Below are positions 1-64,000 of a stretch of 64,000 bases of DNA, piece after piece. This stretch comes from Blepharisma stoltei ATCC 30299 (lineage: Eukaryota; Protista; Ciliophora). The position numbers and the translations under genes are program-made. The notes under the pieces were generated by a model. That model ran no database searches and was not told the DNA's origin. It saw only the letters and a list, made by a program, of their open reading frames with translations. Within the stretch, counting starts at the first letter, position 1, and each line of letters begins with the position of its first letter. The DNA is taken from NCBI GenBank assembly GCA_965603825.1, contig CBFDEM010000057.1, forward strand, positions 620,001-684,000, in the 5' to 3' direction.

Positions 1-3000
1 TACTAATTGTAGAAGTCTGTACTTGGCTTAAAGCTAGCCCAGCACATGCACTTTCTAATGTTGCACTCACATTCCCATTGAGTTTTTCTTTTACAGAGGT
101 TTTTACCCTCTTGAAAATTTCTGAAGTCATAAAAGTGATTATTTTTACCTGGGCCAAGCAAAATGCTATTAACGTTGCAGCACCTGCACAGTAAGGCAAA
201 AATATATCAGGGTTAAGCACTGCTCCTAATATAAACCACATTAATGCATTCACAAATAGCATCACAATAATTCCAGCAATAAATAATAACGCGAAATAAT
301 GGGCAAATTGAGAAAGTTTTCTATATCCTGTAATCCCTGCTAGCAAGGTGTCTGCCCTGGCTGGGAAAACTTGATAGATGTAATATGTGTAAAGCTCAAC
401 AATAGAAATTACTAATAAAATAGCCGACACTATTAGCATCACCCAAAGAATTGTTTCTAAGTATTCAAATTTTGACGGCATCAAATACCATGCACTTTTC
501 ATATCAATTTTGGTCAGAATATAGTCAGGATTTCTTGCAGAAGTTTCAGCATGCTTTGTTTCTGTTAAAAGCGGAGTTAAAGATAGCGGCAATACTATCC
601 ACACACACAAAATCACATGCAGAATGGCTACGCAGCAATCTGCACAATACCAACATTTCCCTAGAGGGCTAACATCTTTATCGCCTTCTTTATATACAAA
701 TGCTGATAAATCTATCCTATATCGTCCTCCAGCTTTTAAATGGGTTATTTGTAGCCTCTCAAAAATACTCCCCATAGCGCCCATCGCTCTTTTAGTAATA
801 GGAACAGCATCAGTCACCTGCTCAGCCCTGCAAAACTTCTCATACTCGCTTTGGAAATCTTTAACATAAATTACATCAGCATTAAATGGAGATAAATTGC
901 ACCTCGACCTGACGAAAAAGCTTAAAGAGTCTTCATTTGGCATTTGTGCAGGCTTTCCAAGCTCAATTAATTCTTTTCTATTTTTAAAAAAGATTTTTCT
1001 GAAAACTTCAGTAGAGGTATCGTTGACAGTAAAAAATTCCATCTCAAGATCAGTGAATTTCTCTTTATTTTCTTTAAGATTTTTTTCGACATATCCTTTT
1101 GCAAAGCAGAATTCTTCATACTTTGACTTTACATCTACCAATTTTAATGTTTGTATCGGCACTTCTTCGCCTTCTGGTACTTCTTTTACAACTTTTTGTA
1201 AAAACAAAGACAATGAGTCTGCGTTTGATTGAGAACTTTGAGTTATTAGAATATCAGGAATTGCATAAGGAGGCAATAAGCAGCCCTCCCCAGGGACTTG
1301 GTCTTCCTCTTCTTTTCCTTCATTTCCTTCAACTTCTTCTTTTTCATTTTCGTTATTTTCGTTATTTTCATCATTTTCTTCATCATCTTCATCTAATTCG
1401 TTTAAAATTTCTTTGGCAGATCTATTATCTCTTATTCTTGTTTCCACTGTATTTCTGAGCACTAAAAACCTTCTTTTATGCTCTAATTTTCTCCATACAA
1501 TATCAGCGAGATTTTTTAGAAAAATGTAAAAGCCAAAAGCACCGCCAAGCCCACACACAAAGCCGAGAAACAAACTAATAGAAAGAGCAGCTAATAAAAA
1601 TGGGTTATCAGTGAGCTTAATAAGGTGTTTTGACAGCTGTAGGGTTTTTGTCCGAGAAAATTTGTATCAGTTGTCACTTGTTTTGCTTGTTTCCATTCAT
1701 ATGAGGAGGTCAGAATCTCTTGCTGACCACATGTCATAGAGTGTGTTATACATAGTGCTGATTGTGGAGTTGGTTAATTTTGTATTGGTTAAAGGGTAGC
1801 TTAAAGGAAGAATCCTTATGTTAATAGAATATATATCAGGGACTAGTAGTCCAAAAGATATTAATGACAGCCACCAAGGCTTCATTTGAGCATATGCCTC
1901 ATTTGTAGTAAAAAGCCATTTTCCATTATCTTCATAGATCCCAGGCATGTTCATAATTGCTAGCACGTCTTTGTTGATCCCTGCGTTAAATGTATCATTT
2001 GCGATTTTATCAATAACCACGTGGCCTTTTAAGTCAACAATTGGGACTTCGTCGCCTGAAATCATTTTATAGCCTGGCTGGAGCTCTCCTCCACTTATTA
2101 AATTCCAATATATAGCACCATTGCTTATTTTTACATCAAATGATCTTGTGTTTTTGCAAGGGCTTGAGGAGCATACATAATGAGCCCCTTCACAGCTTTC
2201 AACTGTATAAGAAGTGTCATTGGTATACCAATATTTTGAAGTAATACACTCATCTGTAGATCCTGCTACTATACTGGGCCCAGCAAAGCAGTAATACCCA
2301 GAATATGTGGTAGATCAGCTAATATAAGAATCTTTAGGGGTTTGTATTCATAGATCTCCATCTGTTATATCAATATTTCCACTGGTAGCAGTTAAGCTTT
2401 CAATAGTTACAGTCCCACTTAAGTTTACTGATAAATCACCTGTATTAACCTCTTTTAATTTGATTCTGCTTTGTAAAATATTTCCATTATCATCAGCATA
2501 AGTATTTGCTGTGAAACTGCTAAAACTGATATCATCATCAACTTGCTCAATCCAGCACAAATGCACGCACTCAAAAGTGATATCTGGGAAGATTCCATTT
2601 GAGGTTAATTTAATTTCACATGTCTCCAAATCTTCATAGTAGTTTTCAGCAGAAAGGATGCCAGGTTCTGCTTTTGCTGTGTCATTTGAAGGATTCCGAA
2701 ATGCATTTACATATGCCTTTACCTCATTCTCAGATAATGATAAATCTTTATAAAGCTTTATTTTACAGTCATGAACTGCAACTACTAGAGATGAGTCTGT
2801 AAAGGTTGCGTTCAGCTCAAATTGACTACCTATTGCGTAGGTGTAGAAAGAAATAAAAATAATGAAAAGAAAGATCGTTATGTATGTAATCCTCACTGAT
2901 TTCCTTAAGTTAGCTAAGCAGGTGTTTGACAGCTTGCCTGAGCCTAATGATCTCCATGTACCCATAACTGAAGTGAGACTTTTTTTGAGAAGCGGGACCT

Positions 3001-3106
3001 TTTCTTGGACTGGTTGGTCTGGATCTGGCAGATCTTCGCAGTTTTGAACAAGTATAGTAGGCTCTGGGGCTACCTTAGGACTTTTCGCTCGATCTGGTTC
3101 TAGCAT
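1..3106 (-). CDS. Large multi-pass membrane protein of unknown function, 3' end beyond the window (>1030 aa)
   Basis: ATG at 3106. ORFs 2348-3106 and 1697-2065 are in one frame, separated only by TGA (2348, 1697, 1667 etc.), and the frame stays open to position 1. Architecture: N-terminal TM, a Cys-containing extracellular region, a TM, an acidic tract, then several TMs (..WFILGAVLNPDIFLPYCAGAATLI..). Confidence 0.85.
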
Positions 3107-3666
3107 AAATTTTTATTGTAAAAACGGTTTCATGACGACAGAAATTAAGATAAAATTAATATCATGTATTCTTGAAGAAGCTATAAACTAGAAGTAAAAT
3201 AGGAAATAATGTTTTAGACAATGATATAATGAGCGTTTTCGATAAAAACGCTTAATTTTTCTAATAGGTTGGGTTTAAGTGCTGCAATTAGAAGGATAAT
3301 AAATATGAAAGATGAGACTAATTAATATGTTGCTTTAATTTACATAATTTCGTTGCCTTAGTTGTCCAAATGATAACTATTCCATATGCGGACCAAAATC
3401 TAAATGTGGAGTCTTTATACTTGAATAAATACATATTGAGTTTTAGTTCTAAAATTGGCAATAAGAAAATAATATTTATATATTTTATTGTTCTTAATGA
3501 TTTAACTAAAGCGACCTATTCCAATGAAAAATGCTTCTTGAAGGTATAAAATTTATATAGTCTCTTAATATGATATATATAGTAAAAATTAAGCGATATA
3601 AAATATTAATGACTCGATATTAAAATACCTAGCAGTTTCAATAAAAAGCTAATTAATACCAAAATA

Positions 3667-4458
3667 ATGCTTTTCACTCGATCAAAATTCAGAATATTTT
3701 CAAGCACAGAACTATTTAAGCTCTCTTCTGTGTTTAAATTTCAGTCGAATTATCAACAGACATACTCTCTCAATTGATTATAATAATGATATTGACATAA
3801 ATAGGGACTATTTCGACTGGTATCACGATAAATTCTCATATTTTTTTGAGGCAATCAAATGTTAATATTATTACCGAAGGGATCTTGTACAAAAAGCTGA
3901 TTGATAAATGATTTTGGTAAAAACACTTCGAAATTGCTAAATCAGCAACAACAAAAATCTCCGTCAAAAATAATTCCAGCTCCTAAATAAATAGATTAAT
4001 AAAATTCAAGCAAATATAATTACTTCTTATATTTAATTTATTCCTCTTATAAAATAACAAGCACTTGCTTTTTTACTAAGATATTTTTATGCTACTGAAA
4101 ATGAAGTTCTAAAACATCTGAAGGAGTACTAGCAGTTTAAGGCTATCAATTTCCTATAGTAGAGCGAAATATTGATAAAATTGTGAAGTGGTAAAAAATC
4201 AAGTATGGAAAAAATAGTTACTTACGCATTTACTCACCATTTAATGAAATTTCACCTCCAGAGTCAATAAATACATGCAGAAATTATGAGAATTAAAAGA
4301 ACATATATGCATGGCCAGCCATAAGAACTCATACCACAATCAACTTGAAAATTATTTCGAGAAAATTAAATTTCACTGAGCTGAATGATAAAAAAGTCAT
4401 AAGATTTCCTAATAGTTATCGTATAGGAAGATTGAATATTAATTTAGCTTCTTTTTAA
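3667..4458 (+). pseudogene. Decayed tandem paralog of the methyltransferase domain of the downstream gene
   Basis: Fragments match the 4548 gene in order: MLFTRSKFRIFSSTELF ~ MKLLRRSSQRFFSKDLF; SEGVLAV*GYQFPIVERNIDKIV (TAA 4138-4140) ~ TDGIIAAWSYQLPEVSSEIDKIM; KVIRFPNSYRIGRLNI ~ KTVKFPMKFLIGRLQF. Multiple stops and frameshifts. Confidence 0.7.
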
Positions 4459-4547
4459 ATTTCCAATAAAAATAATGATAATTTTAGCTAATTTCCATTT
4501 ATATATCAAGATCTTATGGACTAAGCCACTTATTCTTTAATTAAAAT

Positions 4548-7166
4548 ATGAAGCTATTGAGAAGATCAAGCCAAAGATTTTTCTCAAAAGACCTATTTTC
4601 AGGCTTTTCTGATTCATATGCAAAGTACAGGCCAGACTATCCTGAAGATTTATTTACACATTTATCGTCGCTCACAAATAATCATTTAGTCGCATGAGAC
4701 GTCGCTACCGGCTCAGGCCAAGCTGCAAAATCTCTATCTAAATATTATTCAACCGTAATAGCCACAGATTCCAGCGCAAGTCAAATAAATAGCGCCTTGC
4801 CAAAAGACTCCTCAAACTCACTAATTTTCGAGCATCTCCCAGCAGAATTGCCAAAAGAAGTAGTTGACTCTCATAAGTATTTGACGTATAACAACGTAGA
4901 TTTAATTACAGTTGCCCAAGCCATGCATTGATTTAATTTAGAAAAATTTTATGATGTTGTGTATAAGGTCTTGAAGACTGATGGAATTATTGCAGCTTGG
5001 AGTTATCAATTGCCTGAAGTTAGCAGTGAAATTGATAAAATTATGATGGAAATATATGAAAATGTGCTAGGGGAAAAATATTGGAGTCCGCTGCTGAAGC
5101 ATGTAGATAATGGATATGCAAATTTAGATTTTCCATTTGATAGAAATGTCTCTTTACCACCTACAAAGGAAATTATAAAAGAATGGAATTTTGAGGATTA
5201 TTGGAATTATCTGCATACTTGGTCTGGCTTGCAAACAGCTATTAAAAACTCAAACCAAGATCCTTCACAGCCATTTTATGATAAATTTTTAGAGATTTGG
5301 GGTAAAAATGAAGTTAAAACAGTAAAGTTTCCAATGAAATTTTTAATAGGTAGGCTTCAATTTGATAAGGAAATTACTGAGGACACGAGCATAAAAGAAA
5401 TAAACAGCTATATAAAAAGATTTTCTTTTTTCCGAGCTTCACAATCAGTGTCTGCTTTAAATACAGTAAAGCATCTTATAAATAAAATTTCCAATCATTT
5501 TGATGTGCCAACTGATGAAGAAATAACTGATATTCTAGAATATTTAACAGAAATAAAAGATTTACCAATAAAAGCAGAAAGCGACAATTTAATTATGTCA
5601 CTATTGAAATATATGGTCTTGAGAAGAAATGAAGAATTTCTTATTAAATATATCAGTTTCCTAAGCAAAGTCACAATAAATGATTCAAATTTATCTAATT
5701 TTATGGATTATGTCGATCCATTTATTACTCTTATTGTCAAAGGAAGCTTAGAAATTTTTGCGAAGCCATTTTTTAATAATATATGCAGTTATTTGAATAG
5801 TATCCCTTCAATTTCTTTAAAAAACAAAGAAATAGTCCACTTAGCAGCTTCGCTAGCAAGGGCTGAAGGTATTAATTCTCGACTAGCTGACAAAATCATT
5901 TATATGAGTATGAATTGGGACTGTAAAGAAAGTTGAAACGATATAATAGTGCTTTCATCTTGCACTAGAGACGAAAAAATATGGCAATATATCCGAAAAT
6001 CAATTCTTCCTCAAACGGCCTCTACCTTAATATCAGCTCCCAAAAATCTTTTTATTAAAAATGTTGTGAATTATTATTATTGGCCACATTATGAGAAAGA
6101 ATTACACGATATGGCATTCAAGTGCATTTGCAAATTTTTTGAGAGAAAAGATTTAAAATGGGAAGATGTTGAAGAAGTTTATAGTTTTGTGACGGATAGA
6201 TTTGAAGTTAGGCATCTGGAACACAAAAAAGCGCTGCTCTATGGTTCGTTAAAATTATACGGAATTCTCTATGAACCAAAAAAAATTAATCAAATTTTGG
6301 ACATTTTGACATTCATATCAAAAATTTCAACTAGAGAATTTGGGACTTTTGCCGCTCTTTATGCTGACTTAGGTATGAATTATTTTAAATTCACAGATAG
6401 AGAAAAAGTTACAATATTAGAATGCTTAGGGAAAAGAAGCGTACAAAACAGTGAAATTTTTGAAACAATTTGTAGCGAAATTCTTGCTGGCCCAGAAAAA
6501 TATTCTAAATATTATCCTCAAATTTTAAATGCAATTGCAGAAGCAAATTATGAAAACGAGCCTTGGGCTGAACATATAAAAAAATTAATTTCAGATTACG
6601 TGATTAATAACCCCAACTTATTGCAAAAAGACCATAACTCACTAAAATTGTTGTGGGCCCTGATTAAGTGTGATGCACCTCTAAATGCTATAGAAATAGC
6701 AGCAAAATTAGTCCCTGAAGTAGATATGTGAAAGAAAAGCTATTTAAAAAGATTAGCCTGCTACTATTATTTCGCTGATAAAAATATTGAATTTGGCAAA
6801 AAAACAGAGTTTGAAGCGATAAAAAATATATTGAAAAACGAGAATGAATGGTCTATGAAAAAAAATTGGACAAATAATATCGTTCAAGCGTTCAATAAAT
6901 ATAATGTTAATTATTCATTATTTGAAGAAATAGATGGGTTTATCTGTCCAATAGGATTGCCAAGCTTGAAGACTTCTATTTTTATCACAACAAATCAAAA
7001 TATGAATTACGAAAAAGATTTGCCAAGAGGAGATTTTGCGATGCTAGAGAGGTTGAAAGAAAAAAAAGGAATTAGGTGCTTGCAGATTAACGGGGAATGG
7101 ATGAAATATGAAAAAGGGGATATGCTTGATGAATGGCTGGCATCAAATTCAATCATTAGTAAATAA
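4548..7166 (+). CDS. Class I SAM-dependent methyltransferase (Methyltransf_11-like) fused to a helical region and a C-terminal RAP-like domain; 872 aa, probable mitochondrial presequence
   Basis: ATG 4548, TAA 7164-7166. All ORF-track pieces (4959, 5949, 6831) are in frame via TGA. Motifs YAKYRPDYP, AW(TGA 4695)DVATGSGQAA, VDLITVAQAMHW(TGA 4929)F and YLHTWSG. C-terminal SIFITTNQN..PRGDFAMLERLKEKKGIRCLQINGEW resembles RAP. Confidence 0.85.
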
Positions 7167-7532
7167 ACAAAAATTTATATTTATTATTAGAAATCCATAC
7201 TATAAAATTATTTTTATTTTGTTAATTAGAAAAATAATTATATTGTCTATTTTAATACATGAACCAACAATAGCTCTAATTCATTTTTATAAAAATTCAA
7301 ATTCTATTGTTTGATCATTTTAATTGAAATATTTTTAGCATTCAATTAACTCCATAATTATTAAAATCGTATTTAAATACTTTCTTAATATTTTTAAATT
7401 CTTGTTTTTTTATTTCTCCTTTAATGTCACCATAATTTTTTTCGTTAACTGCTTCACTTTAGCTCTCTTCACATTCTGGCCAATCTCTTACACATTTATT
7501 CTTATTACTATCTTATAATTTCTTATTTTAAT

Positions 7533-9191
7533 ATGAGTGCATCATGAACTATTGGGAGCCAAAATCAAACATCAGAATTAAAAAACTACAGCCTTCCTGG
7601 CATAATATCATATCTTAGTGAGCACTGTAAATCAATAGAAATCGAGCGGACACATTGACTAGTCGAGAAAAAACAGCTAACTGAAAAGGTAGCTCAGCTT
7701 GAAGGAGAAAATAAGTCTCAAGATAATATTATTAAGGATTTAACTCGAAGAATAAAAATGCTAGAGTATTCTTTACGACAAGAACGCATAAAATATGCAA
7801 AATTAACCGGAGGCCATCATAGGGTGAACTCAGATGTGATTACAAGTATTTTATCTCGGGATGAAAAAAATGGAGAAGGCTCCGCAAATGCTCCTCCAAA
7901 GCACAAAACGAGGGCTCATAGACAATTATTGTCTAAATATTTACAAGAATTAGGACTTGATGATATTTTCAGCGGAGATCTGCCTCCAAGGCCGTCATTG
8001 ACGCATCATAGGTCAAGCAAAAGCTACGGAAGTGGCATCCAAGCTTTAATTGAGCCTCCTGAAGTAGAAAATAAACCAATTCCTAAGCCAGAACCTGTAA
8101 AATCTTCTTCCATAATTGAAGAAAAAAGCAAGCGGTTATGAGAACTCAAAGCTACTCTAAAATCTCACATGGATGGCGTCAGAAGTGTATATTTCGCCCC
8201 AAAAAATGGAATTCTAGCGACTTCATCTGAAGATTGTGTAATAAAGCTTTGGGATATTTCCAATTATGAATCTCTAAATGAAAGCAGCTTTTTTGAGCCT
8301 TATTTTACTTTAAGAGGTCATAAAGGACCTATCTTTTGTAGCACAGGCAATCAGATAGGAAATGAGCAGATGCTATATACAGCTGGAAAAGAAGGAAATA
8401 TTCGGGTATGGGATTTAAGGCCATCTAATGAAATTGATACTTATAGCCCAGGACCAGATAGAGGTTGTTGTGTAGGTGTATGGGCAAGCCATAATGAGCC
8501 TGTCTGGGACTTGCAGCACCATCCTGTGGATAATCTTTTATTGTCTGTAAGCTCAGATGGTGTCACCAAGTTATGGAAGACTATAGATTCCAGAACTTCT
8601 ATTGAAAATTGAGTTGAAGGCAGAGCAAGCTCAAATTTGCTGAAAAATTACACGTTTCCTATAAGTGATGATGATTTTCATACCCCAACTTGTTGTGCTT
8701 GGATTATGACTGAGCTAAATTCTTTCGTGGTCGGCTATACAAGCCCATTTTTGAATATTTATGATAACCAAACTGGCAAGCCAACAATAATAAAATTTGT
8801 AAAAGAGCAAAATGCGCCCTTAGCCACTTATCAAATAAATTCAATAGTAACTGATCCAAATCACAGCCTAGCTGTATCTGGGCATGAAGATAAGCATATA
8901 AGGTTTTTTGATTTAAATAGCTGCACTTGTATAAAAGATTTGGTTGGACATACAGAATCAGTCAGCTCACTACTTATGGACAAATATGGGAATTATGTGA
9001 TTTCTGGAGGACATGATGGGAGCTTGAGGTTTTGGGATATGAGGAATTATCAGTGCTTGCATGAAATTCCAGCTCATAGAAAGAAATATGATGAAGGAGT
9101 GTTTTCAATTGCACAGCATCAAAATCTGCCGATTTTGGCATCTGGAGGCGCTGATTCTTTGGTGAAGCTTTATAATATGTCTGAAGAGTAA
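7533..9191 (+). CDS. STRN: Striatin-family protein (striatin coiled coil plus WD40), 552 aa
   Basis: YSLPGIISYLSEH..ERTHW(TGA)LVEKKQL..DLTRRIKMLEYSLRQER is the striatin N-terminal signature. WD40 repeats end in HRKKYDEGV..LASGGADSLVKLY. ORF pieces are joined in frame by TGA. Confidence 0.93.
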
Positions 9192-9279
9192 TAAAATAAA
9201 TAAATGTTTGTATAGCAATAATTTGACGCGTATGAATAAATAACTGCTGAAATGATGAAAATAGTAAAAAATAAAAAGA

Positions 9280-9352
9280 TTCCGCATCCGGGACTTGAAC
9301 CCGGGTCTACAGGGTGAGAGCCTGTTATCCTAACCAGCTAGACTAATGCGGA
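9280..9352 (-). tRNA. tRNA-Glu (anticodon CTC)
   Basis: Reverse complement TCCGCAT-TAGTCTAGCTGGTTAGGATA-ACAGG CT CTC AC CCTGT-AGAC-CCGGG TTCAAGT CCCGG-ATGCGGA-A folds as a full cloverleaf and is followed by a T-run. Confidence 0.96.
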
Positions 9353-9598
9353 GATATTCATCAAAAACAGTTTACCTATAAATACAATTCAGGATTGCCT
9401 TATTCTTTTATATATTTCTAACTTCCATTAAAATAGAAGTCAACTTCTCAAACTTTTTCTTTACATTTTATTATCATATTTATAACAAATTATCTTATAT
9501 TATATCACTTATAGTTACCTATAATAATATCTGCCACCTATCCAAACTATTGAAAACTTTATCTTCGCTTGATTAGTAGCATTAACTTTTTAAATAAT

Positions 9599-12485
9599 AT
9601 GAATAATCTGAACATGAAATCTTCAGACGCGTCTGCAAACATTTTCCCTACAAATAATCATTTAATTCCTTCAAAAGTATTTTTAACTGAAGCCAAGCAA
9701 GAAATTGACATCCCAGTAACTCCCTATTTAGCAAGGATTTGATGAGCATCCAGAATATGAACAAATGTTCAATGAGCAGCTTAAAAGATCTCAACTTATG
9801 AAAAATATAGGCATAGAATCAATTGGAAATCTCCCTGACAAAAGTGATTGAAAAGAAACTTATATTAAAAACCGTATTGAGCTAGAAAAAGCAAAAGCCT
9901 TTGAACGCCAAAGAATCCAAGACGAAAATTTTGAGAATCGGAGAAAACGGCAAGAAGAAATCAACCTTCAGCGGGAGATCACAACTAAAAGAAAATACGA
10001 CCAAGCCTTAAGGAAAATTAACTTTAAGCTGAATGATCCGAAATATACCCAAGCTCCTTTTTACCCTGGTTTCCGATTTTTTGAAGCCCTAATTACTGCA
10101 AAAAAATTTTCAGTCTCACTTTTATCAATAAATATCCCAAACACATTATATGTCCTAGAATCTCAATCCCACTGACTTTATACAAGTGAAAATGATGGGA
10201 AAATCAGGGATGAAAAAGAATTTTCAAAGCATCAAGTTTACACGTGCTTTGAAAACTTCCGTGATGAATCTTTTGATATTTGTGCAATTTTAAGGCACCC
10301 TACAAGCGTTTGTGATATGGAAGCTAATCCGCTTGGATGGGTGGAATTTTCAGATAAGCTATTAAAAGGGAACTTGACTAGTGGAACTATGATACAGAGA
10401 TATATAAGACCAAATGGAGAAAGACCAAGTGTTATTAGGCTGTTTTATATCAGCGAAACAAAAGATAATAAAGCTTCTTTTGCTTACTGCATAGTAAGTA
10501 GTATGAGAGCTATAGAACAATATTCGCAAGCGAAAAATATAGTGTGCAGCAATATAATTGGCGGCTTTGATATGTATCAAATGCATGGACTCGCCATTTC
10601 TGAACTTTTGAGCTCAGCCAAAAAAATTGTCAAATTTTTACAGTTTGCTTACTCAGTAAGAATAGAAGAAATTGTATTTGATTTTATCAGAGACAAAGAC
10701 GGAAAATTTTGATTTTTAGGTTGCAAAGGGTTTAATTTAGATTTAATTGTGCTAAAGTCAAGAGAATTAAGAATTGAGAGCCAAAAAGACAAATCGCAAG
10801 AAGAAATAGAAGACTTAAAAGAGCAAAGACTAAGTGCAATGCATTGCAAATTATGCTTGCTGCCTTTTAAACCACACGAATTAACGCACGTTTTGCCATT
10901 TAAAATGCTGTTATTATATAAAAGACATACAAAAAAGTCAGGAAGAAAAACTATGAAGCTTTCTCACATAAGACTTTTAGCTATAGATTTTTTAAGCCAT
11001 AGTGTAAGACTCTGCAATTTATGCTATATGCTAATAGTCCAAGAAAATGAATTGATAGAAGTAGAGACAAAATTGGCAAATTTATTAAACGTTGGCATCA
11101 AGCCTGAAGATCTAACTAGTCAGCCAACTTATAACCACCCTGCATTTTTACCAACACTAGCTATACAATGGCGAATTATGTTTTATTTCACAGGCATTGA
11201 TATCCCAATTTCTTGTATTTCTCATCAACTTTTTCTCCATTTTAAAATTTTTGAAAAAATCTACTCGATGTGTCTTTGTAAAGCAACTAATCATACTTCT
11301 CATATAAAACTATCAAAGGCGAGGCTATTTTATTTTTTTTCAATAGACAGCAAGCATGCAGAAAAATTATGCGCTATTGAAGAAATGGAGCTTTTTATAT
11401 CTAAAGGAGAAGATGGGTCAAAAATCATAGCTAGTGGGACTTCAAAACCATTAAGATTTTTCGGCTGTGAAATGCAAGAAGGTGATTCTATTACTCAGCC
11501 TCTAGAAGTTATATTATTTTCTCCTGATAAAAAATATTTCACACTAAAGCTTGTTGCAGGCATTGCAAGTGACCATAAGCTAAACCCTAGAACTTTGCAA
11601 ATAAACATAAGGAAATATCACAGTACATATATACCTGATGAATGCTATTTTTCATCAGATATTTTGCCAAATTCTTGGATGGAGATTTTTGACCCTGAGT
11701 ATAAAGAAAATGACGGGTCACAGATTTTGAGTTCTTCTGAAGAGCTTGACCAAGTTTATTCCCCTGCATTAGAAAAAGATTTGATTCTAAATACTCCATT
11801 TGGGTCAGGAAAGATTTTACATGTAAATGTTGATTTGAATTCTAGTCCAAGAAGCAAAAAAGAGACACCACGAAGCACTCAAGAGACACCAAAACTCTCT
11901 CCAATAAAAAATAAAAGAGAAATGCTAACTCTGAATATAAAAAAATTAAATTCAGATGGAAAATTATTAAAACCTCTGAAATCTACACAAAGTTCAAGGT
12001 CAGCTGCAAAATTATTCAAATCAAGCTCTCTTTCAAACACTCCATCTGCTAGACTAAATAGCTTATCTACAAGGGCCAGATCTGATGCATACTCAACTAA
12101 TGAAGAAAACACCAAAGAAGATGCTGCAAAAGAAGAAACTGACAAAGAGGACACAAAAAGTGAATTCGGTGAACTAAAATCCATTGTACAAAATTTTCTT
12201 TTTCAAAGAAACTTCAAAGAGCAGCGAATAAGTTTGCCTGTAAATATTGTAAACTCAGAATCTGCTAAAGAAATTAAAGATAAAAAATTGCCAGAAATTG
12301 CAAAATCAGAGTCTGTGAAAGAGATAATTAAAGAAGAAGCTAGGACAATAGATAGAAAAACTGGTAAGAAAAAGAAAGGCAAGAGACCTAAAACAGCTGG
12401 ATATTTAAAGATTGAGAAGAAAATTGGATTGGTGGACATTTATGCACCAAAAGAAATTGAAAATTTAAGAAAGATTTTTGAATAA
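9599..12485 (+). CDS. Uncharacterised 956-aa protein: coiled coil, ATP-grasp-like region, CxxC..CxxC zinc finger, possible C2-like domain, basic low-complexity tail; one 16-nt intron
   Basis: ATG 9599. Removing intron 9716-9731 puts it in frame with ORFs 10317 and 10749, which are joined by TGA (DGKFW FLG). Motifs INIPNT, MIQRYIRP, EIVFDFIRDKDGKFWFL, HCKLC..LCNLC. Confidence 0.8.
9716..9731 (+). other. 16-nt spliceosomal intron GTAACTCCCTATTTAG
   Basis: GT..AG with TA branch 6 nt from the 3' end. Removal restores the reading frame. Confidence 0.88.
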
Positions 12486-12572
12486 ATAATTAATAAAATA
12501 ATTGATTATTTTTAAAATACATGGCTGTATTGTTTGGTAATATTTAAGAGAAATTATTTAATTAATCCTGTC

Positions 12573-12646
12573 GCCGTGGTAGCTCAGCTGGGAGTAGCGT
12601 AAGACTGAAGATCTTAAGGTCCCCGGTTCAATCCCGGGTCACGGCA
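12573..12646 (+). tRNA. tRNA-Phe (anticodon GAA), with one extra nucleotide in the D-arm
   Basis: GCCGTGG/TCACGGC acceptor stem, TAAGA-CTGAAGA-TCTTA anticodon arm, CCCGG-TTCAATC-CCGGG T-arm, downstream TTTTTT terminator. Confidence 0.94.
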
Positions 12647-12863
12647 CTTTTTTCAAAAGCATAAATAGCCTTTTGCCATTTCTACTGAATAGCTCAGGAT
12701 ATGTCTTTCATATTAAATTATCTATATTGGCTTAATCTCAATCAAGTATCTTATTTATTTTTTATGAAAATTCCAGAAATCATATCCTTGCCTATTTTCA
12801 GCTCATGCCTGTAATAAAAAACTCTTATAAAAAACAAAGTTTTCTCTAATTCTCATTAATTAA

Positions 12864-13964
12864 ATGAACATTATCCAGCAGAGCTTTTTTGTTTGTGTTG
12901 GTGTTATTGTATTTCCTATATAGCTTGGCTGTCTTGCTCACGCCCCACAATTAATTTACAGATATACTAACAAATCATTTGACCCAAGTGCAAGAAATGA
13001 ATGATTTTTGCTAGCTTTGGCTTGTCTTCCTCCTATAGGTTGCATTTTTCAAGAAGGCTTAATGAGGACAGGCAAGAAATGATGGGCGAAAGTTGGCTTA
13101 GGGATCTATATTGCAGGCACTGTATTGACCATGTATATGATTATCTTAGGAGGGGCTGTTGCTGCTAATGGGATGTTTCCCCAATTCCGTGTTGGACATG
13201 AGTATTGTGGTGACCAAGACATTATAGGCCAATGGACCTCTTGTTTTCACCTAGTTGGATTAGGTGTCGAACTTTCTGGCCAAGTTTGCGCTATTACCTT
13301 GCTTATTCAGTGCCTCAGATTTACTCCTGATATGATTCAACGATTAATTGTTGACGAAAGACTAAAGATGCTAGCTAAAGAAAAAGAAGACGAAGAGCGA
13401 GAAGAAAGAGAAGAAGACGAAAAAAGGCGAAAAGGCAAAAAAAGAATCTGTTTAGATGAGACTAGAGAGCACGATTTAGCGATTTTTGACATGCTCGACG
13501 ATAATGATGAAAAACAAAAAGGAAAAACTGATTACAATACTATTGAAGAAGTCGACATTACCCACGAAACTGAAGGAGACAAAGCATTTAAAGAAGATTT
13601 CATACAAGATGAAAACTCAAAAAAGCCTTACAGCATCGATGGGCAAAAAGACGGTACTTTTACCCAGCATTTTATACAGAATGAAAGCTCAGTAAGGCCT
13701 TATGAGGTAGAAGGAGAAAAGGCTATGAGCTTCAGAGACAAAGGTATAACCCCTAGATCTAATAGAGATAGGAGCCTACCTAGAGATTCTGCTTCAAATC
13801 CTCAAAGATCAACCACCCCACGCTCTGAAACAAGAAGCAACCATAAAGGAGTTTCTGATACAGAAGCAGGCTCTCTATATGAGAGCGAAGCAATCAACGA
13901 AGCTGAGCAAGAAGAGGAAGAAGGAGAAGAGGAAAAAGAAGACCTCGAAGATATTTATAAGTAA
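12864..13964 (+). CDS. Membrane protein with about 4 N-terminal TM segments and a long acidic cytoplasmic tail, 361 aa; one 15-nt intron
   Basis: ATG 12864. Intron 12909-12923 removes an in-frame TAG. Two TGA codons, then in frame with ORF 13125-13964. Confidence 0.8.
12909..12923 (+). other. 15-nt intron GTATTTCCTATATAG
   Basis: Consensus micro-intron containing an in-frame TAG. Confidence 0.88.
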
Positions 13965-13992
13965 AACAACTGTTTATATTATAATAAAATCT

Positions 13993-14829
13993 ATGGAAAA
14001 AATACTGCAAGTGCATGAACTAATGCTAGCTGCAAAAGCGTTTATGGTTACGAGTGCAGAGCTTTTAAATGACTTAGGAAGTGATGAAATTATTTTTGAC
14101 GAAAATGAGCTTATAATTTCTTCAAAGATTGCGAATGAAATTTATGAAATTAGCCTCAGAGGAGTGAAAAAGTTTAGAGATGGAGAAAAGAATGAGCTTA
14201 TTGAGAAATTTTTGGATATTTGTGTGGTAATTAATGGGGAATTGCATCTAGCGTGAAATATAAAACAAGAGATCATGGATTCGTTAGAGATTGAAAAAGA
14301 AAGACAAATTAATGCTCTGGCTTTAAGGACTCATAGAAAGTCTTCTGCGGGGTGGGAATTTAGAAAAAAACTCAACAAAAATCATGAGTTTAATAAAAGA
14401 AAAGAGCGAGATTTCCTCAATGAAATGGCTGAGCTGCAAAAGCAAAATTATTACCTGTGGGAGTATAGAAGATGGCTGTTTAATTGTTTGCTTTCAGAGG
14501 AAGAAAAAGCAGAGGAAGTTCAAGAAGTAAAACATTTTTGTGAGGGCCATCCTTCAGATTCTTCAAGCTTTCATTATTGCTTTTATATAATGAACCATCA
14601 GAAATTGAATGATGAGGCTTATGAATGGATTGTAGGCATATGTGAAAGGTTTTACTCTGAAAAAGGACTTTATGATGGAATCAGTCTGCCTGGGTACGAA
14701 ACTTTGCACTTGTTTAGAGCGAAATCAAGAAAAAAGGAAAATGATGAAGAAGAGATAAATTACATAGAAGAGCAAATAAGGCTTGGCAGAAATCAAATTG
14801 CAAAATTACTCAGATGAACAGTAGAATAG
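13993..14829 (+). CDS. PTAR1: Protein prenyltransferase alpha-subunit repeat protein (PTAR1-like), 278 aa
   Basis: PFTA-type repeats: INGELHLAW(TGA)NIK, THRKSSAGWEFR, QNYYLWEYRRWL, HPSDSSSFHY, PGYETL. Ends at TAG 14827-14829 after reading TGA 14815 as Trp. Confidence 0.82.
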
Positions 14830-15386
14830 AATCAGGATAAGTATTATATCTTGATTTTATATACTACAAATAATTCGAAAGGTATTAAGTTTAAATTTGA
14901 TAATATCTTTTGAAAATATGGCATATTAAAACGCTTCATCTATTTAAATATCATCTCAAAAATCTGTTTATCTTCATAAGGTTTTTATATCAATATTAAT
15001 TTTTTATAATTATCTTTTCATTTATTTAAGTCTGAACTTATTCAAAAGACTTAAACTACTTTTAAAATGCTGTTTTATCACGCCTAAATCTATAATTTTA
15101 CAGTTCCTGATTTATTATCAGACTATTGGTTAATACTATATAGTTTCTTTAACATTCTTTTATCCAATCTTCATAATTTCTCATTTTTCTTCAGTAATTT
15201 TATTTCTGCCCATTTTATGCGTTATAAAAATTTAAATCGACTTAACACGATTTTTATCAAAATTTACCTTAAACCCACACCAACTAGCAATTCTTCAAGA
15301 ATGCATTCAATATCTCTCTTTAATTTATTTTCCCCCCGGCCTATAAGATATATTTTTTAAATTATCTAAAGTCTTATAAAAATATA

Positions 15387-15938
15387 ATGGAACAAGAATT
15401 ACTCATCTTAAAAAGAGACAACCCAGAACTCTGCATATTAGAGACACGAATCTCAAACTTCGTTGCAAAGCATCATGGCATGGATAAACTGTGCTATGCA
15501 TGGCTTTACTGCATATACAACGGAGACTATGATATACTGAAACGGACCATTCAGCGTTATCATAAAACAGGAATAAAATCCTTTTTCAGGCTTTTCGGGC
15601 CCAAAGTGATGTATGGGTCTTTATATTATCCTTCAGATGATACTGGACTGAAGTTTATAATTGACAACGTCCCAAAAGACTTGATTATTTCAGCCATCAG
15701 AGCAGGACAATACTATGTAGTAAAGCTGTTCATGATGAACATGGCTTTAGATATTAGTGAAGGCAAGCTGACTGAAGAGAAGATTTACTGGAATGTGAGA
15801 AAGCTTAGCTTGCTAATGAGCTTAAAACCAGAAGAAATTAAAGCTGCTATTAGAGAAAGTTTGGAACAAAAAGCGATAAATGTAACAGTCAAAGAGAAAA
15901 TTGTAACTTCTTTAAAGCTTCATATTGAATTTGAATAA
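15387..15938 (+). CDS. Hypothetical protein, 183 aa
   Basis: Clean ATG..TAA ORF with coding-like composition inside AT-rich flanks; no motif recognised. Confidence 0.7.
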   Translation: MEQELLILKRDNPELCILETRISNFVAKHHGMDKLCYAWLYCIYNGDYDILKRTIQRYHKTGIKSFFRLFGPKVMYGSLYYPSDDTGLKFIIDNVPKDLIISAIRAGQYYVVKLFMMNMALDISEGKLTEEKIYWNVRKLSLLMSLKPEEIKAAIRESLEQKAINVTVKEKIVTSLKLHIEFE

Positions 15939-16321
15939 AGTGTAAAAAGTGAAGAAAAATTAGAAGAGATAAAAATCAAAGCATTTAACGCCGGTTAAAT
16001 ACTAAAATTAGAAAAAAATTATTTTAAACTTATCAATTTATTTCAAAATTTTTTTAATAAATAAAGATAATAAAACTTCAATAAAAAACATGCAAATTAC
16101 TGTTATTTACTAGTGGAAAAATAATTTGTGAATAATTTGGAATGCATTTTGAGTTTCAAGCTACTTTTCATTTCTGAGAAAATATTACGCCATTTTAAAA
16201 AAGTGCTGAATTTCTTCAAAATGTTTATCTATCTGCTTAATTTTAATATTTATCAAGATCCTTAAAATTCTTTCAATTTATAAATTAGTTTCCCTATCAT
16301 ACAAAATTTCTATTAGATATT

Positions 16322-16897
16322 TTAACAAAAAACTCTTGAATGCTCTTCTACTTCCTGTATCGTATGCAAATGTCCTCTCTGCTTTTTAGCTTTCATTTTA
16401 TTAGTTAATTGTCCAGCCTCAGGTGCTGCATATACAGAAAGATCAATATCCAATATAACTTTATTTACAGTAACGCTATGAGATGTCTCTGGAGTGCTTG
16501 CTGCTGAATTTTCTAAAATAGGACAGGATCTAATGGACTTCGATGAATTATTAGTTACGTTTAGCTTCGAATTTGATTGTGAGTCATCTGTTTCAGACGA
16601 AGTTTTTCCCACCGCCCTTAACAGCGCAAATTGATCAATTCCTACAGACTCCAATGTACAATTATCATCTAAGGCGAGAGAGTTCATATAAAGTTTGAGC
16701 TTTTCGCCTGTTTTTTCTTCTAATTGAAAAATAATTTCTTGAATTTTCATCTGTGGATGAATTCTTATGTAAAAAACATCTTTTTCCGTATAAATAGTTA
16801 TGTGTTCTTTTTTACGTACAGGAGCCCCATAAGTCCCAGGTAGAGGTTTGATTATTTGCCTTGGAAAAGGCATTGGCATACTTTGTTTAGTTCCCAT
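16322..16897 (-). CDS. Ubiquitin-like domain protein with an N-myristoylation-like start (MGTKQS), 191 aa
   Basis: ITIYT..IRIHPQMKIQEIIFQLEEKTG..LYMNSLALDDNCTLESVGI follows the Ubl pattern. Confidence 0.72.
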   Translation of the reverse strand: MGTKQSMPMPFPRQIIKPLPGTYGAPVRKKEHITIYTEKDVFYIRIHPQMKIQEIIFQLEEKTGEKLKLYMNSLALDDNCTLESVGIDQFALLRAVGKTSSETDDSQSNSKLNVTNNSSKSIRSCPILENSAASTPETSHSVTVNKVILDIDLSVYAAPEAGQLTNKMKAKKQRGHLHTIQEVEEHSRVFC

Positions 16898-17040
16898 GAT
16901 TTTATATATAGTAAGATTTAATCATATGAATTTTGCTCATTCACTTACTTTTTAAATTAAAAATAGTAATTTCTATAGAAATTGTGTGCCATCTATTGAT
17001 TTTTTTTAAATCAAAACCCCATATTTAAAATTATAACCTA

Positions 17041-18642
17041 TTAAATATCGCTGTAATCCACAATAGCCCTTCTTCCTTTAGGATGCTTTGCAGGATCATC
17101 TAAATCTTCATAAGGTTCATCAGGAACTGGCCGCTTTCTTGGGAAATTCACTTCTCTGTCAGCCCCGTCACTTCTTTCTCTATGTTCCCCTCTGTCTCCT
17201 CTATCCCCTCTATCCCCTCTTCCTCTTCCTCTAAATCTGTCCCCAGCAAATTGTATTTGATTTTGCAGCTTATCAGGATCGGCCAAATAATTTTCCAAAG
17301 TAATAGCTTTGACTCTTTCCTTCACCACCAATTGATAATCCTCCTGATGCTTGGTCTGCAGATGTTTTTTCATGAATTCATTGCTTCTGAACAATTTTTT
17401 GCATAAATTACACCTAACCTTTTTTTCTTCTTCTTCAGTGGTGTTTTTTGTTTCAAATTCCTTTATCATTTTTTGGAGCTCAGGGTCATTCTAAATAAAT
17501 TTTACATCTTTATCATATTTTTTCACAGGGTTTTTTCTTAAAATCCTTTCTTCAATTTTCTGGTCAAATTCAGCAGGGCGGGCAGCAGCTTCATCATAAG
17601 TGGTTCTTATATGGGCTGGGCCACATTTGGCAGCGAGCATTCTTTCGTCTTCGTATTCTTCTTGGCAATAATAGCAGAAAGCATGGACTCTTCTTAAATA
17701 AAGCAACTGCAAATCAAGCTGCATTTCTTTTTCTTCTTCTGAGAGCGTTGCAAACATTTCTTCAGTGATAAGCAGCTGGTTTTCATTAATTCCTTTTTCT
17801 CTGTCGATAAAGGTAATTAATCTTGAGCTTTGTTTTCAGTCTAATTCAATGCAGCTAGGATGCTGGGGTGGCTGAAGCCTTAGCTCTTTTCTTGACACGC
17901 TTTGTGACTTGACTGGGGAAAGCTTGAAGTCTGGGGTCACCACTCTTCCTGTCAACAATTCCAAGCTTTCATTGCAGTGGTCTTCAGTATCATAAAGCAC
18001 CCATGCGAATCTTGAAAACCCTTGTGTTTTCAATGGCTCTGACATTGACAACGACACAAACCCAGGTGACGTTTTCACCACATTCAGCACGTCCCATCTT
18101 GATATATTGACTGGAATATTTTTCAAAAATAAAGTCATAGAATTCGGGTCAAACCCAAAATAAGGCGGACCAGAAATCTTCTCAACAGGGCTTTCTTGGA
18201 TTTTTAATCTAAGCCCAGAAAACCCATTATGCTTGCTGAGCTCTATAAAAGCTGTATGGGAGACTTTGGCGTCCAAGTATCTCTCTTCTTGCCATTTTTG
18301 AGAAAAAATTGGGTCGTATTTTTCGATAAACCAGTGCTCGTTGTTGTGTTCGCTGAAGAAAATTTCAAGATGCTTACGCTCGTATTTGGTTTTGTAGTCA
18401 TCATAAATTTGTTGGGCTTCTTGGGGCGGGATTTGTTCGTGCTGCATTTCCATGAATTGCTTGTAGGTTAGTAAACCACCTGCGAGGCTTGGGCGAATTA
18501 TGTGAGGCTTGCCATCTTGATTGCGAGGGAAGCGGGGACGATTCTGGTTTTCGTCGTTGTCTCGGAATCGCTTGCGGGGCTCACCGTTGGAGGGAGCAGC
18601 GAAAGAATCAGTTTTGGTTTCTTCTTCTGATGGCCAATTCAT
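17041..18642 (-). CDS. SRRT: ARS2/SERRATE RNA effector homolog, 528 aa; one 15-nt coding intron
   Basis: LLTYKQF..YKTKY..FFSEHNNEHWFIEKYDP; RRM (LFLKNIPVNISR); LDLQLLYLRRVHAFCYYC..CGPAHIR; C2H2 finger CNLCKKLFRSNEFMKKHLQTKH; C-terminal IVDYSDI. TGA at 17836 and intron 17491-17505 join the ORFs. Confidence 0.93.
17491..17505 (-). other. 15-nt intron GTAAAATTTATTTAG
   Basis: Consensus; removes an in-frame TAG in ARS2. Confidence 0.9.
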
Positions 18643-18658
18643 CTATGTTGGGACATAC
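18643..18658 (-). other. Putative 16-nt 5'UTR intron GTATGTCCCAACATAG directly before the ARS2 ATG
   Basis: AG|GTATGT donor, A 6 nt from the 3' end, TAG abutting the start codon. No frame constraint supports it. Confidence 0.55.
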
Positions 18659-18930
18659 CTTTTTATTATAAGAAAAAGCCCCTGCTGGAATTTTTAAGAA
18701 ATTAGAGTAATGGAAAATTAGAGGGAATGGGGATAGGCAATTAGGTATAGGGAAATCATGTGGGCCTTATTTTTAATAGAAAAATAAATTATAGGAATAA
18801 AATAAAATTTATATAAACTACGCATCAAAATCCTAATAAAATCTTATTATAGCAAGCCCTATACTAGCTAAGCAGCATTTCTTTAAAATGTCTCGTCATT
18901 TTTGCATTCAGAATTGCCTAAAATTATTAA

Positions 18931-19368
18931 ATGGAAGGAAGCACTGCTCTATGGATAATTATTTGGTTCGTCAGCAGTGCTGCTTGCTACTTATACGGCA
19001 TGCATGTAGAATCTAATCTAAACCCAAAATCAAAGCCAAAATATTCTGAGTTAAAGCGTGAGGAAGAAAAATCAGAAACTCAAGAATCAAGTGATGAAAA
19101 ACACTACAGAGAAGAGCTCAATAAAGAAAGAGCAAGCAAGAAAAAAATGACTCAGGACTATGAGCAAGAAATTGACAGCTTAAAAGCTCAAATTGCATTT
19201 GTCCAGGAACAGACTAAAGCAAAATTAGTAATTTATAATCAGAAAAATAGGGAAGAAGAAGTATTTGAAGAGGAAGCAGGGTTTGGGGTGCCAACTGTAC
19301 AGATCGTTGAAGGGAGTTATGATAATTTCGATGAAGAACTGAATAAGGAGCTAAATAATGAGATTTAA
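18931..19368 (+). CDS. Small N-terminally anchored coiled-coil protein, 145 aa
   Basis: Hydrophobic N-terminus (ALWIIIWFVSSAACYLYG) followed by a charged coiled coil; ATG..TAA. Confidence 0.75.
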   Translation: MEGSTALWIIIWFVSSAACYLYGMHVESNLNPKSKPKYSELKREEEKSETQESSDEKHYREELNKERASKKKMTQDYEQEIDSLKAQIAFVQEQTKAKLVIYNQKNREEEVFEEEAGFGVPTVQIVEGSYDNFDEELNKELNNEI

Positions 19369-20034
19369 TTTTTACAGTTTCGATAAATAAATCATGTCAA
19401 AGTAATTGTCTCAAATTAGTCAACAATTATTGAATATGAAGAATAAAAAAATGATGCACAATGCAAAATTGATTGTTGGAATTGGGAACAATATATATGT
19501 TTTTTTGCAATTAAGAATAATCTGAATACTTATTGTCAATAATTTCAATTATTTTTTTAGAGAAATAGAAGAATAAGACCCCTAAATAGTCATTTGATCT
19601 TATAATATGATGCCTGAAGATATTTAAAATGGACCAAAAATTATTTTTCTTGAGAAGAAGAGAGTAAAAGAGCAGAGAAAATGGATATAAGAATTTTGAA
19701 TTTACATAAATATAAGGAGAGTCATAAAAGATATGAATTGGGAAATAAAAGAAAATTAAAAACTGTTCCAAAGAAGTAGCAAATGGCGGATTTTACAGAG
19801 TAGAGATGCTGTTTAGTCCAGTATTATTACAAGAAGCGAGCCCAAGGAATTTTTCTATTTTTCTTCAGATTTCTTATACAGTTAAATTTTATAGTCTAAT
19901 TTTAGTATGAATGAGTGTGGGTTTTCATTGCAAAATAAAAGATATAGGCTTAAAATAATTAAGAAAATTATAAAACATACGATTTATCAGTTTTAGATAA
20001 ATCCATTTATTAAAAAACTTCTTAATATTAAATA

Positions 20035-21507
20035 ATGCAATCAGCAAATTCAAATCAGCCCAATGCTAAAAACATAGGCCATTACTTATTAGGCAGAACC
20101 ATAGGGCAAGGAACATTCGGAAAAGTAAAAATTGGAACCCATATTCTAACAAGCGAAAAAGTTGCCGTTAAAATTTTGGAAAAAGAAAGAATTAAAGACA
20201 TTTCTGACATAGAAAGAGTTTCAAGAGAAATTCATATTTTAAAGCTTATTAGACACCCAAATATCATACAGCTGTATGAAATTATTGAAACGCAAAGCAA
20301 GCTATTTTTGATCATGGAATATGCTAGTGGAGGAGAATTATTTGATTATATCGTGGCTGAAAAGAAAATCAAAGAACTCGAAGCTTGCAAGTATTTTCAG
20401 CAAATAATTGCAGGAGTTGAGTATATTCACAGACTTGGGGTTGCTCATAGAGACTTGAAGCCAGAAAATCTGCTTTTAGATTCCAAAAAAAATATAAAGA
20501 TTGTTGATTTTGGGTTGAGCAATACATATAAAGAAGGCGAAAAGCTAAAAACTGCTTGTGGAAGCCCATGCTATGCTGCGCCTGAAATGATAGATGGGAA
20601 AGATTATAACGGATTAAAAGCTGATATATGAAGTTGTGGAGTAATTTTATATGCAATGCTTGCAGGGTATTTACCGTTTGAAGATCCAGACACTGGAAAA
20701 CTTTATAAAAAAATACTCAAAGGAAAATATGAGATACCAGATTGAATATCAAAGGACGCAAGAGATCTTCTAGGGAAAATTCTCAGCACGGAGCCTAACA
20801 AAAGAATTACAGTAGAAAAAATCAAAAGCCATCCTTGATTTTCTTTAATGCATCAAAACACTTCAAATGGGTTGTTAGTAGGCTATTCTACAATTCCAGT
20901 AAATCAATCGGTTCTTAGAAAACTTGATGAATATGGCTTTGATTTAAATTACTGCCAACGCTGTATTGAAGCTAATAAGCACAATCATTTAACCACAACT
21001 TATTACCTTCTTTATCGCAAGTTAAGCCCTCCACCTGATCCTGAGCCAGAACCTAAGCCACCTATAATCCGTCCAAGCTTTGTTCCAGCACCTCCTATAG
21101 CTCCAGAAATAAATGAGAAATTTAATCATAGAAAATATCACAGAAAAAAAGTAGAAAGCACTGGAGGTTCTTCATCAAATGAAGGAGAAATTTTATTTGG
21201 CAAACAAATAGCTTCAAGATCTAATAGAAATAGCCCAAGAACAGTCATTAAAAGCATTTATACACATATATCTGGTCCTCGAAACTTGAGTACTGGAAGG
21301 CATCCTCAAGAGCCTACAATCCCAAGGCCTGCAAATGCAAAGGCATTTAGAAGAAAAATCGTGAACCCTTCTCAACACAATACTCCTAAAAAGGTCAATA
21401 AATCAGTAGACTATGGGAAAAGTATTTTTGGGGAGTCATCTAAAAGGCACACTAGAGCGAATAGCTCTCTTGTGTCGCATCGTAAAACAGATCGCATACA
21501 TTTTTAA
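20035..21507 (+). CDS. SNF1/AMPK-related Ser/Thr kinase with UBA-like domain, 490 aa
   Basis: [43 protein letters not shown](TGA 20629)SCGVILY, HPW(TGA)F; UBA-like [13 protein letters not shown]. Confidence 0.95.
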
Positions 21508-21661
21508 ATTGGATTAGTTTTACATTTATGCTATTTTTAAGGATATTTAATATTAAAAATTGCTTAATATAGATTGAATTATTTTAATAATTAATTGATG
21601 ATTTTTGCGAGCTTTTTATTCCATATTTATTTAGTGATCTTCCAAGATGTTTATTATAAAA

Positions 21662-23722
21662 ATGAAAAGGCTGAGATCAAGGAGCCCAGCCAGAAAAACA
21701 ATAAACCAATCCATAAATCCATTCACAAATAAACAATACTCAAACAAATATAGAAAACTAAGAGAAGAAAGAGAAAAATTGCCGATTTTTGATGCGCTTC
21801 CACAGTTTGATAAGATGTTTAATAAAAATCAAGTCGTCATCTTGCAAGGGGAGACTGGAAGCGGAAAAACTACACAAATCCCACAATATATCTTAGAAAA
21901 AGGCTACGCAAAAGGAAAGCTGGTGGCTTGCACACAACCAAGGAGAGTTGCTGCCATGAGTGTTGCAAAAAGAGTGGCTGAAGAAATGGACGTAGAACTC
22001 GGCCAACAAGTCGGGTATTCCATAAGATTTGAAGAATGTGCCGGGCCTAACACTCTCTTAAAATATCTAACTGATGGTATGCTTTTGCGTGAAGCCATGA
22101 CTGACCCAACTCTTGATAAATATGGAGTTATAATACTTGATGAAGCCCATGAGCGTACATTATCAACTGATATTTTATTTGGCCTCTTAAAAGAAGTTTT
22201 GCAGAAGCGCAAAGACTTAAAAGTTGTGGTCATGAGTGCTACTTTGGACACAGAAAAATTTTTGGGGTATTTTAAAAATGCTCCACTTTTGACTGTACCT
22301 GGAAGACTATACCCTGTAGAACTTTTTTATACAGAATTTCCTGAAGAAGACTACTTGTGGGCAACAGTGAGAACTGTGATGCAGATTCATGCTTTTGAAG
22401 AGCCTGGAGATATTTTGGTGTTTTTGACGGGGGAAGAAGAGATAGAGTCAACTTGTGACTCAATTAGAAAGGAAGCTGCAAGATATAAAGATAACGTTGG
22501 AAAATTGTCTGTTATTCCTTTATATTCTTCTCTACCTCCAGCTATGCAGCAAAAAATTTTTGAGCCGGCACCAGAAGTAAATTCAAATGGGATCCCAGGA
22601 AGAAAATGTATACTCTCTACAAATATTGCGGAAACTTCGCTAACTATTGATGGGATTGTCTTTGTAATTGACTCAGGACTTTCTAAACAAAAATGTTATA
22701 ATCCTCGTATGCGTGTGGAAAGCTTGCTGGTTTCTCCTATATCAAGAGCTTCTGCTAAACAGAGAGCTGGTAGGGCAGGAAGAACTAGGCCTGGAAAATG
22801 TTATAGACTTTATACGGAAAAATCATACAAACGAGAGCTGGTTGAGTCAACTGCTCCTGAAATTTTAAGGTCAAATTTAGCAAATGTGGTTTTGCAATTA
22901 AAAATTTTAGGCATTGAAAATTTGGTTGATTTTGACTTTATTGATCCTCCTAGCCCAGAAACTATGATGAGAGCGTTAGAAACGTTGCATTACCTAAGAG
23001 CTCTAGATGATGAAGGAGAACTAACAGAAGAAGGCCGCCTGATGTCAGAATTTCCTCTAGACCCAGAGCTCAGCAAGCTTTTAATTATCAGCCCAAAGTA
23101 TTCTTGTGGCGAAGAAATGCTAAACTTAGTAGCAATGTTAACGTCTCCAAACCCATTTTTAAGGCCAAGAGACCATGAAGACGCAGCTGACAAAGCAAAA
23201 TCTAAATTTGTCAACAAAGACGGCGATCACATAACTTTAATAAATGCTTACCAAGGCTTCGAAAATGAAGGTAGGCAGCCTTACTGGTGCTCCAAAAACT
23301 TTTTAAATCCTCGCACAATGAGAGGAGCTGCCGAAATTCGAGACCAGCTTGTAGTAAAAATGAACAAACTTGATATCCCAATCATTTCCAATAAGCACAA
23401 TATAAGTGAAAATATCAGAAAATGCATTATTTCTGGATTTTTTATGCAGGTAGTGCACAAAGAAAAAGCTAATTTCTATATGACTCTTAAAGAAAAGCAG
23501 CATGTAGCACTTCATCCATCTACAGGCGTAATGAGGCCTGATTGGGCTGTATATCATGAATATGTATTGACTTCAAAAAAATACATAAGGATCGTATCTT
23601 CTATAAACCCAGAATGGCTCATAGAAATTGCTCCACAGTATTTCGACCTCTCCCATTTCCCTGACACAAATGGGAAAAAATTACTTCAAGAAATTATTGA
23701 TGGAAAAAATACACAAAAATAA
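21662..23722 (+). CDS. DHX15: Pre-mRNA splicing DEAH-box helicase DHX15/Prp43
   Basis: GETGSGKTTQIPQ, TQPRRVAAMSVA, DEAH, SAT, TNIAETSLT, QRAGRAGR, HA2 and OB domains. The start could be 21647 or 21662. Confidence 0.93.
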   Translation: MKRLRSRSPARKTINQSINPFTNKQYSNKYRKLREEREKLPIFDALPQFDKMFNKNQVVILQGETGSGKTTQIPQYILEKGYAKGKLVACTQPRRVAAMSVAKRVAEEMDVELGQQVGYSIRFEECAGPNTLLKYLTDGMLLREAMTDPTLDKYGVIILDEAHERTLSTDILFGLLKEVLQKRKDLKVVVMSATLDTEKFLGYFKNAPLLTVPGRLYPVELFYTEFPEEDYLWATVRTVMQIHAFEEPGDILVFLTGEEEIESTCDSIRKEAARYKDNVGKLSVIPLYSSLPPAMQQKIFEPAPEVNSNGIPGRKCILSTNIAETSLTIDGIVFVIDSGLSKQKCYNPRMRVESLLVSPISRASAKQRAGRAGRTRPGKCYRLYTEKSYKRELVESTAPEILRSNLANVVLQLKILGIENLVDFDFIDPPSPETMMRALETLHYLRALDDEGELTEEGRLMSEFPLDPELSKLLIISPKYSCGEEMLNLVAMLTSPNPFLRPRDHEDAADKAKSKFVNKDGDHITLINAYQGFENEGRQPYWCSKNFLNPRTMRGAAEIRDQLVVKMNKLDIPIISNKHNISENIRKCIISGFFMQVVHKEKANFYMTLKEKQHVALHPSTGVMRPDWAVYHEYVLTSKKYIRIVSSINPEWLIEIAPQYFDLSHFPDTNGKKLLQEIIDGKNTQK

Positions 23723-23731
23723 TTAAGATTT

Positions 23732-24367
23732 TTATAGATAAAGAATAATAAATAAGAACAAAAATAGTAAAGCGACAATTGTCATGATCAGGCAGCAATC
23801 TGAAGACTGCTCAATTAATGTCACCATGCGTTTTTGAACCCTCCCCATTTTTAGTGTATTTTTGTCAATATTTCTTTCGACATCATTTAATAAAACTCCA
23901 TGTAAATCTAATTCATCACCTATATCTCTGCTAGCTTTTTTGATATTGCCTACGTTTTCAATAATCATATCAATTCTATCATCTTGCTCTCTCATCATTT
24001 GCTGCTGTTGCTGCTGCAGATCATTTTGAGATAAATTTGACTCTTTAGGATTTTTTGTTGTAGGCATCATTTCAACTGAGGTTTTTTGACGGATGTTTTT
24101 AAGTTTCCTTGAGTTTGAGCTATGGTATTCTTCAATTTCTCTTACGATGGCTTCTCTTCGTTTTTGTTCACCTGGTGAATTAGCTTGGATTTTTAAAAGA
24201 TCATATAATTCCTGGACTTTTACATTAAGCTCCTGAAGTTTCTGGTAGACTCTTTTTTCAACTTTATAAGATTTAGGGCCACTAATACTTTCCAGTTCCC
24301 TCAGATCTGCATTGATTAATCGTAGAAGTTGGTATGATATATCTGCCTTGCGTGAGAATTCGCCCAT
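23732..24367 (-). CDS. Qc-type SNARE (syntaxin-6/8, Tlg1-like), 211 aa
   Basis: MMREQDDRIDMI..IGDELDLHGVLLNDVE SNARE motif plus a C-terminal TM anchor. Confidence 0.88.
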   Translation of the reverse strand: MGEFSRKADISYQLLRLINADLRELESISGPKSYKVEKRVYQKLQELNVKVQELYDLLKIQANSPGEQKRREAIVREIEEYHSSNSRKLKNIRQKTSVEMMPTTKNPKESNLSQNDLQQQQQQMMREQDDRIDMIIENVGNIKKASRDIGDELDLHGVLLNDVERNIDKNTLKMGRVQKRMVTLIEQSSDCCLIMTIVALLFLFLFIILYL

Positions 24368-24585
24368 ATTGAAAAGAATTCTAAAGATAATTGCGTGTCT
24401 ATAGAAGCTTAATTTTTATCCACTTTTTGAATAAAATGTGACCCCTAATGAGCAATTAAATTATTACCTCTTAAATTAAAAATAAAATAAGTTTATTAAT
24501 TATAGCATCTAAATCTTTTAATATAGCTACAGCCTTTATAATACATACATTTTAATACCTTTATCCATATTATAAAGCATTTTTA

Positions 24586-25053
24586 ATGTCCAAAGAACAA
24601 AAAATAGAGGATGAGATTTTTTCGAAAGAAGATTTCCCTAAAATGTATTTGACGTCCCCAATTGTTGATGCTTTTAGACCTGAATTAGAAAAGCTTTATC
24701 AGAAGAAAAGATCAAATAAGAACTTTGAAGGGAAGTCAATGAATTTTTTTACACAAAAGTTTATGAGATTATATTTTTATCAAGGTTTAGACCAGCCAGA
24801 TAGACTTCTAGTACATACTGAGCTATTGGAGTTCAAAAATAAGCAATTTCATACAGTTGCAGCCTCAGTTTCAGCTGTGATTATCACTTATATCACCCTA
24901 GGAACTACCGTCAGATATTCCAGATTTTCTGCACTCAGATGAGCTGCATCTTTAGGGGTTGGCTACTTGGTATGGCGTTCCTTCAAAACTCACGCATTAA
25001 ATAAAATTGAAAAAGGTACTGGGCATCTCTATGAAAAGTACTCAATAAAATAG
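24586..25053 (+). CDS. Small protein with two predicted TM segments, 155 aa
   Basis: ORF 24586 continues through TGA 24940 (ALRWAASLGVGYLVWR) to TAG 25051-25053. Confidence 0.75.
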
Positions 25054-25103
25054 ATAATTGAGGCTATTAAATAAATATCGAATTATTTAAATTAGGAAAT
25101 TTC

Positions 25104-25952
25104 ATGTCTTCATTTTCATTTAACGGTGCCAGATCAAAATCCAAGCCAACTGAAACAATTTTGCAGCAGGAATCGCCCAACCAAAAGAAATACAGCAAAA
25201 GAGTTGCAGCAAATATATGCAAAACAAGTTCATTTTTGAAGCCGAACCAGTTATCAGAGTTTACTTCACAATTCAAATCCAAAATAAGCGAGAGGGACGA
25301 AAATCTTTGTTTGAAATCAATCGACAGTGAAAACTTCCCACAGTTTATATCAAAAAACAGCACAATTGAAAAATCAAATCTAGGCAAAGCAATTGATTCA
25401 GATAAGCTTGAAAGCTTTTTAAGAGAAATCGGGATATCAAAATACATGAATTTGTTAAAAGAAAATGAAATTTCTTATGATGATTTAGCACTTTTAACAA
25501 GAGATGACTTGATAGACTTAAAACTTCCTATTGGGCCAAGAAATAGGCTGCTGATTGCGATTAAAGAAAAATTTGAAAATATTGCGAAAGAAGAAATTAA
25601 GCCGTTAAGCCAAATTAGAAATGGGACACCACATAGATATCAGATAAAAGAAGAAAATGATATTTTTATACCGAATTTGGCACAAGTGTCAAATAAATTT
25701 GACGCAAAAGAAAGACCATCTTCGAGACAAAGCATAGAAAGCATTTCTTCAGAGTCTTTGAGGTCGCCAATAAATTATGATGAAATTGTAGCAATGCTTA
25801 ATAATATGAGAGAACAGCAAAATATAATGCTCAAAGCAATTGAAGAAAACCAAAGGGTAGTAACAATGCTGTGCCAATCTGATTATCTTCAAAATGCAGA
25901 TAGACAATCCCATAGCCGAAAAAGCTCAGGATATAACGGAAATATTTATTAA
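25104..25952 (+). CDS. SAM (sterile alpha motif) domain protein, 282 aa
   Basis: LESFLREIGISKYMNLLKENEISYDDLALLTRDDLIDLKLPIGPRNRLLIAI. Confidence 0.88.
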   Translation: MSSFSFNGARSKSKPTETILQQESPNQKKYSKRVAANICKTSSFLKPNQLSEFTSQFKSKISERDENLCLKSIDSENFPQFISKNSTIEKSNLGKAIDSDKLESFLREIGISKYMNLLKENEISYDDLALLTRDDLIDLKLPIGPRNRLLIAIKEKFENIAKEEIKPLSQIRNGTPHRYQIKEENDIFIPNLAQVSNKFDAKERPSSRQSIESISSESLRSPINYDEIVAMLNNMREQQNIMLKAIEENQRVVTMLCQSDYLQNADRQSHSRKSSGYNGNIY

Positions 25953-25969
25953 GTGTATAAAATAAAATA

Positions 25970-27616
25970 TTACATTAATAGTTTTCTGACGCAATATCCT
26001 CTCCATACTGACTGAATAAATATTGCAGCGCTCCTTATTATTTCATAAAGACTTCTTGTTTGATATTGTCTAATAAGAGATTGAATCTTAATTGCAGATT
26101 TTATTATTTTTTGATATTTCCTTTGCGCTAAAAACCGCCTAACATGAGATTGAATAAGCAAAATTTTCCCATCATGTGTCTCACATTTTGATTCAGGAAT
26201 AGACGCAAGTACACTAGGCCGAAATCTTTTAGCTGATTTTATGAATCTTACTGGATTTCTCTGCTGTGAAAGTGGAGGTATATTGACTTTTTTTTCTTGA
26301 AAAATCTTTTCTTGTGGCTTTTGTAATAATGCTTTGGCTTTTTGTTCAGCTATTTGGGTTTTCAATTTCAAATAATATTTTCTTGCTTTGTATCCTCTTC
26401 AGTATTTTTGTATTGTGACTGCATGCTTATTTTTATCTATTAAAATTCTGCCACTCCTCAAATGACTTTTAGCAGGATTAGCAAGAGGTGGCTTTATTGG
26501 GGTATTAATCTTGAAATCCTCTTTTCCTGTCAAAAACTCTCTAAAACTTTCATCTTTAAGCTCCAATTCCAGGATTTGATTTTCTATATGCTTAAGCTTT
26601 TCTTCTATATTTAAAAAAGGCTTATCACTGACATTTTGCCTTATTTTAACTCTTGCTTTCCCTGAAACTGGCCTAGCTCTTTCATTTTTTACAACAGGAT
26701 TAGGTGGGATTATTGCGATATCTTGCAAAATATCTTTTTTAGAATTTTTTTGCTTGAAATTTTTCTTTAAGGTTTGCTTTATGATATCTCTATTATTTGG
26801 AAGAGAATTTTCAAGATTAACGTCTCCGCTCAGCTCAAAACTTGTATTTTGTCTTCTTTCTTTTGGCCTTGCACTTGAAATCCTTACAGCTGGTAAGCTT
26901 CCATTCAAATTATATTTTCTATTTGACTGTGTTGAATTTGCCCTCTGATGGTTTGGCTTTATATTAATTTTCTCAAAATTATATTTTTGGTTATTCACAA
27001 CATACTTTGCCTTTAATGCGTTATAATTTTTTATCAAAAGATCCATCACATGATGGGTTTCTGTTTTGTTGCTTTTTGCTTTTTCAATTCCTAATCTGTA
27101 AGCTTCTTCTGCTTTCGCAAAAAATCCTAATAACTCGTATTCGATTCCAGCATTATAATAGGCGATAGCCAAAGTGTTTACAATATTTTCAGTTTTTTCA
27201 TATCTTTCAGCTTCGCTAAGTAAGCTAATAGCTTTTGTAACACTTTTTACAGCTGAGTCATGGTTTCCCAGCTGCGATTTAATAGCACAAATATTTAGAT
27301 GTGTCCCTGCAAGATTAGTTGATTCGACAGGCGAATTTATGCTTAAATCTAATGCTTTCTGTAAAAATTGAAGAGCGATATTTAATTTTCCAACTTTTTT
27401 ATAATAGCAGCCTAAGTTGTTGTAAGTAATTGAGAGTAATTTTGTCTTTGAGGTTGAAGATTGAGGTAAACTTAATATATCTTGAGCTCTTCGCAATAAA
27501 TGAAAAGAGCTTGAAAAATTTTCTTGTCTTAAATAGTCCATAGCTAGCTTATTACACCCTAGAACTAACTCTTGTAATTGCACTGATAATGAAGTCTCTT
27601 GGAATTTTAATGACAT
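25970..27616 (-). CDS. TPR-repeat protein with multiple IQ calmodulin-binding motifs, 548 aa
   Basis: TPRs (ITYNNLGCYYKK..ALQFLQKAL; AIAYYNAGIEYE). IQ motifs IQKYW(TGA)RGY, IQSHVRRF, IQSLIRQY, IQSVWRGY. Confidence 0.88.
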
Positions 27617-27648
27617 TAGAAAAAAATATTGAGAAAAAATTATATGGG

Positions 27649-28587
27649 TTATAAAAAGAATTTTTTACGATTCACCTGCATATTTGGCTGATATAAAAAT
27701 TCGTACTCTCCTGATTCTGTGTTGAAAATCCCTGATTGTAGACTTCTAAGCTTTAAAGTCAATCTTGGCCCGACTTCTTGTAATATTACTTTTTTGCCAT
27801 CCTCTTTGAATAAATATCGATGGTGTCTGAAGAATATAAAATCTCTTTGATTTTTCATGGTAACCACATTTCTGCCTCTGAATTCTGGTTTTTGTGGGAA
27901 AAGTGACGCCAGCATCCTCCCAATTCTTTGACCAAGCCTTGTATCAAAATTTTTCATAATTAATTCTGGATAATATCCTGTCGGTGTTCCATGATTAGGA
28001 ATTTCCCTTCTTTTCCACGTATTCGACACCCTAAAATGAGCAGTCGGGCCTTCAGGCAAATGGATAATCCACAGCCCTTCAGGCTCTTTATTCTTTTCAT
28101 TAAAAACCAAGACATCCGTATATTCCCTATTCGACGCATATTCACAGATTTCTTTCATATCATAGGTTCTTCTATCATAATACTCAGCATTAGGCATAAT
28201 CCCTTGCACCTCTTTAGCGAATTTTATTAGTTGTTCTGATGGTCTCCTTTTAGTCGTGACAATAATTTTTGGGAGGACTCCTTCTTTATAATAGCTGGCA
28301 AACTCATCTATATTTTCGTCATTTTTTACTTCTTCATTGTCAGAGGTCACAAAAGAGTCTTCAGGAACTCTCATTGATTCAATAGTTTTCGGAGCTAAAG
28401 GCTATATAAAAATTACAGCTTCACCTGTTTTTTCTCTTTGTTTTTTGCGTTTTTCTCTGCCTTCTTTTTGCTGCTTCTTTAATTCATATTTGAGACGCAG
28501 CATTAATTGAACTTTTCGAGTTTTGTTTTTTATTGTGGGCAGAATTGATTTGATGAAGTTTGTGTTGGGAGCTTGATTTTTTACCAT
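27649..28587 (-). CDS. RPF1: Ribosome production factor 1 (Brix domain), 307 aa; one 15-nt intron
   Basis: PKTIESMRV, PKIIVTT, HLPEGPTAHF, PELIMKNFDTRLG, NQRDFIFFRHHRY, LQEVGPRLTLKL. ATG 28587, intron 28402-28416. Confidence 0.94.
28402..28416 (-). other. 15-nt intron GTAATTTTTATATAG
   Basis: Consensus; removes an in-frame TAG in RPF1. Confidence 0.93.
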
Positions 28588-28624
28588 ATTATTTATAAAT
28601 AGAAATAAATTGACATATAAAAAG

Positions 28625-29167
28625 TTACTTAAAATTAAACTCCTCAATTTTAGCTTTCTTCATAAATGATTTTAGCTCAGCTTTGACTTTATAATATTTA
28701 TCACAGTATTTCTTAGCCTGCTTTGTTAGGGCATCAATAATAACTTTGTCTAGGCTCATCGTGGGGATGGATTCAGTCTGGTCAGTTTGTACAGACATAT
28801 GAGCAACTTCTTTTTCTTGCCTAGTTTGAGGTGTTGGCTGGTTCGGCCTGACTTTAATAACAAGTCAATCCCATATGACATCTTTTGTAAAGGGGAAATA
28901 TTCTAGTTTATCCACAACTCTTTCTTCCTCTAACGTCTTCCTTTCTCCACTTTGAAGCTTTCCTTTAAATGTTCATGTACAATTTACAAAGAGAATGTTC
29001 ACAATTTTTGAAATTGGATTTGAGCACCCACCACATTGGCAAACATTTTTTACTCTTGCGATATCGAAGGTACCTTGACTACCGACATATAAAGGGACTT
29101 GACGGAGGTAGTATGTGCAGTCTGGCTGCGTGCATTTTCCGATGAAATAGACTCCAGGTATTGGCAT
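28625..29167 (-). CDS. Cys-rich putative zinc-binding protein, 180 aa
   Basis: PGVYFIGKCTQPDC..GTFDI..CQCGGC..FVNCTW(TGA)TFKG. Frame open through two TGA codons to TAA 28625-28627. Confidence 0.78.
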
Positions 29168-29919
29168 TTTTTTATTAGAGGAAATTCATTGCTGTTAATT
29201 GGAGAATTTTGATATAGAAATAATCATTTTTTAATCAGAATTTTATAATACTTGCAATAATAAGTTATTAAATAGAATGCATAAAATTAATCAGAGTAAC
29301 ACTATAAAATATTGTCCATTGGTGAATTAGTTATATCAGTAAAAGAGAACGAAGAGTGATTATTAATAAAACGTTTTTCCTTTTAAACTTGTTAAACTTA
29401 CATGCAAAACTTTTTTATTAATATCATGCAATAATTAAGATTTATCTTTAATAAGTTCACTCGTTCCTAATTTTAGCAGCTTAAAAAACTCAAGGAATGC
29501 CAATTATTGCATTTTTTTTGAGTCATGATAAAAATAGAGTGGAGAAAATAATTAGAAATATTTAAACTATAATTATGTCTTTATCCACGTGTGCCATTGC
29601 GAGATTAAACTTTAGCTATTAAAGTAAGAAGTTTTGTTTGCAAGCAAGATTTGGTTTAATCAATTAATTATCTTAAATATTTTTTATTCAGCTGTATAGT
29701 TCTTATTAGCCTTGAGTAGTGCTTTTTTAATCTAAAACTCATTGTATCAAAACATGTTTCAGTAATTTATCGATTTTTTTAAAATTTAAATCATTTACTT
29801 TTATTCTCAAAACAGCTTTTTAGCAAATAATTTTCAAAGAAAATTATTATCTTTAAATTTCAATCAAGTTTGATTAGAAAATTTCCAAAAAAATAAGTCT
29901 TTCAATGCTTTAAGGGAAA

Positions 29920-31341
29920 ATGGAGGTTGTAAAGGATAACTTTGAAGAAGCTCTTCAGCTTTTTCAAGAAAACCTTTTTCAAAGCGAAATAGTAGCACTT
30001 GATCTTGAATTCACCGGCATTCATGGGAAACCAGAACAATACAACGATAACATGCCAGAAAGATACTCAAAAGTCCGAAGAGTCGCAATGAATTATGAGA
30101 TCATTCAAGTAGGATTGTGCCTTTTCATTCGCAAAGGTGATATATGGGAAACAAGACCGTTTAACTTCTATGTGTTTCCAGAAGATTCAGGTGCAAATCC
30201 TAGAGTTACTTTAGAAGTCTCAGCAATTTCATTTCTCAAGGAGCATAACATGGACTTCAACAAATGAATATACCAAGGAATCCCATACATGACTATGCTA
30301 CAAGAAAGCGACCTTCATACAAAGCTAATTTCTGTACAAGAAGAACCTACGGAGCAATTAGTCCTTTCGAAACCTAATGATATTGCCAGAATGAAAGAAA
30401 TTGAAGAAAATATCAACCAATTTATATCAGGATGCGACCCTTATATTGATATTAATGGACTAAATGCTTATTTAAGGAGATATTTATATACAGAACTGAG
30501 AAAAAGCTACCCTAATATTTTCCCTGAAAGTGTGAAAACTGAAGGAAGCAGAGAAGTTACTATGAGGTTGCACAAGGTTGATCCAGAAGCTGCACAAAGA
30601 ATGAAAGAAGAAAAAGAAAGCAGAAAGAAATTTGAGTTTAATGGAAGAATTGGCTTTAGAAGAGTTTTTACGTTGCTAGAACAAGCTAAAAAACCATTAA
30701 TTGTCCATAGTGGTCTATATGATTTGGCGTTTTTTATAGATGGGTTTTATGGCGATCTTCCAGAAAAATACTCAGAATTTAAATCATTGATTCATATTTT
30801 ATTCCCAATAGTTTACGATACTCGTTATATCTTAGAAAGACATCCTGGGCTCTGGGAAGAATTTGATCAATCATCATCACTTAAAGGACTAAGCCAGTTT
30901 TATTCATTTTTATGCAAAAACGAATTCAGAAAAATTTCTCTTGCAGAAGGGTTTGAAAAATATCGTGATGAAAGGTATGCTCATGAAGCTGGATTTGATG
31001 CACTAATGTGTGGGACTTGCTTCCTATGGCTAATAGAAAAAATTGGCAACTTAGAAGGGTATAGAAATTTGCTGCCAGCCTTTAAAAGCTTTTTTGCAAT
31101 AAATTTGGAAGGAGATGATCTTATTTTCCCTGAAAATTATTATTATTTTAAAGGTGCTGACATCAAAAAAACCTTTGGGGCTTTAGAAGGATTTTCTTGG
31201 AGATACATCAAAGACGATGAATGTTTCGTTCAAAGTGTGTCAGAAGAAAAATTGACAGAATTCAGAAGACGAGCTGAAGGAAACAACTGGACACTTATTT
31301 CAATCCATAACTATTTTAATTCTAAAGTCGCTGAGATCTAA
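29920..31341 (+). CDS. PARN: Poly(A)-specific ribonuclease PARN-like (CAF1/DEDD family, R3H insert), 473 aa
   Basis: VALDLEFTG, IIQVGLCLF, PFNFYVFP, FNKW(TGA 30265)IYQGIPY, GFRRVF, IVHSGLYDL, VYDTR, AHEAGFDALMCG. Confidence 0.92.
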
Positions 31342-31355
31342 TTTTGTTTTTAATA

Positions 31356-32924
31356 TTATGCATGGGTTTCTCGACATTTGTGATCTACCAACGGCTTGGT
31401 ATGGAAATGAATATCATCTCTTTTATATATGTAAATTTTATCTGCAAGCTCGATTTTGCGATTTCTCCAGTCAATTTTTTCAAAACCTTTAATTGCTCGT
31501 AATATTGTGAATCCTTTTACGTTAGGCTTATCTGTGATTAAATGGGTGAATTCTTGAAGATCGTCATCAGTCAGATTTTCTTTTTTGGAGTATCTCCAGT
31601 TGTTTACATATTCGTTGAACCTTGTGATTCCTGTCTGTGCTGGGTATACGTCAATGTGTATGTATGGATTTGGCATGCTTTGGTCCATTTCTTTCATTTT
31701 TGTGTATGCTTTTGTGAAGTCTTGGATTGCTATTGCGCCTGGGTAGTTGTAGTGAGATACGTAAAGTGCAAGGGCTGTACCAAGACAAGTAGCGATTAAT
31801 GCAAGGGATGCTAAAATTAGCAGTGAGGCATTAACAAAATCAGACTTATAGATGCATTTTGTTCTGAATAAATTTTACATTTTTATGAACCCAATAGCTG
31901 TAATTATGTTTATTCCTGGAGCGATTGGGAATAAAAACCTAAGCTCTTTGTGAGGCAAAAATGAATAAAGGACGACAAATGACAGAACAGGAAATAAAAT
32001 ATGAGTCATCCTTGGGTCAATAATTTTCGCTTTAGGCTGCTGGTATATGATTCCAGCTGCAAAAAGCATGATTTCTCCCATCAGCATTTTAGGTATTGCT
32101 GACGTAAAATACCAATACCACGGTGAAACTCCTCATTCATGACTCTTATTCTCATAAGTGTTAAAAAATAGCACCTCAAACTCAGGCCACGTAAAAGTTC
32201 TCCAAAAAAATGAATCGACTGATATAGTAATTATCAATGACACCACAGCCATAATCACTGAATAAAACACTGTCTGCTTTAACGCAGCTTTATTTGCATA
32301 CAAAATCATCCAAATCCCAATCTAAATATCCAATACAGGCAACGCTAATAAAATCAAGTCGCATCTAAAGCAAATTCCTCCAAATGCTAGCAAGCAGCCT
32401 ACTTCTTTATATCTTTCTTGAATCCAAAACGCAAAAATAAGGACACAAATAGTAAGAGCATAAGTATTAGGTAGAGTTCTAGACATGTAAAATGGTAAAT
32501 GGAATTGACAACACGTAATGATATAAAGTGCAATCCCAGCGTCTTCTCCAAATACTTTAGATACAGATGTACGCAAATAACGATAAGCTAGAAAATTTAT
32601 CGTCGCTAAGTTTAGTCTTGCTAAATAATAGTTACTTATAATAAGTCCACACAACTTTGCAAAGCCTAATGATACAAGAGAATAAAACAAAGGGAAAGTC
32701 AGATAAGCCAGCCCTAAAGCAGCCATAAAAGTGCGCTTAACAACTCCTGGGAATTCATGGTGATCGTAATTCTGAGTAAAAATTACTTCAACATCATAGT
32801 TGTATACCATCATATCATGGACTCCTTGCATGTTGAAAGATTCTTCTACCTTTGTGTAAGGACATAAAATGATGTGGGTTAGTAAAACAGCTGCAAAGGA
32901 AATATCCCACCTGTCAATGCCCAT
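31356..32924 (-). CDS. ALG12: Dol-P-Man alpha-1,6-mannosyltransferase ALG12 (GT22), about 502 aa; four 15-nt introns
   Basis: CPYTKVEESFNMQG.HD, YDHHEFPGVV.RTF, QFHLPFYMSRTLPN, NKSHEW(TGA 32133)GVSPWYWYF, SFLPHKELRF, NYPGA, HIDVYPAQTGITRF. Confidence 0.95.
31864..31878 (-). other. 15-nt intron GTAAAATTTATTCAG
   Basis: Consensus; removes an in-frame TAA in ALG12. Confidence 0.88.
32322..32336 (-). other. 15-nt intron GTATTGGATATTTAG
   Basis: Consensus; removes an in-frame TAG in ALG12. Confidence 0.88.
32621..32635 (-). other. 15-nt stop-free intron GTAACTATTATTTAG
   Basis: Perfect consensus. Retention would insert 5 aa in frame. Confidence 0.75.
32772..32786 (-). other. 15-nt stop-free intron GTAATTTTTACTCAG
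   Basis: Perfect consensus. Retention would insert VIFTQ before the conserved YDH motif. Confidence 0.8.
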
Positions 32925-32992
32925 GTTTATTATATAAAATATAATTTTTCATCATAGATATCATTATGAAAGCACTATAAATTCATATTTAA

Positions 32993-35571
32993 ATGGAAAC
33001 TGAAGAAATCGATAGGATGACCCAAACCACCATGCAAATTCGTGACAAGAAGAAGCATTCAGTAACATTGTCACCTCCTATGTCTGAAAGTAGAGAAAGA
33101 AACAGCTCTACTGATGCTCCAGGAACTAGGAAAAATTTCCATGACAGGAATATCGAGCATTTAAAAGCAATTTCAGAAAAAAAAGCCCAAAGATTGAGAG
33201 AAATTGAAGAGGAAAAAAAGAAATTAGAAATTACAAGGCAAAGATTGGCGCAGAGGATTCTGAAGAGAAAAGAAGAGGCTAAGAAAATTGAAGAAGAGAA
33301 AAAGGGGGAAAATGAAAGGAATCCTTATGATATTTTGGAGATTGATGAAATTATAGAAGAAGATAAAGAAAGAGAAGCTAAAAAACTAAGTATTTATAAA
33401 TCAAGATATCACAGCTTTTTAAAAGATTTGCAAGAAAACAATAAACAAAAACAGCAGATGAGAGAGCAGGAAGAGCTGAAAAAGCAGAAAACAATACACA
33501 AGCTGAAAGAAAACTTGGGCTTAAACAATGTAACTTCTAAAGTGTTCAGCTCAACTCCTTCAAACCAAGCTGAAGAAGATGAAATAAAAGCACAGAAAAC
33601 TAAATCATCCACAGCAAAAACCAAAGGAAAATCTAAAGAGCAAGATGCAGATCCAGAAGAAGAAAAACAAAAAAAAAAGGCAGCAAGAGAAGCCAGTGAA
33701 CAAATAGTAAAAAGGGCTCAAAGGCACATTTTAGAGCTTGCCGAAAAGAAAGCTGAAGAAGCCAAAAAAGAAGTTGAGCAACGAGAAAAAGAGCAGAAAT
33801 TTAAGCACTCCCTACGTGAAGCTGTGCTATCAAAAAAGCATCAAAACGAAAATGAAGACTCCGAGCCTCCAAGCACTTCAGAAACTCCTAAAAAGCCTAA
33901 AAGAATCGACGATAAAGCTATAGAGCGGCTTTCATCAGCCCCTAAACGCTGGACAGGCCCAATTATCACAGACATAAATGTTTTTCGCAAAAAATACAAG
34001 CTGACCGAAAAAGATAAAATATTCGTTATAAAAGGCTGCTACCCAGATATAAAGCGTGCCTTACTAAAAAGAAGTAATTTTTCTATAGAGATTGGTTCGA
34101 AAACCCAGACAAAGATTCTCCATGTTTTGACTTAAAGTGGACTCTTCTTCGTAAAGATGTTGATATGGATAAACTCACTGATAATCAGCTTTGCAACCAT
34201 TTTGATAAAAGCGCAAATATCACTACTAAAGTGGGACTTTGCCATAACTTGAGGAGCTTGGTTTGGTTTAATAATGTGGATATTGATACGTTTTATCCAC
34301 AATGTTTCGATGTATCTGATCAAGCTGAGCTGCAAGATTTCATTACTGAATTTAAAATAATAAAAGCTGAATGTGTATTAAAGCAGTACCAAAGCAATGA
34401 AAATGTCTCTGAAGACAGAGTAAAAGTCGCCCTAAAAGTCAGCAAAAGAAGGCTGAGAAATTTAGATGATTTAATTGATGACCCTAACTCAGGCAGCTGG
34501 GATTTAATTAAAGATAAAGAATGAGAAATCTTGAATTCTGACATGATAAGTGAAGAAGAATTCAAAAAAAGAAAACACGAAAATTGGCTACAAAAATTAG
34601 ACATGGAGCACAATCATATTCCTAAGCCAGAACCTGCTAAAAAAAAGAAAAAGAAAAAAGTAGCCAAAGAAGAGAAAAAAGCCGAAAATACTGTGAGGGA
34701 CTCTACACTTCTACAAGAAGCTGAAGAAGTCCTTGGAAAATTAAAACAAAAATACCCACAATATGATATTAATGGCAAAAAAAATATCTGGATCGTAAAA
34801 CCTGCAAGCTTATCTAGAGGAAGAGGCATTGGGTGTTATAATTCACTAATTGAGATTCTTGACCATGTTCAAAAAGAAGGCACATGGGTTGTGCAGAGAT
34901 ATATAGAAAACCCTATGCTTATTTTAAGGAAAAAATTTGATATCAGGCAATGGGTTTTAGTCACTTCATGAAATCCTTTGACAGCCTGGTTTTATGAAAG
35001 ATGCTATTTAAGATTTGGGGTTGAAGACTATATTATAGATAACCTCCAAAACAAATTTATCCACTTAACCAACAATTCAATTCAAAAATACTCAGAACAT
35101 TTTGAAAATTCTGAAATTGAAGGAAGTATGTGGCACTCTGAAGAATTAGCAGAACTTTTAAGAGAGCAGACTGGCAGAGATATATGAGAAGAAGAAATTA
35201 AGCCAAAAATAAAAAAAATTGTAAAATATTCCCTTGAGTGTGTACAAGATATGGTTGATAACAGACCAGGATCAAGTGAGCTGTATGGATATGATATTAT
35301 GATTGATGAAAACTATAATCCTTGGCTTATTGAAGTAAACGCAAGTCCTGCAATGGATTATTCGACGCCTGTTACAAAGGAGCTTGTCAAGCAAGTTATG
35401 GAAGATACTATAAAAGTTATGGTAGACTACCAATTCGCTTCAAAAAAGAAAAAATCGAAAATCGACACTGGGAACTTTACCTGTCTTTTTAAATCTAAAA
35501 AAATTGTTGACAGGCCTATACAATCCTTTGGTCTAAATCTTGTGTGTGAAGGAAAAGCTATTAAATCTTAA
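32993..35571 (+). CDS. TTLL3: Tubulin glycylase of the TTLL3/TTLL8 family with a long charged N-terminus, 853 aa; one 17-nt intron
   Basis: [11 protein letters not shown]|[71 protein letters not shown](TGA)[33 protein letters not shown]. Confidence 0.93.
34074..34090 (+). other. 17-nt intron GTAATTTTTCTATAGAG
   Basis: Only a length of 2 mod 3 restores the conserved TTLL3 frame. The branch TA lies 6 nt from the second AG. Confidence 0.82.
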
Positions 35572-35600
35572 TCAATAGAAAATAATCTTCTTAAGAATTA

Positions 35601-36020
35601 TTAAGCCTTTCTGTTTCTACGTGTAATCGCTTTCTTAGGATGCTCGCTCTTGTGAAGCTTTTGCATTCTTTCTGAAGCTGCTTTGACTAAGCTTGGGTTT
35701 CTGCTATCAACCAGAGAAGCAAGGGTAGATTTTGATCTCCCTGAGTATCCACCTTTCTTAATTGTGATTTTGTCCTCGTGCTGGGTTTTGCCTTTTGCTC
35801 CATATTTTCTGAGCTTTTTGGCCTTAAGCACAACTGGTTCTCCTTTCTTTCTGTCAGCGACACCAATGGCACTTGTGCTTGCAATTCCTGCGAATTTTTG
35901 GCTATGAATGTTGACTAAATTGTAAGGGTCAGTTGAGAAATCAGTGTTGTTGCGCCTGATAAGATATTTGTTATTGTTTCTAAGGAGTTCCCAGAGAAGA
36001 TCTGATGAGACGCTTGCCAT
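35601..36020 (-). CDS. RPL28: 60S ribosomal protein eL28, 139 aa
   Basis: SSDLLWELLRNNNKYLIRR..FSTDPYNLVNIHSQKFAG..AIGV is the eL28 N-terminal signature. Confidence 0.92.
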   Translation of the reverse strand: MASVSSDLLWELLRNNNKYLIRRNNTDFSTDPYNLVNIHSQKFAGIASTSAIGVADRKKGEPVVLKAKKLRKYGAKGKTQHEDKITIKKGGYSGRSKSTLASLVDSRNPSLVKAASERMQKLHKSEHPKKAITRRNRKA

Positions 36021-36093
36021 AGACTTTTATTAAATGGAAGGTGAATATGCCTATTTGCACATTTTAACAAGAATAAAATATAAGCTTATGCTA

Positions 36094-37506
36094 TTAATTC
36101 TCAAATTTGGGTATATCTATTTGTATAGAAGGGATTTGCTCAACTTTTTTTAATTCTTCAAGATCCGTGTTTGAGTTTTTACGAGAAAGTGGCTTATTAT
36201 TTCCAGTTCTTAAAGTGCTCCCTCTCTTATATAATGTTTTCTTTGTATCTTTTGTTTTTACTTCTTTTAAAATCACTTTTACTTTATCAGCTGTTGAACC
36301 TTTGGGTACTTCCACATCTAATAAATGGAAAACTGGGTCTAAATTTGGCCTTGGGGTTAGCCCTTCATATCCTGCTGCAGCTCGATCAGCTAGAATCGCG
36401 TTAGTTTTAAGCAAGTCAGAAATTTGTTTTTCAAGGTCTTCTTGTACATCATATGACTGTTTAAGCTTATACAAAATTGTTGAGTAGCCTTGGGTCATAT
36501 TATCACTTTTCTTTTTGAGTTCCATAAAATCACGATTCAGTAGGCTGTAGTCACTGCTTATTTTTGCCACCATCTCTTCTGAAGCTTTAAGCCTTTTTTG
36601 ATGATCAATTATTATTTTATTGTCTTCATCAGCATTAAATCGTAAACTCATAGTTTCACGCTCTAATATTGACACTTTGTTGCCTAAAATAAAATTCTCT
36701 TTTGACTTTTTCTCAATATCTTGCTTAAATTTGTTGTTTTCTTCTAATAAGACTTGGTTTTCTTTTTCTTTTGCTAAAATTTTTTCGCTCATCGCGGTTC
36801 TTTCTTCATTCAATTTTCTTATTTGTGAATTGTAATTTTCTATGATTTTTTTAACTGTATCTATACTATAATATTCATCAGTGTCTTTTGGTTTTAATTT
36901 AAGAGGATATAGATAGTAGAATGGAATTAGTCCATCTAAATCAGTCAGTGTGTCTGGATACTTTTCATAAATGTGCTCTAATACTTCTGTTCCTATTTCT
37001 CCTTTGTTAATAAAAATTGCAGTCTTTATTTCTTCTACTATATTTTTTAGTTCTTCTTTATATTTTCCATCTTCATTTGCTAATATTTCAAGTGCTTTTA
37101 TTATAAGCTTCGTCCTATTTAAAGTACGCTTGGAGACATTTTCTTTACAATCTCCAAATAAAGTCCTAAGAACCAAAGCGAGGTCTAATTTTGTTTTAAG
37201 AACTGAGGAGTTAAAAATTTTCATTGAATTTCTTTCAGACAGACATTCAAATGTAGTATTTTTATGTACGAATTTTTTATATGGATGTGCTTCAGGAAAA
37301 TCAGATAATGTTGGGGTTCGATTTTGAGACTCTCCTCCATTCAAAAACATAAGAGTATTTTGTAAATCTGATTTAGTCGTGCGGGTTAAAAAAGTTGGAG
37401 ATGGAGATGGGAGTGGGAGGAATTCTTTAATGTTACTGAAAGTTGATGAATGATGATGGATCTTTGGCAATGGTGATTTGGTTGGAGATTTTTTATCTCG
37501 TTTCAT
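36094..37506 (-). CDS. Coiled-coil protein of unknown function, 470 aa
   Basis: Long ORF with a heptad-rich central region and a conserved-looking RAAAGYEGLTPRP motif. Confidence 0.8.
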   Translation of the reverse strand: MKRDKKSPTKSPLPKIHHHSSTFSNIKEFLPLPSPSPTFLTRTTKSDLQNTLMFLNGGESQNRTPTLSDFPEAHPYKKFVHKNTTFECLSERNSMKIFNSSVLKTKLDLALVLRTLFGDCKENVSKRTLNRTKLIIKALEILANEDGKYKEELKNIVEEIKTAIFINKGEIGTEVLEHIYEKYPDTLTDLDGLIPFYYLYPLKLKPKDTDEYYSIDTVKKIIENYNSQIRKLNEERTAMSEKILAKEKENQVLLEENNKFKQDIEKKSKENFILGNKVSILERETMSLRFNADEDNKIIIDHQKRLKASEEMVAKISSDYSLLNRDFMELKKKSDNMTQGYSTILYKLKQSYDVQEDLEKQISDLLKTNAILADRAAAGYEGLTPRPNLDPVFHLLDVEVPKGSTADKVKVILKEVKTKDTKKTLYKRGSTLRTGNNKPLSRKNSNTDLEELKKVEQIPSIQIDIPKFEN

Positions 37507-37688
37507 TTTTCAAATTTTTTATTACTATTTAACAACAATAATAATTAAATTTCCATTAATTAATTATTTTAAATTCTGTTTTATTATTGATAGTCTCTTA
37601 TCAGAGAAGGTAATCATATGCTTTGTGAAATCTTCTATTTTAAATTTATTTATAATACTTATTATCTTTTATTTATCTAACCAATTTT

Positions 37689-39707
37689 TTATTGCTGATT
37701 TGCACTTAGAAGTGAGGTTTTCAGTCCTTCAATATAAGCAATCAAGTGTGTTTTTTTGTATTCTTTCGCATGTGTACTAATTGCATCTAAAAATATAACT
37801 TTATCCTGCGTATACGCATTAATAGTATTCGTTGATTTTTTCTTATAGACTTTGCTAATAGTGCTCCTCAATAAAGTAATCAATTTTTCATCTGAGCTGG
37901 GTCCTCTTTGTCGTAGATATGCAATTGCTTGTAAAAGCACTAAATAATTCTTACGTTTTCCACTCCTTTTTAAAAATTTGTATTGGTCTAGTTGAGCTTT
38001 GAATCCTCTAGGTCTTTTGACAGGTAAATAAATCATTTGGACTTTAGGCTGAGGTGATTTTTCTGGAGTGTGGCTTGGGATAGAAATATTAGGATCGTCA
38101 CTATCCTTTTCGTTATCGCCTGTGCTTAAAGCTTTAAAAGGATTTCCAAAGTTAATTGGTATCATTTTATGGCTTTCTGGCTCTAGATAAGCATTTCGAT
38201 GCTTAGGCAAATTGCTAAGAACGGTATGAAAATCTCCCATTTTAGAAATTGGAACATCATGCTTCTCTGCATCGCCAAAAAATTGTGTCGCCATAGTAGA
38301 AATCGCAGCTTTTACGTTTTCACGGGGAATTTTGAAAATATCACAGTAAAGATGATGCTTGTACAATTGGCAACACACAGCTCTGCCTGAAATATGCTGC
38401 TCAGCAAGCATATTAGCGATTTGATCGACTTCATTTTTAAGACTTGTTTCTTGTTCTTTTAAATTTTTTAATTTTTGGTTAACTTCAGGCGATAATCCAA
38501 TCTGATTTGGTAATTTTAAGGCTCCAGGTAAAAATAATTTCATTTTTCTTATTGCTTTTGGTAATAAGTAATGATAATACACAGGCAACTCCAATAAATA
38601 ATTAGCTAATTTTTCTTCATAATATCTTGACTTATCAGATTTTGCTGCAAGCGGATTTCTATAAAATTCAAGACATTCCCACAATTCAATAAAATTGTAA
38701 CATAAAACAAGCAATTTAGCTCCTCCTCCTTCTTCTAATGCAAGCATAGCAAATGGTTGTATATGGCCTTGCATATAAATTGGCAAAAATGCTGGTCTGG
38801 TTGGGTAATAAAATGCTAAAGATTCTTCAAATTTTTTAGTTCGTATAATTTCATAATAATCATAAGGGAAATCTTGGGGGATTTTAAAGTTGGAATAGAC
38901 TTGATTTTGCTTATAACGGAGTATTGGGTTAGATTTTCTAGGCTGCAAACCATGGGCAAAATGAGTGAATTCTTCCGGAATCGGCCAAAAGCTGCTTCTG
39001 GTTTTTCTTTCTACTATTAAAATCAATGGGATTGAGGGTCGATCATCTCCTTCTAAGCTTGAAGTGAATACAGAATTATTTAAATAATTCACAATTTTTT
39101 CAATAATATTTAGGGCGTGTTTGAAACTAAAACATTCAAAATAGCTTCCACCTGTTGACTCAGCTAAATCTTGTATTTTTTGAGTGTTTTTAGCTTGATA
39201 ATTTTCAGTTTGCATATGAATTACAAAAATTCTTTGGTCATATCTTCATACATCAGTTGAGTATTCACTTGACTCTTTCAATTTCCAGTCATTTGCATTA
39301 GCTTTTTCACATTGATTATCTGTAATCACGATTATAGCCCCAGGTTCCATTTTGTTCGGATTTCTTCCATACCCATAAGTATCTGTGGATGTTGCATGGC
39401 GGAACATATTGATTTGTTTAAAAGCTATAGCGATAGCTTGATTCAGAGTAATAGAATAAGTAGACCGACAAATATTTGATAGAGATTTAGAAAAATGCAA
39501 GAATTCATGCTCCCAAGTCGAACGAATAGAGAACTCATAATCAGTGACTATAAGATGATATTTATCACCCGAACTATCATATCCTGAACGCTGACGAATT
39601 TTTACAGCATGCTCGACAGCAGCTTTGGCGCAGTCTAAATAACTTGCGCCTTGAGAGGTTCTTTGCTGCATTGAGGGAGAGGTGTCAATTACAAAAGCTA
39701 CGTTCAT
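37689..39707 (-). CDS. INTS6: Integrator complex subunit 6 (VWA domain), 672 aa
   Basis: FVIDTSPSMQQRT..YLDCAKAAVE, DTYGYGRNP, IIVITD, VW(TGA 39246)RYDQRIF, TGGSY, FWPIPEEF, FPYDYYE, HDVPISKMGDF, FGNPFK. Confidence 0.92.
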
Positions 39708-40844
39708 AGATGAAAAATACGAAAAATGGAGCAAAAGGGAATTTAATTAATTTTTAAAGCTAATTTACCTCAGAATGCTGAAATATAAATATTATATTTA
39801 GCAATTGTTAATCAAAGATTTATATTGATTGACAGAAAATCATAATTTTGTCTTTATGCTAATAGAGTATTTATGATTTTTATTATCATTATTTAATCAT
39901 TTATCGTTATTATTTGTGATTTATAGATTAACTGTTAAAAAATGCTTAAAGTTTTAAATACTCAGTCTTAAGAGCATAAAAAGAATAAAATAAATTTATA
40001 CTTAGAAAATTAAAAGGTCTAAATTGGAGAAATTTACAAGATAATTGTGGTCTCTATCTTTAAATGGCTCTAAATACATAGTTAATTAAGTCTGGATTAA
40101 CGAAACTTTTAAATTATTATATCGTATAAAATAAAGCAAACAAAATGCATTAAAAATATCATTTGTACCATTAAAGTTTTCACTAAGGTATCCCAGCACC
40201 CTTTAGATGAAGCTAAAAATAATCAATTGGCAAAATTGGATTATACATTAAAAAGTTTGCTCTATGAAAAGATGTAAGGGTGAACTAAGTATAATATATA
40301 TAATGCTATAACTGCTAGCCAGTAGCAATTCTCATTTTCTTGATAAAAGAATAAAAAAGCATAGCTATTCTTATAATGAATGTTAGTAATGATAAATTAT
40401 TCTTTTATTATTAAACAAGCTGATTTTTTTAAATTAAAAATAAGTCTGTTAGATTATCTAGTCATATAGTTTTGCTTTTACTATGAAAATTTATTATTTA
40501 AACTGAAGATTGAACTCAGAAATTAGCATAAGGCAAAAATAACAGAATCAAAAGAAAATAATTTTTGTAGAATCATGGCTACATTTAAAAGGCTAAGTGG
40601 TATTAGAGTGGTAAACGCTATTAAATTTTATTTTGATCAAGCAAGGAAAAAGGAATACAAATTTGAAAAAATATCTTCACTAAGAAATCTGGGTTTAGGC
40701 TGATGTATAAGTTTCCTTCCGATAGCCCATCCTGCGGGGCATATGGATATAGAAGCTGATACTATAAATACACATAATATAACTAAAATCAAATCCCAAG
40801 CAATAATTATTAAAGAGGAATTTACTATATATGGTGGCAAGTAT

Positions 40845-41725
40845 TCATTTATATTTATTAAAACTCAACTTTCAAAATTCTCAATCAAAGGTTTAACACT
40901 CTTTTTAACTCAGATTTCAATTATCTTTACAGTTATGATGAAAATCTCAATGGAACAGAACTATATATTTATGACATTGAAGCTAAAACAATGACATCCT
41001 CTCTTGCAATAAAATCTTATCATCCTGATCACCGTCTATTAGATTGTATAACAAATATTACAAAAATCTTAGAATCAAGTTTACTCATTATAGGGAAGCT
41101 ATCAGGAATTCCTAAGGGATTTATCATGGATCTTAGGACTAAAACAGTAAGGCAAATTTTTCAATTTGAACTTTTAGCTCATCCTTTTAATAAGTCTGAT
41201 GAAATTATTTACTATGAGAATTCTTTATATATTTTTGGAGAAAGAAAGCTTTCTGGCTGCATGAAAATTGACCTGAATAGTAAGAGATATTATATGCTAC
41301 CATTTCCCATCTTGCATCATAAGATGTTTTGTATCCTTTTATATAAATATGTTTTAGTTGCGAATTATATTGACTCAAACCTGTACTTATATGACCTTAT
41401 GATTGAGGAACACTCAATAATCGCTTCTTTTGAGCATTTACAATGCTTTAAACATCTTTTTACAGACAATCTAAGGACTTATTTATGGATACCTCTATCC
41501 GCTATATATGAAAGTGAAGAAAATAATCCATTTATATGAAATCTAATAGGAAACTCTGATTTTGGAATTAGTTTTATCCCCTCTGAAATTAATTATAGCA
41601 ATTATATGGGAAATCTTTATCTCAGTTATATCACAAGGTCATCAATGCCGCGAACATATTGCTACATTTTTAATCGAAAGAAAAAAGAAATGGAGCTGAT
41701 TAACCATATAATAGGCAATAATTAA
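40845..41725 (+). pseudogene. 5'-truncated tandem paralog of the downstream Kelch-like gene (or a shortened gene from ATG 40991)
   Basis: LFNSDFNYLYSY..ELYIYDIE..IKSYHPDHRLLDCITNI..YESEENNPFIW..NYMGNLY..KKEMELI aligns with 42460-43278. The homologous frame is closed by TAA near 40859 and the zinc-finger/coiled-coil half is missing. Confidence 0.68.
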
Positions 41726-41781
41726 TATTTGATTTTTACATTAATGCAGCTTTATGATAATAATTATTTAAAAATAGTTAA

Positions 41782-43278
41782 ATGATTGGAAATTTTTCAT
41801 GTTTTACATCTTCATGTAGGAAGCAAGTCAAGTTTGCATGTAGTTGCACAGTCCCTGAAACAATGATGTGTAAAATTCACAAGTTAAATCATCTCAAAGG
41901 TAAAAAGCATCATAAAATAAGAAATTTTCAGCTAGAAGACCGTCAAGTATCAATTGAAGAAGACGTTTTTAGGATACTTAATTCAGAAAGGCTATGATTA
42001 GAAAAAATCAAAATGATTCTAACCCAAAATTTTGAGCAACCTCTACAAGACTTACTCAGAATAAAATTGTTGTACTTAGAAGAAAGCATGAGTGAAATTG
42101 ATAAATTAGCCAAAGCATTTAAAAAAATAAGTAACATAGAAAGCAGAATATCAGCAGAAGAAATTATTCAAAGAGAGGTGTATAAAAATAAAGATAATTT
42201 GGCAGATTTAATTTTGAATGAAAAAAAGACTCACATTGATGCATTTGCACAAAAATTAACTTTTAGATCATCAAATAATGCTGTTCAGAGAAGCCAGCTT
42301 TTATCAGAACTTTATCAACTTTCTCATTTTGATGAGTACGAAAACTATATTTTTTCTATTGTCACACCAAATTCTCGCACAAAAAAGTCCTATAAAAAAT
42401 TTATAAAAGAATGTGAAAATCTTTATTTGTTATTAGACAAACCTGATCTAAAAATTCTCAAACAACATTCCCATATCCTTTTTAACACAGATTTCAATTA
42501 TCTTTACAGCTATGTTGATAATTATAATGGGATAGAGCTTTACGCTTATGATATTGAATCTCACAAAATGACTATAAAATCTTATCGTCCTAATCATCGC
42601 TTATTAGATAGTATAACAAATATTGTAAAAATTTCGAAATCAAGTATACTTATCTTGGGGATACTAGCAGGACACGCTAAAGGATTTATAATGGATTTAG
42701 GTAACAAAAATGTAAGACAAATTTTTCAAAGCAAAGTTCAAACTGGTCCTTTTCATGAGCTCAATGAATTTATTTGTTATGAAAATTATTTGTTTGTATT
42801 TGGATGCAAAGGCATTCAGAATTGTATGAAAATGAATTTAAATAGCAAAAGATGGCAGCAAATGAAATTTCCTTATTTGCATGATAGAATTTTTTCTGTA
42901 TTTTTAAAGAATTACGCTTTAATAAGCTGCTACAGAAATTCAAATTTTTATCTGTATGATTTTTTGATTGAGGGTTATTCAGAAATTTCTGATTTTAAGT
43001 ATATTAAAAGAAAGAAGTTTCTTTTTACTGATAATTTAAGGGTTTATATGTGAATATGAGGTTCAATTTATGAAAGTGAAGAAGATAACCCATTTAAATG
43101 AAATTTAATTGCTGATTTTAAATTTGGAATTCATGCTGAGCCTAATGGAATTACTTATAGTAATTATATGGGAAATCTTTATATTGGCTTTCTTATAAGC
43201 CCACAAATGTATTGCTTTAAGTTTAACAGGACTAAAAAAGAAATGGAGTTGATTTATCAAGAAGATGTTAATAATTAG
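41782..43278 (+). CDS. N-terminal Cys/His zinc finger (B-box-like), coiled coil and Kelch-like beta-propeller protein, 498 aa
   Basis: CFTSSC..ACSC..MMCKIHKLNHL..HH. The C-terminal half is rich in beta-strand and aromatic residues (YENYLFVFG, FYLYDFL). In frame through TGA codons to TAG 43276-43278. Confidence 0.82.
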
Positions 43279-43844
43279 CTTTCCATTACAAATGTTCAGT
43301 TATTTGGAGCGCTTTAAAATAAATAATATGCCTTTTAAAGAAATAATATAAAACATCAAAATACTATTAAGCTTATAGTGATAGTAGATTGTTATTTATT
43401 AAGTTTGATTGATTTGCATAGATCTATATAAAAGTTTTCAATATTCATAAATGAAAGATCAGACTATACTTATAGTCAAACATTTTTGAATCAAGCTTAT
43501 AAAGTTTACTCATTTTTTTCAAATCTAAACTTAAATCAAAAGATAAAAGATACAAAATAAAAGATATAAATTATTTTTTATGCGAATCTCTCAAAGCATT
43601 ATGATTCAAAGCTGTTTTTTTTGCCTCGTAATAATAGCAGGCTAATGATCTTCATAGAATTAATAATTAGACCAGAAAATTTACCGAGCTTTTTATTTTA
43701 ATGCCTATTAGTTTAAAAAGAAGAATCCTATATTTTAAATATTTATGTAAATCACATTAAATGTATGTAAAATTATGAGATTAAGTCTACTCTATTTTAA
43801 GAATTCTCTAGCTGAGTAACTATTTCTAAGATTTTCAAGCAAAA

Positions 43845-44450
43845 ATGGCAAGAAGAGATTAGTAACTTATATACAGCGACTTCTTGTTTAAATTAGTCTT
43901 AGTCGGAGATTCCGGGGTCGGAAAATCTTGCTTGCTATTGCGTTTTGCAGATGATACTTTTTCGGAGTCATATATAAGCACAATAGGGGTGGATTTTAGA
44001 TTCAAAACTTTTACGATTGACAATAAGCTGGTCAAGCTTCAAATTTGGGATACTGCTGGCCAAGAAAGATTTAGAACTATAACTAGTGCTTACTATAGAG
44101 GCGCTGACGCTATTTTGATTGTTTTTGATAAGACGAACAAGGAAAGCCTTGATCATATAAAAGACTGGGTTGAAGAAATTAATAAATATTCTGAAGGGTC
44201 AGTCAGAGTATTGCTGGGGAATAAATGCGATAGAAATGATAAAGTTGAAGTAAGCGAAGAAATGGGGCAAAAGTATGCTGAAATGTATGGTATGATGTAT
44301 GTTGAAACTAGTGCGTTAAGCGCACATCATGTAAGCGAAGCTTTTTTTATGGCAACAAGGGAGCTTGTACAGAAAAAAGAGAAAAAGACACCGAAAGGAA
44401 AGAAACTTGATGACTTGAAAAAAATTAGGAAAAAGTCGAAATGTTGTTAA
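43845..44450 (+). CDS. RAB1: Rab1/Ypt1-family GTPase, 196 aa; one 15-nt intron
   Basis: Spliced N-terminus MARRDY|DFLFKL; GDSGVGKS, YISTIGVDF, WDTAGQERFRTITSAYYRGA, NKCD, ETSA; C-terminal CC. Confidence 0.92.
43862..43876 (+). other. 15-nt intron GTAACTTATATACAG
   Basis: Removal recreates the conserved Rab1 YDFLFK; retention creates TAG. Confidence 0.94.
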
Positions 44451-44610
44451 GATTAATTTATGTCTACACAAATCGTAATTTTTTTCAATAAGATAGTCAA
44501 ATCATAGCATTAGTCAAATAATAGCTGTGATTTCCTTTAAATATTACCAATATTTTTAACTTAATTGGTTGTCACAATTTAGCTTGTTTAAATATTTTTT
44601 TCAATTAATT

Positions 44611-45286
44611 CTAAATTTCTTCATCTTGGTCAATCTTCCTAATAATTAATTCCGCGAATTTTCTAATCTCATCTAGATACCTGCGTATTTTTTACATTTT
44701 AGATCCATTTCTCAAATCCCCTTCCTCTATCATCTCTTTTGCTTTCTTTATCTGCTCTACAGTAACCAAATCTCACACTCTTTCTTTTCTCTCATTTTCC
44801 TGTTTCTTTTGCAAAGATAGTAAATTTACATCATAAGATGATGTACAGATATCTTCATCTTTGATGCAAAAGCTCGAGCAGCTGCTATTATTGCTTAAGC
44901 TCTTTTTCCCTTTTTTAGAAGGAGTGATAGTTTTATAAAAATTATCAAAATTTTGCGTGGCTTTCATTATAGGGGATCTTAGCCTTCTATCAGACACTGA
45001 AGGTATAAGGAACTTAGAGCTTTGAGATAAACGACAGTTTAAGCTGTTTACTGAAGTATGGCAAGAATTTTTTGACATACTCTGTGGGTTTGTGGATGCT
45101 GTGGTGATAAAGTAGAGCGGAGAAACTTTGGGAGATTTTTTAAGCTTGATTTTCTTACGAATTTCTTCTCGATAAGTTTTTCATGAAGTGAAGTCTTTCT
45201 TTTCTTTATTTTCATAAATCTGCTTAGAGTTTTACCTCAGATGCTTGCTTTTTCAAGAGGACTTTTAATGAAGATTTTTGGGACAT
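44611..45286 (-). CDS. Hypothetical basic, Ser-rich protein, 214 aa; two micro-introns
   Basis: ATG 45286, 16-nt intron 45220-45235, TGA codons, 15-nt intron 44681-44695 and TAG 44611-44613 give one continuous frame containing ORF 44773-45078. Confidence 0.75.
44681..44695 (-). other. 15-nt intron GTAAAAAATACGCAG
   Basis: Consensus; removes an in-frame TAA. Confidence 0.8.
45220..45235 (-). other. 16-nt intron GTAAAACTCTAAGCAG
   Basis: Consensus branch TA 6 nt from the 3' end; restores the frame. A tandem AAG/CAG acceptor is present. Confidence 0.8.
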
Positions 45287-45308
45287 TTAGAAATAAAATT
45301 ATTTATAT

Positions 45309-46721
45309 TTATTTTAAATTTAAACAAGTCTTTTTTTTCTCAATTCTCAGTGGATAAAGATTTTTCTTCAGTATTGCATCGCTTGAACTTTTAGCTATCA
45401 CTGTAAAGCCTCTGCTTTTTCTAGCTGATAGCACTTCTTTTAATTGCAATATTTTTTGCCTTTCAGGTGACTTATTTCTAGAGGATATTTTTTCACTATC
45501 TATCAAGGTCCTTTTCTTTATTTGAGAGCATCTATTTCCATTTCCAGTCAAAATTGTTCGTCCAGGTAACTCATCTCTTATAATAATTCTTTGATTTGCA
45601 ATGCTCTTTTTACTTTCCTCCTTTTTAATTACAGGAATTTCTTCCTCATTGCTACTAATCGACAAATCTCTGCTTCCGTATCTGCATTTATCTATATAAT
45701 TAGAAATTTTGAGCATGCTCCACCTCTTTTCAGGGTTTTTTTGAAAAATATTTGTAATCAAATGCCGCCAGTAGTTGGAAACCGATGCAGGAAGAGGTGC
45801 ATAATTCACATTAACAATATTCTGTACAATTTGAGCAACTGTATTTCCTTGAAACGGCAAACTTCCTGTCAATAACGCATAAAAAATGCATCCTAAGCTT
45901 CATATATCAAGCGCCGGCGATGCTCTATTATCAGTCCTCGAAATTACTTCAGGCGCTGTATACATCAAGCTCCCGGAGTCTGATTTTTGCCCCTTCCCAC
46001 TTGCGCTGCACATCCCCGCAATTCCAAAATCCACGATTTTAATTACATTTTTATTTCTGTTTGAAAAAAGCACATTTTCCAGTTTCAAGTCTCTATGTAT
46101 CACCTTATTATTATGGCAATACCTAACAGCCCCAATAATTTGTACAGCCAAACTGAAAACTTCTTCTTCATCAAGTTTTCCTTTTTCTTCCACATATTTT
46201 TGAAGTTCTCCTCCACTGCAATATTCCATAACAAAACAAAGCTTGTCATCTAAAGGAAACGCATCAATTAATTTTACAATATTTTGATGTTTTAAGCTTC
46301 TTAATAGCATCATTTCTGTATAAACTCTACTTACATCTTCATGGGAAACCAAAGTTTTGTAGCTGACCACTTTGATAGCTACCTCTTCTTTAGTTAATTT
46401 ATTTTTATATAAGGATACAGATCCGAAACCTCCTTGTCCTAATTTTTTGAGTTCTTCGTATATAGCCATGCTGGATTGCCGTAGGAAAGCTTCACCACGA
46501 GATAGGAATAAAGGCTCGTCTGGGTTGAGCATATCTAGGTCTTCGTCAGATATTTCGCCTCCTGTAGAATCGAAAATTTTAAAAGACCTTTTAAGGTGGA
46601 GATTAAATTTTTCAGATGATTCTGAGAGGATATCTTTGACGGACATGTGGGGCCGGATGCGGATTTTACAGCTTTGAGTTAAATGCCCATTGAGAAACAC
46701 TGTAATTTCAGTCCTATCCAT
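45309..46721 (-). CDS. CAMK-group (MARK/SNF1-like) kinase with an N-terminal KHA/doublecortin-like ubiquitin-fold domain, 470 aa
   Basis: ITVFLNG..KDILSESSEKF..IFDSTGGEISD..LNPDEPLFLSRGEAF; GQGGFG, VAIK, HRDLKLEN, DFG, YTAPE, LDIW(TGA 45900)SLG. Confidence 0.9.
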
Positions 46722-47245
46722 TTATTAGCTTTAGTCAAAAGTGATCGGGTGGAATTTTCATTAGTTTATTGTAACGCAAGTGGGCTAGATTAGATAATAT
46801 GGATTTGTGCAGTATAATTCTTAATAATGTCTGATATTAATAGGATCCAATATTTATTATATAAAATTATTTAGTGTCAATCAAAATATTTAGTTAAGAG
46901 GATATTAAAATATGAATCAGAGGAATTAAATTATTATGTAATCAGTAATGAGCATTATTTTGCAGGATTATTCTTAGAACTTCTCTACTATTTTCGCCAT
47001 ACAAACTTCAAAAAGCTCCACAGTTCCAACATAAGGATCAGCGAAAACAGTCAAACTCCACAAAATCATCTGAACGATTCCATCAATATCAAAAACCATC
47101 TAATTTCTAAAAACTACTTATTCATTTCCATCAAAAATTTATTTGTTTCCTTCAATTTTATGACAAGCCTTTAATAACGCCCTTAATTTCTTTTATCATC
47201 CCTGGCATTCAGATATTTGACCAAAATTATTAGCATGAAGTAAGA

Positions 47246-47508
47246 TTCCAGCTTGAAGATTGTCTAATGCTTAGCCAAGGATGATTTTTGGATTTTTACA
47301 AGAAAGAGCTCTATGGCACTAAAGTTGCTATAAAATTTCCAAAAGAGGTTAAAGAAGACAATTTAAAAGCCCAGCTCAGATTGCAAAAAGAATTGAGTAT
47401 AATGAAAAGTTTAAGCCCGAAAATATCACTAAATGCTATGGGTTTATTATGATGATAAATTTGGTTTAGTTTATTGAATATTGCTCAAACGGCACACTAA
47501 GAGATTAA
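47246..47508 (+). pseudogene. Decayed protein-kinase N-lobe fragment (TKL-like)
   Basis: LSQG*F..YKKELYGTKVAIK..LQKELSIMKSL /frameshift/ ENITKCYG..LV*FIEYCSNGTLRD* corresponds to subdomains I-V with a frameshift and stops. Confidence 0.75.
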
Positions 47509-47623
47509 AACTTAATGAAATCCAAATTAAAAATAATTTATAAATTTCATTATAAATCGCAAAAAATTGACAAATTAACAGACTCATGTATTTAATAAAC
47601 TTTAATCTTAAGTACTGTATGAT

Positions 47624-48796
47624 TTATTCTGTATGAGTTTGTGTAGGGCACACACTATGTGTACTAATCTTAGCTGGAAATGCGCTTGCACTAACCTCAC
47701 TCTTGTATCATTCATGGATATGATCCCCTTTGATATTATAATCGTTGATCATATTAAGTGACCCGGTCACAAAGAGTCTGTAAGTGCTCTCAAAAGGCTG
47801 CCAAGAGCTGGTCAGCTGAACTCCTGCATAAAGTGTCGTCCCAGCTGGAGCCATAAGCTGTATAGTGTTGACGTAAAAGCTTGCTTCAGAGCTTGCAATA
47901 AGTTTTCCACTTGCATCATAAACTGCCAAGCTGAATGAGTCAGCATCCATGATTGGGACAACAACAATGGTGATAAATTGGTCTACCCTTGAATATATTG
48001 GATAAAGATCGACTTCATTGAATTGGGTAGTCCCTCCATTCACCATGAATGAGGCGTCTGGAGATTTTATGCATTTAGCTGTATTTTCAGCATAGCTTTC
48101 AAATAGCTCATAAGTCATTAGGACATTCACGTCAAAGTCCATAGTAATGGTCCTAACAATCTTACCAAGGCTGACGTAATTTCCATCAACATCAGACTTA
48201 TAGCCATGAGCTCCAATAGGACCTAAAGGTCCTAAGGCACCTAAAGCTCCTAATGGCCCAAGAGGACCTAAAGCACTCCATAAACCTAGAGCACGTAGTT
48301 GGACGGCAAAGTCATTATTTTTGAACAGAGTTTGGCCTGGGTCCTTTATCCCATAATATTGGGCTGGTGAGACTGGCCCATTTCTACCTAAAGGTCCATC
48401 CATTCCTAGAGGTCCTCCAAAGCCTGTTATGTATTTGGCAAATAAGGACCAATCCCCGAATCCTGATATTCAATCTGACGGATTTCAAGTATTGTTGCCA
48501 ATAGGACCTAAAACTCCTAATGGACCTTGTGGGCCTAGAGGTCCAAAGTATCCTAAGCAGCTGGTGGATGATAGATATTCTTCTAGAGTTCCTCCTGGCA
48601 GTTTGGATGGATCGATTACTGGACAAATACTGCTATTGGTCACAGATGATATGGACTCAACTGTTGTGTATGTGTATGGCGTATGGACTGGTAGCCATGA
48701 ATCTATGCATTCTGCTATAGAAAAACGCGTAAGGCTGCATAGAACAAGTAGAATAGTTGCTTTCTGGTGCATTAATTTTATAATCTTGTAAGACAT
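47624..48796 (-). CDS. Secreted protein with short Gly-X-Y (GPLG) repeat blocks and a C-terminal PPC-like beta domain, about 390 aa
   Basis: Signal peptide (MHQKATILLVLCSLTRFSIA, alternative ATG 48772). Repeat blocks GYFGPLGPQGPLGVLGPIG, GGPLGMDGPLGRNGP and LGPLGPLGALGALGPLGPIG. ORFs are joined by TGA; TAA 47624-47626. Confidence 0.85.
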
Positions 48797-49664
48797 AAAG
48801 ATGAAATTAGGATCATTAATTAAACCTGAGCTTAAAAAATTGGCTATTTAAATTGATGACGTATATTTTGATGATGTAATATGTAAGAATACCAGCTTAT
48901 TAATTGGGATTCTCATATCGATTTATAAATAAAATTTATTATTTATAAATAATTTTAGACCTTATGATAATCTTAAGAAAAAGTTTTTGAATTTGCTATT
49001 TATATACTTAGCCTGCTTAACAAAAATTTTATATTTTTAATAATAAAACTATTTTTTAAGTTTTTATCATTGAGAGCTTCTTAAAAAGGCCTACAATGCT
49101 TGATGATTACTAATCAACATCAATTCTAATTGAAGTGACAAAAAATTTCAACTCAAAAGCTTAATTATAAATATTGGTGAATATGCTGCCATTATTAAAT
49201 CATAAATGGTAGAAATATCGATATTTCGAAAAGATTAAGAAATATCCCAACAAATTATTTTGCATGCTTATTTTTAAATCATAATTTTTTATATTAGAAG
49301 GAAGAAAAGAGAATACTTATTCTAACCTTAAAAAATAAGAAACTAACTTTAAATTTTTTTAAATATATTAGTTTATATGAAAGCCAACCAAGGAGGATTT
49401 TTAATAAGCCAGACATCAATGGCTTGCACAAGCCAATATAAATTTTACTAAAAGAAAAGCGCTCATTTGTGGGATATTCATCGATAACACATATATTCTA
49501 GAGCTTTAGCAAGCTCAAAGAAATCTTTTGCTAATATCCTTGCAAAATTAGCTAAATAATATTAATTTGCATATTGCATTTAATTTTTGTTTCCAAAAAT
49601 TATAATGGAATTATTAACAATATGAATGCATTTTTACAAAAATTCCCTTAATTGAGCATTTAAT

Positions 49665-52205
49665 TTATTGATTGCTATTTAAAGAGGTTTTTAGTTGCTT
49701 TTCCATATGATGTAAAGCTTTTTCAGATATAACTTGGAACACTTTTTCGATATTTGTTGCTTCCTTAGCAGAGACTTCAAATAAATTCATTTCTCCATCG
49801 CCCTTGCACCACTCAAGAGCATCATCATAGCTTACATCTCTATGCTCTACATCAATTTTATTTCCTATAATAATAAATGGAAACTCCTCAGGAAACTCAG
49901 GTTTTGCGACATTTAAAAACTCTTCTTTTCAGTCTTTGATGGCTTGAAAGCTTTTATCAGAATTTATATCATATACAATTACACAGCAGTCTGTGTCTCT
50001 ATAAAATGCAAGCTCAAAACTTAAATATCTTTGGTGGCCAGGGATATCCCAAATATTCAAGCAAATAGAATTACCATCTAAAACTACATCTTTTATAAAT
50101 AATTCAGCATAATCTGTTTCATCTTGATCTAGGTCGAATTTCTTATTTATGTATTGATTTAAAAGCGAAGTTTTTCCTACTTTAGAATTTCCCAAGACTA
50201 AAATTTTAAGATTAGTTGTGTTGGCTTTTTTAGATTGTTTTTTTTTGATAGGCTTGCTTTTGAGCTTATAGCTTAGAAAATTATATAATGGAATCTCTAC
50301 AAATAAAGCAAATGGTACTGCAAAAATATAAACAATTCCAATAAGAGCAATGGAATATCAGTAAATATTTAGCTTCTGTAAGTAGAGAGAGGATTTTTGG
50401 CTTTTCATAATAATATCAATAATATTTAGATGAATTAAATAGGCACAATAAGTAAGTTTACCTAAAGGAGCCCACATTTGAAGCGACATTGGATACCTGA
50501 AATAAGTAAAATGGCCTAAAATCAAAGGCAACCCCATTAAGCTTATTCCAGTAGCATTTACCACTTTACAACTAGCAATATATGCTACATTTTGGCCTTG
50601 GGTCCAATTATCAAATTGATAATCATCATCTTTGTACGCAGAATATTGTATATCAATTATAAAAGTTCATAAAAATAGCCCAAACAGCACAGCTCCTCAT
50701 CTTATATATCTATTTTCAAAATATTTAATTATTTGTTCAGCAATCCTGTCTCTTTTCTGATAATTGCATTTTGTATAATAAATAAAAGCCCCACCGATCC
50801 CAAAAGCATAAGAAGGGACTCTGCAATATGGCTTTGAAAAATAATAATCAAAATAATCATGATAATTTTCTGCTAAAACAACGACATTAAGATTGTAATG
50901 TGATGCAATTATTGCTGCAGAAGTCACTCCAATTGCACTTAAAACACTTATAAATAACCATGCGATTTTATATGATTTTTTATAAATTCATACAATAGGA
51001 AGGGTAATGATAAAAAATTGCATTTCACAAGCCAAATAATAGCCATTTGACAAGCACCGAGTGAATTTGAAATCAGGCACAAAATTATTCACATAAATTG
51101 CATTTGACCATCAATAATCATTGCATTCATCATTTATTTCATTTCCTTGGTATCATAAAGGGCCTTGTCCAATGTATTTTTGTAATGACCAAAAAAATAA
51201 AGTAGCTGATAAAAAAATTGGTGCTTTAAGAGCATATTCAGAAAAAATTGCTTTAAAATAATATTTATGATCCCCTTCGCAGAAGTAAAGTAGAAATAAA
51301 GTAAATGTGAACCCTGAAATCCAAAATAGCGTATCAAGAGAATACAGCCCTGAGAAAAATACTATATTTTCGTCTTTATCAAGCAGCTGTTCAAGCTTCA
51401 TTACATTTGCAAGCACTGAATTATTAAAAAAATAATAAGCCACTGTAGCTACAATCAGTCAGCATACACTAACTCATCTAACAAAATCAAAAAATTTAAG
51501 ATTTTCGTCATCATTTGCCTTCATTAGTATTTTAGCATTTCTTTTCGCTGAAAAATTCAATAAAAATTCCCTTATCCTTGATTTTTTTCTTTTTACATTT
51601 ATTGGCGATTTATCATTTAAATCTCTTAGTTCGCTGTATTCTGACCCAAGCTCATTTTCTTCTTCTTTAACACTTTGGATGATATCAATAGCTGTCCCAG
51701 TAATTCCAATTAATCCAATAAAAACACAAAATAAAATCATAAAGGTTGCCCCTGCTGTGATTTTAAAATGCTTTTCAACATATGTGTGAGGAAAGTGAAT
51801 AACTGCAGAAGTATTTTTTATTGTTTCTCTTAAAGTCCCAGGCAAAAATAAAGACTGCTTTATTGGGTCTGTATTAAAAAAGGAATTAATTGCATCATTA
51901 ATGATTTCTATATAGTTCTCCTCTGAGCATATAGAAGGGCCACATACTGAATAACCCACAAATGGGTGCCTTATGATTTCTATGAGAGTGTATTTTGTGT
52001 CTGATAAAGCTTCACAATCATCATATCTTCCTAAATCGTTGAGACTTTTTCCAGTATATGTGAACATTTTGGAATATCTGTCAGGATCAGTTTCAAAGGA
52101 ATTTGGGGCACTTTTAAATACCAGGGCTAATTCTTGAAAGCATAATGTAACATTTGAAGCTCAAGCAATGGATAAGCTGATAAAGATTTTACATAGAATT
52201 TTCAT
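49665..52205 (-). CDS. Fusion protein: signal peptide, NRF domain, acyltransferase-3 (NRF-6/OAC-like) multi-TM domain and Rab7-like GTPase, 846 aa
   Basis: ATG 52205 to TAA 49665-49667 with no TAA or TAG in between; five ORF-track fragments are joined by TGA only. NRF motif GKSLNDLGRYDDC..CGPSICS; AT3 motifs DTLFWISG, GQGPLW, CNDYWWSNAIYVNNF, YLACEMQFF, KPYCR, PLGKLTYCAYLIH, FVEIP; then GNSKVGKTS, WDIPG, FYRDTDCCVIVYD, FPFIIIGNKID, FEVSAK. Confidence 0.9.
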
Positions 52206-52331
52206 TCAAATTATTGTAAAACCAAAGAAGCCACATTTTTACTACAATTATTTAATTTACCAATGATTTTAATCTATTTAGCAAAGAAAGCATTAAGTTA
52301 AATATAATAGAGCAATGTTTTAATATAAAAA

Positions 52332-53372
52332 TTATTGAAAACTTGCTTTTATTAAAGTAATCATCATTTGTCTTCTATATGTATCGATTAAATCCTTGGT
52401 ATTGCAGAGCTGTTTCCCAATTGCAAGAGATTCTGCAATGTTGCATATAACAACTCCGCTGTCAACACCGCTTCCTCTAAAGCAATCAGCTCCTTTGTAG
52501 CGATACTCTGGAATATGATCAGTAGTTAATTTCTGAGCTCTTATGGCTCTGTGAACAAATTTATTAATTACTTTAGTAAAAATATCAGTGTCTGTTGCAT
52601 CTGTAAAAGGGTCAAAATATGTAACTGTATTCAAATTCATGTTCACCAATAAAAGCGACCAATAAGTTGTATGTATTGGAAACATCAATAAGTCGTAGTT
52701 TAAAATATTGATTTTCGGCTGAATAATCGATCTCCCTTTTAGAATTAACGCCTCTGAAAACTGTGAGTCAGCAATCATCACTTTGGCAGCTAATTTGTTA
52801 TAGTTTAATAAGTTACGATTCATTTGTACAATAATAGACATATAACAGTTAAGTATTTCTTCTGTTAGGCCTAAACCTTCTCTGAAGACCAAAAACTTGC
52901 CTGAGAGAATCGTCCTATGGCCTATTTTAAAAACTTTTCTGTCCTCTCCAAACCTTGGATCGAAAACCCATATGAAAGCTTCCTTGATTTTGTCTAGCTC
53001 AAAGGGATTTATTTTGTTTGAAGGCTCCAATTCTCTTAATCTTTTAATAATTTCATACTCAAGAGCTGAATATTGAGGCTCATCATGCACTGTTGGAGTT
53101 GGGGAGCTAAAAAGTATCTCTGCACAACAGCCCAGCTTAAATTTTGATAAGTTTTCTTGTGTTAGCACACTTTGTGCTATGTCTTTTTGTAAAAAAGTAG
53201 GGAGAAGGTTTGATCTTAAATTTTGTTTACTAAAAATCCGTGTATATGCTGATGAATGGCATGGAAGAGACATCATGGCATCACTATTGGAATCGACCAA
53301 AGATCTCACTGAGGCATCATTGTCGCTTGCATCACCCTTGGAATACCATTTCATTGCGGATACTGAACGCAT
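52332..53372 (-). CDS. Ulp1/SENP (peptidase C48)-fold protein with degenerate catalytic residues, 346 aa
   Basis: LTEEILNCYMSII, DLLMFPIHTTYWSLLLVN..VTYFDPF, GVDSGVVIC, YRRQM follow C48 order; HW is YW and DCG is DSG. Confidence 0.8.
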   Translation of the reverse strand: MRSVSAMKWYSKGDASDNDASVRSLVDSNSDAMMSLPCHSSAYTRIFSKQNLRSNLLPTFLQKDIAQSVLTQENLSKFKLGCCAEILFSSPTPTVHDEPQYSALEYEIIKRLRELEPSNKINPFELDKIKEAFIWVFDPRFGEDRKVFKIGHRTILSGKFLVFREGLGLTEEILNCYMSIIVQMNRNLLNYNKLAAKVMIADSQFSEALILKGRSIIQPKINILNYDLLMFPIHTTYWSLLLVNMNLNTVTYFDPFTDATDTDIFTKVINKFVHRAIRAQKLTTDHIPEYRYKGADCFRGSGVDSGVVICNIAESLAIGKQLCNTKDLIDTYRRQMMITLIKASFQ

Positions 53373-53651
53373 GGATTTGATTATATTGGATTTATTGGCA
53401 TATCTATTTTTGTGGTATAAAAGGATAATATCTAAAAAATTTTGGGAGAATGATAAGCTCTATGTAAAAGAGAGGGAAAAATCACATAATTTTAAGGGAA
53501 TAGCAGTTATAGCTCTTTAAAACTAAGAAATAAATGATATTTGTGAAACTCATTTAGTCTTATTAAGGGTTATGAATAAAATAAATAATTTATTATAGGT
53601 AATTATCATTACTGATTTATAAAATGAAAGGAAAATAAATTAAATAATTCA

Positions 53652-56507
53652 TTATAAGAGCATTGAGCTTCTTGCAGAAGAGTCTCTTATGTCCTTAGCT
53701 TCGCTTTTTCCAAGAGAACTTCTTGCTGAAGACTCTCTTATATCTTTAATTTCGCTTTTACCAATCGAGCTTCGTGCTGACGACTCTCTTATATCCTTAG
53801 GGTCAAATCCCATTGTCAAGGATCTCCTTGTTTTTCTCCTCACAAATAATCGATTAGCGATTCTTTTTGTAGGGGACATTTCAAAAATATTTGATAAATG
53901 CATCAATGCATATTTTAATTTGATTTGTAATGGAACTTTATCTGGGTCTTTTTTCGCTAGCTCTTCATTATGTGCAATTTGGAGGTTTGCTAAATCTGCG
54001 ACTCTTGCAATTGCTTCAACAAATTCAGCGAAATTCATTTCCATGTGTTTTTTATTATAAACTTCATCAATTTGTGGCCTCATTGAATAAGCATAGCTGA
54101 CATCAAAATCTCTTATCATTAGTGACCCAGTTTGGAAGCCTCCTAAAATACAAAGTTCTCTGAATTCTTCTATACTCACAAAAGGTGCTTGTCCAGGTAG
54201 AGTTTTTTTCTTAGAAAACTTCTCAAAAAGTTGTTCTAGACAAGGCTTATAAAGCTTGACAATATTTTCACATTCCTCAGTTAATAATTTTTTCCTTCAT
54301 CCATCTCCTGCCATATAATTCTTCATTAAAGGCTCAAATTCATTTTTTAGCAGTTTCTCTACAGCTTCTGTTACAGTTTTTGCGAGCTTTGACTTAAAAA
54401 ATTTGTCATATGCCACTCTTGCTAAAACTTCTAAAAATTCATATCGAATTAGTGCATTTCCTGGATTGTAAGTTTGATTTTTAATTTTTGATGATAAGGT
54501 AGCATTTCAATTAACCCCAACATCTGCAGCAGAGTAATACGAATCAAAAGTCCCGCATTGATTTAGAAAATCAAAAAATGCATTAATTCCCATAGAAAAA
54601 ATCTCATTGCCACTGATGGCTGAAAGAATTTTGTATGTGTTTCTTCTACATATATTTTACATCAATGGGTAATATCTTCTTAATAGTCGCTTACAACTTT
54701 CCATATCTTCTGTGGACTTAAAAAATGTATCAATTTTGGTAAATCCTCAGTCGAAATCAAAGCATTTATCAATAAATTCCTGAATAAATCTTACTTCTGT
54801 CTCAGGGGCAATATCTTTAAAGATGCTTGATGTTTCGATTTTCCATAAATATTTGGGTGGCTCTTCTATTGTTTTTTTATTATAAACTTCTTTTTCTATT
54901 CTAGGCTTTGTCTCAGGCAAGTCATTTAGCTTACACATCGGCCCTTTAGGGAGTATTTTATTAACAGTAGTCACATTTAGCCTTATTTGTATTCCTTCAG
55001 AATATTCAATTACATTTTCAATAGGCTCACAAAGTTTAACTATCTCCCATTCTTCACAGATAACAGGAGTTTCACCATGACTGAAGAAAAATAAAATATC
55101 CCTTGGAGGAACCATCCTAGCCACACTATAAAATCCCATATAGTCAACTGGAATCAATTCAGGTTCATAATCATCAATATCCAAATGCAAAAAAATTGGT
55201 TCATTTCTGGCTGTTACTATAGAATTTGTTCAAATAAAGTTTACTTCAACTCACGCTTCACATAGCCAACAATTAGAATTATCTTCACAATGATTTTTAG
55301 CCAATAATGAATCATGATCAAATATCCTTTGGGTTAAGTGGCCAGTTTCCAATTTTGGGTCAATCTTTCTTTTCCTAATAAAACCTTTAGAATCCACTTG
55401 GCATTCGTTGCCCTGCAAATGGATGCCAAGTAAGGTATGGTTTTTCTTAAGCCCTTCTCCGATATTCAGGCACTCTTGTTGAGTTAAATAGTTGTAAGAC
55501 AAATCGAGATGCCTCAATTCTCTTTGATTTCCCAAGAGGTTTCCAATTTTTATTGTGATATCGTCTGCAGTGCTTCTCCCAATAGAATTTCATGACAAGT
55601 CAAGTTCTAACAGTGTATCATTATAAGTCAGTCCTTCAAAAAGTTTGACAGCCCCTTCTTCTCTGATTTCATTCCAATGAAGATCAAGCTTTTTTATGCT
55701 TATATTTGATTGAAGCAATTTTCCTATTAGAAATCCCGCATTTTCTCCAAGCTTATTTTTTGCTAAATTAAGCACTTTGATTTTTGAATTATCACACAAA
55801 CTATCAACTAAAATTTCTAATCCTTGGTAATTAAGCTCAGTTCCTTCAAGATTTAGCTTTTTTAAACAAGACTTCGGATTATTAATCAGCTCTATAAGTT
55901 TTTCTATAGGCTTATTTCCTAGCTTATTGTTAGCTAGATTAAGGTCTTTTAGACTTGAGCCATTCATTCGTGATAAAATCTTTATTGATCCTGAATCAGA
56001 TAAGCGGTTGTTTCGCAGATTTAATTTTTCAACTGATTTTAAGCTTTTTAGCCCTTTTGATAGTGCATTAGCATATTTATCGCCAACGCCCATATTCCTT
56101 AAATCAAATTCATTGCTAGTTCCTCTTCTTTTTACAATCCCAATAGGTTTAGGCCAAATTTTTTCTTTTTCACATTTTTCAAGGAATGCTATATTTGGAG
56201 ATGACTCCATATGGTGCTGCTTTATTTGTTCTTTATATTTGTCAAGGTTTTTAAAAGTCTCAAAAAACTCAATTCTAGCAGATAGCCCTATTGGTCCCTG
56301 GTAATTTTCCATACTTCCTTCTCTATTAGCTAGTCTTGATTTACAAAAGAGGTTACGAATGCTGTCATCACTTTTATTTCTATTAGAAAGATCTGCAGAC
56401 CTACGACAAGCGTGCTCTCTTTTATGAGAAATCGCTGATATTCTTGAACAATTTCTGCTGAGGATCAAAGGGAGATTCCTTTTGTCTTCTTTGTTCATTG
56501 CACGCAT
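53652..56507 (-). CDS. RNI-like leucine-rich-repeat protein with an EF-hand-like C-terminal region, about 941 aa; two 15-nt introns
   Basis: LRRs (LNLRNNRL, LNLANNKL, LDLHWNEI, LDLSW(TGA)NSI, LDLSYNYL), NCWLCEAW, LIRYEFLEVLARVA, MNFAEFVEAIARVA. Four ORF fragments are joined in frame. Confidence 0.87.
53655..53800 (-). repeat. Three tandem ~51-nt (17-aa) repeats KDIRESSARSS(I/L)GKSE at the C-terminus of the LRR gene
   Basis: KDIRESSARSSIGKSEI-KDIRESSARSSLGKSEA-KDIRDSSARSSMLL. Confidence 0.85.
54646..54660 (-). other. 15-nt intron GTAAAATATATGTAG
   Basis: Consensus; removes an in-frame TAA. Confidence 0.88.
54780..54794 (-). other. 15-nt stop-free intron GTAAGATTTATTCAG
   Basis: Perfect consensus; in frame (VRFIQ if retained). 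Confidence 0.72.
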
Positions 56508-56785
56508 TTTTTTGTTATAACACTAAAATATGAAAAATTGCTATTATAAAAATTATTAATCCATTTATTAGTCTTTATTTCTTATACGATAAATTTTATC
56601 ATCAATTATTTATTCTTCGCCTTCGAAAATCCTCCTTATTTTCAGATGAAAATTAATTTTCTATTTATAAATATATAAAAATATCATATTAGTCGATGGC
56701 TGGGTCATCCTATTTCGTCTCAAACTAAAAATTCACTTAACATGTTGGTGTTTTGACATTTACATAATATCCAATCCCTTATATA

Positions 56786-59152
56786 ATGTCACAACCTCAG
56801 CCAGTACGTCAAAAAATGCAAGTTGTGATCGACGACTCGTCCCTTGAGCATTTCAATTCCTGCATTCAAAGCCGCTATGAACGCTATCTGTCCAAAAAGC
56901 ATGAAATTGAAGTCGCTGAAGGCACTCTTGCTCAATTTGCATCTGGCTTCGATTCATTTGGAATCCACAAGACACCTGCTGGAATCATCTACAAAGAATG
57001 GGCACCAGAAGCTACTTCATTGTGTCTCTTTGGAGAGTTCAACAATTGGCAACGAAATCAATATGTAGGGAAGCGAGATCAATATGGAGTATGGACTGTC
57101 TTGATTCCAAATGAAAACAATCGCTGTGCTATTACACATCAGCAAAAGCTAAAAGCTGGTTTAACTTTGAGGGATGGGAAATGTGTTGACAGAATCCCTG
57201 CATGGGCTACTTATTGTGTCCAAAACAAGGAAACTAGGCTTTATGATGCTGTTTTTTGGGACCCTCCAGAGCCGTATGAGTGGCTTCATCCTAGACCTAG
57301 CGCTTTGAGGGCTTTAAAAATATATGAGACACATGTGGGAATGAGCTCTGAGCACGGTGTCGTAAACACGTATAACGATTTTACCATAAATGTGATCCCA
57401 AAAATAGCAGAAACTGGTTATAACGCAATCCAGCTGATGGCAATCATGGAGCACTCATACTATGCAAGCTTTGGGTATCATGTGACTAACTTTTTTGCAG
57501 TCAGCAGCCGATATGGGACTCCTGACGATTTAAAAAGGCTGATCGATACAGCTCATTCTCTTGGGATTTATGTGTTTTTAGATCTTATACACAGCCATTC
57601 TAGTACCAATGTGCTAGATGGAATTAACCAATTTGACGGGTCTGATCATCATTATTTTCATGCTGGGAAAAAAGGAAGGCATGAGTTGTGGGACTCCAGA
57701 CTTTTTAATTATGGGCATTGGGAAGTTTTAAGGTTTTTATTGTCGAATTTGAGATGGTATATGGATGAATACCGCTTTGATGGGTTTAGATTTGATGGAG
57801 TCACGTCTATGCTTTATAAACACCATGGGATCAAATACTGCTTTTCAGGGCAGTATCATGAGTATTTCAATGAAAACGTGGTAGACACTGATGCTCATAT
57901 ATATCTCATGCTAGCCAATGACTTAATTCACCAACTGAACCCTAACGCTATCACTATTGCTGAAGATGTATCAGGAATGCCTACACTTGGAAGACCAATC
58001 CCTGACGGAGGATTTGGATTTGACTACAGGCTTAACATGTCAGTTCCTGACAAATGGATCAAGCTGCTTAAAGAAGTAAAAGACGACAACTGGATCATGG
58101 GAGATTTAGTATATACACTTACTAATAGAAGATGGAATGAAAAATGTATTGCATACGCTGAAAGCCATGACCAAAGCATTGTAGGAGACAATACCATTGC
58201 GATGAAGCTGTTTGGACCTGAAATTTATTCCAATATGTCACGAAATTCTGCTTATACGCCTGTAATTGATAGAGGGATTGCACTGCATAAAGTAATCAGA
58301 CTTATTACACATGTGATGGGAGGAGAAGGGTATTTAAACTTTATGGGAAATGAATTTGGGCATCCTGAATGGGTTGATTTTCCGAGAGAAGGAAACGGCT
58401 GGTCTCACCATTATTGTCGTAGACAGTGGCATTTAAGAGACGATACAAATCTTTATTATCATTATTTGTGGCAGTTTGACCGTGCTATGAATTTATTAGA
58501 AGAAGAGACACACTGGCTGAACTCCAAAGACCAATATTTCAACGTCCACGAAAAAGATAAAATTATAGTTTTTGAGCGAGGAAATAGGCTTTTCGTCTTC
58601 AATTTCCACCCTTCAAAAAGCTTAGAACACTACAGAGTAGGCACCAAGTTCCCATATGAGCATATCATTGAAATGGACACTGATGAAAGAAGATTTTATG
58701 GTCACGGACGTCTTCAGCATGGCCATGAAAACCCTTTCCCAATCATGAAAACTCCTTGGAACGGAAGGCCAAACTACATCCAAATGTACATCCCCAGCAG
58801 AACTGCTATAGTCGTTAAACCACTTATAAATGATGAGGACAGGAAAAAATATGGGCTGCCTACATTTGAAGAGATAGAAAAAGAATTAACTCTTACGAAG
58901 GAAGGAGAGGAAGAAGAAAAAGTGGAAGAAACTAAATATGAAACATTGGTCACTGCCAAAGTAGAAGTCATGATACTTAATGAAAAAGAAATAGAAGAAA
59001 TGAAAAAGGAAGAAATTCAAGAAATTGCTGAAGGGGAAATGAAGGCAGAGGCTGCTGAAGAAAATGTAGTGACTGTTGAAAAGGTAGAAGTTATAGCTGA
59101 TGTAGGAGGCACTGAAGAAAATGCTGTCTCTGATGAAAACGCGAAAGAGTAA
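56786..59152 (+). CDS. GBE1: 1,4-alpha-glucan branching enzyme (GH13_8) with an acidic C-terminal tail, 788 aa
   Basis: YKEWAP, IYETHVGMS, MEHSYYASFGYHVT, FDGFRFDGVTSMLY, IAEDVSGMP, YAESHDQ, LNFMGNEFGHPEWVDFPR. Confidence 0.97.
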   Translation: MSQPQPVRQKMQVVIDDSSLEHFNSCIQSRYERYLSKKHEIEVAEGTLAQFASGFDSFGIHKTPAGIIYKEWAPEATSLCLFGEFNNWQRNQYVGKRDQYGVWTVLIPNENNRCAITHQQKLKAGLTLRDGKCVDRIPAWATYCVQNKETRLYDAVFWDPPEPYEWLHPRPSALRALKIYETHVGMSSEHGVVNTYNDFTINVIPKIAETGYNAIQLMAIMEHSYYASFGYHVTNFFAVSSRYGTPDDLKRLIDTAHSLGIYVFLDLIHSHSSTNVLDGINQFDGSDHHYFHAGKKGRHELWDSRLFNYGHWEVLRFLLSNLRWYMDEYRFDGFRFDGVTSMLYKHHGIKYCFSGQYHEYFNENVVDTDAHIYLMLANDLIHQLNPNAITIAEDVSGMPTLGRPIPDGGFGFDYRLNMSVPDKWIKLLKEVKDDNWIMGDLVYTLTNRRWNEKCIAYAESHDQSIVGDNTIAMKLFGPEIYSNMSRNSAYTPVIDRGIALHKVIRLITHVMGGEGYLNFMGNEFGHPEWVDFPREGNGWSHHYCRRQWHLRDDTNLYYHYLWQFDRAMNLLEEETHWLNSKDQYFNVHEKDKIIVFERGNRLFVFNFHPSKSLEHYRVGTKFPYEHIIEMDTDERRFYGHGRLQHGHENPFPIMKTPWNGRPNYIQMYIPSRTAIVVKPLINDEDRKKYGLPTFEEIEKELTLTKEGEEEEKVEETKYETLVTAKVEVMILNEKEIEEMKKEEIQEIAEGEMKAEAAEENVVTVEKVEVIADVGGTEENAVSDENAKE

Positions 59153-59218
59153 TTAATCCAAAGCAAGTTAAAATTAATTTTTTTGGATGATAAATAGATA
59201 TTTATTGAAAATAAGAAA

Positions 59219-60163
59219 ATGTGTATAAATTCAAGCCTAAAAGTAAATAATTTTGTAAAAATGGACACAGCTCCATCTGAATCCGAGTTATTTCCTGAAT
59301 ATTTTATTACTACAGATGGAAATGTTGTAAAAGAAAAAGTTACTGAAAAAGGCATTGAAAGGTCTAAAAAGCATACAAAAAGCTTGATTACACACTTTTT
59401 GAACATCGGGGCAAAACGCATGCCTGTTTCAGTAGACAAAATTGGCAACTTGTTAAGAGCCGGAAGAGTTGTGAGACTGAGTTCCCCAACAAAAGGGTAT
59501 GAAGTCACAAAAAGTGTCAATGATTTAATTACAAAAGAAAAAAGCGTCAAATACCCAAAAGATATTATAGCAACTGCGTCTGAGGAATTGGATATGAGCA
59601 CACTAACTGCTCTATTCCAAAAATCAGGCGATTCACGAAGAAAAAGCAGAATCCCAGAAATGGCACCAATAAAGAAGCCAGAAATTGTCTATGAAGAAGA
59701 AAAAGAAGAAATAATAAAAATAATCAACGTTCCTGCTCCAAGGCTTGATGGCTTGAGAAGATCCATCTCAGTCACCTCTTTTAGCAAGCCAAGAACAAGA
59801 TATCACAGCAAAACCTTTAGCTCAGGTCTAGAGTCCACAATCCCTTCAAATAAAACAGATATCGGATTTTTCGACCAAGAAAAAAAAATAATCGAAAAGA
59901 AAAGGCCATCTTCGACTGGCAATTTTATGCGACCCACTTTTTCTTCAACATCCGCATATGTAACATCACTAAACAAGCTTTTGCCCAAAATAAACAGATC
60001 TTTAACCAAGGAAGAACTTATAAATAAACTACCAAAAAAGCTTTCTAGAAAGCGAGGATACACAAGAAGAAAATCTATCGAGCTATTGAGGACACTAAAA
60101 ATGATTCACATTTATAAAGGCGAAAATAGTAAAATAGACATTGAAAATAGTAAAGATAAATAA
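59219..60163 (+). CDS. Hypothetical basic protein (about 300-314 aa)
   Basis: Long ORF; the start may be ATG 59261. No motif recognised. Confidence 0.72.
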   Translation: MCINSSLKVNNFVKMDTAPSESELFPEYFITTDGNVVKEKVTEKGIERSKKHTKSLITHFLNIGAKRMPVSVDKIGNLLRAGRVVRLSSPTKGYEVTKSVNDLITKEKSVKYPKDIIATASEELDMSTLTALFQKSGDSRRKSRIPEMAPIKKPEIVYEEEKEEIIKIINVPAPRLDGLRRSISVTSFSKPRTRYHSKTFSSGLESTIPSNKTDIGFFDQEKKIIEKKRPSSTGNFMRPTFSSTSAYVTSLNKLLPKINRSLTKEELINKLPKKLSRKRGYTRRKSIELLRTLKMIHIYKGENSKIDIENSKDK

Positions 60164-60184
60164 CTGTTATAATATTTGATAAAA

Positions 60185-62056
60185 ATGAGCCTTAAAGTCG
60201 AAAAACTTAGGATTATTAAGGATATAGAAGGGAGACTTAATGATGAAACCTCAAATATCACTTACCTTAAAGCTACCTTTATGCAAACACTTCAACAAAA
60301 AGCTACAGAGAATAGAGACGTTCGGTTCAGCGAACTTTTATATGACGAAAGTCTAGATTTAATTAAAAACACCATTGAAGAAATTCGAAAAAATCCAATT
60401 TCTAAAGAATTCAATAGCCAAGTAAAAAGAATTTATAATTACCGTATAAAGGAAGCTAGACAAGATACCCTTTTTGAAGTAACTGAGTCTCCTTGGATTT
60501 TGCATTCAGAATGTGTAGGAAACATTTTGGAATTTAATTCAGTCCAGCAAGACCTACTTAAGCCATTTCATAATAAAGCACTCCAAAAGCATTTAAGAAA
60601 AAATATATGAAGAGCTCTACTCACCTACCCAAAAGCTGAAGAAGAATATTTTAACCTTTTCAAAGAAAATAGATGAAAAACAATATCAAGGAATGAAGTC
60701 GAAATAACCAAAAAAAGCGTAGATTTACTGTCAGAACATTGTCCTGCTTTAGCATTTAATGATAAAGTTGTTATGGCAATGAAAGTTCTGTTAAGCTATA
60801 TGGAAAAAGTTGTGGAAAGAAGGCTGCCAGAATTTATTTATTATTTAATGCTCCCTATCATGTATACCTTACCAGACTTAGCATCAAATTTGCCTAAAAT
60901 GGTTGGCATTGGCATGAAAATTTTTGAAATACAGACTACAGTCTGAACTAGTGAAAAGGGGGAAGGGATTATTTTTGTGTTTTTAAACAGACTAAGAGAG
61001 GTAAATCCACAATTGGCAGAAAAATTCGAAAAAATGTGTGATATCAGGTTTCAAGAAAATAAAGAAAAACTTGAAAATTTTTTAAGACCATTTTTAAGCA
61101 GGCTTGGCTCTGGGTTTTTTAATATAGAAACAACGTGCTTTGTGTACGATCAGCTGATTATGAAGAACTCAGTGGATTTAATGTATTATTTTTTAGCAAT
61201 TGCACTGCATTCTATGAGTGATAGAATTCTGGGACTTGAGCATTGGGATGATTTTGTGGAGATGTTTTATAAAGAAATGAGGAGGATTAGAGTGGAACAA
61301 TTAGAAGCTTTGACGAATTTAATACCAAATGGGGAAGTTATTGAAGAAAAAGCTGTGATTCCAAGTGAATTAAAAGGACAAGAATATTTGAATTTTGTAG
61401 TAAAGTCAATTGTTTTGGCATCAAAAGATAAAAAAGATAGGATAGATGATATGGGAGAATTGATTTCTACAAGGAGAGTTTTAGCTGATGATCCAGTCAC
61501 AGGACTTATGCACCAAAAACTTCTGAAAGGCAACCTAATGGAAAACATGATTAATTCAAGAAGGGAAACCCCTCTTCCTCGTTTAGAAGGAACTTTGCTT
61601 GATATGACAAGAGAAAGCTTCAGACCGCATATAGCTGAAAATAGGTCAATTGATGACAGTTTTAATAAATCAAGAGCACCAGATAGGCTATTAATGCCTG
61701 AAAAGCTATTAGAACCAAGAAGCAGAGGTGAAAAAACAAATAACCCACTTTTGATATCTGATATGAATGAGTCATCAATTCATGAAAATAGTCAAGATAG
61801 GAAGTTTGATAAAGGGGAAGCAAAATCTATGCAAAATGCGCTAGATAAGTCAGCTGTGTCTGAAAAACTGACGAAATCAATGAATGATGGCGTGAATAAA
61901 TCAAAAGACCCAGCGAATAAACAGAAGCACAATAAAACAGTTATCTTTCAGTCTTCGCAGCCTCCGCCTGATAATTCATATTTGAAAAATGGTATATTTT
62001 GCATTCCAGATTTAGATAATCTTAAACCTGGACTATTTGACAAGTTTATAGATTAA
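60185..62056 (+). CDS. Divergent TBC/Rab-GAP-like domain protein, 623 aa
   Basis: LRKNIW(TGA)RALL, LREVNPQLAEKF, FFNIETTCFVYDQLIM..FLAIAL resemble the TBC fold. ORFs 60176 and 60977 are in frame via three TGA codons. Confidence 0.7.
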
Positions 62057-62331
62057 AAAATTTCATTTATAGATAATCAAATTTTTAAAAGAAGAGGCGA
62101 GATCTCATTTTCTGCTAAAATTTAAGCCAAGTTAAAATAAATAATAATTATTTTATATACAAAAAATAATTTTACAATTAAAATGTTTGAACCCCAACTG
62201 TGGCTTTTAGTTAATCATTTTTAAATCATAAATAAATTTGTTATGTTCCAACAGAATTTTCGCATATCTTATTTAAAGGATTTTTATTTATTATTACTGC
62301 TTCAAATAGATCATAAATTATAACAATATAA

Positions 62332-62730
62332 ATGTCAAGCATATTCGAGCACTTTCAGTCAAAGCTTAAAGAGAGAGGCATTACTTCTCAAAATTTACTT
62401 CGTGCAACTTATATTTTCGTTGGCTTAAACGTGGTGTGAATTGGAACTCTGTGAACTTTTTGTTTTATTGTTAGTCCAACCAAAAATATAGTAAGTAAGC
62501 TACCTTGGCAATTTGTTAAAAATGCGTTTGCAAAGGTTGAATATAAAGCAAATGCTCAGAAACACCCTAAACGTCTTCCAGAAGAGAAAAGAGGAAGGCT
62601 TAGTATCTCGTTTGTAGAGATGCTTGTAATGAAAGGATTATTAGGACCAGTGGCATTGCCCATAAAATTATGGCTTGCAATTAAATTGACTAATTTTTCC
62701 CAGACTGCACCTCCCAATTCTACACAATAG
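62332..62730 (+). CDS. Small membrane protein (132 aa) absent from the ORF track
   Basis: ATG 62332..TAG 62728-62730, open if two TGA are Trp: MSSIFEHFQSKLKERG..YIFVGLNVVWIGTLWTFCFIVSP..SFVEMLVMKGLLGPVALPIKLWLAI. Confidence 0.75.
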
Positions 62731-63149
62731 CTAAATAGATAATCCCATTTAAAGAAATAATACCTATATAGAATTGATATAAAGTATTTTGCAATTAAGC
62801 CAAAATTTTATTTAATTTTTGGTTGTTATCATTCAATATATAATAGACCAACCTTCCTTTCAGCAAAATCTGAATTTTTTAATTAATTTACAGCATTATT
62901 AAGTCGCTTAAAATCTCATTTCTTTCTTTTCTATTCATGGCTGGTATTATAAAATCAATGATAGATCCCATTTCATTATTCCTTTCTAATAATTTATTTG
63001 AGTTTTAATTTCTGATATCCTGCATAATTCTCTAGTATATAGACTAATTTTAAAATTTTATTTAAAAACGATGAATTAATTTTCAATTTTTAAATAAAAT
63101 AAATGAAGACTTTATTTTAACTTATCTGCATCAGTTATAAACTATTCTA

Positions 63150-64000
63150 TTATGCAAGCAAATAAACTATAATTAATGACGAAAAAAACATATATTTCGC
63201 ATGTGTGATTGTGGCAATAGTATCCCAATAAAACCCTGTAAATATGTCCTTAATACAATCGTCATTTCCTTGCAATTGTGGATAAAAATAAGTTCTGTAA
63301 TAATACAAAAACAATTCCTCAGAGTTCGGCTTATCCCAAAACTGTGAAATGCAATAACTAGATAGCCTTCTCACTGTATTACACCTATCAGACATTTCAC
63401 TGTTAATCCAATTAGTGATCACAGTTATCAAATGTGCATATATCAAATCTCCAGGAAATAGCGTGCAATAGCTGGCTCCTTCAGGGTTCATCCCACACAT
63501 ACAATCAGAATAAAAAACTCTATGGCTACTAGCCTCTGACGTACAATCCATATATGAATTGCATTTTCTCGGCAAGGCACTTTCATTAAAGGACTGGACT
63601 GGATCTATGCAGAGTCCTTGTCAGCACATCCCTCCTGCACAAAGTTCAGAAAATTGGCTAAAACATCTTGATGTGGACGCATTGGCTGGGAGAGAAAAAT
63701 ATTGTATGCATTCTCCTTCACTACAAGCAGCCCAGTTTACACATTCATAGTCTGACTTGCAGCCAGTTGCCCCAAGCTCTAGCTGCTTTACACATTTATT
63801 ATTGCTGCAATAAAGACCTGGGTTGCATTCTTCATCTAAGTTACAATCTTCTTTGAGTGCTTTTGATTGGCAGTAGCCTTCAAGGCATTCTCCGTATTTA
63901 CAGTGTTTTTTCTTATTGCAGGGTTCTCCAGGATACGAAAGCTCTTCTGGGAAAAGTGGGTTTGCGGTGCAATATGATACATCAGTGCCTGAATCACAAA
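63150..64000 (-). CDS. Cys-rich surface protein with a hydrophobic C-terminus (TM or GPI signal), 5' end beyond the window
   Basis: The frame is open from the window edge to TAA 63150, with one TGA. Repeated Cys motifs (PGEPC..C..GEC..GYC; ECNPGLYC; CMCGMN..YC..FPGD). Confidence 0.85.

Follow-up and report, generated by a model that had tools for sequence, protein, structure and literature searches.

A Blepharisma stoltei gene joining a Rab7-like GTPase domain to an NRF-6-type acyltransferase-3 membrane protein with eroded catalytic motifs

Overview of the fusion

The window, that is the whole 64,000-nucleotide stretch of Blepharisma stoltei DNA analysed here, contains a gene in which an integral membrane protein of the acyltransferase-3 (AT3) family continues, without interruption, into a small GTPase domain (G domain) related to Rab7. 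The fusion is real, under constraint and confined to a single lineage, and it combines two known domain families in a new way. The protein is probably a Rab7-like module that is permanently anchored in the membrane and impaired in hydrolysis. Its features are listed in Table 1.

Table 1. Features of the fusion gene and its product (positions in the window).
Feature	Codons	Position	Strand	Basis
Complete CDS	846 + TAA	49665..52205	-	Translation with UGA = Trp; identical to database protein P0001; no intron, contigs without splice joints
Minimal transcript		49647..52231	-	Extent of contigs; UTRs of no less than 26 nt (5') and 18 nt (3') follow from it
Predicted signal peptide	1-17	52155..52205	-	Hydropathy: hydrophobic stretch ending IAWA; matches an N-terminal hydrophobic stretch in 11/11 paralogues; putative cleavage site
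NRF-like lumenal/extracellular Cys-containing domain	18-150	51756..52154	-	Conserved residues and weak profile match
TM0, extra helix before the AT3 core	about 152-178	51672..51752	-	Hydropathy peak 2.44 at 155-173; AF2 helix 151-194
Acyl_transf_3 10-helix core	237-627	50325..51497	-	Pfam PF01757; same place in six-frame genome search; colinear with paralogues
TM1 motif R243-x10-T254	243-254	51444..51479	-	Alignment: family-invariant His replaced by Thr
Eroded RxxR motif SEYALKAP	322-329	51219..51242	-	Alignment: HRYLRxxP in relatives; both Arg lost (E323, L326)
Lys-rich linker	646-666	50208..50270	-	Alignment: homologous to the short cytosolic tail at the paralogues' ends; A10 run at 50238-50247
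Rab7-derived G domain	667-830	49716..50207	-	Pfam Ras, E 8.2e-41; PDB sequence search; Foldseek
P-loop GNSKVGKTS	672-680	50166..50192	-	Alignment: GxxxxGK[ST] kept; Lys675 where Rab7 has Gly
G3/switch II WDIPGH	719-724	50034..50051	-	Alignment: DxxG kept; catalytic Gln replaced by His724
C-terminal tail	831-846	49668..49715	-	Translation: no Cys, no prenylation motif; ends NSNQ

Reading frame and genetic code

As the sequence-only reading of this DNA had proposed, translation of the minus strand gives a single frame of 846 codons closed by a TAA, with no TAA or TAG anywhere within it. The other five frames contain 31–54 such codons each over the same interval (49665..52205), and an open frame of this length would arise by chance with a probability of ∼4e-24, given the base composition of the locus. 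The frame includes ten TGA codons, at codons 15, 244, 249, 351, 365, 406, 503, 513, 616 and 759. In the alignments, codons 249 and 365 fall on Trp positions that are invariant among AT3 relatives, and codon 759 falls on one that is invariant in Rab7. UGA is therefore read as Trp here, and the somatic genome of B. stoltei (41 Mbp) is described as using UGA for Trp and possessing introns of 15–16 nt (PMC9942806).

The motifs quoted in the sequence-only reading were all located (GNSKVGKTS, 672–680; WDIPGH, 719–724; GNKID, 781–785; EVSAK; the linker, 646–665; R-x10-T, 243–254; SEYALKAP, 322–329), but its estimate that a standard-code gene caller would return five pieces is incorrect, the number being 11. 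The same 846-residue model is carried by the genome's own annotation. NCBI nr and UniRef also contain it, unnamed, and there the two Pfam domains are already precomputed. This database model (P0001), identical to the frame, was used for the whole-protein Pfam run. When seven inter-TGA pieces were submitted instead, Ras alone was matched, the AT3 pieces being too short.

The membrane part

The AT3 profile PF01757 matches P0001 with 33.8 bits (cut-off, 31), over model positions 2–320 of 326. In the genome search, the locus scores 30.3 bits (31.2 when neighbouring pieces are included), lower than any other full-length match in the genome. The helices of the AT3 core are visible in both the AF2 model, which is poor for residues 566–660, and the hydropathy scan. 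Motifs characteristic of the fold are retained, namely LFWISG at residues 293–298 (the TM2 FFxxSG motif), G469 (the TM6 Gly) and Y589 (the TM9 Tyr), all invariant in the alignment with relatives. The ∼10 TM helices counted previously correspond to this core, but the total is 11, with one extra helix following the N-terminal domain. A charged cytosolic loop extends from this helix, TM0, to codon 236.

An NRF domain had also been proposed at the N-terminus. The Pfam NRF family (PF20146) does not match the protein, even at E 10, nor any part of the genome; as the controls of the genome search were likewise unmatched, that search carries no information. A comparison by hhalign gave a weak match to NRF (60%, E 8e-5, over 48 columns). 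Residues G52, G59, Y61, C64, C88, P90 and C93 are invariant in the alignment with relatives, including an animal protein that is Pfam-NRF-positive. The structure resembles an Atlas cluster combining NRF and AT3 (TM 0.65/0.69), and the nearest clusters by features are of the same kind. The assignment of this NRF-like domain is supported only by its position, its Cys pattern and these profile and structural similarities, and no Pfam threshold is reached.

This order of signal peptide, Cys-containing domain, single helix, cytosolic loop and 10-helix AT3 core is that of the NRF-6/OACYL/Drop-dead type of protein, and both the NRF-6-like animal proteins and 11 paralogues from the same genome are colinear with the membrane part. 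None of these proteins possesses a GTPase, whereas the fusion protein continues for ∼200 additional C-terminal residues that form one, and is not matched by Pfam NRF. It has also lost the TM1 His and RxxR, present in every relative compared.

The TM1 His is found in 11/11 paralogues as well as in the AT3 relatives P0151–P0154, and is Thr254 in the fusion protein. In OafA, the H25A mutant retains 0.33% of activity, and the R69A and R72A mutations abolish it (PMC7448272). The earlier observation that the AT3 motifs are eroded, with the TM1 His changed to Thr and RxxR lost, is thus borne out by comparison with the 11 paralogues and other relatives. The alignment documents a selective loss of the residues needed for acyl transfer (the TM1 His and the two RxxR Arg), the structural motifs being kept. 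From this loss, the membrane part is predicted to be devoid of acyl transfer activity.

The Rab7-derived G domain

In a PDB sequence search, the G domain matches Rab7 with 184 bits, followed by Rab9 and then Ypt7, while all other Rabs score 91 bits or less. A Foldseek search also ranks Rab7 first (TM 0.82–0.87), and the sequence identity to Rab7/Ypt7 is 41–47%. Together with the Pfam Ras match (E 8e-41), these results agree with the Rab7-like GTPase recognized previously. Rab7/Ypt7 are the best matches by a wide margin in both sequence and fold, with G1, the switch-I Thr, DxxG, NKxD and SAK shared. In a tree of G domains the branch leading to the fusion protein is very long (1.99, against a median of 0.65), too long for a firm placement inside Rab7. 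For this tree only, six paralogues were freed of the residues that their 15-nt intron encodes, and the split codon was set to X.

All nucleotide-binding motifs are kept, at G672..G677-K-T, T697 (the switch-I Thr), D720..G723, N782-K-I-D785 and S812-A-K. The Rab7-typical FYRxxDCCV and FPF motifs are also retained in the alignment. The P-loop is modeled by AF2 with a pLDDT below 50 at residues 674–677. In contrast, the switch signatures have diverged, with DYAELF for IGADF, WDIPGHQ for WDTAGQE, RYLSFE for RFQSLG and YRDT for YRGA, whereas every Rab7 compared keeps the consensus; WDTAGQ in particular is found in 8/8 Rab7 sequences, three of them from the same genome. The replacement of the catalytic Gln by His in G3 (H724) and the divergence of switch I (DYAELF), both noted previously, are therefore real features of this domain.

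The last Cys of the protein is residue 800, within the conserved 'WC' of Rab7, and no Cys follows it, in agreement with the earlier claim that a prenylation motif is missing. Rab7 paralogues from the same genome end in CC or CCK, and keep WDTAGQ and TIGADF. Compared to Rab7/Ypt7, the G domain of the fusion protein lacks both the C-terminal Cys and the hypervariable tail, and carries the Gln to His and P-loop Gly to Lys substitutions.

A Rab-family G domain without a C-terminal Cys motif is not unprecedented, as plant ARA6/RabF1 and Plasmodium Rab5b also lack it. These proteins rely on N-terminal fatty acylation and are peripheral, reversibly attached proteins, while the fusion protein is an integral protein with 11 helices. 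Similarly, GTPase-deficient small G proteins are represented by K-Ras Q61H and by atypical GTPases of the Rnd/RhoE type, which are mutants or members of the Rho family. The fusion G domain resembles the K-Ras Q61H type in possessing a His at the catalytic Gln position, along with a bulky residue at the P-loop position equivalent to Ras residue 13. Both K-Ras Q61H and H-Ras G13D are among its Foldseek matches.

Relatives and origin

The 11 paralogues in the same genome are 638–686 amino acids long, and end on the tail where the fusion protein continues. They and two foreign relatives all stop about 20–30 residues past the last helix, and keep the TM1 His and RxxR. PF01757 scores are 63–94 bits for most paralogues, against 30–34 for the fusion protein. 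In a tree, P0151 and the membrane part are recovered as sisters with a support of 0.96. The P0151 gene ends in a TAG, followed by a WD40 gene, and its product keeps the His and RxxR. As this closest foreign relative shows neither the fusion nor the loss, both the fusion and the loss of catalytic residues arose in this lineage.

A profile search of the genome (41.46 Mb, 64 contigs) identified no second copy of the fusion. Among the matches listed in a protein search with the G half, the protein itself was the sole one of 465–1480 amino acids, and 0/7 of the relatives listed for the AT3 half contained Ras. A protein search using the alignment as query gave three matches among those listed. No AT3 fusion emerged from an exhaustive G-domain search, in which the long matches were tandem multi-Ras proteins. 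A JGI metagenome scan returned no relative, no Atlas cluster of at least 50 members combines PF01757 with PF00071, and a literature search on an AT3-GTPase architecture found nothing relevant. The sequence-only reading knew of no characterised protein with this architecture, and none was encountered in the protein, metagenome, Atlas and literature searches, the searches with the G half, the AT3 half and the alignment being saturated or of limited reach. As to whether such a fusion is already common and described, it is a singleton in one species, though an unnamed model of it sits in nr and UniRef.

Proposed mechanism

The explanation that I consider best, and hold to be reasonably probable, is that the protein is a resident Rab7-like platform anchored by a pseudo-acyltransferase, which would bind GTP but hydrolyze it poorly. 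The predicted signal peptide is followed by a lumenal NRF-like domain, a helix, a cytosolic loop, the 10-helix AT3 core, its cytosolic Lys-rich tail and finally the G domain. The geranylgeranyl anchor of a Rab would be replaced by this polytopic pseudo-acyltransferase. With 11 helices and a lumenal N-terminus, the G domain would face the cytosol. GDI could not extract it from a polytopic anchor, and it would stay permanently on one membrane; being covalently attached, it could not undergo the REP/GDI cycle of Rab7. GTP would probably be bound and poorly hydrolyzed, by analogy with the substitutions of GTPase-deficient Ras (Q61H, and those at position 13). The G domain would then serve as a Rab7-like platform that is resident and for the most part constitutive, on a membrane of the endolysosomal or phagosomal type, rather than as a cycling switch. 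The roles suggested by the sequence-only reading (receptor, transporter or GTP switch), and its location at late endosomes or food vacuoles, are likewise putative.

Several observations count against this picture: the AT3 Pfam score is barely above the threshold, the AF2 model is poor for residues 566–660, and the branch of the G domain is very long. In addition, the diverged switch regions argue against canonical Rab7 effectors, and the details of a 'Rab7-like platform' may have to be corrected.

FeoB carries a small G domain and a polytopic transporter in one polypeptide, while in the SRP receptor beta subunit (SR-beta) and in Miro the G domain is attached to a single-helix anchor. The fusion protein shares with all three the combination of a G domain and membrane helices in one chain. 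A second explanation is that it is a GTP-gated membrane module, its G domain docking at the cytosolic opening of an AT3-derived pore where, as in FeoB, it would govern whether a lipid or acyl-type ligand passes or binds. I regard this as unlikely. It would account for the strong constraint on the AT3 core despite its catalytic loss (7 synonymous and 0 non-synonymous differences in codons 237–627, see below), for the retention of the FWISG, G469 and Y589 fold motifs, and for switch regions that differ from those of every Rab7, as expected if the partner of the G domain had become its own membrane domain. AT3 proteins also possess a pore for acyl-CoA that is open to the cytosol (PMC12423673). 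Against it, the linker region is modeled at low confidence, and the linker itself is flexible, rich in Lys and homologous to tails that are free in the paralogues. There is no homology to FeoB either: Pfam FeoB_N leaves a sub-threshold trace on the protein pieces (E 0.084), the G domain of the fusion is C-terminal and of Rab7 descent, and its membrane part is AT3, making FeoB an analogy only. In a bolder form of this proposal, to my mind slightly less likely still, the Rab7-derived domain would be a nucleotide-controlled lid on the cytosolic pore of the former acyltransferase, and the whole a eukaryotic counterpart of FeoB, a carrier or sensor gated by GTP and acting on a lipid or acyl-CoA-like ligand at a digestive or lysosome-related compartment. 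If true, a GTPase of membrane trafficking would have been converted into a regulator of the pore in its own polypeptide.

Transcription and selection

Contigs from four runs cover solely 49647–52231 of the locus, and their depth is zero at 49300–49632 in all four runs and at ∼52232–52317. From this zero depth in the flanks, I tentatively take the runs to be RNA. Two contigs of ∼1 kb, running from 49647 and 49656 to 50666, bridge the AT3/GTPase junction, and a contig of the reference allele (49734–50265) crosses the A10 run in the linker. Contigs of both alleles cross this run with 0 gaps. Over the whole locus, no gap, indel or splice joint was found in the contigs of the four runs.

The sequence-only reading had asked for reads spanning 50200–50360, and for a check on an indel or stop in the A-rich linker. 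The first is answered by the contigs that bridge the junction, which by themselves neither prove one mRNA nor exclude internal poly(A), and the second by the frame being kept in both alleles. Furthermore, the stretch separating codon 601 from the G domain is devoid of in-frame Met, so that no start is available for a separate GTPase. The fusion is one genuine, intronless, transcribed gene.

Contigs and reference differ at 39 sites in the frame, of which 30 are synonymous and 9 non-synonymous (p <= 2e-9). The AT3 half accounts for 19 synonymous and 5 non-synonymous differences, and the linker and G domain for 11 and 4 respectively (p <= 5e-4); within the Lys-rich linker, 4/5 differences are synonymous. 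Purifying selection acts on both halves of the fusion protein.

These data bear on a third explanation, that of an evolutionary accident with little function, in which a copy of Rab7 came to lie in frame after an AT3 paralogue in decay, and the product is made although both halves are relics heading for loss. The fusion is indeed a singleton in one genome, catalytic residues are missing from both halves, and each half is the most diverged of its family here (AT3, 30–34 bits; G-domain branch, 1.99). However, the 846-codon frame is intact, its transcription is seen in each of the four samples, it is preserved across the A10 run in both alleles, the synonymous excess is strong in both halves, and the motifs for nucleotide binding and AT3 structure are selectively retained, all of which make this account improbable. 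That the locus is not one gene, being instead two adjacent genes or two frames joined by an assembly error in the A-rich linker, is very improbable: an A10 run is a typical site of length errors and a single mRNA is not provable from contigs, but contigs from each of two alleles span the run without a gap, there is neither a stop codon nor a Met to start a separate GTPase, 4/5 of the linker differences are synonymous in the same frame, and the genome's own annotation has the same 846-residue model.

Implications

The fusion is restricted to one ciliate lineage, and what it suggests about function is a lead rather than a result. Its membrane half is a clear example of a transmembrane acyltransferase that has lost its catalytic residues and yet is under selection, which bears on the molecular role, still unknown, of the NRF-6/OACYL proteins. 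Rabs are defined by their reversible, prenyl-dependent attachment to membranes, and a Rab7 descendant within an integral protein is therefore a natural experiment on a Rab that cannot be released. The loss of the catalytic Gln suggests that this G domain may be unable to switch itself off either.

Reading frame and domain organization

Translated with UGA as Trp, the fusion gene is a single TAA-terminated frame in which TGA occurs ten times and neither TAA nor TAG appears before the end; the remaining five frames hold 31–54 TAA/TAG apiece, and the chance of an open frame of this length is ∼4e-24 given the local base composition. The UGA reassignment is directly visible in alignments of the gene, where TGA codons 249 and 365 line up with Trp residues invariant among acyltransferase-3 (AT3) relatives, and codon 759 with the invariant Rab7 Trp. 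The somatic genome is described as 41 Mbp, 66% AT, with UGA=Trp and introns of 15–16 nt (PMC9942806); the assembly searched here has 41.46 Mb in 64 contigs, the window being contig 57, 620001–684000. All motifs quoted in the sequence-only reading were found at their positions. Two of its counts are revised: standard-code gene calling yields 11 pieces rather than five, and the protein has 11 membrane helices rather than about 10.

I searched the inter-TGA pieces first, in which Pfam detected the Ras family alone. An exhaustive search with a 142-aa query (last helix, linker and two-thirds of the GTPase) returned an identical 846-aa protein, P0001, present without a name in NCBI nr and UniRef as sole member of its 90% cluster. 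In the whole protein, Pfam recovers two of the three domains proposed earlier, Ras (residues 667–830, E 8.2e-41) and Acyl_transf_3 (PF01757; residues 237–627, 33.8 bits vs a cut-off of 31), with no match to NRF. The N-terminal domain has the G/Y/C...C-P-x-x-C pattern common to its relatives, including a Pfam-NRF-positive animal protein, it matches NRF weakly in profile-profile comparison (60% probability, E 8e-5), and in structural superposition the Atlas's model of the protein matches an NRF+AT3 cluster (TM 0.65/0.69). Since Pfam gives no NRF match, NRF-like is the furthest label supported.

A six-frame genome search with PF01757 identified 17 places, the fusion being the weakest full-length match. 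Eleven AT3 paralogues (638–686 aa), translated with UGA as Trp before alignment, are colinear with it from the signal peptide through the last helix, and terminate 20–30 residues further, on a Lys-rich tail. The homologous tail in the fusion (codons 646–666) continues directly into the G domain, and is the Lys-rich linker of the sequence-only reading.

Features of the window and genome (window positions unless a contig, C, of the searched genome G000 is named)
Feature	Location	Observation
Fusion gene	49665-52205 (-)	846 codons
Linker A10 run	50238-50247	Reference allele, coding strand, inside Lys-rich linker; in second allele (runs X1, X2) interrupted by two synonymous AAA-to-AAG changes, length unchanged
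Downstream gap	48797-49664	~870 bases, no 100-codon open frame under UGA=Trp; long for a genome described with short intergenic regions; 49300-49632 at zero depth in four runs
Ras/Rab-family match	43887-44165 (+) (C57:663887-664165)	194-aa open frame, 31% identity to fused G domain; 5.5 kb from fusion gene, opposite strand
NRF-6-like AT3 genes L003, L004, L005, L007	C55:430931-439525	Four consecutive; catalytic His and RxxR retained
NRF-6-like AT3 pair	C34:35096-38859	Tandem; catalytic His and RxxR retained
NRF-6-like AT3 pair	C3:522465-526964	Tandem; catalytic His and RxxR retained
Rab7 paralogue L014	C21:335582	15-nt P-loop intron, in-frame TAA or TAG, identical site between GDS and VGKT
Rab7 paralogue L015	C60:467888	As L014
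Rab7 paralogue L016	C46:480265	As L014
Rab7 paralogue L017	C5:639458	As L014
Rab7 paralogue L018	C35:724065	As L014
Rab7 paralogue L021	C4:286433	P-loop intron probable

Evidence for a single gene

No stop and no usable in-frame start codon lies between the two halves; the nearest in-frame Met upstream of the G domain, codon 601, is inside a membrane helix. Contigs from four public runs of one study were aligned to 49300–52600. They cover 49647–52231, with zero coverage at 49300–49632 and ∼52232–52317, and coverage picks up again at the 3′ end of the neighbouring gene (stop at 52332); this is the pattern expected of RNA, although the run type is only guessed. Two contigs (49647–50666 and 49656–50666) span the junction by hundreds of bases either side. 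Both carry seven linker substitutions and therefore originate from another allele or strain; published B. stoltei RNA-seq pooled two strains, ATCC 30299 and the heterozygous HT-IV (PMC9942806). A reference-allele contig (49734–50265) runs through the A10 run. Across the four runs, no contig over 49300–52600 shows gaps, joints or loose ends, and the linker is crossed in both alleles with no indel. A minor internal poly(A) site may be compatible with these data.

Contigs and reference differ at 39 positions of the frame, 30 of them synonymous (chance expectation 21–30%; p <= 2e-9). Synonymous and non-synonymous changes number 19 and 5 in the AT3 half (p <= 1e-6), 11 and 4 in the linker plus G domain (p <= 5e-4), and 7 and 3 in the G domain alone (p <= 0.01). 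This excess indicates that the whole frame is read as protein and under purifying selection, and the single-gene fusion first proposed from sequence holds.

Separately, ∼5% of sampled 31-mers of the gene are present in run X5, a mud metagenome RNA-seq; that sample may contain B. stoltei or something very closely related to it.

State of the two halves

All 11 paralogues and the foreign relatives P0151–P0154 possess R-x10-H in TM1 and HRxxRxxP after TM2. At these sites the fusion reads R243-x10-T254 and S-E-Y-A-L-K-A-P, which bears out the erosion noticed earlier. In bacterial OafA, mutation of the His or of either Arg leaves 0.07–0.33% activity, making each of the three essential (PMC7448272). 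The AT3 structural motifs (PMC12423673) are retained, namely LFWISG (TM2), G469 and Y589, whose equivalent is placed in the bent TM9. With these kept and the catalytic His and Arg changed, the fold is preserved and the acyl-transfer chemistry very probably gone.

For the G domain, Rab7 is the top sequence match (184 bits), with Rab9 next, then Ypt7, and all other Rabs at <=91; it is also the first Foldseek match (TM-score 0.82–0.87). Aligned with three same-genome Rab7 paralogues and five database Rab7s, it retains GxxxxGKT, the switch-I Thr (T697), DxxG, NKID and SAK. Compared to these Rab7s, the P-loop Gly is Lys675, TIGADF is DYAELF, WDTAGQERFQSLG is WDIPGHQRYLSFE, and YRGAD is YRDTD. The Cys-bearing hypervariable tail is absent, in agreement with the sequence-only reading on the missing Cys prenylation motif; canonical same-genome paralogues end in CC or CCK. 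In a tree its branch is very long (1.99 vs a median of 0.65), with no firm placement inside Rab7. The 15-nt P-loop intron of most canonical paralogues is absent from the fusion gene, as from loci L019, L020 and L022; in L021 it is graded probable because the match starts only at VGKT.

Distribution and origin

Whole-genome searches found no G-domain match near any other AT3 place, and P0001 alone pairs the two domains in a search of 1.84 billion representative proteins. Word-indexed protein searches, Atlas clusters and JGI metagenomes gave no second fusion; these searches are of limited reach, so that rarity is shown, and uniqueness goes beyond them. No paper on the protein was found in the literature. 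The earlier claim of an undescribed architecture stands to this extent, but the identical model was already in databases.

The remaining long G-domain matches were rejected as AT3 fusions, being tandem multi-Ras proteins. Six database proteins (P0002, P0003, P0004, P0021, P0087, P0121; 570–790 aa) are built of three or four Ras-family domains in tandem, and may be either genuine multi-G-domain proteins or gene models run together.

In the membrane half, the fusion clusters with P0151 (36% identity, support 0.96), from an organism encoding Trp by TGG only. The P0151 gene ends at a TAG stop, with a WD40 gene next. As P0151 is unfused and retains both the TM1 His and RxxR, fusion and catalytic loss alike look specific to the lineage of the fusion gene.

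Possible function

The fusion is a membrane-integral protein whose N-terminal domain is lumenal; its eleven helices leave the C-terminus cytosolic, on the same side as the positively charged tail. The polytopic AT3 part would substitute for the prenyl anchor of a Rab7-type G domain, to which GDI extraction and REP delivery would then not apply. The retained motifs suggest that guanine-nucleotide binding persists. In the domain, His replaces the catalytic Gln and Lys occupies the Ras-13 position; these changes resemble GTPase-deficient Ras variants, which occur among its fold matches, and GTP hydrolysis is probably slow. Rab7 descent weakly suggests a membrane of endolysosomal or phagosomal type.

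In the chief alternative, the diverged switch regions would now act on the pore of the protein itself, in the manner of a FeoB-like gate. A neutral relic is unlikely, because the frame shows purifying selection; an artefact is very unlikely. The fusion is real, expressed and constrained, known from a single lineage, with a functional role predicted from sequence. The sequence model was already public without a name; what is new is the arrangement of two known families.
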